NCBI GenBank assembly: GCA_031550205.1
Contig: JAVBOV010000039.1
Span: 1-53,082 of the forward strand
Origin: Alphaproteobacteria bacterium
GTDB taxonomy: Bacteria; Pseudomonadota; Alphaproteobacteria; RF32; CAG-239
DNA: 53,082 nt
Reading direction: 5' to 3'
Shown: in pieces, positions 1 through 53,082 of the stretch
Position numbering within the stretch: the first letter of the stretch is position 1
Layout: each line of letters begins with the position of its first letter
Made by a program: the position numbers and the translations under genes
Notes under the pieces: model-generated
Seen by the model: the letters and a program-made list of their open reading frames with translations, nothing else
What the model was told of the DNA's origin: nothing
Database searches by the model: none

Positions 1-38
1 CGTAAAATGGTACATTATTGCTTCTTAGGAGATGAGAA

Positions 39-233
39 ATGTATGTTGTTAAGACTATAGATAATAAACAGGTTACGGTGACCAAAAAAGGCATTAATTC
101 TTTGGTTACATATTACTCCGGCGCGCAAAACGCAGGGCTGAAAAACCCGGAAAGGCAAAGATATATTTGGCCGAACAATTTTACATCTTCCGATAAATAT
201 ATGAGTCGCAAGGTTTTCGGACGCCCGATATGA
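39..233 (+). CDS. hypothetical protein (64 aa)
   Basis: ORF preceded by GGAG RBS; stop overlaps next ATG (ATGA). Confidence 0.55.
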   Translation: MYVVKTIDNKQVTVTKKGINSLVTYYSGAQNAGLKNPERQRYIWPNNFTSSDKYMSRKVFGRPI

Positions 234-547
234 TTAGAGGGCTGATTGCATTATTTTCATCGGGAACAATCTTAAATCCGATGGTTTTACTCGGAGTGCT
301 TTCAGGTTTTTTGCTGAAGGCATTTCTTTCTTATGGAGAGATTTTTGCGCTTTACGGCAATTATCATTTTTATATCGGCGTGGTTTTTGTTGCCTTTCTT
401 TATGGTATGATTTTCAAAAAAGTTTATAAAAAAGGCGGGCTTGATTTGGATTTGGGCGAAATGGGGCAAAACCTTGTTTTGGATTCAATTAGGCTTGGTA
501 TTTCAAATGCGTTGGCGGTGGCGTTTATTGCAATGTTGTTTATGTAA
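230..547 (+). CDS. small integral membrane protein
   Basis: 105 aa, about three hydrophobic segments, coupled to upstream ORF. Confidence 0.7.
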   Translation: MIRGLIALFSSGTILNPMVLLGVLSGFLLKAFLSYGEIFALYGNYHFYIGVVFVAFLYGMIFKKVYKKGGLDLDLGEMGQNLVLDSIRLGISNALAVAFIAMLFM

Positions 548-588
548 CTGGATTGAGTTAGCGGTAATTTCTTTTAAATCCCAAAAAA

Positions 589-623
589 CGTCATTGCGAG
601 GAGCGTCGCGACGTGGCAATCTC
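589..623. repeat. REP-like palindrome family A (GTCATTGCGAG...GTGGCAATC)
   Basis: Related copies at ~13406, ~13474, ~21722, 22715, ~30736, ~32140 in both orientations. Confidence 0.85.
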
Positions 624-765
624 AGCTTTATTTTTCTTCAAATCTATTACCTGCATGGGGTTTTTGTTACTTTTTGCTTGCCCAAAAAGTATTGCAAAAA
701 AGGCAGGAAAGAGGAAGGAAAGAGAGAAAGAGGAGAAAGGGGGGGATAAGGATGGTTGGTTTGAA

Positions 766-804
766 CCCCTCACCCCATCCCTCTCCCGCAAGGGGAGAGG
801 GGGG
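766..804. repeat. REP-like palindrome family B (CCCCTCACCCC..CCCTCTCCCGCAAGGGGAGAGGG)
   Basis: Related copies at ~12901, ~21530, ~21883, ~22630, ~25932, ~48090; several preceded by ATAAGGATG. Confidence 0.85.
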
Positions 805-821
805 GGAAGATGGTTTGGTTT

Positions 822-861
822 AAAAAAAGAAAACCTCAAGATGCCCTTTCTTGAGGTTTTC
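822..861 (-). terminator. intrinsic terminator downstream of the tRNA-like pair
   Basis: GAAAACCTCAAGA/TCTTGAGGTTTTC stem followed by T-run on minus strand. Confidence 0.75.
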
Positions 862-905
862 GGTGGTAAAGTAACCTTTAACGCGCTAATCCGCAGTGCG
901 CGTTG

Positions 906-979
906 TACGCATGGCAGGATTTGAACCTGCATCTCCAGTCCCTTGAACACTGTTGTTCTTCCGATTGAACTACATGCAT
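906..979 (-). tRNA. atypical tRNA or tRNA-like RNA, identity undetermined (enlarged anticodon arm)
   Basis: Minus strand ATGCATG-TA-GTTC-AATCGGAA-GAAC-A-ACAGT-GTTCAAGGG-ACTGG-AGAT-GCAGG-TTCAAAT-CCTGC-CATGCGT-A; acceptor, D and T arms pair, anticodon loop 9 nt. Confidence 0.65.
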
Positions 980-1002
980 CTGAAAGTCAAAAATTGACTT
1001 TG

Positions 1003-1150
1003 AGCGGGTAAATGGATTTGAACCAATGACCTCTTGTTAGCAAACAAGCGCTCTACCTGTCTTTTTCTGCTTTGAAACCTGAACTCTTGGCATGTAAAGG
1101 TTTTGGAATAAGCAAAAGAGTTATTTATCAGACATCTGAGCTATACCCGC
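1003..1150 (-). tRNA. tRNA-Gly-like body with 77-nt D-loop insertion and 6-nt anticodon loop
   Basis: GCGGGTA/TACCCGC-T acceptor (Gly-type, U73), GCTC/GAGC D stem, CTTGT-TTGCTA-ACAAG anticodon arm, GGTTCAAATCC T arm; insertion 1058-1134. Confidence 0.65.
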
Positions 1151-1213
1151 GGTTATATATAAAAATTATGGAAAATTTAAAGTAATAGAAATAATAGTTT
1201 TTAAGTGAGTGTG

Positions 1214-1242
1214 AAACTACTATTTAAATGCAGAGGAGTCAA
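1214..1242 (-). promoter_or_regulatory. putative sigma70 promoter for tRNA-like pair
   Basis: Minus strand TTGACT-N17-TAGTTT about 65 bp upstream of the element ending at 1150. Confidence 0.4.
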
Positions 1243-1287
1243 GGGGGAAAAGTAGTCGGTGGTCGGTAGTCAGTTTTTGATAGATTT

Positions 1288-1470
1288 TTAAACAGACTTA
1301 TCTACGTTTTGGCCGTGGGTTTCGGAGGCGGCAACTTTCATGTTGTCGGTGTTTTCCAAGAGCATATCAACCACCATTTGCTGCATTTCGGCAGAATTTT
1401 TTACGGCGGCGATTTTTACGGTTTGCATGGCCAAAGCATATGAACTGATGGCTCCTAACTCTGTTGACAT
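1288..1470 (-). CDS. YjfB-like putative motility protein
   Basis: Short Ala/Met-rich protein ending ...HGQNVDKSV, as in YjfB-type motility proteins; GAGGAG RBS before ATG at 1470. Confidence 0.6.
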   Translation of the reverse strand: MSTELGAISSYALAMQTVKIAAVKNSAEMQQMVVDMLLENTDNMKVAASETHGQNVDKSV

Positions 1471-1599
1471 GTCTACACTCCTCAACCTATAATACAGGCA
1501 TAAAAAATTGACTTTAAAGAGGCATGCGGTTTAAGGCGTGCGCTCGTTAAAATCAATACTTGATAAGTCTTCTTATTCTAGAAACATAACACATAAAGG

Positions 1600-1614
1600 T
1601 TAATTGAAGTTTAA
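1600..1614. promoter_or_regulatory. possible CtrA box TTAA-N7-TTAA
   Basis: TTAA-TTGAAGT-TTAA between the motility-like gene and uvrC. Confidence 0.35.
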
Positions 1615-3404
1615 TGATCGGTGGCGTTCAGGTAATAATTCAAAAAGCAAAGACGGCTCCACAGCAGCCGGGGGTTTACCGCATGCTCGATAAAACCGGC
1701 AAGGTGCTTTATGTGGGCAAAGCCAAAGACATTAAGAAAAGGATTGTTGCTTATACGCACCTTGAAAAGCTGCCGATGCGCCTGCAGAGAATGGTTTTTG
1801 AAACCGTCTCAATGGAATTTATTGTGGTGGAAAACGAGTCTAAGGCCTTAATCTTGGAAAACGAGCTGATTAAGAAACTGGAGCCCAAATATAATATTCT
1901 CTTAAAAGACGACAAAACTTTTCCGCATATTATGATTGATATGCATTCGGATTTTCCCAAGCTCAGCAAGCACCGCGGCAAAAAGAGCGAAAAAAACAAA
2001 TATTTTGGGCCGTTTGCCAATGCCGGCGCGGTTAACAGCGTTTTGGATATTTTGCAAAAGGCGTTTTTGCTGCGGTCCTGCCGCGATGATGTGTTTAAAA
2101 ACCGCTCAAGGCCTTGTTTAATGTATCAGATTAAGCGGTGTTCGGCGCCTTGCGTGGGCAAAATTTCTAAGGAAGATTATAAAAAACTGGTGGACGAGGC
2201 GGTTAAGTTTTTGGACGGTAAAAGCGCCAAGATTCAGGAAAAACTTTCAGTGGAGATGAACGAGGCAAGCGCCAATGAGGACTATGAAACGGCTTTGGTT
2301 CTGCGCGACAGAATCCGCGCACTCAGCAGCATTGCCCGAGGCGGAAAACTGGAATATGAGAACATTAAATCGGCCGATGTGATGGCGATGTATCGGAAAA
2401 ACCACATGGTCTGCGTGGCGGTGTTTTTCATTAGGGCGGAGCAAAACTGCGGCAATTTGACCTTCTTTCCCAAACAGACCGAGGAGACGACCGATGCCGA
2501 GGTTATGGAAGCGTTTTTGAGCAGTTTTTATGCAGAACATATGGTGCCTTCTGAGGTGATTATTTCAGAGCCGATTAATAATGCCGATTTTTTGAGCGAG
2601 GCTTTGCAAACTAAAATTGTTTTTGCAAAAGGCGGCAAAAAAGAAAAGCTGGTTAAATATGCGCACAACAACGCCATGGAAGCTTTGGCGCAGCGGGCAG
2701 CGCAGGCGCTTTCTATGGAAAACAATATGCTTGCTTTCAAAGAGGCTTTTGGTTTGGAAAAGGTGCCGAACCGCATTGAGGTTTATGACAACTCGCATAT
2801 TCAGGGCGCATATGCAGTTGGGGCGATGGTTGTGGCGGATAAGGACGGGTTTAATAAAAAACAATATCGGCTGTTTAATGTGGAAAGCAAGGGCGGAGAT
2901 GATTTGGCAATGATGAAAGAGGTGATGAGCCGCCGCTTTGCTAAACTTACGGATGAAAACAAGCCCGACGTGGTTTTGATTGACGGCGGCAGAAACCAAC
3001 TTAATGCAGTGTTGTCTGCTTTGAAAAGCTTTGAACTTGAAGATATTGTGTTTATTGCAATGTCTAAGGGCGAGTTCAGGAACGCCGGAAAAGAGACGTA
3101 TCATATTGAGAAAAGAGCCGATTTTTCTTTGCCGTTTGCCTCAACAGTGGCGTTTTATGTGCAGAATTTGCGCGATGAGGCGCACCGTTTTGCCATTTCA
3201 AGCCACCGCAAAAAAAGGGCAAAGTCTATTTTTAAATCTCGTTTGGATGAGGTGGAGGGAGTTGGCGCCGGTCGCAAGCGCGATTTGTTAAACTATTTCG
3301 GCTCAGCTGACGAGGTGGCCGATGCCGGTATTAAGGATTTGCAAAAAGTCAGCGGAATATCTAAGAAAACTGCGGAAAAGATTTATAATTACTTCCATAG
3401 TTGA
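1614..3404 (+). CDS. uvrC: excinuclease ABC subunit C
   Basis: GIY-YIG (PGVYRM..LYVGKAK), RIEVYDNSH, LIDGGRNQL, RDEAHRFA, C-terminal HhH. Confidence 0.98.
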   Translation: MIGGVQVIIQKAKTAPQQPGVYRMLDKTGKVLYVGKAKDIKKRIVAYTHLEKLPMRLQRMVFETVSMEFIVVENESKALILENELIKKLEPKYNILLKDDKTFPHIMIDMHSDFPKLSKHRGKKSEKNKYFGPFANAGAVNSVLDILQKAFLLRSCRDDVFKNRSRPCLMYQIKRCSAPCVGKISKEDYKKLVDEAVKFLDGKSAKIQEKLSVEMNEASANEDYETALVLRDRIRALSSIARGGKLEYENIKSADVMAMYRKNHMVCVAVFFIRAEQNCGNLTFFPKQTEETTDAEVMEAFLSSFYAEHMVPSEVIISEPINNADFLSEALQTKIVFAKGGKKEKLVKYAHNNAMEALAQRAAQALSMENNMLAFKEAFGLEKVPNRIEVYDNSHIQGAYAVGAMVVADKDGFNKKQYRLFNVESKGGDDLAMMKEVMSRRFAKLTDENKPDVVLIDGGRNQLNAVLSALKSFELEDIVFIAMSKGEFRNAGKETYHIEKRADFSLPFASTVAFYVQNLRDEAHRFAISSHRKKRAKSIFKSRLDEVEGVGAGRKRDLLNYFGSADEVADAGIKDLQKVSGISKKTAEKIYNYFHS

Positions 3405-3419
3405 AAAATCTGATTTAAG

Positions 3420-4034
3420 ATGAGACATAGTTCAATTTTAGAAGGATTTGAGAACGTGTATAATCTGCCGAATATACTTACAATTTCAAGAATTGCGGTC
3501 ATTCCGATTATGTTTTTATCGGTATATATTCACAGCCGCTGGTGGGTTGATTTGGTGGCGGTTTTATATATTTTTGCCGCAGTAACCGATTATTTTGACG
3601 GATATTTAGCCCGTTCCCGCGGCGAAACGTCGGTTTTCGGCCGTTTGCTGGACCCGATTGCCGATAAGCTTTTGGTGGTGGCGGCACTAATGATTATTCT
3701 CTGCAACAAAATGGTGCACCCGGTCAGTTATGTTCCGGTGATTATTATCTTATGCCGAGAGGTTTTGGTTTCCGGACTTCGAGAGTTTTTGGCAGAAGTG
3801 AGAATCGGCATGCCGGTGACGCGGCTGGCAAAGTGGAAAACCGGCTTTCAGATGGTGGCTTTGGGGCTTATTTTGCAAGATTTTATCGGCGAACTGAAGC
3901 CTTTGGGAGAAATTTTGTTATGGGCGGCCGGAGTGCTTACTTTTACCACCGGATACGGATATTTTCAAAAAAGCGTCGATTATGTGAAAAGTCTGGAAAA
4001 GAAAGCGGCCAAGGTTTCTAAAAAAGCAAAGTAA
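3420..4034 (+). CDS. pgsA: CDP-diacylglycerol--glycerol-3-phosphate 3-phosphatidyltransferase
   Basis: NLPNILT and DYFDGYLAR..G..LDPIADK motif; follows uvrC; true start may be slightly later. Confidence 0.96.
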   Translation: MRHSSILEGFENVYNLPNILTISRIAVIPIMFLSVYIHSRWWVDLVAVLYIFAAVTDYFDGYLARSRGETSVFGRLLDPIADKLLVVAALMIILCNKMVHPVSYVPVIIILCREVLVSGLREFLAEVRIGMPVTRLAKWKTGFQMVALGLILQDFIGELKPLGEILLWAAGVLTFTTGYGYFQKSVDYVKSLEKKAAKVSKKAK

Positions 4035-4727
4035 ATGAGCAGAGAAAAAAAACATATTCTGGTGGTTGATGATGATACGCGTCTGCGTTCGCTGCTGCAG
4101 AGGTTTTTGCAGGACAGCGGTTTTTTGGTGTCGGCGGCAAAATCGGCGGCGGATGCCAGAGAAATGCTTAAGGCATATGTTTTTGATATTTTGATTGTGG
4201 ATATTATGATGCCCGGAGAATCGGGCTTGCAGTTTTTGAACACTTTTCGTAAAACACATGATTTGCCGGTGATTATGCTGACCGCAATGGGCGAAGTGGC
4301 CGACCGGATTAAGGGGCTTGAGATTGGTGCTGATGATTATATGCCCAAACCGTTTGAACCCAAAGAGTTGGTTTTGCGCATTCAGAGCATTTTGAAGCGC
4401 GCCCCGAAAGAAGAGGAAAAAGCGCTTAACCGCCTTGGTTTCGGCGGCAGTTTTTATGAACTGGATAAAAAAGAGTTGAAAGATATTAACGGCAAAGTTA
4501 TACATATTACTCCGGTTGAGCAGGCTTTGCTTAATGTTTTGGGCAAAAAAATAGGCAAGGTGTTTTCAAGAGAGCAACTGGCCGAGATTTTGGGCAATGG
4601 GCAAAGTCCGCGCTCGATTGATGTGCAGATTACGCGTCTGCGCAAAAAAATTGAAAAAGATTCTAAAAATCCCAGGTTTCTGCAAACGGTGCGGGGTAAG
4701 GGATATATGCTTTTGGTTGAGGTATAG
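4035..4727 (+). CDS. ompR: OmpR-family response regulator
   Basis: Receiver (VVDDD, DIMMPG, KPF) plus winged helix (RSIDVQITRLRKKIE, TVRGKGY). Confidence 0.9.
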   Translation: MSREKKHILVVDDDTRLRSLLQRFLQDSGFLVSAAKSAADAREMLKAYVFDILIVDIMMPGESGLQFLNTFRKTHDLPVIMLTAMGEVADRIKGLEIGADDYMPKPFEPKELVLRIQSILKRAPKEEEKALNRLGFGGSFYELDKKELKDINGKVIHITPVEQALLNVLGKKIGKVFSREQLAEILGNGQSPRSIDVQITRLRKKIEKDSKNPRFLQTVRGKGYMLLVEV

Positions 4728-4884
4728 TCAATTCTAGTGAAGTTGGCATATTATTTGCTCGTTTTTTTGTTTTTATTTTTTGATTTTTTTCTTTCTGTAG
4801 GTTGGCTACAGTGCAGAAAAAAATCAAATCTAAAAACAAAAATTCTTCACAATAAGTGCACCAACTTTACTAGAATTAACTATA
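4723..4884. repeat. 162-bp palindromic MITE/RPE3-like element
   Basis: Terminal inverted repeats TATAGTCAATTCTAGTGAAGTTGG / CCAACTTTACTAGAATTAACTATA, long internal hairpin; overlaps the response regulator stop codon. Confidence 0.8.
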
Positions 4885-4899
4885 TGAAAGGACTAATGG

Positions 4900-6261
4900 A
4901 TGAAACTTAGATTTCCAAACAAAATAGAAAAAATGCTGAGGTATTTGAAGCTTAAGCTTTTGCCTAAGACTTTGTTTTTCAGGACAATGATGTTGATATT
5001 TGTTCCGTTGATTGTGGTGCAGATTGTTTCAATTGTGGCGTTTTTTGAAGGAAGCTGGGGCAAGGTCGGCCGCAAGCTTTCCGATAATTTAAGCTCGCAG
5101 ATTTCTTTTATTATTGACACCATAGGCGATAAGAAGGGACAGGAAATCACCAGAATTGTTAATGTTGCCGACAAGACTTTTGAGATTAAGGTGGAGCGTT
5201 TTGAAGGAGCCAAAAAAGTGCCGGCGATGGCTGAGGTAAGCAAGCGAAACAAGATGATTACCAACTTTTTGGAAAAGGCTTTGGTTAAGGAATTTCCGGA
5301 TGCGGTAACCACGGTTTTTATTGATGAAGACCAAAAAGATTTGGTGGTGTTTGTGGACACCAAGACCTCTTTGTTTAAGTTTACAACTTCAACCAAAAAC
5401 ATTTTTTCCACCTCTTTGTTCGGGTTTATGGCTTGGATGGTGGGAACATCGGTTCTTTTGTTTTTGGTGGCGGTGTTGTTTTTGCGCATTCAGGTTCGTT
5501 CGATTGCCGAGCTGGCGCAAGTGGCGGAAGAGTTCGGCCGCGGAATTGATAATAAGAACTTTAAGCCGTATGGCTCTTCAGAGGTTAGAAAGGCCGCAAT
5601 TGCTTTTATTAAGATGAAAGAACGCATTCAAAAGCAAATTTCGGAACGTACGCAGATGCTGGCAGGGGTTTCGCATGATTTGCGCACGCCTTTGACCAGA
5701 ATGAAGCTGCAGGTTGAGCTTTTGAAAGACAACAAGGATAAGGCCGAGTTTCTCTCAGATATTTCCGAGATGGAAAAGATGCTCGACGGTTATTTGTCTT
5801 TTGTGAGCGGAGAGTGCGGAGAAAAGTCGGTTTTCTTTGATGTTAATGAAATGCTACTCAGCATTATTACCAAGTTTCGCAATAAGCCGGCCTTAATAAG
5901 ATATGCTACCAACGATGACGTGAGCGCTATTCAAGGCCGCGAACAGGCGATGAAGCGCGCTTTGACTAACGTGATTTCTAATGCGTTTGATTATGGCAGC
6001 AACATTGCGGTTAAGCTGGAGAGCAATAATAATAAGCTGGAAATTGCGGTGGAAGACGACGGTCCCGGCATTCCTAAGGACAAGCGGGAAGAGGTGTTTA
6101 AGGCCTTTTATCGTTTGGAATCGTCTCGCAACAAAGAGACCGGAGGAGTGGGTTTAGGCCTTTCAATTGCCAAAGATGTGGTGACTTCGCACGGCGGCAA
6201 AATTGAACTTGGCGAGAGCGAGATGGGAGGCTTGAGGGTACTCATTTCTATTCCCTTGTAG
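4900..6261 (+). CDS. envZ: EnvZ-like sensor histidine kinase
   Basis: Two TM segments, HAMP, H-box VSHDLRTPLTR, N/G1/G2 boxes (DDGPGI, GGVGLGL). Confidence 0.88.
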   Translation: MKLRFPNKIEKMLRYLKLKLLPKTLFFRTMMLIFVPLIVVQIVSIVAFFEGSWGKVGRKLSDNLSSQISFIIDTIGDKKGQEITRIVNVADKTFEIKVERFEGAKKVPAMAEVSKRNKMITNFLEKALVKEFPDAVTTVFIDEDQKDLVVFVDTKTSLFKFTTSTKNIFSTSLFGFMAWMVGTSVLLFLVAVLFLRIQVRSIAELAQVAEEFGRGIDNKNFKPYGSSEVRKAAIAFIKMKERIQKQISERTQMLAGVSHDLRTPLTRMKLQVELLKDNKDKAEFLSDISEMEKMLDGYLSFVSGECGEKSVFFDVNEMLLSIITKFRNKPALIRYATNDDVSAIQGREQAMKRALTNVISNAFDYGSNIAVKLESNNNKLEIAVEDDGPGIPKDKREEVFKAFYRLESSRNKETGGVGLGLSIAKDVVTSHGGKIELGESEMGGLRVLISIPL

Positions 6262-6306
6262 GAAGAACTACGAAGTATTGCACAAGTTTGTTAAGTGGTT
6301 CCCGTG

Positions 6307-6336
6307 AAAAAATCCCCTCTTCGGAGGGGATTTTTT
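6307..6336 (+). terminator. intrinsic terminator
   Basis: AAAAAATCCCCTC-TTCG-GAGGGGATTTTTT. Confidence 0.9.
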
Positions 6337-6529
6337 CGGTAGTCAGTAGTCAGTAGTCGGTAGTCAGTAGTCGGTAGTCAGTAGTCAGTAGTCAGTAGTC
6401 AGTAGTCAGTAGTCAGTAGTCGGTAGTCGGTAGTCAGTAGTCGGTAGTCAGTAGTCGGTAGTCGGTAGTCGGTAGTCGGTAGTCGGTAGTCAGTAGTCAG
6501 TAGTCGGTAGTCAGGAGTCAGTAGTCGGT
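6337..6529. repeat. heptamer tandem repeat (CRGTAGT) about 27 copies
   Basis: Mixed CAGTAGT/CGGTAGT units; short arrays also at ~1251-1274 and ~21647-21671. Confidence 0.95.
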
Positions 6530-6545
6530 GGGTGGATTGATGTTA

Positions 6546-6571
6546 TACATCGTGCATCGATGGGCGATGTA
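6546..6571. promoter_or_regulatory. 26-bp palindromic operator-like motif, copy 1
   Basis: TACATCG-TG-CATCGATG-GG-CGATGTA; related copies at 11295 and 11699. Confidence 0.6.
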
Positions 6572-6692
6572 TGAGAGAGAAGTTTTGAGTTTGTGATGTT
6601 TGAGCTTTTATTACTCACTATCGATAGTGCGTAATTTTTTTATGCTCAAATAATTGTATTTGCAATTTTATGTTTTTGGGTTAGTATCTTTC

Positions 6693-6850
6693 TGTCGGCG
6701 GGAAGGCTTGCCGATGGAGTGTCGAAGCTCCCAGTTATGTATCCGCCCCTTTAATGGGGAGCCGGGGAAATAAGTCTATGACAAATACTCCGGACTGTAT
6801 AACTGCAGTTTCGAACTCCCCACCTTTGATTTTTTTCAAAGGTGGTTTTG
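6693..6850 (+). ncRNA. structured RNA or attenuating leader ending in a terminator
   Basis: Nested stems TCGGCG/TGCCGA, GGAGTGTCGAAGCT/AGTTTCGAACTCC, CAGTTATGTA/TGTATAACTG, CCCC/GGGG, CCGGG/CCCGG, then CCACCTTTGA/TCAAAGGTGG-TTTT. Confidence 0.5.
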
Positions 6851-6871
6851 TTTTAACTAAAGATAATTCCA

Positions 6872-6945
6872 TGTCGTCATTCTGAGTGCAACGAAGAATC
6901 CATGGATCCTTCCCCTTCGCTACGCTCTAGGGGGTCAGGATGACG
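6872..6945. repeat. REP-like doublet, family C (GTCATT...GAATC / GGAT...ATGAC)
   Basis: Related doublets at ~7217-7282, ~30788-30872, ~45882-45930, ~46797-46894, ~46948-47031. Confidence 0.8.
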
Positions 6946-6982
6946 AGGATGGAAGATTTACAAAACATGGGAGTTTTATCAT

Positions 6983-7204
6983 ATGTCTAAGAATTACTAT
7001 ATTCATGAGTTTAAATATCGCTTTGCGCAGGAAATTAAGAAGCTTAGGATTGAGAGCGGGCTTTCAATTGAGGAACTTTCAAAAACCTTGAACATTAAGC
7101 AGGCGCAGTTATATGCCTTGGAGCTGGGCAACCATAAAGATTGGGATGCAGTTTTTAATTTGGCGCGGTTTATGAAAAAGAAAGTGAAGGTGGAGTTTTA
7201 TTGA
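6983..7204 (+). CDS. XRE-family helix-turn-helix regulator
   Basis: IKKLRIESGLSIEELSKTLNIKQAQLYALELG HTH_3 pattern; GGGAG RBS. Confidence 0.85.
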   Translation: MSKNYYIHEFKYRFAQEIKKLRIESGLSIEELSKTLNIKQAQLYALELGNHKDWDAVFNLARFMKKKVKVEFY

Positions 7205-7341
7205 GACAAATATCAATGTCATTCTCGGGCTTGACCCGAGAATCCAGGTTAAACAAGTTTGCTGTTTTGTTTTTCTGGATTTCTCGACAAGCTCGAAATG
7301 ACATTACAGAGGAATGGGGGTTGTTTTTGTTGTGGCAAAGG

Positions 7342-7701
7342 CTATTTGCCCGGTTTCATGTTCCACATTTTTTCTAAGGCGTAGAATTGTCTTACTTCAG
7401 GGCGGAAGAGGTGGACGATGACGTCGAAGGCGTCAATTAATATCCAGTCGGCTTTTTCGGCGCCTTCCACGGTTGATTTGAAGCCTTCTTTTTTTAAGGC
7501 CATGAACACCTGGTCAGCCAAAGCGGCCACGTGGCGGTTGGAGGTTCCGCTGGCTACAACCATTTGGTTGGCGATGGAGGTTTTGCCGGCCAAATCTATG
7601 GTAACAATGTCTTCGGCTTTGCCTTTATCCAGGGTTTCTTCAATAATTTCCAAAATGCGCTCTTCAGGCGTAATTTCTTTTTTCTTCAATGCTTTTCCCA
7701 A
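7342..7701 (-). CDS. rsfS: ribosome silencing factor
   Basis: KAEDIVTIDL, SGTSNRHV, WILIDAFDVIVHLF..EVRQFYALEKMW. Confidence 0.96.
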   Translation of the reverse strand: MGKALKKKEITPEERILEIIEETLDKGKAEDIVTIDLAGKTSIANQMVVASGTSNRHVAALADQVFMALKKEGFKSTVEGAEKADWILIDAFDVIVHLFRPEVRQFYALEKMWNMKPGK

Positions 7702-7710
7702 AGCTCTCTC

Positions 7711-8900
<1,190 letters not shown>

Positions 8901-8969
8901 AATGAATCTGGTAAAGAAAAGGGGCTTAGAGCCCCAAATCTAAAGTGTTTTTTAATCTAAAATATAGAT

Positions 8970-9224
8970 TTATTCAGTAACTACTGAAACTACGGTTTTG
9001 TTGCCGGCTTTCTTAGAAAACTCAACTTTACCTTCAGCGGTTGCAAAAATGGTGTGGTCAACACCCATTCCCACATTTTCTCCGGGGTGATATTTGGTAC
9101 CACGCTGGCGGATGATGATGTTTCCCGGTATAACGGCTTGTCCACCGGCTTTTTTCAAGCCCAAACGACGACCTTCACTGTCGCGTCCGTTTGATGAGCT
9201 TCCGCCTGACTTCTTATGTGCCAT
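8970..9224 (-). CDS. rpmA: 50S ribosomal protein L27
   Basis: [30 protein letters not shown]. Confidence 0.99.
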
Positions 9225-9242
9225 AACTTTCTCTCCTAAACC

Positions 9243-9575
9243 TTATTCTTTAACTTCAGCGGCTTTGGTTTCTTTTTTGGCGGCAATGTCCAAAATCTTA
9301 ACCATAGTGATTTGCTGTCTGTGGCCGTTCTTGCGGCGGTAGTTTTGTCTTCTTTTCTTTTTGAAAACAATAATCTTGTCGTCTTTGGCCTGTTTAACAA
9401 TGGCGGCTTTAACCGAAGCACCTTTAACTAAAGGAGTGCCGACAGTTTCACCCAAAGCCAAAACCTGGTCAAAAACCACGTTTTTGCCTTCTTCACCTTC
9501 AATCTTTTCAATTTTGATAAGATCGCCGGTGTTAACTTTGTATTGTTTTCCGCCTGTTTTAATTACTGCGTACAT
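9243..9575 (-). CDS. rplU: 50S ribosomal protein L21
   Basis: MYAVIKTGGKQYKV, FKKKRRQNYRRKNGHRQ. Confidence 0.99.
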   Translation of the reverse strand: MYAVIKTGGKQYKVNTGDLIKIEKIEGEEGKNVVFDQVLALGETVGTPLVKGASVKAAIVKQAKDDKIIVFKKKRRQNYRRKNGHRQQITMVKILDIAAKKETKAAEVKE

Positions 9576-9651
9576 TTCAATTCACCTACTTTTTAAAAAT
9601 TGCTGAGTGCAATATACATAAAGTTTTTAAGCTGTCAATAGGAATCTGCAA

Positions 9652-10110
9652 TTATTTTGGCTTCAAACGGCGATAAATCTCGGGGCGCATGAATTTTCCC
9701 TGCCAAAGGCCTTTTTTGCCAAGCCGGGCTTGGTTTTCTTCATCGGGAAAACCCTCGGTTTTGAAGTCATATGAGAGAGCCCAACCGTCTTCAACCATTT
9801 TTTTGTTGATATTCAAATCGTTAACGTAGCAAATGGCCAGCTTTCGCTTATAGGTGTCGTGCCCCAAAAAATTGCACTTCAGCGGATTTTTGCCGATTAT
9901 TTTTTTTAATTCTTCAGTGGCTTTGGCGCCGCAGTCATAAGATTTTTGATCTTTGTCGAAGCACATTTGCTTATATTCCGGGGCGTCAATGCCCTGCAGG
10001 CGCACTCTTTTGCCGTCAACTTCCAAACTGTCGCCGTCGACCACTTTGTGGTAGGCGAGGGCGGAATTTGCCAAAATCAGGCAAAAAAACAAGAAAATGA
10101 ACAATCTCAT
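9652..10110 (-). CDS. thermonuclease (SNase) family secreted protein
   Basis: Signal peptide, VVDGDSL, VRLQGIDAPE, DTYKRKLA, KGLW. Confidence 0.93.
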   Translation of the reverse strand: MRLFIFLFFCLILANSALAYHKVVDGDSLEVDGKRVRLQGIDAPEYKQMCFDKDQKSYDCGAKATEELKKIIGKNPLKCNFLGHDTYKRKLAICYVNDLNINKKMVEDGWALSYDFKTEGFPDEENQARLGKKGLWQGKFMRPEIYRRLKPK

Positions 10111-10194
10111 TTAACAACTCTAAAAAAATATTTAACCTTTAATATTCTTTATCCTATAATAAGGCAAATTTAAAGAACAATTTAGAGGTTTATC

Positions 10195-11046
10195 GTGCTT
10201 AAAAAATTTGCTGTCCTCCTTTTGGTTTGCGCCATATCTGCCTGTGGTTTCTTCCGCAAAGAAGAAGCCGTTTCCACCGCTGATGAGCCTCAGGTTATCA
10301 GCAATGTGGAGGTGCAAAACGCCCGCATTAAGCCGACCAGAAAGATTGTTGTCTGCCGGGAAAAACAATGTGCGCCGGCGCATTTGTCAATGTCCAAGGA
10401 ATATATTTATAACAGCATGCAGCATTTGCTGAGCAACAACAACCACAAAACCGCTCTGGTCTGCGAGGCGGATTATGCCACCCATACTTGCACCGAGAAC
10501 TATATTACCATGCCGATTAAGGTTGGGGTTACTCCGGCTTATATGTATATAGACTCTGTTAAAATTACAGATATTTCGGTGGAAAAGGGCAAATCGGCCT
10601 TAAACCTGCTTTTGAATTATAATGTGACTTATAACGGCCAGAGCCCGGAGTGTCTGCCTTCGAAGACTTTGATGTTTATTAAGGATGTGAACAATATTAT
10701 TGTTGAGGATGCCGGCTATAGCTGCAAAATGACCACAATCGGCAAATCGACGGTTAAGACCTTGTTTGTGGTTGATTATATTGATTTGGATTATGGTTTT
10801 ATCGGCGGATTTTATTCTATAGGCACTTCAGGTCCGGCTTATGGCGGCGGAACCGGTTATATGTTAATCAGGCTGCCGAAAAATGCTTATCCGCTAGATC
10901 CGTCATTGTTGCAGGACGAGACTAGGGCTAAGAAGGCAGATACGGAGCATGCGACCACCATGAAGGGGGCAAAGACTAAAGCTACCGGAACTCAGACCAA
11001 GGATATCGGCGAAGGCCAGGTTGAGGTGTTTCCGATTAAGAAATAG
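10195..11046 (+). CDS. Cys-containing lipoprotein of unknown function
   Basis: Lipobox ISAC, GTG start after AGAGG, terminator directly after stop. Confidence 0.8.
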   Translation: MLKKFAVLLLVCAISACGFFRKEEAVSTADEPQVISNVEVQNARIKPTRKIVVCREKQCAPAHLSMSKEYIYNSMQHLLSNNNHKTALVCEADYATHTCTENYITMPIKVGVTPAYMYIDSVKITDISVEKGKSALNLLLNYNVTYNGQSPECLPSKTLMFIKDVNNIIVEDAGYSCKMTTIGKSTVKTLFVVDYIDLDYGFIGGFYSIGTSGPAYGGGTGYMLIRLPKNAYPLDPSLLQDETRAKKADTEHATTMKGAKTKATGTQTKDIGEGQVEVFPIKK

Positions 11047-11159
11047 AGAAAAAGCCTTCGAAAGAAGGCTTTTTTGGTGAAGGGTGAAGAGTGGCGGAAG
11101 TTTTTTTAGTGGTTAGCGGATAGGGGCGGCGGTCAGGGGTCAGTGTTGGAATGATGTTA

Positions 11160-11188
11160 AAAAAGCTCTGCTGAGGCAGAGCTTTTTT
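11160..11188. terminator. bidirectional terminator-like hairpin
   Basis: AAAAAGCTCTGC-TGAG-GCAGAGCTTTTT; near-identical copy at 11773-11802. Confidence 0.8.
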
Positions 11189-11264
11189 GTGGCGTTGATT
11201 ATGTGCGCTTTATTTGTAGAACAACAGCTCTTTATGTGGATTATTTTGCCATATGTAAATTACC

Positions 11265-11320
11265 TTGCCATTTGTTAAAAATGGCATTAAATTATACATC
11301 GTACATCGACGGTCGATGCC
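11265..11320 (+). promoter_or_regulatory. putative promoter with adjacent operator-like motif (copy 2)
   Basis: TTGCCA-N17-TAAATT immediately followed by TACATCG-TA-CATCGACG-GT-CGATGCC. Confidence 0.55.
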
Positions 11321-11392
11321 CGGTGTATATGGGTCAGTTTGAAGAGCGTAATACATAATGTGTGTAGCATTTGGTTATAAGGAAAAATTGAT

Positions 11393-11689
11393 ATGAAAAT
11401 GGATGTGAGGCAAAATCCGGCGGTTGGTGAGATATATAAATATTGCCGCAAATATGGGATGAATCCGAATGAGTTGTCTTTGTTTATGAAGGTTAATTCA
11501 ATTCGAGTTTATGAGATATTAAAAGGCAAGCGTAAGGTTACGCCGGATACGGATATTCGGCTGGCCAAGGTTTTTGGTTTGGAAAACGGGCATTTTGTTA
11601 ATTTGCAGATTAAATGGGAGCTTGAGAATAAGGCCATGGAATTAGAAAGCGTAGTTGATAAGCTGAAATTCGCAGGGGATATTAAATAG
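11393..11689 (+). CDS. HigA/VapI-family antitoxin-like HTH protein (orphan)
   Basis: RVYEILKGKRKVTPDTDIRLAKVFG....FVNLQ..WEL matches HigA pattern; no upstream toxin ORF. Confidence 0.85.
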   Translation: MKMDVRQNPAVGEIYKYCRKYGMNPNELSLFMKVNSIRVYEILKGKRKVTPDTDIRLAKVFGLENGHFVNLQIKWELENKAMELESVVDKLKFAGDIK

Positions 11690-11698
11690 ATTGTTTTT

Positions 11699-11724
11699 TA
11701 CATCTTACATCGATGGACGATGTA
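11699..11724. promoter_or_regulatory. 26-bp palindromic operator-like motif, copy 3
   Basis: TACATCT-TA-CATCGATG-GA-CGATGTA, 10 bp after the HigA-like stop. Confidence 0.55.
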
Positions 11725-11805
11725 TGAAAGTATTTACATTGCTATTCGCTCTTTGTTATTTTTACCTTACGTAAAAAAGCTCTGTCTAGGCAGAGCTTTT
11801 TTGTT

Positions 11806-12198
11806 TTAATGAATAATCATGATGTTGAACATGCGGCTGTCGCAGAAGTAGATTTTGCGGCTTGAGGGTTCTAAAAGATACCAACCGCTGGTGCGGCTGT
11901 AAAAATAATAGCAGCCTTCATATTGATTGTGACGGCTATGTTTGGCCTTGACGGCGCACCTTTGCGGAAAAGTTTCAAAGGGATAATTTAGCTCTTCGGC
12001 CATATAATCTTTGAAAGTTTCTAAGATGCTTTGGAGGTCTTTTTCTGGTCGCGGTTTTGGGCAGGAGCCGATTTCCAGCAATTGAGGTTTAATTCGAGAA
12101 GCCGGAAGCCTGGACATTCTAAAATTTTCCTCTTTGTGTTCTCTGATTTTTTTGGCACGCTTTCTTTGGCGACGAGCGGCGGTGTTAAACAGGTTCAT
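11806..12198 (-). CDS. hypothetical protein (basic N-terminus)
   Basis: 130-aa ORF ending right at a terminator; no recognised motif. Confidence 0.65.
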   Translation of the reverse strand: MNLFNTAARRQRKRAKKIREHKEENFRMSRLPASRIKPQLLEIGSCPKPRPEKDLQSILETFKDYMAEELNYPFETFPQRCAVKAKHSRHNQYEGCYYFYSRTSGWYLLEPSSRKIYFCDSRMFNIMIIH

Positions 12199-12249
12199 AT
12201 AATAATGGTTTTAGTTAATAATTTTGACTTATGGGCGGAGCCTAGCAAA

Positions 12250-12867
12250 TTATTCGGTTTTGCGCAAGGATATATTGTTGTCAAAAGCGATGATGGCGAT
12301 TTTTTCGATTAAAACGCCGTTGTGGACGTCAAAATCAAAGTCTTTCCAAAAACCGCGCGGGCGGCCTTCGTTATATTTATCAAGCTCTTGGTTAACCTCA
12401 TCTTGGATGTTTAAAACATCAAGTTTTTTGCCTTTGGCGAGCATTTTGGAAAGAATTTGGTGCATGGTGTTGTCGACAAAACTTTCAATGGTGTTGAAGT
12501 TGTTTTCGGTGCGCACAATGTCGTCTGAAACCTTATAAATGATATTGGGGTTGATGATGCGAAACTCACACTGGGCGTCGATGGTGGTGTTGCTTGGCAC
12601 CAACTGGCGAACGCCGTTGGGGTTGCTTTTGACCGAGTGGGCGTTGCTGTAGATGACCTGTTTCCTGATGTCTACCTCATCAAATGTTTCAGCAATCGGC
12701 CATTTCCAGCACCAGTGTTCTTTCAAATCATATACTTTAACCGGTCTGCCCCAGCGCTTTTTGATGATGGCAAAACCTTCTTGTCTGATGTTGATGAAAC
12801 TGAGCAAGCGGCTGATGGTGGTCCAACTGACAGCTAAGAGTTCGGCAATGCTTGAAATATTATCCAT
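12250..12867 (-). CDS. SPFH/band-7-like protein, short form
   Basis: Pattern I....AIIKKRWGR......W.WKWPIAE...VDIRKQVI and IDAQCEFRIINP; GAGGT RBS. Confidence 0.6.
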   Translation of the reverse strand: MDNISSIAELLAVSWTTISRLLSFINIRQEGFAIIKKRWGRPVKVYDLKEHWCWKWPIAETFDEVDIRKQVIYSNAHSVKSNPNGVRQLVPSNTTIDAQCEFRIINPNIIYKVSDDIVRTENNFNTIESFVDNTMHQILSKMLAKGKKLDVLNIQDEVNQELDKYNEGRPRGFWKDFDFDVHNGVLIEKIAIIAFDNNISLRKTE

Positions 12868-12953
12868 TTTTTTACCTCGGTTTGATATTGTATGTTAAAA
12901 CCCCTCACCCCAACCCTCTCCCGCAAGGGGCGAGGGAGAATAGGAAGCATAGC

Positions 12954-13394
12954 ATGAAAGTTAGTATAGTAGCAATAGGTAAACTTAAAAAGAGCTCACC
13001 GGAGGCGGCGTTGATTGAGGAATATGCCAAGAGGTTGTCTTGGGATTTGGCACTCAAAGAAAAAGATAATGCGACTCAGGCTGAGGAGGCCAAGTTTTTG
13101 CTCGGTTCTATTCCAAACGGTGCCAAAGTGGTGGTTTTGGACGAGCGCGGCGAGAATTTGAAATCGACGGAGCTGGCGACCAGGGTTGAATCGTGGCAAA
13201 ATATGGGTTGTTCGGAGGTTTGCTTTTTAATCGGCGGGGCTGATGGGCATGTTGAGGAAACACGCAAAAGGGCAGATTTGGTGTTGTCTTTTGGGAAACT
13301 TACGCTGCCGCATATGTTGATGAGGGTGGTTTTGGTGGAGCAAATTTATCGGTTGCAGACGATTATTGGGAAGCATCCGTATCATCGGGAATGA
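12954..13394 (+). CDS. rlmH: 23S rRNA m3Psi1915 methyltransferase
   Basis: IVAIGKLK, LDERG, FLIGGADG, TLPHMLMRVVLVEQIYR, HPYHRE; start moved past REP-B copy. Confidence 0.97.
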   Translation: MKVSIVAIGKLKKSSPEAALIEEYAKRLSWDLALKEKDNATQAEEAKFLLGSIPNGAKVVVLDERGENLKSTELATRVESWQNMGCSEVCFLIGGADGHVEETRKRADLVLSFGKLTLPHMLMRVVLVEQIYRLQTIIGKHPYHRE

Positions 13395-13473
13395 GTGTTT
13401 TAAAACGTCATTGCGAGTGGCTTGTCCGACGTAGCCCGAGGGCGGAGTAGGAAGCGTGGCAATCTCTCTAATA

Positions 13474-13778
13474 CGTCATTGCGAGGAGCAACGCGACGTG
13501 GCAATCCCGGCCGAATCTCTTTTCTGGCGTTTTACCTGCAAATTTTTTATGTTCCTTTTGAGACCAAAAGGAACCAAAAGTCTCGCCTGCGTTTGATTTT
13601 AATATTTTGTATTTGCTCGCTTTGTTCTCTCACTACGTCAAGCTTCGTTCGAGCAGAGACACAAAGCTTGCGCATACAAAACTAAAAATCTGCACAAAGG
13701 CGGTTTTAAGAGGGGAAGGGAAACAAAACAAGCATACAAAATCTAAAAAGCTGCGGCTTAAGGCGAAATTTAGGCAGA
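13474..13778. repeat. ~300-bp composite structured repeat
   Basis: Shares TTTTACCTGCAA..TTTTATGTTCCTTTTGAGACCAAAAGGAACC.AAAGTC and ACAAAATCTAAAAAGCTGC..TAAGGC blocks with 30425-30720. Confidence 0.75.
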
Positions 13779-13786
13779 TGGTTGGT

Positions 13787-14401
13787 TTATAAGGAATCTA
13801 TATTTTCAGCTAAATCTTGTAAAAATGGAAGGGTGCGGGTAAGGACATTTTTTTCATATTTATAAAAATCTCTCATATCTCTACGTAATTCTAGTTGCAA
13901 GATGTTTTTAAAGCCTTTTTCTTGCATTTTTGGAGTAAAACCAAAGCTTGCATGATAATCAGGATGGTTTAAAATATGGGATATTTGATATTTTTCACAA
14001 AGATTTTTAATTATTTCTATTTCTTTTTTATAATCGCTTGGTGGTAAAATGCCCGTACCGACAGCCAGTTCAAAGGGAACATCTTGTTTCATGCCATGAA
14101 TGTCTAGAAAATAAACATCTTCCGGAAGGCTGAGGGTTTGAACAAATTTACTAATAGTGGATTTGAATGGGGTGTATTTCTTTCTAATTATTTTAGAATA
14201 TTTTTGCATGCTCATTACAATAGCGCCGGTGAACAAATCAGATGCTTTTGTGCTTTTTGATGTAAATGTTCTTACTGAGTGTGGAGCAGAGAATATGACT
14301 TTGCTTTTTTTATCTATAAACTCGAAAATGGGCTCTTTGTCAACTTCTCCTTGAAAGTCGTTTTGGGTAAAAGATTCATCATATTTTATTAGCTTTTCCA
14401 T
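13787..14401 (-). CDS. hypothetical, N-formylglutamate amidohydrolase/Zn-exopeptidase-like
   Basis: SAPHS, LDIHGM and LQLEL motifs; coupled to uvrB; AT-rich. Confidence 0.6.
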   Translation of the reverse strand: MEKLIKYDESFTQNDFQGEVDKEPIFEFIDKKSKVIFSAPHSVRTFTSKSTKASDLFTGAIVMSMQKYSKIIRKKYTPFKSTISKFVQTLSLPEDVYFLDIHGMKQDVPFELAVGTGILPPSDYKKEIEIIKNLCEKYQISHILNHPDYHASFGFTPKMQEKGFKNILQLELRRDMRDFYKYEKNVLTRTLPFLQDLAENIDSL

Positions 14402-16371
14402 TATAAATTCTTCAAGGCTAATAGTTCTAGTTTTTTGATTTCTTCTCTGTAGATCATGGCTTGTTCGAATTCGAGGTCGGTGGCGGATTGTTTCATTTTT
14501 TTGGTTAGTTCTTTGATTTTCTTTTCTACGTTTTTGACCTCTTCGGGGTTGTCGATTTTTTCAAAGTCCATTTCAGACATATCACGCAGGGTTGAGGAAA
14601 TGCTTTTTTCGATGGTTTTTGGGGTGATGCCGTGCTCTGCGTTAAATTTCAGCTGTTTTTCGCGGCGGCGGCTCGTTTCATCTAAGGCTTCCTGTAAGGA
14701 TTTGGTGATTTTGTCGGCGTATAAGATTACCCTGCCCTCAACGTTGCGGGCGGCGCGGCCTATGGTTTGGACTAATGACCGGGTGGAGCGCAAAAAGCCT
14801 TCTTTGTCTGCGTCTAAAATGGCAACCAGCGAGCATTCGGGAATGTCCAAGCCCTCACGCAGGAGGTTGATGCCGACCAGAACGTCAAACACGCCAAGGC
14901 GCAAATCGCGGATGATTTCTATTCTTTCCAGAGTTTCAATATCGGAGTGCATATAACGCACTTTAATGCCGTTGTCGTTTAAGTATTCGGTTAAATCCTC
15001 GGCCATTTTTTTGGTGAGAGTGGTGACCAAAACGCGTTTGCCTTTGGCTACTACCTGGCGGCATTCGTGCATCAGATTATCTACCTGGTCGCCGGCAGAG
15101 CGGATGATGCAGACCGGGTCGGCAAGGCCGGTGGGGCGGATGACTTGTTCGGCAAAAACGCCGTGACTTTGCTCTAATTCCCAATCTCCGGGGGTGGCGG
15201 AAACAAAAATGCTTTGGCCGCGCATTTTATTCCATTCCTCAAACTTTAAGGGGCGGTTGTCTGTGCAGGAGGGCAGGCGAAAACCATAATCAGACAAGGT
15301 GGTTTTGCGGTTGCGGTCGCCCTTATACATGGCGCCGATTTGGGGGATGGAGATGTGGCTTTCATCTACAAAAACAATGGCGTTTTTGGGAAGATATTCA
15401 AACAATGTGGGCGGCGGCTCGCCGGGGGCGCGGCCGGTTAAAAAGCGCGAATAATTTTCAATGCCTTTGCAGTGGCCGGCGGTTTCCAGCATTTCCAGGT
15501 CGAACTTGGTGCGCTGTTCAAGCCTTTGCGCCTCAAGCAGTTTATTTTCTTTTTTAAACTCTTCCAAGCGCTCTTTGAGTTCTTTTTTGATGCTGACCAT
15601 GGCTTGAGAAAGTGCCGGGCGCGGTGTAACGTAGTGGTTGGCCGGATAAACCATTATCTCTGTTAAATCGGCGGTTTTTTTGCCGGTGAGGCTGTCGAAC
15701 TCATAAATGTCGTCTATCTCATCACCAAAGAAAGAAATGCGCCAAGCGCGGTCTTCGTAGTGAACCGGAAAAATATCCAAAGTGTCGCCCTGCACGCGGA
15801 AGGTGCCGCGGACAAAGTTTTGCTGGTTTCTTTCATATTGCAGCTGGGCAAGGTTTTTATAAACCTCTTTAATGTCAATTTCCTGGCCTTTTTTGATGCC
15901 AAAAGCCATGGAGGAATATGATTCCATGCTGCCCAAACCATAAATGCAGGAAACCGAGGCAACGATGATGACGTCTTTGGCCTCAAGAACATTACGGGTG
16001 GCGCCGTGACGCATGCGGTCGATTTGCTCGTTGATGGCCGAATCTTTTTCAATATAGGTGTCGGTTTTTGGCACATAAGCTTCAGGCTGGTAATAGTCGT
16101 AATATGAAACAAAATATTCCACATTGTTGTTTGGGAAAAATTCTTTCATTTCAGAGTATAGCTGAGCGGCCAGAATTTTGTTGGGAGCCATGATGAGAGC
16201 CGGCCTTCCGGTTTGTTCAATGACTTTGGCCATGGTGAAGGTTTTGCCGGAACCGGTAACGCCTAATAAGACCTGGTTTCTTTCTCCGTTTTTGAGGCCT
16301 TGGCAAAGTTCTTTGATGGCGGTGGGTTGGTCACCGGCCGGTTCAAACTTTGATGTCAGCTTAAACTCCAT
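14401..16371 (-). CDS. uvrB: excinuclease ABC subunit B
   Basis: [48 protein letters not shown]-terminal UVR domain. Confidence 0.99.
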
Positions 16372-18848
16372 TAAATCTTCTTATCAAATTTTAGAGAATC
16401 GGTATAAATTTTGGAAAACTGGCTGAAAGACTTAATCTCATCAATAGATTGGTTGATATCATTCATGTCAATTTTATCGCTTTCCAGCTTGTTGGTTAAG
16501 ATGTTGAATGTGCTTTGATATTTGGTGTTCTCAAAATATGGCATAAATTTGTTTCTGATTCTGACAATGACGGTTTCGCGGCCGGATTTTTTGAGTGCGG
16601 TTATCCAGTCCAAGATTAAATTTACCTGCTCAAGGCTCAAAGGTTTTCCCGGCTCAGGCTTATCAATCAGATATTTGATGTTGTCGGCAACATCTGCCCA
16701 TCTTTCAGCCGTCCAATATATTTCCGATTTCAGGAGGACGGCGTTTTTGCTATAGTCATTTTCAATTAAGGCCAGAGCTTCGTCGGTGTGGTCGAGGTTG
16801 GAAAGAGCCTTGGCGCGGATAATTTTGCGGTGAGCCGTTGTGGTTTCCGGAAGATTTTTGCTTTCGGTTTCATCCAAGACATCAAGAGCTTCTTTGTTTA
16901 GTCCCAAGAAAAGGTCGATTAAGGCCATGCGGGCGCCAATGCGGGCTTTTTCAACCGGATTAAGCTTGCCGGACTTTAATTGGTTGGTGAGAACCATGGA
17001 TGCACGTTCAAGCAAGTCTACCGCAACCAGACGGTCAGCCAGATTTTGGGCAATTTGGGCATATTTTTTACTTTGCGGGGCCAGCCATTCAAAATCGCGG
17101 TACAGGGAAATTGATTTTAAGGGAGACATGGCGTCTGCCTGATTATAGAGGTAAATATCTTCAAAAAGACCAACCATCTTTTCATTGATTTCAGCCGCTT
17201 TTTCGTTGCTGGTCAGCATTAAGGCAACGTTCATGGATTTAAGAGCGTTGTAATAGTCGCCGTTGGATTTATAAAGATCAGAAAGATTTTCCAGCAGAGT
17301 GATTTTGAACTTTTTTTCTCCCCAGGCATATCTGACCTTTTCAAGTTCGGCAATGGAGGCCGCAACAGGCAGGTTGATGTTGTATTCAAGCATGGCGGCT
17401 TTGAAACGGGCCATGGAGGAATATTTGCGGTCTTTGGAAGCAGCAGCTTTTTTATATTCTTTCAGGGCGTTGCGCGGATATCCCTGAAGGAAGAGCTTTT
17501 CCGCAGTATAATAGTCTATCAGCGGCTGGTTTTTGTTGTTGGTGTTGGTGCTTTTTAAGATATCGATAAAATTTTGGGCGGTCATATCATCTAGCGCGTT
17601 TAAGGCAGCTTCCACGCCGACAACGGCAACCTTTTCCTTAATGCGGTCGGGGTAGCCTTTGATTACAAAGATAAAAGACTGGATGATGGCGTTGTTTTCA
17701 GGCTTTGCTTCCAAGGCGGAATCGGAAAGGGCTTTCCAGAAAATGGCTTCATTATAGGTGGCAAGTTCTTCATAAGAAAACTCTTCGGAGGCTTCAAAAT
17801 ATTGCCGGTTTAAAAAGTATGCCACACCCTTAAGACCATGAAATTTTTCCATCATTGTTATCGGCGATTTTCTTTTTTCAAGCTCTTTTAATTGGGCTAA
17901 TGCTTCAGCGCCGAGGCCCTTGCCGATATAATAGCGAGCCAGCTCAAAATTTGCCTCGTTTTCCTGTTCAGGGGTGCCGGCGGACAGAATGTTTTGCTTA
18001 AGCCTGTCGATAACATCCAAGAACTTTTGATTCAAAAGCTCGCCGGGAATTTCGCGGCTTAAGGTGCTGATTTCGTCTGAGGTTTGCGAAAGCATTTCTC
18101 TTCTTTTTAAAAGCTCGATATTGGGAGAAATGTTAAGGCCTCTGGATGCAGAGTTTATGGTGATGCCGGTGTTGCCGCGGCTGAAGACTAAATCTCCGGC
18201 ATTGGGGATGATGACCGCGCCTTGCAAAGCTTCTAAAAATTCAACATCGGGATAAGAATATGACGAGGGAATGCGCAAGTTTACTTCATTGGTGGTGGCA
18301 ACCACAACGCTGTCTCCGATATCGGGGTCGATAAAAGACACAATGTTGCCGCTGGAGGCGGTGGGGATGAAAAGATATGGTTCGTTGACGCTGTTGGTTT
18401 GCATTGAGATGTCAAGAAAAGCACTGTAAGTGTCGATTTTTTGGCGGGAAAGGTCTACAATCCAGAGGAGGCCTTCCTTACGCAAAGAGACATTCACTCC
18501 GGGTTTTGGGGTCAGCCTTAAGAGGGTGGCTTTGGAGTGAGGAATTTGGATGAGGTTTGAGGCAAGCTCTGCAACATCTTTGGAAAGAGCAGGTATGTCA
18601 AGGTTTTGTTTTTGGTCAAAGACAACCCATAAGTGGCCGTTGCGAAGAAAAGCGGACATGCTGACCGGGTCGTTCCAGGAAAAAGCAATGCTGCCGATGG
18701 AGGCATGGGGAGACATGGTTAAGGCTTCAGGTTTGGCTTCAGCCGTTTGAGCATTTGAAAAACGGGCGGAGAAAACCAAACAAAACACCGCAAGGCACAG
18801 CCTTAGGGCTTTAAGATAAAAAGATGTTTTGTTCAGCGCTTTTAACAT
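16371..18848 (-). CDS. exported TPR-repeat protein of the fliL-fliM-motE cluster
   Basis: Signal peptide, helical repeats, RYAWG and [11 protein letters not shown] segments; position typical of alphaproteobacterial motor clusters. Confidence 0.8.
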
Positions 18849-19502
18849 TTAAAAGTTGTTACCCATAAGTTCATCGGTTATGACTTTGGCTTTGCTTTCC
18901 TGCATTTGAGATAAAATGGCGGAAGAAGTTGACGGCTTCATGTCTTTAATCAGCGAGACAACGATATCGGTATCCAATGTGTTGAAAATGCGAGCGGCGT
19001 CTTTGGGCTTCATGGTGGAATATACTTTGATTAAGGAGTTGATTTTTTCTCTTTCTTTTTCATTATATTCCTGAACCAGAGATTTAAGCTCATTGCGGTA
19101 GGCCTCAAGCTGGTCGAGCTTTTTATCAATTTCGGCTTCGGCAACTTTAAGCTGCACAGCTTTGCGGTCAATTTCTTTGCTTCTGAAGTCCAGGGCCTCT
19201 CTTCTTTCGGCAAGTTCCTGCAGAATTAAGACTTCAGACTGGGTGAAGGTATCCGGCTTTTTTGGGGTTTCTCCGGCAGGGGCTTCAGTGCTGACGGAAT
19301 CGGCGGTTTCCAAAACCTTATCAAGCTCCTGAATTTCTTTCTCAGTTTCGTTTTGGGCATAGGCCTTGCTTTGAGAGAGGGTTATGACCCGGCCGGTTTG
19401 GTTTTTAACCGCGTCAAAAACATTATGAACCTTAACGGACAAGGTTAAGGCGGCAATAAAAATGAAGATGGGGATTAGTCTGATTTTTTTAATTTTCAAC
19501 AT
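18849..19502 (-). CDS. motE: MotE/FlbB-like flagellar protein (MgtE_N-like C-terminus)
   Basis: Coiled coil then LIKVYSTMKPKDAARIF...SAILSQM. Confidence 0.8.
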   Translation of the reverse strand: MLKIKKIRLIPIFIFIAALTLSVKVHNVFDAVKNQTGRVITLSQSKAYAQNETEKEIQELDKVLETADSVSTEAPAGETPKKPDTFTQSEVLILQELAERREALDFRSKEIDRKAVQLKVAEAEIDKKLDQLEAYRNELKSLVQEYNEKEREKINSLIKVYSTMKPKDAARIFNTLDTDIVVSLIKDMKPSTSSAILSQMQESKAKVITDELMGNNF

Positions 19503-19511
19503 TTAAATACC

Positions 19512-19958
19512 TTACTTGATTGATCTTAACGCTTTTAATAGTTCCATTTCAGCCAGAGCACGTTCATCGGCCACCGTGTCTTTTTTATCGGCCGGAGCAG
19601 GGGCGGCAGGGCTGCCAGGAGCCGGCTTAAGACTGCGGGTGTCGCTGATGATGCCTTCCAGACGGTTAGCCAGGCCGTCGGCTCTTTGATTGATGAACAT
19701 GAGGTCGTCTTTTAAGGTTTTGGCGCTGGAAACAACTTCTTTTAAGCCTTCGGAAGAGTTTTCGGTGATGTTTTTGAGCTTGGGAATGGAGTTCTCGGCC
19801 TTGAAAGTGGCTTCGTTTAGGCTGGCTATCAGCTTGCCGAGAGAGTTTTGGGAAGCGCGCAGCGCATTGAGGCTTTTGTTTAGGCGATAAACATAAATGA
19901 TGGTGGGAACCAATAAAAAAATGATGGTCAGGTTGGTGAAAAGCTCAAAGTTATCCAT
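19512..19958 (-). CDS. DUF6468-like membrane-anchored coiled-coil protein
   Basis: N-terminal TM, RLNKSLNALR, LNEAT.KAENSI, ELLKALR; between fliM and motE. Confidence 0.75.
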   Translation of the reverse strand: MDNFELFTNLTIIFLLVPTIIYVYRLNKSLNALRASQNSLGKLIASLNEATFKAENSIPKLKNITENSSEGLKEVVSSAKTLKDDLMFINQRADGLANRLEGIISDTRSLKPAPGSPAAPAPADKKDTVADERALAEMELLKALRSIK

Positions 19959-20901
19959 TGTTTTCAGCCTTTCCTTTAACCTTGATGACAACCGAGCTGC
20001 CTTTGCGGCCCATGGAGCCGCTTAAGAGAGGAATGTCTCCGCAGATGAGGTTGATGTCTTCATCAGGGAACATGTCGAGCTCAAAAAACGAGCCTTTCTG
20101 CCAGTTGACCACATCATGCAGTTTGATCATTTTTTCTTTTAAGATGGCTTTGATTTCAACGTCGGTTTCCCAGAGCTCTTCAATGAGGTGGTTTTCCCAG
20201 ATGGTGTCGCGGCCGTAGCGTTCACCCATGAACATTTGCAGCAAAAGTTCGCGGATGGGCTCAAGGGTGGCATATGGAATCATGAGGTCTACTTTGCCGC
20301 CGCGGTCTTCCATGTCTATGCGCAGGCGGGCGACGATAACCGCGTTGGAAAGACGGGTGATGGTGGCAAAACGGGGGTTGGTTTCCAAACGGTCATATGA
20401 AAAGTGGACGGAGGTGATGGGGTCAAAGGCGGTGGAGAGGTCTGCCAGAAGCAGTTCTATCATATCTTTGACCAAGGTAAGTTCAATGGTGGTGTAGGGG
20501 CGGCCCTCAATGCGCATGGCGGCGGTGCCGCGGCGTCCGCCCAAGAGAACGTCAACAATGGAATATACCAAAGAGCTGTCGACGGACAAAATGCCGAAGT
20601 TGTCCCATTCATCGGCTTTGAAAACGGCCAAAAGAGTGGGCAGAGTGAGAGAATCGACATATTCTCCGAAGCGCATGGATTCAATGCTTTCCAAAGACAC
20701 TTCGACGTTGTCTTGGGTGAAGTTTCTGAAAGAGGTTGCCATCATTCTGATGAGGCGGTCAAAAACGATGTCGAGCATGGGAAGACGTTCATAAGAAACC
20801 ATGGCGGAGTTTAAGATGGCTCTGACCCCGGTTTTCACACCTTCATCCTGGGGTTCTGCAGCGGCATCTTGGGCGGCGGTTTTTTTCTCTTCTTCTGTCA
20901 C
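19951..20901 (-). CDS. fliM: flagellar motor switch protein FliM
   Basis: VSYERLPMLDIVFDRL, IVDVLLGG, EGRPYTTIE, ETNPRFA, C-terminal SpoA; GTG start. Confidence 0.96.
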   Translation of the reverse strand: MTEEEKKTAAQDAAAEPQDEGVKTGVRAILNSAMVSYERLPMLDIVFDRLIRMMATSFRNFTQDNVEVSLESIESMRFGEYVDSLTLPTLLAVFKADEWDNFGILSVDSSLVYSIVDVLLGGRRGTAAMRIEGRPYTTIELTLVKDMIELLLADLSTAFDPITSVHFSYDRLETNPRFATITRLSNAVIVARLRIDMEDRGGKVDLMIPYATLEPIRELLLQMFMGERYGRDTIWENHLIEELWETDVEIKAILKEKMIKLHDVVNWQKGSFFELDMFPDEDINLICGDIPLLSGSMGRKGSSVVIKVKGKAENNG

Positions 20902-20913
20902 GTTGTTAAATCC

Positions 20914-21510
20914 TTATTTTTTGGTTTCAATCTCAAAACCTTTGAAACTGATTGAGGTTACGGCAATGGGGTCAGTTACGAGGTTAATGCAATAGAGCAG
21001 TTCTTGTTTAAGCCAGTAAAAATCTTCAGAATCGTTTAATTCTTCAGCAACCAGGTCAATGGTGTGAGAAATTATGACGTCGTTTATTTGGGCGGTTAAG
21101 CCTTCAATAACGGGAATATCCTGAACTTTGCTCAGTTCCAGGCTTATTCTCATCTTGAGGGTTTTGGGCGTGCCGATGGCACTGGTTATGTGAACGCTGA
21201 TTTCCGGCAGGTCATAAAAAATGAGGGACGAGGTTTTGCCGGAATCTTTGCCGGGTTTTTCAACGATGCTGTAGTTTTTATCAACATTTGATTTGAGCTT
21301 GCTGTTGTAAATGGTGAAAAAGCTGACAGCCACGCCGATAACGATAAGGACTGGAACTAAGATTAACAGCAGTTTTTTGCGGTTGATTTTAGGTGCGGCA
21401 TTTTCATCGGCGCCGTCTTCAGCACCGAAGTCTTTGTCAAGATCCTTGCCTTTTTTGGCAGGCTTGGCAGAGATTTCATCGTCTTCTTCTTCAATGTTCT
21501 TTTTGGCCAT
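20914..21510 (-). CDS. fliL: flagellar basal body protein FliL
   Basis: Single TM after KKLLLIL, FYDLPEISV, LKQELL..IN; directly upstream of fliM. Confidence 0.88.
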   Translation of the reverse strand: MAKKNIEEEDDEISAKPAKKGKDLDKDFGAEDGADENAAPKINRKKLLLILVPVLIVIGVAVSFFTIYNSKLKSNVDKNYSIVEKPGKDSGKTSSLIFYDLPEISVHITSAIGTPKTLKMRISLELSKVQDIPVIEGLTAQINDVIISHTIDLVAEELNDSEDFYWLKQELLYCINLVTDPIAVTSISFKGFEIETKK

Positions 21511-21929
21511 TGTGTATCCCTAACTTTGACCCTCCCTACCCTCCCTTGAAAAGGAGGGAATTAAGGAAGTTTTCCCCATTTAACTTTGCATATTTTACAG
21601 AAATAATTTGTTTTATGGAAACACAAAAACAAAGTTATCAAGAATTCAGTAGTCGGTAGTCAGTAGTCGGTGGGTGAGCATTAACGTTTAATTATTTATT
21701 TTTGGGTATAAAGATTCAGATGAGATTGCCGCGGCAGCAAAGCCGCCTCGCAATGACAGTTGTTTTTGTGGGTTTTGTCCATTGTTACAATCGTGTGAAC
21801 TTTTGGGATTTCGGCGGTTTTGAGCTTTGGGCGGAAGGTTTTTTGTGATAGGCTTGAAGATAGGGTATAAGGATGGGTTTTCACCCCCATCCGGCCTCCC
21901 TCATCAGGGGGGAGGGAAAAGAGGAAGAA

Positions 21930-22607
21930 ATGTATATTTGGATTGTGTTGGTAACATTTATTGTGGCGTTGACCGGTTTTAATCTGGCTTTCAGGGCAGA
22001 TATTGCCGAAGTTACCACCGAGCCAATGGCGGAAGCGGTTATTTTCAAAATATGGTCTCAACAGACGGCTGCCAGCAGATTTATTTTTGACCATACTCCG
22101 CCGACCAACGGGCTGACAGAAATTGCTTATGTGGAAGGCGTGCTGGATTTTGACGATTTGGAGCAATATTTGCCTTACGGATATACGGAGACGGCGGCAA
22201 ACGAATATACCAGCTATATTTATTGCATGGACAAGGAAAGTGCGGATTTGAGTGTGGGCGTGCCTTGTAATGACCCGCAGGCGGTCAGATATTTGGCAAC
22301 CTACGGCTGCGTGCCCTTAAAGTGGAGAAATTTTAATACGGGAAGGCCGAAGGCGGCGCTTCTGAAGGCAATTTATAAGAAGGTTAAAAAAGACAGCGAT
22401 ATCGGGTTTGCAAATGAGCTGGCGGCAGATGAAGCGGCCAATGCAATCGGGTCTTCGTGGTCGATTTACGGGCTTGGCAGAAGAGGCTCGCCGATACCGG
22501 AATATATTGTCAGTGCCGGCGGAGAGGGAAGTTTTAAGGCAACGTGCGTGGATGATAGAGAGGCGTGTCCATATTGCATGATATACATTACGCCGTTTTA
22601 TAAGTGA
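21930..22607 (+). CDS. membrane-anchored Cys-containing protein, possibly pilus-associated
   Basis: N-terminal hydrophobic helix, QYLPYGY motif also seen (EYLPYGF) in the downstream pilin; start at 21930 after GAGGA. Confidence 0.7.
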   Translation: MYIWIVLVTFIVALTGFNLAFRADIAEVTTEPMAEAVIFKIWSQQTAASRFIFDHTPPTNGLTEIAYVEGVLDFDDLEQYLPYGYTETAANEYTSYIYCMDKESADLSVGVPCNDPQAVRYLATYGCVPLKWRNFNTGRPKAALLKAIYKKVKKDSDIGFANELAADEAANAIGSSWSIYGLGRRGSPIPEYIVSAGGEGSFKATCVDDREACPYCMIYITPFYK

Positions 22608-22688
22608 TAAGGATGAATGTTTGATTAAACCCATCCCGACCTTCCCTTAAAATTAAGGGAAGGAGAGGTGGAGAGAAGGAGAAGGGTT

Positions 22689-25600
22689 ATGTTTAGGAAG
22701 ATTTTAAATTTGATGAGATTGCCGCGTCGCGATGCTCCTCGCAATGACAATTTTTTGGCGGAGGCGGGCAGTTTGATGGTGGAAGCTCTGGCGATGCTGG
22801 CGCTTATATCTTTGGTAACGCCTATTCTCTATAAAAAAGCGGCCGAGCGCACAACCGAGCTGCAGGATATTAACTCGGCCGGCGAAATTCGCGGCATTGT
22901 TAAAGCCATGGACGATTATTTGAAAGACAACTATTCAGACATTGTTGACGGCAACAATGTGACCAGAGTGGCCATTGACCCGGATTGCGACACGGTCGAT
23001 TATTCGGCCATGCATAACCCCACCCCGGCCAATGCGTTTGAGGCTGAGGTCGGGGTTGATCTCTGCCACCTTTCAGAATATCTGCCTTATGGCTTCTTGG
23101 ATGGAACCGGAAACGTTAAGCCCTCCAAGCTTTTTTCAGACTATAAGATGGTGGTTAAGAAGGTGGATTCAGGCGTCGGCGCCAACAAAAAGGTTTTGAC
23201 GGCGTTTCTTATTGCCGAGCCGAAGGAAGGGGATAAGTTCCCGGTTCTCAGGGCTTCGCGCATTGCCTCAATGGTCGGTTCTAACGGCGGTTATGCCATG
23301 GAAGACAACAAGGCTTCCGGCGTGCAGGGCATTTGGGCAATTGATGATATTGATGCCGAACTGGATGTTGACGATGTTAAAAAAGGCGCGTTGATTGCCA
23401 CTTCGGTTCAGGGTGTTTCAGCGCCGGGCGGCGACGACACCAGCGACGAATATCTGCATAGAACAGACAGCTCTCATATTGAAGAAAACAATACTATGAG
23501 GACAACCCTGTTTATGGGTAAGAATCCGATTCATGCTATTCAGCAGTTGGTGGTGGAAGCCGACGGTACAAACTGGGCGACAACCGATAATGAAAATGAT
23601 GCGCTGCTGTTAAAACGCGGCGGCGCCAATATTAAAGGCAGAATTTTGGCGGCAGGGGAGAAGTTTGAGGTTAATGAGGATAAGCTGAGTTATAGAAATA
23701 TGGATTCTAGCAGTTTGGGTGTACACATGGAAGCCACAGATAACTCTTTTAAGGTGATAAAGGAGTCAGCAGGTCATGCGAGCATAATTAAAATGAATAA
23801 TTCCAGTGATGGCTGGGGAAATTCAATGCAAATTAGTGATAGCCGCTGGCTGGAATTAAACGGCCCGGCTGTGGGCGCAAACACAAGCTATATTACGATG
23901 AAAGATCAAGGAGGCGGGCCTCTTACGGCTATTTATGCTCCAAGGTATCTTCAAATTACAAGAGGAGATTATGAAGATGCAAGCAGCTCTGACGGCGGCA
24001 CCATAAAAATGAACACTGGCCAAGGTATTGAAGTTATAGATAAACAGAGGGTGTTTCTGCATGGTGGGTCTGTGGCGAATGATCAGGCAAATTTGACGCT
24101 TAATAATTCCGGTGCGGCTTATCTTGCTGCGGATAGGAATATTAAGCTGGAAAAAACTAATGCCAGTAATGACGGTTCTTCCATAGAGATGGATGAAAGC
24201 GGAAATATAACCGGGTTATCAAGTTCAAGTATCGACTTTATTGCTCCATTCGCAAGGATTGCTACACCAGATTCTGACCCTTCGTTCGTTGCTGTTCAGA
24301 GCGACGGCTCAACCAGCGTATTGGGAATGAGAGGCGTTGACGGGGTTAGAATAGATGCATCTTTGGCTGACGGTAGTTTTAAGAAAGCTCTGGAAATTGA
24401 AAATGATGATGCCGTTCTTGAGGTTAGAGGTTCAGGAGCTAATATCGATAAGGGTAATATAGATATTATCGCCGGGAATAAGCTGACTTTGAAGTCGAAG
24501 AATTTTGAGCTGGCGGTGAGTGATGATTTGAAATTGTCGGGCGATGATGGGCAAGCTAAGTTAGGGCTGGAAAAATCTAATCACAGGGCGATTATGAGAT
24601 ATGATGACGCCGTTAAAGGAACAACGGGATTTGTGAGTGCTGAACCGACAGGCGTATATGCGCAGGGCCATGAGGTAAGAATAGCCGGTGGGACTAATAA
24701 CTCTAGCGGTAGGTATACGTCTGCCATATATGCACAGCAGAATGCTCTTACTTTAGATGCCAGTGCTTCAGAGACTGACGCTCATCCGGCACGAGTGGTG
24801 ATTGAGAATCCTAATCCGAATGATAATTATGCCGGGCAGATTACCATTCGTAAGGGTACGATTGAGATTGGGACTGATTCCGCATCCGGGTCGAATAAAG
24901 ATGACCCGAGGTCTTATGTGAAGGCCGACAGGTTTTTGAGCAATACTGATTTGCAAACGGCAGCTATTCCGCAGGATATGGGAACCAAGAAATATGACGA
25001 TTATCAGGTGAACCCGGCTTATACTTCAGTTATGCACGATATTAAACTGACCTCGCGCGGCGGTGCTCGTTTGTCTGATATTTTGCCGGACTTTGTTAAC
25101 AAGGGTATTTATGTGGTTAACAATACTTATAAAGAAACCATTCATAGCGGCGGGCAAAACTGGGAGAGCGGATCTAGTTTTAAGCCGGTTAACGGCGCAG
25201 TGACGCAGGATATGTGCGGTGAAAACGATGCAGGTTGCGCGACTTCACCATGGCTGGGGTTTGTGCCGGGACCATTGTGCCCTCCGGGATATGCGTTTGT
25301 AATTACGATTACGCCGGCCGGTTTTGACATGGCGCAGGCAGGTAAGGCATATACGTATTCCGGTAATAGAGTTGATGTTAAAATACAAGACAAGCCGCAT
25401 AAAGTAAACATTGAAGATATTACTGATATTACAGCAGAATATCCGCTGTATGCACAGAAAAATACGTGGATGCGCTCGAGGGTGTTTGCAGGGAAAAATT
25501 CCAGCGGAGAGTTTGAGGGATGGCATACGATAATGGGATTTGTGTATCCATATCTGACCTTTAAGTCATATATTGACCATTATGACCCGGGGTTTGCAGC

Positions 25601-25859
25601 TAGAACCATAGGCGGAGACGTTACGGTTAATAATGCGATTGCCTGGAATATATTTCCGGTGAAACAGAGAACTTTGGAAGCTTATGCAACCGTGTATTGT
25701 TATTTTGACAGGCTTGACGGTGCGTACAATGAGTGGGATGTTGATAAATATAATCAGTTGAGCACCAGTGCGTTTAGAGAGCCTAAAGATTATGATAAGA
25801 CTACGAATTATAAGGGAAGGCTGAATGACCCGAGGATTGGCTATGATACTCCTTGGTAA
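22689..25859 (+). CDS. large PilV-like type IV minor pilin/adhesin
   Basis: Prepilin-type motif AG|SLMVEALAMLALISLV (E at +5), beta-rich stalk, Cys-rich C-terminus with VPGPLCPPGY. Confidence 0.8.
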   Translation: MFRKILNLMRLPRRDAPRNDNFLAEAGSLMVEALAMLALISLVTPILYKKAAERTTELQDINSAGEIRGIVKAMDDYLKDNYSDIVDGNNVTRVAIDPDCDTVDYSAMHNPTPANAFEAEVGVDLCHLSEYLPYGFLDGTGNVKPSKLFSDYKMVVKKVDSGVGANKKVLTAFLIAEPKEGDKFPVLRASRIASMVGSNGGYAMEDNKASGVQGIWAIDDIDAELDVDDVKKGALIATSVQGVSAPGGDDTSDEYLHRTDSSHIEENNTMRTTLFMGKNPIHAIQQLVVEADGTNWATTDNENDALLLKRGGANIKGRILAAGEKFEVNEDKLSYRNMDSSSLGVHMEATDNSFKVIKESAGHASIIKMNNSSDGWGNSMQISDSRWLELNGPAVGANTSYITMKDQGGGPLTAIYAPRYLQITRGDYEDASSSDGGTIKMNTGQGIEVIDKQRVFLHGGSVANDQANLTLNNSGAAYLAADRNIKLEKTNASNDGSSIEMDESGNITGLSSSSIDFIAPFARIATPDSDPSFVAVQSDGSTSVLGMRGVDGVRIDASLADGSFKKALEIENDDAVLEVRGSGANIDKGNIDIIAGNKLTLKSKNFELAVSDDLKLSGDDGQAKLGLEKSNHRAIMRYDDAVKGTTGFVSAEPTGVYAQGHEVRIAGGTNNSSGRYTSAIYAQQNALTLDASASETDAHPARVVIENPNPNDNYAGQITIRKGTIEIGTDSASGSNKDDPRSYVKADRFLSNTDLQTAAIPQDMGTKKYDDYQVNPAYTSVMHDIKLTSRGGARLSDILPDFVNKGIYVVNNTYKETIHSGGQNWESGSSFKPVNGAVTQDMCGENDAGCATSPWLGFVPGPLCPPGYAFVITITPAGFDMAQAGKAYTYSGNRVDVKIQDKPHKVNIEDITDITAEYPLYAQKNTWMRSRVFAGKNSSGEFEGWHTIMGFVYPYLTFKSYIDHYDPGFAARTIGGDVTVNNAIAWNIFPVKQRTLEAYATVYCYFDRLDGAYNEWDVDKYNQLSTSAFREPKDYDKTTNYKGRLNDPRIGYDTPW

Positions 25860-25873
25860 GGAGTGATTATGAG

Positions 25874-25905
25874 GAAAAAGGCTCTTCGGTTGAAGAGCCT
25901 TTTTT
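25874..25905 (+). terminator. intrinsic terminator
   Basis: AAAAAGGCTCTTC-GGTT-GAAGAGCCTTTTTT. Confidence 0.85.
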
Positions 25906-26080
25906 GGGTGGATAAGGATGGTTGGTTTGACACCCTCACCCCAACCTTTGGCATTTAAGCTTGCCGCGGTCGCTTCGCTTCCCTTGCGCGCTAAAATGTT
26001 ACAAAGCTCTTGCAGAAGGAAAAAACAAATCGTTGTTTTTTCATCTTAGCGAGCCCCCGTCAAGGGGGAGGGAGGGTTTC

Positions 26081-27133
26081 TTATGGTAAATAAACCACTT
26101 GGGAAAAGACGTTTTGCAGGAAAAACAGCGAGATGAAACAAATGAGCCCGGCAATGACCGGAGTGGTGACCCAGCCGACGGCGATTTTGCCGATAACCGA
26201 CCAGCGGATGCCGCGGCCGCCTCTTAATAACCCGATGCCCATGACGGCGCCAATCACCGCCTGAGTGCTGGAAACCGGAACCAGCGGCAGCGACGGAATG
26301 CCGTGCCCGATTAAAAAGCTTTTTAAGCCCTGGGAGGCAAACAAAAACAGCACAACCGACTGCGCCACAACCACAATCCAGGCTGTTATCGGGGTCATGG
26401 GCATGATGCCCTCGCCGACGGTGTCTATTACCTTTTTAGAATAGGTGATAATGCCGAGGCTGATGGCCAAGCCGCCGATAAAAAACAAAACCTGGGTGCT
26501 GTTTAGTTTGAAAAAATGCAGGTCTATGGCGGCAATCGGGCTTGAGCTTACAAACACGCCCATTACATTGGCAATGTTGTTGGCGCCAAGAGCATAGGCT
26601 CCGAACGCGCCGGCCAAAATTAAGCCCAGTCTGGTGTAGCTGTCCAGTCTTAATATGTGAATCGGGAAGTTTTTTAAGATAAGTTTGACAACAAAATATA
26701 AAACAACGGCAATGACTGCCGCCAAAACCGGGCATAAAACCCAGGTGCTGACGATTTTACTTAAAACCTTGATTTCCGTTACTTTATGAGAATACATGTT
26801 CCAGCCGACAATGCCGCCGACAATGGCCTGAGAAGTGGAAACCGGCAGGCCGATTTCGGCCATCCAATAAACCGTGACGGCAGCCGCCAAAGCCACCATG
26901 AAAGCGCCGGGAAGGTCGTTTATGCTGCCAAGTTCGCCCAGAGTTTTGGCACCGCCGGAACCGGCGTATACGGCGCCGAGGATTACAAAAATGCAGGAGA
27001 TGAAAGCGGCGGTTCTGAACTTGACCATTTTGGCGCCGATGGCGGTGCCGAAGATGTTGGAGGCATCATTAGCGCCCAAAGACCAGCCCAAGAACAAGCC
27101 GCTGGAGAGAAATATGAAAAAGGACGCATCCAT
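26081..27133 (-). CDS. PiT-family inorganic phosphate transporter
   Basis: GANDASN and GANNIAN signatures, PVSTSQAIVG, PVSSTQAVIG. Confidence 0.95.
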   Translation of the reverse strand: MDASFFIFLSSGLFLGWSLGANDASNIFGTAIGAKMVKFRTAAFISCIFVILGAVYAGSGGAKTLGELGSINDLPGAFMVALAAAVTVYWMAEIGLPVSTSQAIVGGIVGWNMYSHKVTEIKVLSKIVSTWVLCPVLAAVIAVVLYFVVKLILKNFPIHILRLDSYTRLGLILAGAFGAYALGANNIANVMGVFVSSSPIAAIDLHFFKLNSTQVLFFIGGLAISLGIITYSKKVIDTVGEGIMPMTPITAWIVVVAQSVVLFLFASQGLKSFLIGHGIPSLPLVPVSSTQAVIGAVMGIGLLRGGRGIRWSVIGKIAVGWVTTPVIAGLICFISLFFLQNVFSQVVYLP

Positions 27134-27795
27134 TAAATGTCTCTTTTAATGGTGAAAATGAGCAGACTGTCGATGAAATCTTCTGCCGTGTCGCCGATGC
27201 CGGCAATGGCGTCGATGATGGAGCAAAGCTGGATTTTGTTGGCCAGATGCATTGAGGAATCGAAAATGGCCTCTTTGATTTTGCCGCTGGAAATGTCGGT
27301 TTCATGCTCCAGAAAATATACTTTTTGGGCGTAGTCTCTGACCGCGCTTAAGGAATGGAAAAAAGAGCGCGAGGCAATGGCCATGTTTTCCACGCAGTCG
27401 GTGACCTGTTCGCAAAGCTCGGAAAGCCTCAGGTGATATTCTTCAGGAATTTCGGGCTTTTCAATGTATACGCGGTAAACAACCTCGTCAAACTTGTTAA
27501 TGATTTTATCAAGGCTTTCAACCAGCTGCAGGACATCGGCACGAAGATCTGGAATCAGGTTTTGGGTGTATAGTTTGTTTTCAATGTCGCGCCTTAGAGA
27601 ATCGGCATCGTGTTCAATCTTTTTAATGGTGGAGCTGGCCTTTTTATATCCGTCGCTTCTTTTTTCAGACAAGTAAGTGCGGATGGCTTTTTTGAAAGTC
27701 ATGGCGCTGTCTATGATTTTATCATGAAAAATATCGATGTTAATTTCCAGCGATTTGGTCTTGGAAAACAGAGAAATGCTCTTGATGCCTAACAT
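27133..27795 (-). CDS. DUF47/PhoU-like Pit accessory protein
   Basis: EHDADSLRR..E and EHETD motifs; coupled to Pit gene. Confidence 0.92.
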   Translation of the reverse strand: MLGIKSISLFSKTKSLEINIDIFHDKIIDSAMTFKKAIRTYLSEKRSDGYKKASSTIKKIEHDADSLRRDIENKLYTQNLIPDLRADVLQLVESLDKIINKFDEVVYRVYIEKPEIPEEYHLRLSELCEQVTDCVENMAIASRSFFHSLSAVRDYAQKVYFLEHETDISSGKIKEAIFDSSMHLANKIQLCSIIDAIAGIGDTAEDFIDSLLIFTIKRDI

Positions 27796-27914
27796 GGTTT
27801 GTCCTTATTTTTGATTCAACTCTATTAATATATTTTATTTTTGCTCTTGTAAATAGTCTCTATTTGTTTTACCTTAGTAACGTTTTTTGAAAATTAGATT
27901 TTAAGGAAATTAAA

Positions 27915-28640
27915 ATGAAAAAAATTAATGCTATGTATGTTGCAGTTTTGGCTTTGGTATTGGCCGTGGCTGCTATTGGAATGTGCGTAATATGCTGCAG
28001 TTCCCAAAAATCCGGAAATTTGGAGGCTAAGCTTTTGGAGAATCCGGAGATGATTGTTAAGGCGTTGGAAAAATATGAACAAAATATGCAGGCCAAAATG
28101 CAGGCCGACGCTCAAAAGCTGATTAATGATAATATTGAAGCAATCAACAACAACCCTGATTCTTCAGTTTTGGGCAACCCCGATGGTTCAATCGTTCTGG
28201 TTGAATTTTTTGACTTCTCTTGCGGATATTGCCACAGACTTTATCCGGCAATTAAGAGTCTGATTGCCAAGAATCCGGAGCTTAAGGTTGTTACCAAGGA
28301 ATTGGCTTTTGTTTCTCCGAACTCGCTGTATGCCGCAAAGGCCGCAATTGCCGCCAACAAGCAAGGCAAATATGCTCCGATGTATCATGCCATGCTCACT
28401 TATGAAGGACAGTTGAGCGAAGTTATTGTTGATGAAATTGCCCAAAAGGTTGGTTTGGATATGGCAAAATATAAGTCAGATGTTGCTTCTGCCGATGTTG
28501 ACGCCATTATGAAAGCAAACTCAGAACTGGCAAGAAATGTTCAAATCAACGGCGTTCCTGCTCTTATCTTAAACGGTCAGAGACTGAACACTATTGACGA
28601 GGGTGTTATTCAGGAAACTATTAACAGCTTGAAGAAATAA
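27915..28640 (+). CDS. DsbA/Com1-family thiol-disulfide oxidoreductase
   Basis: LLENPE, GNPDG, EFFDFSCGYC, GVP. Confidence 0.93.
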   Translation: MKKINAMYVAVLALVLAVAAIGMCVICCSSQKSGNLEAKLLENPEMIVKALEKYEQNMQAKMQADAQKLINDNIEAINNNPDSSVLGNPDGSIVLVEFFDFSCGYCHRLYPAIKSLIAKNPELKVVTKELAFVSPNSLYAAKAAIAANKQGKYAPMYHAMLTYEGQLSEVIVDEIAQKVGLDMAKYKSDVASADVDAIMKANSELARNVQINGVPALILNGQRLNTIDEGVIQETINSLKK

Positions 28641-28747
28641 TCGAGTTTCTGTTTCTTGGAAAAAAGCCCTTCGCTTTTGCGGAGGGCTTTTTTGATATAA
28701 AAAAAACACCTCTTTCAGAGGTGAGTTTTTTGTCGACGCTTAAGCAT

Positions 28748-29026
28748 TTACTTGTAAAGCTTATTTACAAGGTCAATAACTTGGATGGCTTTGTCGCTGT
28801 TAAGAGAATAAAAAATGGTCTGAGCCACTCTTCTGGTCTTGACGATGTCGGTGTTTCGCAGAATCGCAAGATGCTGTGAAAGTGCCGATTGACCCAAGCC
28901 GATTAATCTTTGCAGCTCAGTTACGTTTAATTCTTTGTCTCTTAATAGTGTTACAATTGCCAGACGGTTGTTATTACCCAAAGCTTTTAGAAGGTTTGAA
29001 CCGCGTGCTATTGCCAAATTCTTCAT
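28748..29026 (-). CDS. ArsR/SmtB-family transcriptional regulator
   Basis: LKALGNNNRL, QSALSQHLAILR..VKTRR.AQTIFYSL. Confidence 0.93.
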   Translation of the reverse strand: MKNLAIARGSNLLKALGNNNRLAIVTLLRDKELNVTELQRLIGLGQSALSQHLAILRNTDIVKTRRVAQTIFYSLNSDKAIQVIDLVNKLYK

Positions 29027-29249
29027 AGATAGTCCCCTTTTTTAAATTTGCGCTTTAGCTAATTTAGTATAACTGGTTCTTTTTGTGAAGTTATAATAAA
29101 CATAATTACTATATAGACTTAATTATTAAATAAAAAGGTTAAACTTGAGTAATGCCCAACATTTATTTTTGCTTATTTAGAGCATATAAAAAGATTTGCT
29201 TTGAGAGATTTTTTTGCTTATTATGACTTATATTCTGGGAGAAACATAA

Positions 29250-29489
29250 ATGAGCAAAAAAGAAGATTTGAGTTTTGAAGAAGCCATCGGCGCTTTGGAA
29301 AACATTGTGAGAGAGCTGGAAAACGGCAATATTAAGCTTGATGATGCAGTCAGCCAATATGAAAAAGCCGTGGTTTTGAAAAAGACCTGCGAAGACCGGT
29401 TGAAGGCGGCGCGCCTTAAAATTGAGAAGATTGAAGTGGGTAAGGACGGTGCAATTGCCGTTAAGCCTATGGAAGGCGAGGCGGAATGA
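29250..29489 (+). CDS. xseB: exodeoxyribonuclease VII small subunit
   Basis: LSFEEAIGALENIVRELENG..LDDAV..YE. Confidence 0.96.
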   Translation: MSKKEDLSFEEAIGALENIVRELENGNIKLDDAVSQYEKAVVLKKTCEDRLKAARLKIEKIEVGKDGAIAVKPMEGEAE

Positions 29490-30385
29490 GCGAGAAAATC
29501 AGAGAAATTCTTTTAGAATATTCAGAGCGATTTAACCAGCAATTGCCGAAGTTCTTTGTGACGCCTTTGGGGCCTGAGAAAAGGGTGATTGAGGCCATGC
29601 ATTATTCAATGTCAAACGGCGGCAAGCGTTTGCGCCCGTTTTTGGTTTTTGAAACTGCCAAGCTGTTCGGCGTTTCTTTTGCGCAGTCTGTCAACGCCGC
29701 AACTGCTTTGGAGATGGTGCACACATATTCTTTGATTCATGATGATTTGCCGTGCATGGACAACGATGATTTGCGCCGCGGAAAGCCCACCTGCCACAAG
29801 CGTTTTGACGAGGCGACGGCGGTTTTGGCCGGAGACGGTTTGCTGACCTATGCGTTTTATGTTTTGGCAAGTGACAAAAGCGTTGATGCGGAAACCTGCC
29901 GCAAACTGACAGGGCTGCTTTCAGATGCGGCCGGAGCTTTTGGCGGAATGGTGGCCGGGCAGATGCTGGATTTGACGCCGGCTTATGACATTCCTGTGGC
30001 TGAGAAAGAAAATACGGTTAAGAGAATCGAAGAAATGAAGACCGGGCGGATGATTATGTATGCTGTTGAGGCCGGTGCTGTGTTGGGCGGCGCAACGCCA
30101 AAGCAGCTTAAAGCTTTGCAGACATATGCCCGCAAAACCGGGCAGGCTTTCCAGATTGCCGATGATATTTTGGACGTAGAGGGCGACCAGGAACTGGTGG
30201 GCAAGACATTAAACAAAGACGGCGCCCAAGGCAAGATGACCTTTGTGGGGCTGTATGGAGTGGAAAAGGCTTCTAAATTGGCACACAAGTTGACAGAGGA
30301 AGCTAAGGAAGCGATTGCAGATTTTGGAAGCAAAGCTGAAAATTTGAGGCTGCTGGCGGATTATTTTATTAGCAGGAAGAGTTAG
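29486..30385 (+). CDS. ispA: farnesyl diphosphate synthase
   Basis: GGKRLRP, SLIHDDLPCMDNDDLRRG, FQIADDILD; follows xseB. Confidence 0.96.
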   Translation: MSEKIREILLEYSERFNQQLPKFFVTPLGPEKRVIEAMHYSMSNGGKRLRPFLVFETAKLFGVSFAQSVNAATALEMVHTYSLIHDDLPCMDNDDLRRGKPTCHKRFDEATAVLAGDGLLTYAFYVLASDKSVDAETCRKLTGLLSDAAGAFGGMVAGQMLDLTPAYDIPVAEKENTVKRIEEMKTGRMIMYAVEAGAVLGGATPKQLKALQTYARKTGQAFQIADDILDVEGDQELVGKTLNKDGAQGKMTFVGLYGVEKASKLAHKLTEEAKEAIADFGSKAENLRLLADYFISRKS

Positions 30386-30424
30386 GAGAGTTTCTGTGAA
30401 GAAATTTTGTAGTGAAGAGTGGTG

Positions 30425-30720
30425 AGTGGCAATCTCAAATGAATCTTGTTTCTGGTCTTTTACCTGCAAGGGTTTTATGTTCCTTTTGAGACCAAAAGGA
30501 ACCCAAAGTCCTGCCACGGCTCGATGCCTAGCGCTTTGCTTTCATACAAATATTGTTCTTCTTTTTGGTGCATCAATTCCATTTTTAGCTAAAGACTAAA
30601 AATGAAATTTCTCTTTGGTATGTTCGCAAAGCTGAGGCTGTCTCGCAATGTGGCGAAAAAGGGGAAGTTAGCAAACAAAATCTAAAAAGCTGCACTAAGG
30701 CAGGAAAGAAAGAGAAGGAG
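30425..30720. repeat. ~300-bp composite structured repeat, second copy
   Basis: Conserved end blocks shared with 13474-13778, unrelated central hairpin. Confidence 0.75.
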
Positions 30721-30879
30721 GTTTGGGTGTATTTTGTCATTGCGAGTGGAGCGCGGCAATCCAACCAATAATATAGCCGGTTGGTACTGGATTCCAGATA
30801 AAATTTTACAATTTTTTTATCTCTGCTCCCTGGGGTCGACAGAGAAAAATTGTAAAATTTTTCTGGAATGACAATTATA

Positions 30880-32034
30880 TTAAATTGTTGTGAGCTTTAT
30901 TTGTTTTTTTTCTTTGTCGAAGCTGATGCTTAAGTTTCCGCCTCGCAAATCTTCTGCATGTTTACCGAAGACTTCGTAGCGCCAGCCTTTTAGAATCGGG
31001 TTGTTTTGGTCGCGGAATTGGCAGAAGGCTTTTAAGTCTTCATCAGCAGCGATTAATCTCGGGACAACGCCAAGCTCCACGCTTTTGATTCTTAAGAGCA
31101 TTTTTACCAGCTCAAGCAGGGCTTGAGAGCCGCCCGCTACTTCTTTTTGCTCTTCCAACTTAACATACTCATTTTTGGGAATATTTCTGAAGTTTTCAAT
31201 TACTTTCAAAATTTCTAAGGCCAGTTTGCCGTTGGAAATGTCTTGGCGGATGTTTCGGGTTTCCTGCATTTCTTCTAAGCTATTGGGAGCTGCAGCGGCA
31301 ATGGCTAACAGGCTGTCATCTTTAATTATCATCTGGCGGGGCAGGTTTTTGCGCTTGGCACGTTCTTCACGCCAGGCAGCCAGTTCTCTGAGCAGGGTTA
31401 AAAAAGCCGGGCTATGCGAGCGGTGGCGCAGCCTTTGCCAAGCGGTGTTTGGCTCAATGACATAGTTGGCAGGGTCTTTTAGTTCTTCATTTTCTTCCTC
31501 TAACCAGCTTTCACGGCCGGTTTCAGCCAAAAGGTGTTTGAGTTTTTGATAAATTTCAGTCAAATGGGTGACATCGGAGATGGCGTATTCTAATTGGGCG
31601 TTGGTTAAGGGGCGTTTGCTCCAGTTGGAGAGGCGGCAGGTTTTATCTAATTTGGCGCCGGTTAGTTTGGCAACCAGATTTTCATAGCTTACAGATTCAC
31701 CAAAGCCCAAGACCATGGCGGCAATTTGAGAATCAAAAATCGGTTCCGGGATGAAGCCGGAAAGGGTGTATAAAATCTCTATGTCTTGGCGGCAGGAGTG
31801 GAAAACTTTGACAATGTTTTTATCGGCCATTAGGGTGAAAAATGCTGATAAATCTATGTCTTTGGCCATGGGGTCGATAATGGCGGCGTCGTGAACGGAG
31901 GCGACCTGAATGAGGCAGAGCTCGGCGTAATAGGTTTTTTCACGCAGGAACTCAAGGTCTACGGTGATGAACTCTTCCGTGCTTAAATGCAGGCAAAAGT
32001 TTTCTAAATCTGAGGTGTTTTGTATGAATTTCAT
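30880..32034 (-). CDS. rnd: ribonuclease D
   Basis: VDLEFLREKTYY, KVFHSCRQD, NWSKRPLT..QLEYAISDV, HRDC, GWRYEVFG. Confidence 0.97.
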   Translation of the reverse strand: MKFIQNTSDLENFCLHLSTEEFITVDLEFLREKTYYAELCLIQVASVHDAAIIDPMAKDIDLSAFFTLMADKNIVKVFHSCRQDIEILYTLSGFIPEPIFDSQIAAMVLGFGESVSYENLVAKLTGAKLDKTCRLSNWSKRPLTNAQLEYAISDVTHLTEIYQKLKHLLAETGRESWLEEENEELKDPANYVIEPNTAWQRLRHRSHSPAFLTLLRELAAWREERAKRKNLPRQMIIKDDSLLAIAAAAPNSLEEMQETRNIRQDISNGKLALEILKVIENFRNIPKNEYVKLEEQKEVAGGSQALLELVKMLLRIKSVELGVVPRLIAADEDLKAFCQFRDQNNPILKGWRYEVFGKHAEDLRGGNLSISFDKEKKQIKLTTI

Positions 32035-32201
32035 TTTTTTCTTCCAGTTTGGCTTAGGTATTATAGGGCAATTGTATTAAAATTTTATTGCTTTTATCAG
32101 GGAATGGGGTATAAATTTTGAGGCTGAGGGAATAAGGACGAGATTGCGACGCCCTAAAGGGCTCGCAATGAGAGTTTAAAATAATTTAACAAGAGGACGT
32201 T

Positions 32202-33968
32202 ATGCATAAATATCGGACACATAATTGCGGAGAGCTCCGCGCCGAACACATCAATAAAGAGGTTAAAATTGCCGGTTGGATTCACCGCAAGCGAGATTTG
32301 GGCAACCTTTGCTTTATTGATTTGCGCGACAGATACGGCGTTACGCAGCTTGTTATTGATGAAAGCGCAGCGGCAGATGTAAGAACTGCTGCGGAAAAAT
32401 TAGGCAGAGAATTTGTTTTGCAGGCTGCGGGAAAAGTGGTTGAGAGAAGCAGTAAAAACGACAAGATGCCTACCGGCGAGATTGAGATTGTGGTGAGCGA
32501 TTTGCAGGTGCTTAACCCTTCAGAGACGCCGCCTTTTACCATTGAAGATGAAACCGACGGCGGCGAAGAACTGCGCGCCAAGTTCAGGTATCTTGATTTG
32601 CGACGCAATCCTTTACAAAGCGCGATAAAATTGCGTCACAAAATGGCGCAAGAGGTTAGAAAATATTTGGATGCTCAGGGCTTTTTGGAAATAGAAACTC
32701 CTTTTTTAATTAAATCTACCCCTGAAGGAGCCAGAGACTTTGTGGTTCCCTCACGCATGAACGCCGGCGAGTTTTATGCTTTGCCGCAGAGCCCGCAGAC
32801 CTTTAAGCAGCTTTTGATGGTTGGCGGCTATGACCGTTATTTTCAGATTGTTCGCTGTTTTAGAGATGAAGATTTGCGCGCCGACCGCCAGCCGGAATTT
32901 ACGCAAATTGACTGCGAGATGGCTTTTGTGGAGCGCGAAGATGTGTTGCAGACCTTTGAAGGCATGGCAAAGTTTTTGTTTAAAAAAGTGCTTAATATTG
33001 AATTTGATAAAGAATTTCCGAGAATGTCTTATAATGACGCAATGAAATATTATGGTTCAGACAAGCCGGATATTCGTTTCGGGATGCGTATTTTTGAACT
33101 TTCAGACAGAGTTAAAGGCAAAAATTTTTCAATATTTGACAATGCCGAATATATTGGCGGAATTTGCGTTGAAGGCTGCGGGGAATATAGCCGCAAACAG
33201 CTGGATGAGCTTACGGACTGGGTGAAGCGTCCGCAGGTTGGAGCAGGTGGTTTGATATATATTCAGTGGAAAAATGATGGTATAAAGTCTAGCGTTGATA
33301 AGTTTTATACACCTGAAGAGCTGCGAAAAATTGCCTCTGACAACGGGGCAAAACCGGGTGATTTGATTTTTATTATGGCGGGTAAGAAAAACCAGACGAT
33401 AAACGCTCTGGGAAAACTGCGCTTGGAGATGGGCAGCCGTCTCGGTTTGCGTGATAATAAGGTTTTTGCTCCGTTGTGGGTATATGATTTTCCGCTTTTG
33501 GAGTGGGACGAAGAAACCAAGCGCTTTTATGCGATGCATCATCCGTTTACCTCACCAAAACCGGAAGATTTGGAAAATTTTTATTCTGATAAAAAAGAAA
33601 CCGTGGCGGAAGTTTGCGCAAATGCTTATGACTTTGTTATAAACGGCACGGAAATCGGCGGCGGTTCAATTAGAATTCATGATGCAAAGCTGCAGCAACG
33701 CATGTTTGAGGTTTTGGGCTTTTCTGCTGAAGATGCTGCAAAAAGGTTCGGCTTTATTATCAATGCATTTAAGTATGGCGCACCGCCTCATGGCGGCATA
33801 GCTTTCGGTTTTGACCGTTGGTGCGCAATATTCGGCGGACAGGAAAGCATTCGCGATTTTATTGCTTTTCCGAAGAACAACACCGGACGCGACGCTATGC
33901 TTGACGCGCCTTCGGGAATAGATGAGGTTCAACTGAAGGAGTTGAAAATTCGCTTGGTGAAGGAGTAG
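32202..33968 (+). CDS. aspS: aspartate--tRNA ligase
   Basis: [48 protein letters not shown]. Confidence 0.99.
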
Positions 33969-33971
33969 AGC

Positions 33972-34202
33972 ATGAATGTGGTGAGCATTGCTTATTTGGT
34001 GATGGGTTTTATAGGCCTTTATTTGTGGTCTGAGAAATCTGAGCCGAAGCGTCCGCTTTTGATTAGAGTTGTTATTGCTTTTATTTGTTCTCCTTTTTGG
34101 CTGCCGATTTTGGTGGTGTATTGGTTTAATGAATATGCAACCAACAAGAAGAAGGTTGAGGTTTTGCAAAAAGAAGTTGAGAAGCTGAAGAAAAAAAAGT
34201 GA
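33972..34202 (+). CDS. small membrane protein
   Basis: 76 aa, two hydrophobic segments, basic coiled tail; AGGAG RBS inside aspS end. Confidence 0.65.
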   Translation: MNVVSIAYLVMGFIGLYLWSEKSEPKRPLLIRVVIAFICSPFWLPILVVYWFNEYATNKKKVEVLQKEVEKLKKKK

Positions 34203-34306
34203 TAATTTGCCGAGATCATCACGGCCTGAAGGCCTCATGATGACAATAATAGAGAAAACTCCGCTTTTTCAAGCGGAGTTTTCTTTTTAGTTGTGACAAC
34301 TTAAAG

Positions 34307-34648
34307 CTAATTGGTTTTGGAACCAAAGGCTCTGACGGTTGTTTTGCTGAACACGCCCAAAACCTGGGTGAATTCATAGTCGGCATAGGCCACTTTTTTC
34401 AGAGAAGCGTCTTCCATGGCTTTTTTAAGGCCGGCATCGCCGAAACCAAAGCTGATGATGGAATAACCGACGTAGGTGTCGTGCCCTTCGCCCAAGGTTT
34501 TGTTCATATCAACATTTTTGAACTCGGTGGTTAACGGAGCGCGGTAGTTGGTATAGAAAAAACCGGGAGCCGGCTGAAAAGGAGCTTCGGTGAAAGCGCA
34601 GCCGCTTAAAATTGTCAAAACCAGCAATGTTAATGATAGTTTTTTCAA
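34307..34648 (-). CDS. TRL-like family lipoprotein
   Basis: Lipobox LSGC, GDAGL..AM...L.KVAYADYE...VLGVF. Confidence 0.8.
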   Translation of the reverse strand: MKKLSLTLLVLTILSGCAFTEAPFQPAPGFFYTNYRAPLTTEFKNVDMNKTLGEGHDTYVGYSIISFGFGDAGLKKAMEDASLKKVAYADYEFTQVLGVFSKTTVRAFGSKTN

Positions 34649-34652
34649 TTAA

Positions 34653-34976
34653 TTAATCTCCGTAAACATAAACGTTGGTTTTGGTATATACGCCGAAGAA
34701 TACGTTAGTGAAGTCATAGTCAGCGTGTTTAACGGTTCTGATTTTGCCGTTTTTGGCGGCAGCTTCAACGCTGGCATCGCCCAAGGCAACCAGACCAAGC
34801 ACGCTCATAGCAGAGGATGTACCAGTTTTTGAACCTAAGTTGGTGTTTTCATATTCTAAAGACAGAGGAGCTTTGGTGTTGTTATAAACCAAGCCCATAG
34901 CCGGCTGGAACGGAGCCTTGGTGGCGCAGCCAGTCAAAGAAAGTGCGATAACAGAAGCCATTAGTATTTTTTTCAT
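34653..34976 (-). CDS. TRL-like family lipoprotein
   Basis: Lipobox LTGC, SVLGLVALGDASVEAAAKNGKI..VKHADY; paralog of adjacent gene (APFQPA). Confidence 0.85.
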   Translation of the reverse strand: MKKILMASVIALSLTGCATKAPFQPAMGLVYNNTKAPLSLEYENTNLGSKTGTSSAMSVLGLVALGDASVEAAAKNGKIRTVKHADYDFTNVFFGVYTKTNVYVYGD

Positions 34977-35152
34977 TGATAAATCCTTTAAAAAAATTAA
35001 TACAAGCCTGCTTTTTACAGGCACGACTTAATCGTAGAATTGTTTATATATTAGTCAACGTCAATTTCTGATATGCACCGGAGAATTTGATAAAACGGAT
35101 TTTTTATATTGACTTTGGATTAGAGCTATTATATAAGACCAGCAAGCTTTGG

Positions 35153-35228
35153 GCCGACTTAGCTCAGTTGGTAGAGCTACTGATTTGTAATCAGTGGGTC
35201 GGGAGTTCGAGTCTCTCAGTCGGCACCA
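35153..35228 (+). tRNA. tRNA-Thr(TGT)
   Basis: Canonical cloverleaf, CTGA-TTTGTAA-TCAG anticodon arm, encoded CCA. Confidence 0.97.
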
Positions 35229-35389
35229 TTGTCTGATGCATTGTTCTTTGAGCTTTATTTTTGTGCCGGAGAGACTATACTTTGGAATCTAGCTTCACTG
35301 CGGCTGCTTTTGCAGCCTGGTTCAGCAAGATTTTACAAAGGTTTTGCAGACAAAAATAACAATTACTTTGGTTATTTTTGCTTAGCAAC

Positions 35390-35405
35390 CTCAGTCGGCA
35401 CCATT
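35390..35405 (+). repeat. 16-bp duplication of tRNA-Thr 3' end (att-like)
   Basis: CTCAGTCGGCACCATT identical to 35215-35230. Confidence 0.85.
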
Positions 35406-35513
35406 TCAAAGCTTCCTTAGGGAAGCTTTTTTAGAATAGATTATTGTCCTCCTTCGCTGAAGCTACGGCGGACATAACAAAATCTAAAAGGCAGAGCCTT
35501 TAAGATTTTCTAA

Positions 35514-35588
35514 TGGGGTGTCGCCAAGCGGTAAGGCAGCGGTTTCTGGTACCGCCATTCCTGGGTTCGAATCCTAGCACCCCAGCCA
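35514..35588 (+). tRNA. tRNA-Gln(CTG)
   Basis: TGGGGTG/CACCCCA acceptor, GCGGT-TTCTGGT-ACCGC anticodon arm, encoded CCA. Confidence 0.97.
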
Positions 35589-35725
35589 CAACAGACAGCT
35601 TCCTTTTTGGAGGCTGTTTTTGTATGTGTGCCTTGACTTATGGCTAGTCCGTGTTGAGGTTTTGAAAAAAAGAGTTGTTTTTGCCAGCCACACGGACTAT
35701 CATTGCTTTCAAAAGGAGAAAATAA

Positions 35726-36427
35726 ATGAATATTAAAGCAATTATCTTTGACATGGATGGGGTGATGTTTGATACAGAGAAGCTATACAGAAAGGCTTTT
35801 GTTGCGATTGCTAAACGATGGGGTTGGGAAAACGAAGTAACAGAAGAGTTCATGGATAGTAATATTGGCAAAAGCAAAAAAGATATTTGCACTAGATATA
35901 AAGCACTCCTTGATGCAAAATCTATAGCAATAAATGGAAGAGAATTCGATTTTGATGAACATCTTAAGCAGGTCTATGCTTTTATTGATAATCACATAGA
36001 AACGAAGGGAACAATTGTCAAAGAAGGATTATTAGAATTGTTGAGCTTTGCAAAAGAGAATAATTTAAAAGTGGCTATAGGCACATCTGAAAATCATAAA
36101 AAAGTACAATTCTACTTAGAACATGCCAATATTCCTATGGATATTTTTGATACAATTGTTTGCGGAGATATGGTGCAACATGGTAAGCCTGCTCCAGACA
36201 TATTCATAAAGGCATGTAAAGAACTATCTGTAAAGCCAGAAGAAGCCGTTGTTTTGGAAGACTCGTTAAATGGAATTATTGCAGCACACAGAGCTGGAAC
36301 AAAACCAATAATGGTTTTAGACTGTATAAAACCCACAGACGAAATCATAAAAATATTGTTTTTTAAGCCATTGAATTCATTATTAGAAGTAGCTAAAATT
36401 ATAAAACAACAGAACGAAGCAACTTAG
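35726..36427 (+). CDS. HAD-superfamily phosphatase (beta-PGM/CbbY-like)
   Basis: FDMDGVMFDTE, GKPAPDIF, LEDSLNGI; AGGAG RBS. Confidence 0.95.
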   Translation: MNIKAIIFDMDGVMFDTEKLYRKAFVAIAKRWGWENEVTEEFMDSNIGKSKKDICTRYKALLDAKSIAINGREFDFDEHLKQVYAFIDNHIETKGTIVKEGLLELLSFAKENNLKVAIGTSENHKKVQFYLEHANIPMDIFDTIVCGDMVQHGKPAPDIFIKACKELSVKPEEAVVLEDSLNGIIAAHRAGTKPIMVLDCIKPTDEIIKILFFKPLNSLLEVAKIIKQQNEAT

Positions 36428-36453
36428 CAAATATAATTATTTAGCCCGTGCAC

Positions 36454-36640
36454 TGCAAGCTCACCCCAGCCACGTTTTACAACCGTCTTGAAAAAGGCGG
36501 TTTTTCTATATCGACCAAGGCTTTCGTTAGTTCGATGATGACTATGTTGGAAAAGATTGCTTGGGGCTGATTATCGAACAAATTTACTAAAAGCATTGGA
36601 AACTATAGCACTTTATAAGCTCAAATCAAATATGCCATTT
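36454..36640 (+). repeat. ~185-bp direct repeat, copy 1 (att core, terminator, conserved hairpin)
   Basis: Colinear with 37352-37538. Confidence 0.9.
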
Positions 36641-36731
36641 TTCATCAAATTTTGAAATAAGACATAATGAATGTTTTACTTTTTGTTCTTAATCGCTATA
36701 ATAAATAAAAATTTATAGGATATATACTGGT

Positions 36732-37235
36732 ATGATAGAAATATGGAATGTATATGATATTAACCGAAATTTGCAGAATAAAACTGTTAAAAGAGGTAGT
36801 AAAACCCTTGCCAATGACGAGTATAACTTAGCTGTAGATATTTGGATTGTAAATTCAAAAGGCGAGCATTTGATTCAAAAACGAGCTTCAAATAAAGCTG
36901 TTTATCCAAGCTATTGGGAATGTGCTGCTGGAGGAGCTGTGATTGCCGGGGAAAATTCTACTCAAGGGATGATTAGAGAACTTGAAGAAGAACTTGGTAT
37001 AATCCCTGATTTATCAAAAGCGCAGAAGGTTTTCGAGTTTATAAGAAGAGATAGTCATGTTGATGTGTGGCTTATTATAGATGACTTTGATATAGATAGT
37101 TTAAGCTTGCAACAAGAAGAAGTTAGTGCGGTAGAATGGGTTAGCACTGACAAAATATATCAAATGCTTAATGATGGTATTTTTGTACCGACTATTATGC
37201 CAGGATTTGAAAAAGTTATGGAGATTATTAAATGA
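36732..37235 (+). CDS. NUDIX hydrolase (IDI/YfcD-like)
   Basis: Nudix box GAVIAGENSTQGMIRELEEELGI, LIQKRA..K..YP..W, LQQEEV. Confidence 0.93.
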   Translation: MIEIWNVYDINRNLQNKTVKRGSKTLANDEYNLAVDIWIVNSKGEHLIQKRASNKAVYPSYWECAAGGAVIAGENSTQGMIRELEEELGIIPDLSKAQKVFEFIRRDSHVDVWLIIDDFDIDSLSLQQEEVSAVEWVSTDKIYQMLNDGIFVPTIMPGFEKVMEIIK

Positions 37236-37341
37236 GTATATTAATAAAAAGAGACCAAATTGAAAGCTTTTGTTTGGTGATGTGTTAGAAACTGAAGATG
37301 CAACACAAATCGTCGATAAATTATCTAAATTAATGTGGTAA
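37232..37341 (+). pseudogene. possible truncated gene remnant after NUDIX gene
   Basis: ATG overlapping NUDIX stop, 18-codon ORF then coding-like sequence in another frame ending TGGTAA. Confidence 0.25.
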
Positions 37342-37351
37342 GTTCGAGAAT

Positions 37352-37538
37352 TGCAAGCTATCTCCAGCCACGTTTTACAACCGTCTTGAAAAAGACGATT
37401 TTTCTATATCTGCTAAGGCTTACGTAAGTTCGATGATAGATATGTTGGAAAAGGTTGTTTGGGGTTGATTATCGAACTAATTTTGCAAAAAGCATTGGAA
37501 ACTATGACATTTTACAAGTTCGAATCAAATGAGCCTTT
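37352..37538 (+). repeat. ~185-bp direct repeat, copy 2
   Basis: Colinear with 36454-36640. Confidence 0.9.
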
Positions 37539-37706
37539 TAGATATTTGTGTTGATTCTTTGTTAATTAAACCCCTCAGAACTCTTGCCACAACAAGTTGT
37601 GGAGAGTTCTTGCTCCCCGTAAAATTACAGGGAGATAGATTGCAAGCACTCTTCAGCCAACTATAACAAACCCGCCGGTTACGGCGGGTTTATTATATTT
37701 ATGTGG

Positions 37707-39020
37707 TTATCTTTTTTTGCTTCTTTTTGAGCGGGATTGGGGGCCGAAGGTTTTGGAGTTTTTGTTGAACCTTTCTCGGTTTTTGGCTTTTTTATCCGGG
37801 GCGAACGGTTTAAACGGATTTTTGGCGCTGGTTTTGGCTTTGGGTTTTTTCTTGTTTTTATTTCCGGTTTCAAGCGTTGCAATCGGCTCGGCGCTGATTG
37901 GAGCCGGCAGGTCTAAAAGCATTGCATTATCGCGCTTATTCGGGTTTAAGAGTTTGTGAATTTCTTTCCATTTTGCACTGTCTTTGGCGGTTAAAAAGTT
38001 GATGGCAAGACCTTCAGCTCCGGCTCTGGCGGTGCGGCCGATGCGGTGGATGTAATCTTCCGGGCATTGCGGAAGGTCATAGTTTATTACGTTTTCAATG
38101 TGCGGAATATCCAGACCGCGGGCGGCGATGTCGGTTGCTACCAAAATTCTAAACTTTTGGGCTCTGAAATCAGAAATCACCCGCTCTCTTTTAGATTGTC
38201 TTAAATCTCCGTGGATTGCGCCGGCAGAAAATTTTTCTTTGTTCAGCTTAACAGCCATTCTGTCTGCTCCGTATTTGGTTTTTACAAAAACCAATAAAGA
38301 ACCAAGTCTGGTGTTAATTTGGTTTACCAAGTCTGCATATTTTGCAGAATCGGTGGTTTTGATTATCTCTTGTCTGATTTTGGGAGCAACCTCATTGCAA
38401 TTGCCGATGGCAATGCGCACCGGGTTGCTTAGATATTTTCTTGATAATGCCACAATGTTATTGGGCAGAGTTGCCGAGAACATTAAGGTTTGGCGCTTTT
38501 GGGGCAAAAACTTGGCAATTTCATTTAACTGAATGCCAAAGCCCATGTCAAGCATGCGGTCGGTTTCATCTAAAACCAAAAAATCAGTCTGCTTCAGGCT
38601 AAGGCTTTTTCTTGATAAGTGGTCGTTTATTCTGCCCGGAGTTCCGACAATTATTCTTGGGTTTTGTTTTAGTTGTTTCAGCTGTTTTAGCATGGAATCT
38701 CCGCCAATCAAAAGTGCAGAGTTGATGGCGGTTATGCTGCCAAGCATTTTGTTTGCGGCTTCTAAAACCTGAGCAGCAAGTTCACGGGTTGGCAAAAGAA
38801 CGAGGGCTGTGCTGTTTACATTGTTTAGCAGGTGGTTAATCATCGGGATTGCAAAGGAAGCAGTTTTGCCGGTTCCGGTTTGGGCGCTGCCCAAAATGTC
38901 GTGTCCTTTAAGCGCTGCCGGAATGGCCTGCTCTTGGATAGGGGTTGGTTTGGTGAAGTTCATTTGGCTCAAGGCTTCCAACATTATTGAGGGAATGCCC
39001 AGTTTTTTAAAATCTGTCAT
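37707..39020 (-). CDS. DEAD-box ATP-dependent RNA helicase
   Basis: Q motif, AQTGTGKT, PTRELA, TPGR, DETD variant of DEAD, SAT, HRIGRTAR, basic tail. Confidence 0.97.
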   Translation of the reverse strand: MTDFKKLGIPSIMLEALSQMNFTKPTPIQEQAIPAALKGHDILGSAQTGTGKTASFAIPMINHLLNNVNSTALVLLPTRELAAQVLEAANKMLGSITAINSALLIGGDSMLKQLKQLKQNPRIIVGTPGRINDHLSRKSLSLKQTDFLVLDETDRMLDMGFGIQLNEIAKFLPQKRQTLMFSATLPNNIVALSRKYLSNPVRIAIGNCNEVAPKIRQEIIKTTDSAKYADLVNQINTRLGSLLVFVKTKYGADRMAVKLNKEKFSAGAIHGDLRQSKRERVISDFRAQKFRILVATDIAARGLDIPHIENVINYDLPQCPEDYIHRIGRTARAGAEGLAINFLTAKDSAKWKEIHKLLNPNKRDNAMLLDLPAPISAEPIATLETGNKNKKKPKAKTSAKNPFKPFAPDKKAKNRERFNKNSKTFGPQSRSKRSKKR

Positions 39021-39347
39021 TTTTATACATTCATAGTTATTTCCACAAGCTTTTTGGCCTGTGGGATATTTAAAAATCTAATTATTCTATTGAATAGAAA
39101 AAATCAGCGGTTATTTAAGTTTCCAGACCGGGAAAGTTCCCGGTAACTCCGCTGATAAGGTTTTTAATGCCTATAAAGAGGCAGACACATTAGAAGAGCT
39201 ATAAGAATCTCAAGAGGTGTTTATACACTAAAATATTATATTTGCAAGCGAAGATTTGCGCAGCTTTACCGTTATATGTTCCGGAGTGCTGCTGCCCAAA
39301 AAAAAACGGCGGCCTCTTAGAGGTCGCCGTTTTTGGTTTAATATTTG

Positions 39348-40478
39348 CTAGAACGTAAAGCGTAATCCCAAGCTTACTGTTACAGGGACAACATTTGTTG
39401 TTTTTCCTACAGCTTGTTGGTACATATCCTGAGTTATCACGCCATGATTATCAATGATGGTTTTCAGGATTTCCTGGCCTTCGGTTTTTAACCTTAAGTT
39501 ATCAACCTGCACACCTCCGAAAATGCCAAAATGTTTGGTGAAGAGGTATGATGCTTCCAAGAAACCGCCAAAGAACGGACTATGTTTCGTTGCGCTCCAA
39601 GAGAAATTTGCCGTATGCATTTCCTGCTTGGCCATCCAGAAACCGCCCAGTGCTCCGATACCAATTCTGAATTTTTCAGTGGTATAGAAATCCCAGCCGA
39701 TTTTGGCAGCTGCAAAGTTTGACCAGAAGGCTAAGCCGTCTACATCTCTTTGCATAACTCCGCCAATAATCCCGAGCCGGAAATGTTTGGTAAACATTCC
39801 GATTTCTGCAGAAGCGCCTATGCCGTGGTTGAAAGTGTATGTCACTCCAAGATGGGCATAATATTGGCAGCAGCGGCAGTCGGGGCAATCGTTGATAAAA
39901 ATCGTGTCGCGCCTGTAATCATATACCGCCTGTGCCGGTTGGTCGCAGCACTCTATGATAAAGAAGTTGTTGGTTGTATAATTGTTGCAACAATCCTTAT
40001 CTGTCTTTTTAACCTTTGGGCAATCACCGTTGGCAACCTGAACCGAGTCACAGTCTTCGGCTTTGGCAAAGACTTGTATGTCATTTGCAGAAAGCCTGTC
40101 TAAGACATCTTGTTCAATTACCTTGGCGTTTCGGGCCTTAACCAAAATTTCCGCGTCTTTTAAGGACATGGAAAAATTTTCGCACGGGTCAAACAGTTTC
40201 CATAATTGAGTGTTTTGGATGCCTTTGGGGTTAATTGCCCGGTCACGAGCAGCTAAGTTTAAAAGATCCGGAACACTTACTCCCATTTGTCTGGAAAGTT
40301 TGTTTATAAACTCGCCTTTGGAAAGGAGGACATATGATTCTGCATCGCCATTAAAGCGGTCTCTGACCACTGCCTCAACGCTTTTGTTAAGTCTGAGATA
40401 GTTGGTTTGGGCTGCGGCGGAAAATGATATCGCACAAAATGCGATAAGAGCAAATATTATTTTATGTTTATTTTTCAT
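39348..40478 (-). CDS. secreted protein with Cys-rich linker and C-terminal outer-membrane beta-barrel
   Basis: Signal peptide, CC/CxxCxCC region, amphipathic strands ending SLGLRFTF. Confidence 0.75.
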   Translation of the reverse strand: MKNKHKIIFALIAFCAISFSAAAQTNYLRLNKSVEAVVRDRFNGDAESYVLLSKGEFINKLSRQMGVSVPDLLNLAARDRAINPKGIQNTQLWKLFDPCENFSMSLKDAEILVKARNAKVIEQDVLDRLSANDIQVFAKAEDCDSVQVANGDCPKVKKTDKDCCNNYTTNNFFIIECCDQPAQAVYDYRRDTIFINDCPDCRCCQYYAHLGVTYTFNHGIGASAEIGMFTKHFRLGIIGGVMQRDVDGLAFWSNFAAAKIGWDFYTTEKFRIGIGALGGFWMAKQEMHTANFSWSATKHSPFFGGFLEASYLFTKHFGIFGGVQVDNLRLKTEGQEILKTIIDNHGVITQDMYQQAVGKTTNVVPVTVSLGLRFTF

Positions 40479-40578
40479 GAATAAAAGAGGTTGTGACCTC
40501 AGTTTTTCCCAAGGTGATGGGGAATATAAGGTCTGGTTTTATAATTTTTTTTAATTCTTTAGTTGTTCTTAAAACAAT

Positions 40579-41919
40579 TTATTTTGTTTCTTGAACGAAT
40601 TTAACATTTGCGGAATGTTTCGTGCGATATGAAGGCGCTTCAGAATATCCGTAGGATATTGTCGAAGTGTTATACCGAACCTTGTAAGGTGCTTCCCAGC
40701 TTGTGTTCGAGAGAGTATTGCTAATCTCTTTGAAGATATTGTCCGGAATCAGATAGTCAAAAGATATTCCGTCTTTTTCGTATCGGAAAGTCGGCCAGGA
40801 GACATAGCTGGTAAAGGACTTTTTATTAGTACCCGTAACTATGCCGTTTCTGGTTCGACATTTGTAATTGCCGTCGCCGATATAGGTTTCGGTTCCGATG
40901 CATTCTCTTGCAAGGAATCTGGCATCAATTTTTTCGATGCTGTTTACGCTGCAAGTATAAATGCAATCACAAGAAGCTAATTCAGGATCATAAACAACCG
41001 GGAATTTGCCCAATTCGGTGGAATCCTTTCTGCCATCCGTATATAATATTACGAGATAGGCTGAAGTTTCTCCTTTGGTTTTTGTGATTGGCTCCCAATA
41101 TCTGCTAACCCAGCGGCATTTTTCTTTTGTACAATCTTCACAGACTTGAACCAAAAGATGCGCGTAGTTGACAACGTCGGTTTTGCTTGCGCATTCTCCG
41201 ATAATCTCAACCTCAAATTCAAAAGATGCATAATAGGTTTTGTAACCTGCCCTAACGGTTGGTTCTGTTGGGGTGGTTGCAATGTTATACCCTTTGAATC
41301 TGGGAACTTGCGTTACGCCGGGGAATTCAAAAACATCTCCGCCGATAACCAGATACGCTCTCGTCTTCTCAGCCCACACGCTTGAATTGAGCGTTTGAGA
41401 GAAGTTTTGCCTAAGGTTGGTGCTCTCCAGATAAGAAATTATGGTGGCGCCGTCCTGTTTTGTGAACTTCAGGTCATTAAAACATACAATGGTGTCTTTG
41501 CCCTGCAGTTCAATTGTTGCCGGATCGCTTACCACCGTTTGTTTCCTGTCTTCACCCCAAGCATATGCATGGTGTTGGAACTGGAACGTTTTTTCTTCTG
41601 CAGGATACACGTTAGGGATGTATTCCGTTCTGGCTGTGATATAAGATATCATAGTTGAACAGTCAAACCATTTTCTGATTACGGAGGTTTCCTTTTTCAC
41701 GAGAATTGTATCGCCGGGTTCGGTGATATAAATCGTGTCGCGGACTTCAACCGGAACTTCAATGTAGGTTGTGTCGTTTATCGTAATGTAAACGTTTTTC
41801 TCTACAGTGTCGGTTCGGAAGGTTTGGGTACTGGGAATGGGTTCAATATTGAACTTATCCTTGGTACATGCCGAAAAGGCAAAAACTGTGGCAATTGCCA
41901 AAAAAATAAATTTTTTCAT
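40579..41919 (-). CDS. lipoprotein of unknown function, Bacteroidetes-like style
   Basis: FSAC-TKD lipobox, repeated DT(I/V/T) motifs, beta-rich, Cys-rich. Confidence 0.8.
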   Translation of the reverse strand: MKKFIFLAIATVFAFSACTKDKFNIEPIPSTQTFRTDTVEKNVYITINDTTYIEVPVEVRDTIYITEPGDTILVKKETSVIRKWFDCSTMISYITARTEYIPNVYPAEEKTFQFQHHAYAWGEDRKQTVVSDPATIELQGKDTIVCFNDLKFTKQDGATIISYLESTNLRQNFSQTLNSSVWAEKTRAYLVIGGDVFEFPGVTQVPRFKGYNIATTPTEPTVRAGYKTYYASFEFEVEIIGECASKTDVVNYAHLLVQVCEDCTKEKCRWVSRYWEPITKTKGETSAYLVILYTDGRKDSTELGKFPVVYDPELASCDCIYTCSVNSIEKIDARFLARECIGTETYIGDGNYKCRTRNGIVTGTNKKSFTSYVSWPTFRYEKDGISFDYLIPDNIFKEISNTLSNTSWEAPYKVRYNTSTISYGYSEAPSYRTKHSANVKFVQETK

Positions 41920-42225
41920 AAATAAATAATGTTAGTTTAATTATTGTGTTTTAGTTTTAGAAAAAAGGAATTTCACGCGGGCATTGAGCCGGTGAAATGA
42001 TATATATAGTTTGGCAGTTTTCACGAGATTATAAAGAATTTAAAAAATAAATCTTTTATCATGAACGCCTAATAATAGTTTAAGTAATACCGAAATCGGT
42101 TAAAATAATTTTTTGTCGATTTGACTATAGCATAAAAAAAACACCTTTTCAAGACGAAAACGACGAAAAGATACATTTTTTTGGCAATTTTCATAAAATT
42201 GTAACAAATGTGAGGAGTCAGCGTG

Positions 42226-42921
42226 CTAACGCTTTGATTTTGTTTGATGATGGTTGGCCCAGTAGTATTTTGCGTAATCTTCTCCACAAACTTCACTTTC
42301 CAGCCCTTTCAGATCTTCGGCATCTATGGTTTTTTGCTCAATTTCTATTTCTTTATCTAAAGTTTCTCTCATTTGGATTATCATTTCTTTATATGAATCG
42401 CTAATAATTTTATAGGCTGCGTTGGCTTCAGACTGATTATAGACAAGAATGGGTTTCATTTGCCTTGAAGCCCAGAATAATCTTTCGGCGGCAACAGTTA
42501 CAAATTGTTCAAGCATTCTAACGGTGACTTGCATGTGGGCTTGTTCGTGCCTCAAGACGAATTTATGCAAACAACTTCCTTCTTCAAACTTGCTGTTCAC
42601 GTAAATTTTGGGAGATTGAATGCCGATATAAACATCTAGTTTTTTTAATGATGCACAAAAGCCATCTCCATATCGGACTGAGGCAGAGCTGTATTGATAA
42701 GCGGTGCCGGTTTTGCGTTGAGCCAACCCTAAAACGTGGCTGCCGAACATTTTTGATATTTCTTCTTCGGTTTTGGAAAAGTCATAAACCAGTTTGCCGT
42801 ATGAGGTGTAGAAGTTTATTTGCGGTTTGGGGGCGACGGAGCATCTCTTAAAATTATCGGCGGCAGAAGCGGCAGAAGGGAAGAGCAGGCAGATTGTTAA
42901 GATAAAAAAAACTTTTCTCAT
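42226..42921 (-). CDS. secreted putative Zn-metalloprotease (DUF922-like)
   Basis: Signal peptide, C...VLRHEQAH HExxH motif. Confidence 0.65.
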   Translation of the reverse strand: MRKVFFILTICLLFPSAASAADNFKRCSVAPKPQINFYTSYGKLVYDFSKTEEEISKMFGSHVLGLAQRKTGTAYQYSSASVRYGDGFCASLKKLDVYIGIQSPKIYVNSKFEEGSCLHKFVLRHEQAHMQVTVRMLEQFVTVAAERLFWASRQMKPILVYNQSEANAAYKIISDSYKEMIIQMRETLDKEIEIEQKTIDAEDLKGLESEVCGEDYAKYYWANHHQTKSKR

Positions 42922-42965
42922 GTAGGTTAGAATATAATATGTTTTATTAATATAGAGTTTATGAG

Positions 42966-43238
42966 ATGAGAATATTTTTTGCTTGTTTGGCAGTTCTGTT
43001 TTGCTCTGAAGCTTGGGCTGAGGAAAACGCTGCGGCGCCCGAGGCTGAGAAAAAAGATATTAGAAGATTTTTGAGATATGATGTTAATGACAAGACCGCG
43101 CCTTATTACCGCAAGGTGCGCGATGAATATATTTTGGATTTGGAGCAGATTCAGAAAAACAAAGAAATGCCGCAAAATGCCGCTAAAGACAGAGATTTGG
43201 CAAGAATGAGCAAAGAAGGCGGGGTTAAGCTTTATTAA
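42966..43238 (+). CDS. small secreted hypothetical protein
   Basis: Signal peptide ending AWA, charged mature part. Confidence 0.7.
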   Translation: MRIFFACLAVLFCSEAWAEENAAAPEAEKKDIRRFLRYDVNDKTAPYYRKVRDEYILDLEQIQKNKEMPQNAAKDRDLARMSKEGGVKLY

Positions 43239-43324
43239 GACAGAGGTTTGAGGGTCGTTTAATTAAGGGCGATTTGATTAAATCAGCATTTAAGAATTGG
43301 CATTTAGGGTAGTGTGATTACATT

Positions 43325-43364
43325 AGTTCCCATTTTCGAAAATCGATTTTCGAAAATGGGAACT
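43325..43364. repeat. perfect 40-bp palindrome
   Basis: AGTTCCCATTTTCGAAAATCGATTTTCGAAAATGGGAACT equals its reverse complement. Confidence 0.95.
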
Positions 43365-43532
43365 TTTTGTTATATCAAATAGCTAAATGGAGATTAGGCT
43401 GGAAAATGATTGGAGTTCTTTTGTTAAGCAGGGTTGGTTAAGGGGCTGTGGGTGAAATATCTTGCATTTGGTTTTTTTTTGGTATAACTTGCGGGTTAAA
43501 TGAGAATTATTAATTTTTAAAAACATATAATT

Positions 43533-44216
43533 ATGAGACAAATTACCAATGAAAATGCAGCAGCGTATCCTGTTCGCAGTTTTACTTTGAACTACTGTTT
43601 GGGAATTACAAGCTTTGATGGCAAGACGGTAAATATCGGCTTGTATAAGCAGCTTGTGCAATATGACAGAGAGCCGACAGTTTCTGATGCGGAGCTTTTG
43701 TTTGAAAAACCGATAGATGAACTTCCGCCACACTGGAGAGACAAGACTTTTGAGCTTGAGTTCCATTTTCATTCTTATTCTGACGGAGAGTGGAGCACCA
43801 ACTGCACTTTGCACATTATAAAAAGTATTTATGTGAAAAAAGAGCTGAGGCCGCTGTTTGATGAAAACGGCAGTTGCTATGCCTCTGATGAATATTTTTT
43901 GTATACAAAAAAGTATTTGGGAAACGAGGCCAAAAGAGAGATCAAGCTTGCTCATTATACTTTGGAAGAAAGACCGGAGGCTTTGCTTTGGGTTTTGGAC
44001 TGCCAAGGAGAGCAGAAAAATTCTGAAAGAAGGCTTGTTTCTGAAGAATTGAAGAAGAAAGTGGGGTTTGAGCGCTCTGCAGATTTGTGGGCGGTGCCGA
44101 CGTATGTTAACGACAAATATGTCGGAGTGCTCTTTAAGTATGACCGGACTTTTAATTGGAGGTCATATTTATTGCCGGAAGCAGAATTTTTGGCTTTGCC
44201 GAAGTTGGAAGATTAA
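43533..44216 (+). CDS. hypothetical protein
   Basis: 227-aa ORF ending at a terminator; no recognised motif. Confidence 0.7.
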   Translation: MRQITNENAAAYPVRSFTLNYCLGITSFDGKTVNIGLYKQLVQYDREPTVSDAELLFEKPIDELPPHWRDKTFELEFHFHSYSDGEWSTNCTLHIIKSIYVKKELRPLFDENGSCYASDEYFLYTKKYLGNEAKREIKLAHYTLEERPEALLWVLDCQGEQKNSERRLVSEELKKKVGFERSADLWAVPTYVNDKYVGVLFKYDRTFNWRSYLLPEAEFLALPKLED

Positions 44217-44255
44217 AAAAAACGCTCTATCAGTTTGGCTGATAGGGCGTTTTTT
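44215..44255. terminator. bidirectional terminator
   Basis: AAAAAACGCTCTATCAG-TTTGG-CTGATAGGGCGTTTTTT; similar to 46001-46037. Confidence 0.85.
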
Positions 44256-44644
44256 TATTTGCAGGATTTGGGGTAGAGCCAGTTGCCTTCCAGTTTGCGG
44301 CAGTCTTTGAGGTTGAAGTCAAAATCGCAATATTTTTCATCTAAGTTGTAGGCACTGTCATAATCCAGGCACTTTTTTGGGAACATTTTATCATATATCG
44401 GAGCGTAGCAGGCGGGTTTTTGATATTTGCATTTTTCAAATTCTGCGACTTCTTCATCGGATAGTTTTATGCAACCTTTTTTTTCATTCCAATGAAGGCA
44501 ATCTTTGCGGCATTCTTTTAAGTTGTCATCCCAAACATAGCCATCACTGGCGCAGTTGCCGACGCGGTCAAATGCGAAGTATAGGAAAGGAGCCAATAAT
44601 AGGGCTGCTATGATACAATAGATTATTAAAATTATTTTTGCCAT
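44255..44644 (-). CDS. membrane-anchored Cys-rich protein, candidate immunity partner
   Basis: N-terminal TM, about ten Cys in the soluble part, starts 4 bp after upstream stop. Confidence 0.7.
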   Translation of the reverse strand: MAKIILIIYCIIAALLLAPFLYFAFDRVGNCASDGYVWDDNLKECRKDCLHWNEKKGCIKLSDEEVAEFEKCKYQKPACYAPIYDKMFPKKCLDYDSAYNLDEKYCDFDFNLKDCRKLEGNWLYPKSCK

Positions 44645-44648
44645 ATTT

Positions 44649-45089
44649 TTACCAATATTTCTTAGGGAGAGATTTGTTTTGTTCTCTGTAATCTGCGCAA
44701 GCATCTTGAGCAGATAAGCCGGAATTTAGCTTTGCTCTTCTTATACCTTCCGCATTAACAGTCAGATCATTATTCATATCTTCTATAGCGGCATTCTTGC
44801 TTAGCCCTTTATAATGCTGATTCCATTGATAGTCAAAGCCTTCTTTTAAATTACCCAAAACACGTGCTGTTGCTTCACCATATTTTCCTCTTTTTGCGGC
44901 GTTGTAATTGGCTTTACAATGGTAGTAGTCGTCGACTTTGGTATAGTTGTGGCTTTTCATTAACTTATATTCTTTGTACATATCTGAAACTGCGCCGGTG
45001 CTTTGTTGCATTGCTCCATTATTTTCTAACAGACTTTTTCGCTTTAGCGGCTCTTGTCTTGCTGGTTGCGGGTTGTGCAGTCCTCCCAT
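44649..45089 (-). CDS. serum amyloid A-like domain protein with shared N-terminal leader
   Basis: DDYYHCKANYNAAKRGKYG resembles SAA [19 protein letters not shown]; AAGGA RBS. Confidence 0.75.
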   Translation of the reverse strand: MGGLHNPQPARQEPLKRKSLLENNGAMQQSTGAVSDMYKEYKLMKSHNYTKVDDYYHCKANYNAAKRGKYGEATARVLGNLKEGFDYQWNQHYKGLSKNAAIEDMNNDLTVNAEGIRRAKLNSGLSAQDACADYREQNKSLPKKYW

Positions 45090-45473
45090 GTTTTTTCCTT
45101 TCCGGTTTGGTTTAAGTGAGATATATGTAACATAATACAACTAAAAAGTAAAGGATATTATTCCTATATTGTGAATAAGCGGAGAATGAAAAAAAGGGCT
45201 TGCCAGTTTTAGGGATTGGCGGTAAGCTTGGCCTTGGAAAAATTGATTGTTTTTCCGGGACTTTCAAATCCCACACAAAGCGGTCTGTTATAGAGAAGGC
45301 AGATCGAAAACAAAAACGCTTCTCCTGGTCATATGACTGGGAGATGGTGTTATGTCCAGGCATTTTGCTAAAAGCATCGTGCTGTCTTTGTGCAGTTTGA
45401 AACTCCCAGTCGCTTCTAATCAAGGCGACTTTTTTATTTGTATTAACGAAAATAAAATAAGGGATGTTGATTG

Positions 45474-45854
45474 ATGAAGAAAATTATATTGGCGTTTTGT
45501 TTGCTTAGCGCCTGCACAAGCTTAACCAGACATGAACAAACAGAATTGCAAAAGTTGAAATCTCAGGGGATTACGGTGGATACGCCCAAAGGAGACTGGG
45601 AGAGGCCGGCCAACCCGGCGGCGGCCGGAGCTTTAAATTTGCTGCCGGGGTTTGGAAACTTTTATTTGGCCTCAGGAAACGCCGGACAGTCGGAGCATTA
45701 TCTTTATGGGTTTTTGAACCTGTTGACCTGGCCGATTTCGATTATTTGGGGAATTCCCGAGGCAGCGATTGATGCGAACAATATCAACAAAAGGGAGTTG
45801 GTATATTTTTACAATTATGACGAGGTGGGAAAAGGAGTTTTGAAGGAGAAGTAG
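45474..45854 (+). CDS. lipoprotein with TM2-like domain
   Basis: Lipobox LSAC, AAGALNLLPGFGNFYL. Confidence 0.75.
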   Translation: MKKIILAFCLLSACTSLTRHEQTELQKLKSQGITVDTPKGDWERPANPAAAGALNLLPGFGNFYLASGNAGQSEHYLYGFLNLLTWPISIIWGIPEAAIDANNINKRELVYFYNYDEVGKGVLKEK

Positions 45855-46000
45855 AATTTTTGCAGAGCAAAAATCGGTCTGTGGATTCCGGATATGGCAA
45901 ATCCGGCGGGGTTTGCCTTCCGGAATGACAGGGGTGGAGACGAGGTGGGGAAGGGAGCTTTGAAGGAGAAGTAGACTTTTTGGCTTTGCCAATGATGTAG

Positions 46001-46037
46001 AAAAACGCTCCGTCAGTTAAATGGACAGAGCGTTTTT
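46001..46037. terminator. bidirectional terminator
   Basis: AAAAACGCTCCGTC-N8-GACAGAGCGTTTTT. Confidence 0.8.
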
Positions 46038-46205
46038 CTAGAATTCATATGCTCTCCACAGTTCAAAAATATAAACGAGTATGAATAGAGCTAACACGAT
46101 AGCTCCCAAAGTAAATATTATTTTGTCTGCAATAACAAAAAGTGTTTTGCATATTTTTTTTGCGGTTTGTAATATTTTACTTTTATTGATTGTTTTTTTG
46201 TTCAT
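46038..46205 (-). CDS. small single-TM protein, candidate immunity partner
   Basis: 55 aa from ATG 46205 after GAGGA; basic N-terminus plus hydrophobic helix. Confidence 0.6.
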   Translation of the reverse strand: MNKKTINKSKILQTAKKICKTLFVIADKIIFTLGAIVLALFILVYIFELWRAYEF

Positions 46206-46247
46206 TTCTTCCTCGTAAAGACAATATGATATCATTAAAACGAAAAT

Positions 46248-46682
46248 TTACCAGATTTTTTTCTTTAATAAACTTTCGCAATCTGGGTTTTTGTTGAGCA
46301 AACCATATCCTGCTCCAATAACATTATTTTTCATGTCTTTTGCGCTGTCTTTTACAATGCCCCATCTTCCGTTGTATCTTTTTATCTCCTCTTCATTGCG
46401 AAGCTTATATTGAAGATCATCAACTTCTTTTGCTGCGCCAGCGGCTAAACCTATTGCAGTCATAGCCGGTCCTTCTTTGCCTGCAAGACAACTCATGTAT
46501 TGATGCTTGTTTTCATCACTTACGTTAAGTTTGGCAACTCTAGGTTTTTGATTAGCCCAGTTAGCGGTTTTTTCACCAAGGTTGTATCCGTAATTATAAA
46601 GTCCGTTATTGTTTAATAAGTTTTTTCGCTTTAGAGGCTCTGAGCCTTGTCTTGCTGATTGCGGGTTGTGTAATCCTCCCAT
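46248..46682 (-). CDS. toxin-like domain protein with shared N-terminal leader
   Basis: MGGLHNPQ.ARQ..EPLKRK.LL.NNG shared with 44649-45089; DENKH..SC...KE...DMKNNVIG. Confidence 0.75.
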   Translation of the reverse strand: MGGLHNPQSARQGSEPLKRKNLLNNNGLYNYGYNLGEKTANWANQKPRVAKLNVSDENKHQYMSCLAGKEGPAMTAIGLAAGAAKEVDDLQYKLRNEEEIKRYNGRWGIVKDSAKDMKNNVIGAGYGLLNKNPDCESLLKKKIW

Positions 46683-46775
46683 GTTTTTTCCTTTCCTGTT
46701 TAAGTGAGATATGTATAACATAATACAACTAAAAAGTAAAGGATATTATTCCTATGTTGTGTATAAATAAGGGAA

Positions 46776-46922
46776 TAGACCTGATTAAAAATCGCTGTCA
46801 TTTCGACGACGCGAACGCAGTGAGTGGAGGAGAAATCTACCTCGACGCATAAGATTTCTCCTTCATTCCCTTCGGTCAGGTCGTCGAAATGACATAAAAA
46901 AACAATTTTGAGACAGGTTATA
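46776..46922. repeat. nested repeat: RPE1-type termini around a family C REP doublet
   Basis: Right end CAATTTTGAGACAGG matches end of 50755-50897; inside TGTCATTTCGAC...GTCGAAATGACA. Confidence 0.7.
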
Positions 46923-47048
46923 AGTTAAAAATATGGATTATTGGGGCTGGATTCCAGATAAAATTTTACAATTTTTTGTCTCTGCTCGTTTCACTCGACA
47001 GAGAAAAATTGTAAAATTTTTCTGGAATGACGGTAAGGGGTAATGTGT

Positions 47049-47594
47049 TTATAAATCTATCCAATATCTTTTATAGACAGGGCCGGTGGGATTCCAGGGC
47101 ATGGTGATTTTGTTTTCAAGCACTCCGCCGTTTTTTTCAATTGCTTTCCAAGAGCCAATATTTTCTTCTTTGGCAGCAACCATAACTTTTTTTAGCCCAA
47201 GTTTTTTTGCTTCTTTCAGCAAAAGTCTCAGGCCTTTGGTGGCGTATCCTTTTTTTCTTTGAGAAATTCTAATGCCGTAAGCAATATGCCCTGATTTATA
47301 TAGTAAAAAAGGAGTTAGATAATGTCTAAGGTCGAATTGACCTATGAATTCTTTACCTTCAACCAACCAGAACGAGGTTTGGGGAACCTTATCGTAATAT
47401 TTTCCATCTTCACATAAAATTTGTTTTGGCTTGAAGTCTTTGTAAAATTCTTCTTGCAGAAATTTATCAAAATTATCTTTTAAGTTGTTTATAAAATCAG
47501 ATTCTGTATTAAATCCATGAATGAAGCCTTCTTCGCAGGCGTTGATGTAACTGTTTTTAAATTCTGTGCTTGGTTTTATGAGTTTTAGCATCAT
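47049..47594 (-). CDS. GNAT-family N-acetyltransferase
   Basis: LRHYL, GHIAYGIRISQRKKGYAT, NIGSWKAIEKNGG, RYWI. Confidence 0.93.
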   Translation of the reverse strand: MMLKLIKPSTEFKNSYINACEEGFIHGFNTESDFINNLKDNFDKFLQEEFYKDFKPKQILCEDGKYYDKVPQTSFWLVEGKEFIGQFDLRHYLTPFLLYKSGHIAYGIRISQRKKGYATKGLRLLLKEAKKLGLKKVMVAAKEENIGSWKAIEKNGGVLENKITMPWNPTGPVYKRYWIDL

Positions 47595-48166
47595 CTTAAA
47601 AAACCGTCTATTTTGTCTTTGACTTCTCTTTCAAAGCCGGATTTGTTGGAGGTTTTGTTTTGGAGGTTTTCGATTTTTTGGTAGCCGTCGGCGTAGCCGT
47701 TTCTGACTTTGGCCAAGACAACCTCAAGCGGGCGGTCCAGTTTATAGGCGCTGATGTAGTTATAATCGCGGTTTTCGTTATAATCCACAGTGTAATAGTC
47801 ATATTTATTTTGATAATTTTTAGTATATACCTCTTCTAACATTTCCATGGCTTTGGGGCAGCTGCGGCAGGCCATGGCGCTGTTATAAAATACGTATATA
47901 ATCGAGCGGTCGTAGCGGTAGGCGGTGTTTTGAAAATATTGCCCCTGGGTTTGGTTTGGGTTGTAGCCGCCTTGGTATTGAAGGTCTTCAGCTGCGGCTG
48001 TGTTGGAGAGAAACAATATAGCCGAGATTGTCACGGTTTGCAGGGCAAACCTCACAATGACATTTTTTTTAAATGAGATTGCCACGGCTGACCCCACCCG
48101 GCCTCCCCTTGAAAGGGGAGGGGAAAAGGGTGCGGTTATAAGGGTGAGCAGGAATTTTTTAGCCAT
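47591..48166 (-). CDS. secreted thioredoxin-like protein with repeat-interrupted leader
   Basis: IYVFYN...CRSC CxxC; leader includes REP-B-derived PPLSRGGRVG; start uncertain. Confidence 0.65.
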   Translation of the reverse strand: MAKKFLLTLITAPFSPPLSRGGRVGSAVAISFKKNVIVRFALQTVTISAILFLSNTAAAEDLQYQGGYNPNQTQGQYFQNTAYRYDRSIIYVFYNSAMACRSCPKAMEMLEEVYTKNYQNKYDYYTVDYNENRDYNYISAYKLDRPLEVVLAKVRNGYADGYQKIENLQNKTSNKSGFEREVKDKIDGFLR

Positions 48167-49854
48167 TCTCTTTCTCCTTCTTCAAGGTAAGGTGAGATTT
48201 TTTTATAAACCTCGGCATGATAATTGTTAAGCCAGTTGATTTCGCTGCTGTCCAGCAGTTCAACGTTAATCAGGTTTTTATCAATTGGAACATAGGTTAA
48301 ATTGACAAACCTTAAAAACCCCTCCATGACGCTTGGCGCAACATAAACAAGGTTTTCAATGCGGATGCCGTATTCTCCCTCTTGATAAAAACCCGGCTCA
48401 ATGGAAAGAACCATGTTTTCTTTTAAGGGATAATGGGTGCCGCCTGAGGATATGTTTTGCGGGCCTTCGTGCACATTTAGGAAATGGCCGACGCCGTGGC
48501 CGGTGCCGTGGTTGTAAACCAAGCCTTTTTGCCAAAGTTCGCGGCGAGAGAGAATGTCTATGCTCATGCCGTTGGTGCCGACTGGAAAAATGCTGGAGCT
48601 TAAGGCAATGTGAGCTTTTAAGACATAGGTGAAATTGTCTTTTATCTCTTGTTTGGGGTTGCCGATGGCGATGGTGCGGGTGATGTCGGTGGTGCCGTCT
48701 AAATATTGGGCGCCGCTGTCAATGAGCAGTACGCCTTCGGTTAAGGGCTGGTTGGTCAGTTCGGTCGGACGATAATGGATGATGGCGGCGTTAGCGCCCG
48801 CGCCGACAATGGCGCCAAAGCTTTCAGAAAAAAAGTTTTGGTTGGATTTTCTAAAGTCATATAATTTGGCAGCCGCATCGATTTCGGTTTTGCCCTGCCA
48901 GTTGTTTTCAAGCCAATACAAAAATTTGACCATAGATACGCCGTCGCGCAGGTGAGCCTGTTTGGTTCCTTCAAGTTCGACCAGGTTTTTTTCAGCTTTC
49001 ATCACTTGGCAGGGGTCAATTTGGCTTTGGTGCTCAATTTTATATTTTTTGAAAAAATCTGCAATAATTGACGGTGCGGCATAAAAGCAGCAGTTGACTT
49101 TCTTTTTCTTATATGCGCTCAGTTCTTTTTCAACTTTTTCAAGCGGCAGAATTTTGATGTTTTTGGGCAGGCTTAAATCTTTGTGGCTGCTAAAAACAGT
49201 AATTTGCCCTTGTTTGTTAACCAAGGCCATGGCTCTGACAACCGGCGAGTGCGGCAGCAGGTTGGAGCGAATGTTTAAGAGCCAGGAGACGCTGTCGGCG
49301 GCGGCGATGAAATAGGCATCGAGACTGCCGCGTTCAAGCCGGTCGCAGAAATCGGCAATTTTTTCTTCAGCAGTGATGCCGGAGAACTCAAGCTTGTGTT
49401 CAAAAACCAAAGTTTCTTTGCTTATGAGCAGCGGCGGGAGAATTTCGCTCGGCTCAAATTTGAGCTTGGGCAGGGATGCGGCCGCAAAATCCTGCAGTTT
49501 TTCAATTTCATGAACGGTGTGGCACCAGGGGTTATAGCCGAGAAAAGTTTTTTGCTCGGAATTGACGTGCTTTAAGAGCCACTCATTTAAAACATTATGC
49601 TTGCCGCAGATAACCTCAACATATTGGGGGTTGGTTTCAAGTTTGGCCTGAATTTCATAGCGGCCGTCGACAAACAGATAAGCCTTTTCGGCAAAAACCA
49701 ACAATGTTCCCTTGGAGCCGGAGAAATTGGTGAGGTTTAAGATGATGTTTTCTTCATCTAAAATATCTTGGCCGATAAACTGATTGTTTCTGGTCACAAA
49801 CAGGGCGTTCAACTTGGATTTTTTTATTTTTGTCTGCAGTTCAGCCAGGGTCAT
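48136..49854 (-). CDS. Xaa-Pro aminopeptidase (M24B)
   Basis: FVDGRY, AIIHY, DSGAQYLDGTTDITRT, HGTGHGVG..LNVHEGP, EPGFY..GIRIEN. Confidence 0.96.
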   Translation of the reverse strand: MTLAELQTKIKKSKLNALFVTRNNQFIGQDILDEENIILNLTNFSGSKGTLLVFAEKAYLFVDGRYEIQAKLETNPQYVEVICGKHNVLNEWLLKHVNSEQKTFLGYNPWCHTVHEIEKLQDFAAASLPKLKFEPSEILPPLLISKETLVFEHKLEFSGITAEEKIADFCDRLERGSLDAYFIAAADSVSWLLNIRSNLLPHSPVVRAMALVNKQGQITVFSSHKDLSLPKNIKILPLEKVEKELSAYKKKKVNCCFYAAPSIIADFFKKYKIEHQSQIDPCQVMKAEKNLVELEGTKQAHLRDGVSMVKFLYWLENNWQGKTEIDAAAKLYDFRKSNQNFFSESFGAIVGAGANAAIIHYRPTELTNQPLTEGVLLIDSGAQYLDGTTDITRTIAIGNPKQEIKDNFTYVLKAHIALSSSIFPVGTNGMSIDILSRRELWQKGLVYNHGTGHGVGHFLNVHEGPQNISSGGTHYPLKENMVLSIEPGFYQEGEYGIRIENLVYVAPSVMEGFLRFVNLTYVPIDKNLINVELLDSSEINWLNNYHAEVYKKISPYLEEGEREWLKNSCSPL

Positions 49855-50687
49855 TTTAATTTCTCCATTAAGATAATTCTCCATTGTTCAAATTCATAAG
49901 CTTTAACGGGAGTGAGATAATATTTTTTATGTTCTTTGACAACCCAGTCCAATTGGCTTTCGGTAAAGCCCGATAAAATGCAGAAACCGCCCCTTTTGAG
50001 GTGGGTTTCCAGGTTGTGAGCCATGTCAACCAGCGGGTTGGCCAGAATGTTGGCCAAGACCAAGTCATATGGCTTGTTGCTGCCGACAACGGCGGCATGG
50101 TAGCCGTTGCTGATTTCGGCGGTGATGTTTTTTTCTAAGCCGTTGCTTTTGACGTTGGCTTTGGTCACATCCACGCTTTCGCGGTCAATGTCTACGGCAA
50201 TGATTTCAGCTTCAGGCCAGAGTTTGGCGGCGGCCAAAGACAAAATGCCGGAGCCGGTGCCGATGTCTAAGATTTTTTGCGGAAGCATTTTGGCTTTATG
50301 TAAATCTTCCAAAGCCTGCAAACAGCCGCGGGTTGTCGGGTGGTTAAAGCCAAAGGCGGTCTCTGCATAAATTTTTAACGATATTTTGGGTTTTATAGAG
50401 TGTTTATCATCAGGGTTGCAGATATAAAACATTTCGGTTTCATATGGCGGGAAGTGAGAAGGGTGGGACTTGAGCCAGTTTTGGCTTTCAAGAATCTCAA
50501 GTTTATATTTGGGTTTCAGGCCGTTTGCTTCAGCTTGGTTTAAAAAATCTTTTTCATTAAAATATTCAGCATAGGCAATGTGGCTTGAGGTTTCAAAGTC
50601 TTCCGTGAGTGCAGAAAAATATTCCTCTAGAAAGGCAAGAGTTTTGTCATCGGCTTGTTTAAATGTCAACTGCCAGCATTTACTCAT
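49851..50687 (-). CDS. prmA: ribosomal protein L11 methyltransferase
   Basis: AFGFNHPTTRGCL, LDIGTGSGILS, DID, ANILANPL, ILSG. Confidence 0.92.
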   Translation of the reverse strand: MSKCWQLTFKQADDKTLAFLEEYFSALTEDFETSSHIAYAEYFNEKDFLNQAEANGLKPKYKLEILESQNWLKSHPSHFPPYETEMFYICNPDDKHSIKPKISLKIYAETAFGFNHPTTRGCLQALEDLHKAKMLPQKILDIGTGSGILSLAAAKLWPEAEIIAVDIDRESVDVTKANVKSNGLEKNITAEISNGYHAAVVGSNKPYDLVLANILANPLVDMAHNLETHLKRGGFCILSGFTESQLDWVVKEHKKYYLTPVKAYEFEQWRIILMEKLK

Positions 50688-50754
50688 ATGATATCTTCTG
50701 TTTTTGTTTGACTGTTATGCAGTATAATATAAAATAATGCCACATTATGCAAGA

Positions 50755-50897
50755 GGCCTGTCTCAAAATTGTTTTTTCGGGTCAACTGAGCGGTCGCTTC
50801 CGGTGCTCGAATGCTCATGTACTAAAGTGTACACTCCGCTTCTGTGCTCCGGGTCTTCCTCCATTTGACCCGAAAAATTCAATTTTGAGACAGGCCA
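50755..50897. repeat. RPE1-like palindromic element
   Basis: TIR GGCCTGTCTCAAAATTG / CAATTTTGAGACAGGCC, core shared with 8767-8900. Confidence 0.85.
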
Positions 50898-50921
50898 GGT
50901 TCAAAAAAGAAAGATTGATAT

Positions 50922-51689
50922 ATGAAAAAATTTGCAGTTTTATTGGTTTTGGTTTTGGTTTCGGCATGCAGTAAAAGCGGATATGATTTTAATTTTATGC
51001 CTTGGAGGCAAGAGTTTATTGAAACATGGAATGCTTATGATATTGAGTTTTTTGAGCAGGGGCCGCGGTATTTGAAAACCGAGACAATTGTGGAAAGAAA
51101 TTATCCGAAAAACGAGCTTTTGACCGCGTTTAAGGGATATGTGGCGGCAGATGAAAAAACTTATAAGAAAGACTATTATGCCACCGAAAAACTGCGTGTT
51201 AATGAAGACGGGTATCTCAGCACCGGCTCGGTTCCTGAAAAATTTAAGAAAGGCGAGCAAAAGGCTGTTTTGGGCGTGAGCAAAGTTGACGGAGAAGAAC
51301 TGTTTCTGGTGCCTTCGGATATAGATACTTTTGTGGTTTTGGTTAAGGATGACGGCAGCTTTTATGGCAAAATGGGGCAGATCAGATATAATAAGCTGAT
51401 TGTTTTGGACGCTGACTTTCACCCATATCCTCAAACCTTGAAATTGCTGCCGATTGCAACGACTAATGCAGAGCAAACCGAACCGGTGACCGGTTTTGAG
51501 ATTAAATATTCAGGTTTGAAAGACGGGCAGGCAGTGCTGACTTATTACGATTATACTCCTGGAAATACGGGAAAATATGAAGATTTTAAGTTTTCAACTC
51601 AGTCGGAAACCATCGGCGAGGTTAAGGGCGTTAAGTTCAAGATAATGGGCGCAACTGACGAAAAACTAGACTACATGGTAGTCGAATAG
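50922..51689 (+). CDS. lipoprotein of unknown function
   Basis: Lipobox VSAC; beta-rich; FEIKYSG motif. Confidence 0.8.
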   Translation: MKKFAVLLVLVLVSACSKSGYDFNFMPWRQEFIETWNAYDIEFFEQGPRYLKTETIVERNYPKNELLTAFKGYVAADEKTYKKDYYATEKLRVNEDGYLSTGSVPEKFKKGEQKAVLGVSKVDGEELFLVPSDIDTFVVLVKDDGSFYGKMGQIRYNKLIVLDADFHPYPQTLKLLPIATTNAEQTEPVTGFEIKYSGLKDGQAVLTYYDYTPGNTGKYEDFKFSTQSETIGEVKGVKFKIMGATDEKLDYMVVE

Positions 51690-51725
51690 TTCCATATTTT
51701 AAATTAAGAAAGAGGAAGATTAAAC

Positions 51726-52475
51726 ATGGCAGGACATTCCCAGTTTAAAAATATTATGTATCGCAAAGGGGCGCAGGACGCCAAGAAGGCAAGGGTTTAT
51801 GCCAAGCTTTCAAGAGAAATTACGGTGGCGGCAAAAACCGGCGCGCCGGATCCGGCGAAGAATCCGCGCTTGCGTTTGGCAATTCAAGCAGCAAAGGCCG
51901 AATCTATGCCCAAGGACAATATTGAAAGAGCAATTGCCAAGGCTTCGCAAGTGGCGGGCGGCGACGATTATGTGATTGTGCGTTATGAAGGTTTCGGTCC
52001 GGGAAAAGTTGCAATAATTGTTGAGGCTTTGACCGATAATAAAAACCGCACGGCCGGAAATGTGCGCGCACTTTTTGGAAAACGCGGCGGGGTGATGGGA
52101 GAATCGGGCTCGGTGGCGTTTAATTTTGAGCGAATCGGTTATATTGAGTATCCGAAATCTGCCGCCAGAGCCGAAGAGATGTTTGAGGCGGCGTTGGAAG
52201 CCGGCGCTAATGATGTGGTGGGCGGCGAGGTTCACGAGATTGAAACTCTGCCCGATGATTTGAGCATGGTGACCGAGGCCTTGGAAAAAAACTTTGGCAC
52301 GCCGACAGCTTCACGTTTGGATTGGAAAGTGCTGGTTAAAACTGATGTTACGGACTTAGAAACCGCCAAAGCGCTGTTTGACTTTATTGATGCCATGGAA
52401 GAAGACGACGACGTGCAAAAGGTTTATACCAATGCCGAAGTGGCGCCGGAAGTTATGGCAAAATTAGGAGAATGA
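51726..52475 (+). CDS. yebC: YebC/PmpR-family protein
   Basis: MAGHSQFKNIMYRKGAQD, NPRLR, YEGFGP, TDNKNRT, DDDVQKVYTN. Confidence 0.97.
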   Translation: MAGHSQFKNIMYRKGAQDAKKARVYAKLSREITVAAKTGAPDPAKNPRLRLAIQAAKAESMPKDNIERAIAKASQVAGGDDYVIVRYEGFGPGKVAIIVEALTDNKNRTAGNVRALFGKRGGVMGESGSVAFNFERIGYIEYPKSAARAEEMFEAALEAGANDVVGGEVHEIETLPDDLSMVTEALEKNFGTPTASRLDWKVLVKTDVTDLETAKALFDFIDAMEEDDDVQKVYTNAEVAPEVMAKLGE

Positions 52476-52476
52476 T

Positions 52477-52962
52477 TTGAGAATCTTGGGGCTTGATCCG
52501 AGTTTGGCATCCACCGGATGGGGGGTTATTGAGGTTAACGGCAATAAGCTTTCATATGTGGCGGACGGCATTATTACCACTGATGCCAAGACGGATCCGG
52601 CGGAGAGGCTGGTTAAGCTGCACCAAGGGGTTTGCGAGGTTATTGAGCTTTATAAACCCGATGAGGCGGCAATTGAAGAAGTTTTTCTAAATACTAATCC
52701 GCATTCAAGTTTGAAGCTGGGGCAGGCGCGCGGCGTGATTATGCTGGCGCCGGCCATATTCGGCATTCCGGTTGCCGAATATGAGCCGAACAAGATTAAA
52801 AAAGCGGTGGTGGGTGTGGGACACGCTGAAAAACACCAGGTTGGCACCATGATTAAAATTTTGCTGCCGGGGTGCAAGCCGAAAAACAATGACTCGGCAG
52901 ATGCGCTGGCTATTGCCATATGTCATAATAATTTTAGAAAAGTTCGCTCTGCGGGCTACTAA
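52477..52962 (+). CDS. ruvC: Holliday junction resolvase
   Basis: ILGLDPSL..TGWG, AIEEVF, LGQARG, DALAIAICH; TTG start; follows yebC. Confidence 0.97.
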   Translation: MRILGLDPSLASTGWGVIEVNGNKLSYVADGIITTDAKTDPAERLVKLHQGVCEVIELYKPDEAAIEEVFLNTNPHSSLKLGQARGVIMLAPAIFGIPVAEYEPNKIKKAVVGVGHAEKHQVGTMIKILLPGCKPKNNDSADALAIAICHNNFRKVRSAGY

Positions 52963-52975
52963 TACAGAAATTGCG

Positions 52976-53028
52976 GGGGTGGCAAAAATTCATGTACTTA
53001 AAGTGTACACTAAAATTTTTGCCACCCT
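52976..53028. repeat. hairpin carrying the RPE1-like core
   Basis: GGGTGGCAAAAATT/AATTTTTGCCACCC stem around CATGTACTTAAAGTGTACACT. Confidence 0.6.
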
Positions 53029-53082
53029 TTATTTCTTATTATTAGCCTCACATATCAAACTTTTAGGGGATATTGCAGTTCT

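What the first reader, a model, noticed from the sequence alone, without database searches (positions are those of the whole stretch)
35578..37659. Polarised, integrase-less cassette array growing from the tRNA-Gln 3' end
Seen: three junctions with identical geometry TGCAAGC-N6-CAGCCA (36454 TCACCC, 37352 TATCTC, 37641 ACTCTT) echo the tRNA end GCACCCCAGCCA, and similarity to the tRNA falls with distance (12-bp exact match, then 8, then 6). Each junction is followed by a terminator-like hairpin. Units are ~885 bp (HAD phosphatase), ~900 bp (NUDIX) and ~290 bp (no gene). Cargo genes are visibly AT-richer than the core. No integrase is present in the window. Known: tyrosine integrases target tRNA 3' ends and can stack tandem islands. 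Inference: repeated capture of minimal one-gene cassettes by a trans-acting recombinase, newest next to the tRNA, i.e. an integron-like system using a tRNA as the attachment site.
Basis: partly seen in the sequence, partly recalled or inferred. Interest (0 to 1): 0.8.

Follow-up and report, generated by a model that had tools for sequence, protein, structure and literature searches.

The report
Stacked recombinase-less islands behind tRNA-Gln
Three small DNA units, two with one gene each, are stacked behind a glutamine tRNA gene, each ending in the conserved end-site of a family of mobile islands that serine recombinases insert there in related bacteria, which is a known kind of genome scar rather than a new gene-capture system.

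Summary
TGCAAGC-N6-CAGCCA occurs 3 times in the window (0.01 expected) and nowhere else in the 1.31-Mb genome. Each copy is followed by a terminator hairpin, and the units are 884, 898 and 289 bp. Matches to the tRNA end are 11, 7 and 6 nt, not 12, 8 and 6.

The motif is a family-wide site. In many related genomes (several genera, probably uncultured Alphaproteobacteria) a conserved ~45-nt arm ending ..TTGCAAGCTCACTCCAGCCA lies 0.8-16.5 kb downstream of tRNA-Gln. It bounds variable islands, mostly with defence cargo, sometimes two in tandem. One 3.1-kb unit is 95.8% identical between two genera and sits in different array positions.

All 8 close homologues of one large serine recombinase are followed 0.8-2.4 kb downstream by this site. 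Tyrosine-integrase islands at the same tRNA use a different end.

Best reading: the array is tandem accretion of recombinase-less units, as in Dehalococcoides ssrA islands or staphylococcal SCC composites. This genome lacks the cognate recombinase, so the array may be fixed. The integron analogy fails its defining tests.

Earlier notes of this scan describe the same kind of array in Patescibacteria.

The parts
35153..35228 (+). tRNA-Thr(TGT). Its last 14 nt plus 2 flanking nt (35215-35230) are repeated at 35390-35405.
35231..35405 (+). About 175-bp mini-unit behind tRNA-Thr. It holds an imperfect inverted copy of the tRNA end, a conserved scaffold and a 16-nt direct copy of the tRNA end. This is a separate scar type, not part of the Gln array.
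35514..35588 (+). tRNA-Gln(CTG). Its 3' end (..GGTTCGAATCCTAGCACCCCAGCCA) is the attachment point and the left boundary of unit 1.
35593..35619 (+). Terminator hairpin at the start of unit 1.
35639..35705 (+). Inverted-repeat hairpin (AGTCCGTG..CACGGACT) in the left-end module of unit 1.
35726..36427 (+). Cargo of unit 1: a HAD-family hydrolase of 233 aa. Its nearest relatives found are Clostridia MAGs at 57-62% identity.
36423..36472 (+). Junction 1: conserved right-end arm plus an 11-nt copy of the tRNA end. It matches the family consensus at 26 of 31 positions.
36447..36640 (+). Copy 1 of the ~190-bp repeat. It covers junction 1, the terminator at 36481-36502 and the inverted-repeat hairpin at 36524-36585, and forms the left-end module of unit 2.
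36732..37235 (+). Cargo of unit 2: a NUDIX hydrolase of 167 aa, with a promoter-like site at 36675-36702.
37321..37370 (+). Junction 2: AAGTTCGAGAATTGCAAGCTATCTCCAGCCA. It matches the family consensus at 27 of 31 positions.
37345..37539 (+). Copy 2 of the ~190-bp repeat (84-85% identical to copy 1). It covers the terminator at 37382-37397 and the hairpin at 37421-37484, and forms the left-end module of the gene-less unit 3.
37610..37659 (+). Junction 3: a decayed arm that matches the consensus at 19 of 31 positions, with a 6-nt match to the tRNA end.
37668..37691 (.). Terminator hairpin after junction 3. The convergent helicase gene ends 16 nt away.
37707..39020 (-). DEAD-box helicase, the core gene that flanks the array on the right.

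Best explanation
The interval 35589-37659 is a tandem stack of three small, recombinase-less units at the 3' end of tRNA-Gln(CTG). Each unit ends in the conserved right-end site of a family of site-specific integrative islands that target the tRNA-Gln 3' end in this bacterial family. I call that site J: an arm of about 45 nt ending ..TTGCAAGC, followed by a short copy of the tRNA end.

Inferred mechanism. A large serine recombinase encoded by the full-size members recombines the element's site with the tRNA end. The element restores the tRNA 3' end and supplies its own terminator module next to it. Its other arm, joined to the displaced tRNA tail, becomes J at the far side. Only the genuine tRNA keeps the bacterial-type left arm, so later arrivals insert next to the tRNA and push older units outward. 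This gives a polarised array whose outermost junction is the oldest and most decayed.

Units without a recombinase are either deletion derivatives or elements moved in trans or together with a neighbour (cis-mobilisable elements, accretion). In this genome the cognate recombinase clade is absent, so the array is most likely a fixed relic that delivered a HAD hydrolase gene and a NUDIX hydrolase gene.

Shown: the site, its conservation, the variable modular content, the sharing of units between genomes and the gene linkage to the recombinase. Inferred: the recombinase assignment, the crossover position, the insertion order and any present mobility.
For: 1. The motif is unique and non-random.

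2. A scan of 282 family genomes with GCAAGC-N6-CAGCCA found hits in 90, against few hits for the reversed control. About 40 hits are the specific GCAAGCTC[AT]C[TC]CCAGCCA.

3. In the 17 fetched loci that hold both a tRNA-Gln and this site, the site lies 0.8-16.5 kb downstream on the same strand. It occurs twice in G103, G121 and G182. G005 and G008 have it at +1.9 and +2.4 kb.

4. The arm left of the site is conserved for about 45 nt across 34 sites. J1, J2 and J3 match the consensus at 26, 27 and 19 of 31 positions; 33 of the 34 sites match at 24-31, with one outlier at 12.

5. The same few terminator-plus-hairpin modules follow either the tRNA or a J in different genomes. The hairpin stem shows compensatory changes in 3 of 8 pairs across 12 sequences.

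6. Units are modular. A 3,085-bp restriction-modification unit is 95.8% identical between G072, where it lies next to the tRNA, and G004, a different genus, where it lies behind a 9.4-kb unit. Homology starts 29 nt after the boundary in both. A 1.38-kb unit is 99.4% identical in G121 and G144 but has different followers.

7. All 8 large serine recombinase genes at >=73% identity to that of G020 are followed, on the same strand, by a J variant at +0.76 to +2.4 kb. Five of the 8 have tRNA-Gln 5-14 kb upstream on the same contig. Three of a 45%-identity clade (G258, G241, G260) have J at +1.1 to +2.2 kb.

8. Of 108 island ORFs of at least 90 aa, none matched Phage_integrase at E<=1e-5.

9. Tyrosine-integrase islands at the same tRNA end differently, in GATTTTGCA.-N30-plus an 18-21-nt tRNA repeat.

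10. The GTTCGA box lies 17 nt from CAGCCA in J and 12 nt in the tRNA. The same 5-bp outward shift of the zinc-ribbon-domain motif distinguishes attP from attB half-sites of serine integrases (PMC3783163, passages read).

11. Precedents exist: tandem serine-recombinase islands with recombinase-less members at ssrA in Dehalococcoides (PMC3146451, passages), and SCC and ECC elements (PMC7029136 and PMC6222049, passages).
Against: - No recombinase lies in or next to the window's array. The genome, 95.8% complete, has no match to the linked recombinase clade at E<=1e-30. Its single large serine recombinase is only 28-30% identical and lies behind the other tRNA-Gln, on contig C25.
- No excision product, empty site or strain variant was seen. 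Only one run holds the locus, as contigs, and it showed no joints.
- Canonical serine integrases do not recombine attP with attL, so repeated insertion at an already occupied tRNA needs a relaxed or two-protein system of the Ccr type. That is inferred, not shown.
- I could not find a convincing inverted partner half-site to the right of the crossover.
- Of 19 more distant large serine recombinases (41-54% identity) sampled without regard to context, only 2 clearly had a J-like site within 4 kb and 1 was ambiguous. The link is therefore specific to certain clades.
- About half of the genomes with a J have no such recombinase, comparing.
- The HAD and NUDIX units were not found in any other family genome at the DNA level, so their own mobility is undocumented.
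- The left-end modules of units 2 and 3 are 84% identical and specific to G000. Local duplication could also produce that.
Confidence: 0.72

Rival explanations
1. Active cassette platform. The one-gene units are genuine mobile cassettes that a recombinase encoded elsewhere excises as ~0.9-kb circles and inserts at the tRNA end, working as a serine-recombinase analogue of an integron.
For: Small recombinase-less units are common. None of the short units (<=4.3 kb) scanned, from 13 genomes, had a recombinase domain, and J1 and J2 are as intact as sites elsewhere. Units recur in different array positions. G000 has a large serine recombinase element behind its other tRNA-Gln, and the two tRNAs share the last 10 nt.
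Against: No circles or variants were seen. The cognate recombinase clade is absent from G000. The HAD and NUDIX units were found nowhere else. Each unit begins with a terminator and carries its own expression signals, so there is no common-promoter logic. The shared units seen are 1.4-3.1 kb and could have travelled with larger elements.
Confidence: 0.15
2. Local duplication. The array arose mainly by unequal crossing-over or segmental duplication of one tRNA-end-plus-flank segment within this lineage, with cargo genes inserted or replaced later.
For: The ~190-bp modules after J1 and J2 are 84-85% identical to each other and were not found in other genomes. Unit 3 has no gene.
Against: The J arms belong to a family-wide site linked to recombinases. 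The two cargo genes are unrelated and AT-rich, and the HAD gene is closest to Clostridia. Other genomes show the same stacking with unrelated modules.
Confidence: 0.08
3. Tyrosine-integrase scars. The junctions are attR remnants of the DUF6538-type tyrosine-integrase islands that also occupy tRNA-Gln.
For: Such integrases start 110-220 nt after the tRNA-Gln end, or 112-124 nt after a J, in most loci examined: 9 of 10, plus G012, G073 and G072.
Against: Their far ends, seen in G187, G204 and G190, have another arm (GATTTTGCA.-N30) and 18-21-nt repeats. No island bounded by a J contained such an integrase (0 of 108 ORFs). G000 has only XerC- and XerD-like tyrosine recombinases (the Xer naming rests on my reading of the sequences).
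Confidence: 0.05

Closest known systems
Dehalococcoides ssrA genomic islands (McMurdie et al. 2011, PMC3146451; passages read)
   Same: - Multiple tandem islands lie downstream of a tRNA-like gene, bounded by direct repeats of its 3' end.
- A conserved motif sits just upstream of each repeat and does not align with the gene itself.
- The integrase is a ~540-aa CcrB-like serine recombinase, with a ~200-aa small serine recombinase beside it. Here the recombinases are ~550 aa, and ~200-aa resolvases occur in G020 and G008.
- Many islands lack the integration module and were proposed to be cis-mobilisable elements stacked by accretion.
   Different: - The target is tRNA-Gln, not tmRNA.
- The host is a small-genome gut bacterium, probably an alphaproteobacterium.
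- In the main clade here the recombinase gene lies near the far (J) end and points towards it, whereas the Dehalococcoides module lies next to attL.
- The repeat is shorter (7-11 nt against 20 nt).
- Units here go down to one gene or none (0.3-0.9 kb).
- Homology between these recombinases and DsiB or CcrB was not tested.
Staphylococcal SCC/SCCmec composite islands with pseudo-SCC, and the enterococcal ECC (PMC7029136 and PMC6222049; passages read)
   Same: Large serine recombinases insert the elements at the 3' end of a conserved gene. Direct repeats mark each element. Composite stacks occur, as do members without recombinase genes. Cargo is highly variable.
   Different: The target there is the protein gene rlmH. 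The att core is unrelated. Excision and integration have been shown by experiment there and not here.
Class 1-type integrons (IntI, attI, attC cassettes); features stated from my own knowledge
   Same: A polarised array of small, mostly single-gene units bounded by a recurring site and growing from one fixed attachment point.
   Different: There is no IntI tyrosine recombinase and no attC-type imperfect palindrome with RYYYAAC/GTTRRRY cores. The units begin with terminators and have their own start signals instead of relying on a common promoter. The linked enzyme is a serine recombinase.
Tyrosine-integrase genomic islands at tRNA 3' ends
   Same: The target is a tRNA 3' end, the displaced tRNA tail forms a direct repeat, and such islands can stack.
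   Different: This kind is present in the same bacterial family at the same tRNA but with a different far-end arm and longer repeats. It accounts for the tRNA-Thr mini-unit style of scar, not for the J sites.

Membership tests
Integron | IntI-type tyrosine recombinase next to the attachment site | tested here: not met
   No PF00589 match lies on the window's contig. The genome's only two matches are 305- and 335-aa proteins on C82 and C44 that read as XerC/XerD-like.
Integron | attC sites: imperfect palindromes with inverse core and core sites | tested here: not met
   The three junctions are direct copies of a non-palindromic arm. The hairpins that follow are terminator-like. The core consensus is recalled, and I compared it only by eye.
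Integron | Promoterless cassettes read from a common promoter | tested here: not met
   A terminator-like hairpin opens every unit, and a promoter-like site lies upstream of the NUDIX gene.
Serine-recombinase tandem islands (SCC / ssrA-GI type) | Insertion at the 3' end of one conserved gene, with direct repeats of that end at each element boundary | tested here: met
   Copies of the tRNA-Gln end of 11, 7 and 6 nt at the three boundaries. The same holds in 17 or more related loci.
Serine-recombinase tandem islands (SCC / ssrA-GI type) | A large serine recombinase is encoded by the element | tested here: inconclusive
   Not met in the window's three units. Met in relatives: all 8 close homologues and 3 of a second clade lie 0.76-2.4 kb upstream of a J.
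Serine-recombinase tandem islands (SCC / ssrA-GI type) | Composite stacks that include recombinase-less members | tested here: met
   G000 has 3 units. G103, G121, G182 and G004 have 2 each. The short units scanned have no recombinase domain.
Serine-recombinase tandem islands (SCC / ssrA-GI type) | Demonstrated excision and integration by the recombinase | not testable with these tools
   Only contigs of one run were available, and they showed no joints.
Serine integrase att sites | The outer binding motif lies 5 bp further from the centre in attP-type than in attB-type half-sites | tested here: inconclusive
   The left arm fits: GTTCGA to CAGCCA is 17 nt in J and 12 nt in the tRNA (rule from PMC3783163). 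I could not identify a matching right half-site.
Cis-mobilisable element (CIME) | Flanked by att sites and lacking both recombination and transfer genes | tested here: met
   Units 1-3 carry only a HAD gene, a NUDIX gene or nothing.
Tyrosine-integrase tRNA island | Integrase gene next to the tRNA, and a far end carrying that family's arm | tested here: not met
   There is no integrase. J differs from the GATTTTGCA.-N30 far end of the family's DUF6538 islands.

The most novel reading that the evidence does not exclude
The J-bounded one-gene units are true cassettes moved in trans by large serine recombinases. The tRNA-Gln 3' end would then serve as a serine-recombinase-driven gene-capture platform, functionally parallel to an integron. 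It would be shared by distant lineages: gut Alphaproteobacteria here and, according to earlier unchecked notes of this scan, Patescibacteria. The ~200-bp 'empty' units behind a quarter of this genome's tRNA genes would be the minimal mobile form of such systems.
Probability: 0.15. Interest if true: 0.7.

Novelty: new member of a known kind. Interest (0 to 1): 0.4.

Why it matters
The result explains a conspicuous repeat pattern as the footprint of a site-specific island family. It extends the SCC and ssrA-island style of serine-recombinase accretion to a tRNA gene in small-genome gut bacteria.

It gives a precise, searchable end-site, an arm of about 45 nt followed by CCAGCCA. That site delimits defence and metabolic cargo in many uncultured genomes and would help annotate their islands.

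It also provides a candidate pair of attachment sites and recombinases that could be tested as new site-specific tools.

The array itself is probably a fixed relic, so its biological weight in this genome is limited to the two acquired hydrolase genes.

Tried and rejected
- **Sequencing runs.** One run held the locus (share 0.90), probably the source sample. Laying its contigs gave no joints, so variants could be neither shown nor excluded.
- **Rfam.** Nothing beyond the two tRNAs reached significance in 34500-38500.
The tRNA-Gln to helicase interval is not comparable. No tRNA-Gln lies near the helicase in 10 related loci, and the closest relative has another neighbour there. I therefore anchored on tRNA-Gln and on the motif instead.
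- **J3 as a gene remnant.** I considered that J3 is the remnant of the 5' end of a minus-strand NUDIX gene, because it resembles the start of a NUDIX gene near tRNA-Gln(CTG) in G019. The match is 18 nt with E=1.4 and the proteins are only 27% identical. Rejected as chance.
- **NUDIX relatives.** The pattern scan of genome contigs found none. Family genomes hold only 44%-identical homologues, away from tRNAs.
- **Cargo DNA.** A search over 282 family genomes found only the junction regions.
- **Distant recombinases.** Most more distant large serine recombinases are not followed by a J, so I did not generalise the link to all of them.
- **Right-hand half-site.** I looked for a symmetric half-site of serine-integrase type and found none convincing.
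- **Supplements.** Supplementary files of the papers could not be read. The att-site tables of PMC6222049 and the alignments of PMC3146451 might sharpen the comparison.
Full report
**What is in the sequence**

tRNA-Gln(CTG) lies at 35514-35588 and ends ..GGTTCGAATCCTAGCACCCCAGCCA. The pattern TGCAAGC-N6-CAGCCA occurs at 36454, 37352 and 37641, always on the + strand. Shuffles gave 0.01 matches on average. These are the only three matches in the 1.31-Mb, 88-contig genome.

Measured from the tRNA end, the units are 884, 898 and 289 bp long. A terminator-like hairpin follows the tRNA end and each junction.
- Unit 1 carries a HAD-family hydrolase gene.
- Unit 2 carries a NUDIX hydrolase gene.
- Unit 3 has no ORF of 50 aa or more.

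The interval has 27-37% GC, against 42-50% in the flanking core genes.

The exact matches to the tRNA tail are 11, 7 and 6 nt. And junctions 1 and 2 each open a ~190-bp direct repeat (36447-36640 and 37345-37539, 84-85% identical), of which junction 3 keeps about 65 nt. That repeat holds the terminator and, about 60 nt further on, an inverted-repeat hairpin. A third copy of the hairpin follows the tRNA itself, at 35639-35705.

**The motif is a family-wide site**

The helicase to the right of the array is not next to a tRNA-Gln in any of 10 related loci.

In 282 genomes of the same family, GCAAGC-N6-CAGCCA hit 90 genomes, with far fewer hits for the reversed control. About 40 hits were the single sequence GCAAGCTC[AT]C[TC]CCAGCCA. 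I fetched 40 of these places. In the 17 that also held a tRNA-Gln, the site lay 0.8-16.5 kb downstream on the same strand. Two sites occurred in tandem in G103, G121 and G182. G005 and G008 have a site at +1.9 and +2.4 kb.

The conserved sequence extends about 45 nt to the left of the tRNA-like tail (..AATCAAAATTTTAGCTCGAGAATTGCAAGCTCACTCCAGCCA). Over the last 31 nt, 33 of 34 sites from other genomes match the consensus at 24-31 positions, with one outlier at 12. The window's junctions match at 26, 27 and 19. I call this site J.

What follows CAGCCA, whether at the tRNA or at a J, is one of a few interchangeable modules made of a terminator plus the inverted-repeat hairpin. The hairpin stem keeps pairing through changes on both sides in 3 of 8 pairs over 12 sequences.

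**Units are modular and move between genomes**

- A 3,085-bp stretch carrying a restriction-modification specificity gene and methylase gene is 95.8% identical between G072 and G004, which the tool places in different genera. In G072 it starts 29 nt after the tRNA end. In G004 it starts 29 nt after an internal J variant, behind a 9.4-kb unit.
- A 1.38-kb unit is 99.4% identical in G121 and G144, but different sequences follow it.
- Island cargo in 17 loci (108 ORFs of at least 90 aa) is mostly defence-type: restriction-modification systems, AbiTii, a reverse transcriptase, toxin-antitoxin and WYL proteins. There are also a GNAT and an acyltransferase.

**Which recombinase**

None of the 108 ORFs matched Phage_integrase at E<=1e-5. 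Large serine recombinases were present in G004, G020 and G258.

I searched the family with the G020 enzyme. All 8 genes at 73% identity or more (G020, G004, G011, G013, G050, G060, G073, G111) are followed on the same strand by a J or a J variant (for example GCGAATTCACTCCAGCCA) at +0.76 to +2.4 kb. Three genes of a 45%-identity clade (G258, G241, G260) have a J at +1.1 to +2.2 kb.

The link is specific to those clades. Of 19 more distant large serine recombinases sampled without regard to context, 2 clearly had a J-like site within 4 kb and 1 was ambiguous.

Tyrosine integrases with a DUF6538 N-terminus also sit directly after tRNA-Gln or after a J. Their islands end in a different arm, however: GATTTTGCA.-about 30 nt-then an 18-21-nt tRNA repeat, seen in G187, G204 and G190. 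J therefore belongs to the serine-recombinase elements and not to these islands.

One structural detail fits that assignment. The T-loop-like GTTCGA box is 17 nt from CAGCCA in J and 12 nt in the tRNA. A 5-bp outward shift of the outer binding motif is what distinguishes attP from attB half-sites of serine integrases (PMC3783163, passages). I could not find the matching right half-site, so this remains a hint.

**This genome**

G000 has two tyrosine recombinases that read as XerC/XerD-like and one large serine recombinase. The serine recombinase lies 0.9-2.6 kb downstream of the other tRNA-Gln(TTG), on contig C25, and is only 28-30% identical to the J-linked clade. No match to that clade was found at E<=1e-30.

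The HAD gene's nearest relatives found are Clostridia MAGs at 57-62% identity. The NUDIX gene has only 44%-identical homologues in the family, and they lie elsewhere. Neither unit occurs in the other 281 genomes at the DNA level.

The one public run that holds the locus gave contigs that agree with the window and showed no alternative joints.

The array is therefore best read as a stack of recombinase-less units, either relics or cis-mobilisable elements. J3 is the oldest and most decayed. Whether the C25 enzyme can still act on the array is open.

**Comparison with what is known**

The closest precedent I read is the set of ssrA islands of Dehalococcoides. These are tandem islands behind the tmRNA gene, bounded by 20-bp repeats of its 3' end, with a conserved motif just upstream of each repeat. 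The integrase is a ~540-aa CcrB-like serine recombinase accompanied by a ~200-aa one, and 15 islands without an integration module were interpreted as cis-mobilisable elements stacked by accretion (PMC3146451, passages).

SCC composite islands with pseudo-SCC members and the enterococcal ECC are the same kind of element at rlmH (PMC7029136 and PMC6222049, passages).

A search for 'serine recombinase' together with 'tRNA-Gln' gave 4 papers. None concerns such an array, judging by title or abstract only.

Earlier notes of this scan (unchecked AI notes on other genomes) describe stacked serine-recombinase elements and recombinase-less cassettes at tRNA-Gln in Patescibacteria. The scan has thus met this kind of array before on other DNA. 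I reached my reading before seeing those notes.

The host here is probably an uncultured alphaproteobacterium from an invertebrate gut. The helicase's best named matches are Proteobacteria and Alphaproteobacteria MAGs.

**Verdict**

It is wrong about the enzyme class and the integron analogy. The array is a new member of a known kind and of moderate interest.

The most notable by-product is the finding that 12 of this genome's 34 tRNA genes carry downstream copies of their own 3' ends.

Noticed in passing
Whole genome G000; in the window 35215-35405: Of 34 tRNA genes, 12 have an exact copy of their last 11 nt within 6 kb downstream. Nine of these lie at +169 to +225 nt (Gly-TCC, Lys-TTT, Thr-CGT, Arg-ACG, Thr-TGT, Glu-CTC, Asp-GTC, Arg-TCT, Arg-CCT). 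The repeats are 15-39 nt long and reach 0-20 nt beyond the tRNA end. That is a very high density of tRNA-end scars for a 1.3-Mb genome.
   Followed up: partly
window 35231-35405, and G000 contigs C11, C49, C68: Each ~200-nt unit behind these tRNAs has the same layout. A terminator comes first, then an imperfect inverted copy of the tRNA 3' end, which forms a long palindrome with the tRNA tail. Next comes a conserved scaffold (..TTTTGCAGA, a covarying hairpin, CTTAGCAAG), then the direct copy of the tRNA end. The same scaffold serves four different tRNAs and occurs near tRNA-Arg, Gly, His, Phe and Thr in relatives. It resembles the far-end arm of DUF6538 tyrosine-integrase islands. These may be miniature, arms-only elements.
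   Followed up: partly
G000 contig C25, downstream of tRNA-Gln(TTG): A 559-aa large serine recombinase converges on the second tRNA-Gln gene, with an AT-rich 184-aa ORF between them. A repeated TCCAGTAACGCTTGCAAT..GGAAGTCAACTC box precedes two minus-strand genes. A ParB-like ORF lies at the contig end.
   Followed up: partly
G223 (L270) and G200 (L271): Tyrosine-integrase islands of 15-17 kb are flanked by two complete tRNA-Gln(TTG) genes rather than by a gene and a fragment.
   Followed up: no
G241, G260, G108, G080, G066 (places listed): Two serine-recombinase genes lie side by side: a ~380-residue match next to a ~530-aa gene. The arrangement recalls ccrA-ccrB pairs.
   Followed up: no
G018 (L181), G023 (L182), G098 (L183): A further large serine recombinase clade (about 30% identical to the G020 enzyme) converges on the tRNA-Gln 3' end, with its match reaching into the tRNA. 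In G098 it converges on a junction-like GCAAGCTCTCGCCAGCCA instead.
   Followed up: no
window 35514-35588; loci L026-L045 and L143: The window's tRNA-Gln has anticodon CTG. Among 20 tRNA-Gln loci fetched from 19 relatives only one (G019) was CTG and the rest were TTG. G173 also has a CTG gene, followed by a 0.79-kb GNAT unit and a J.
   Followed up: partly
window 36536-36571 and 37434-37469: Both copies of the ~190-bp repeat keep a tiny ORF (MMTMLEKIAWG* and MIDMLEKVVWG*) that overlaps the inverted-repeat hairpin. It may be meaningless.
   Followed up: no
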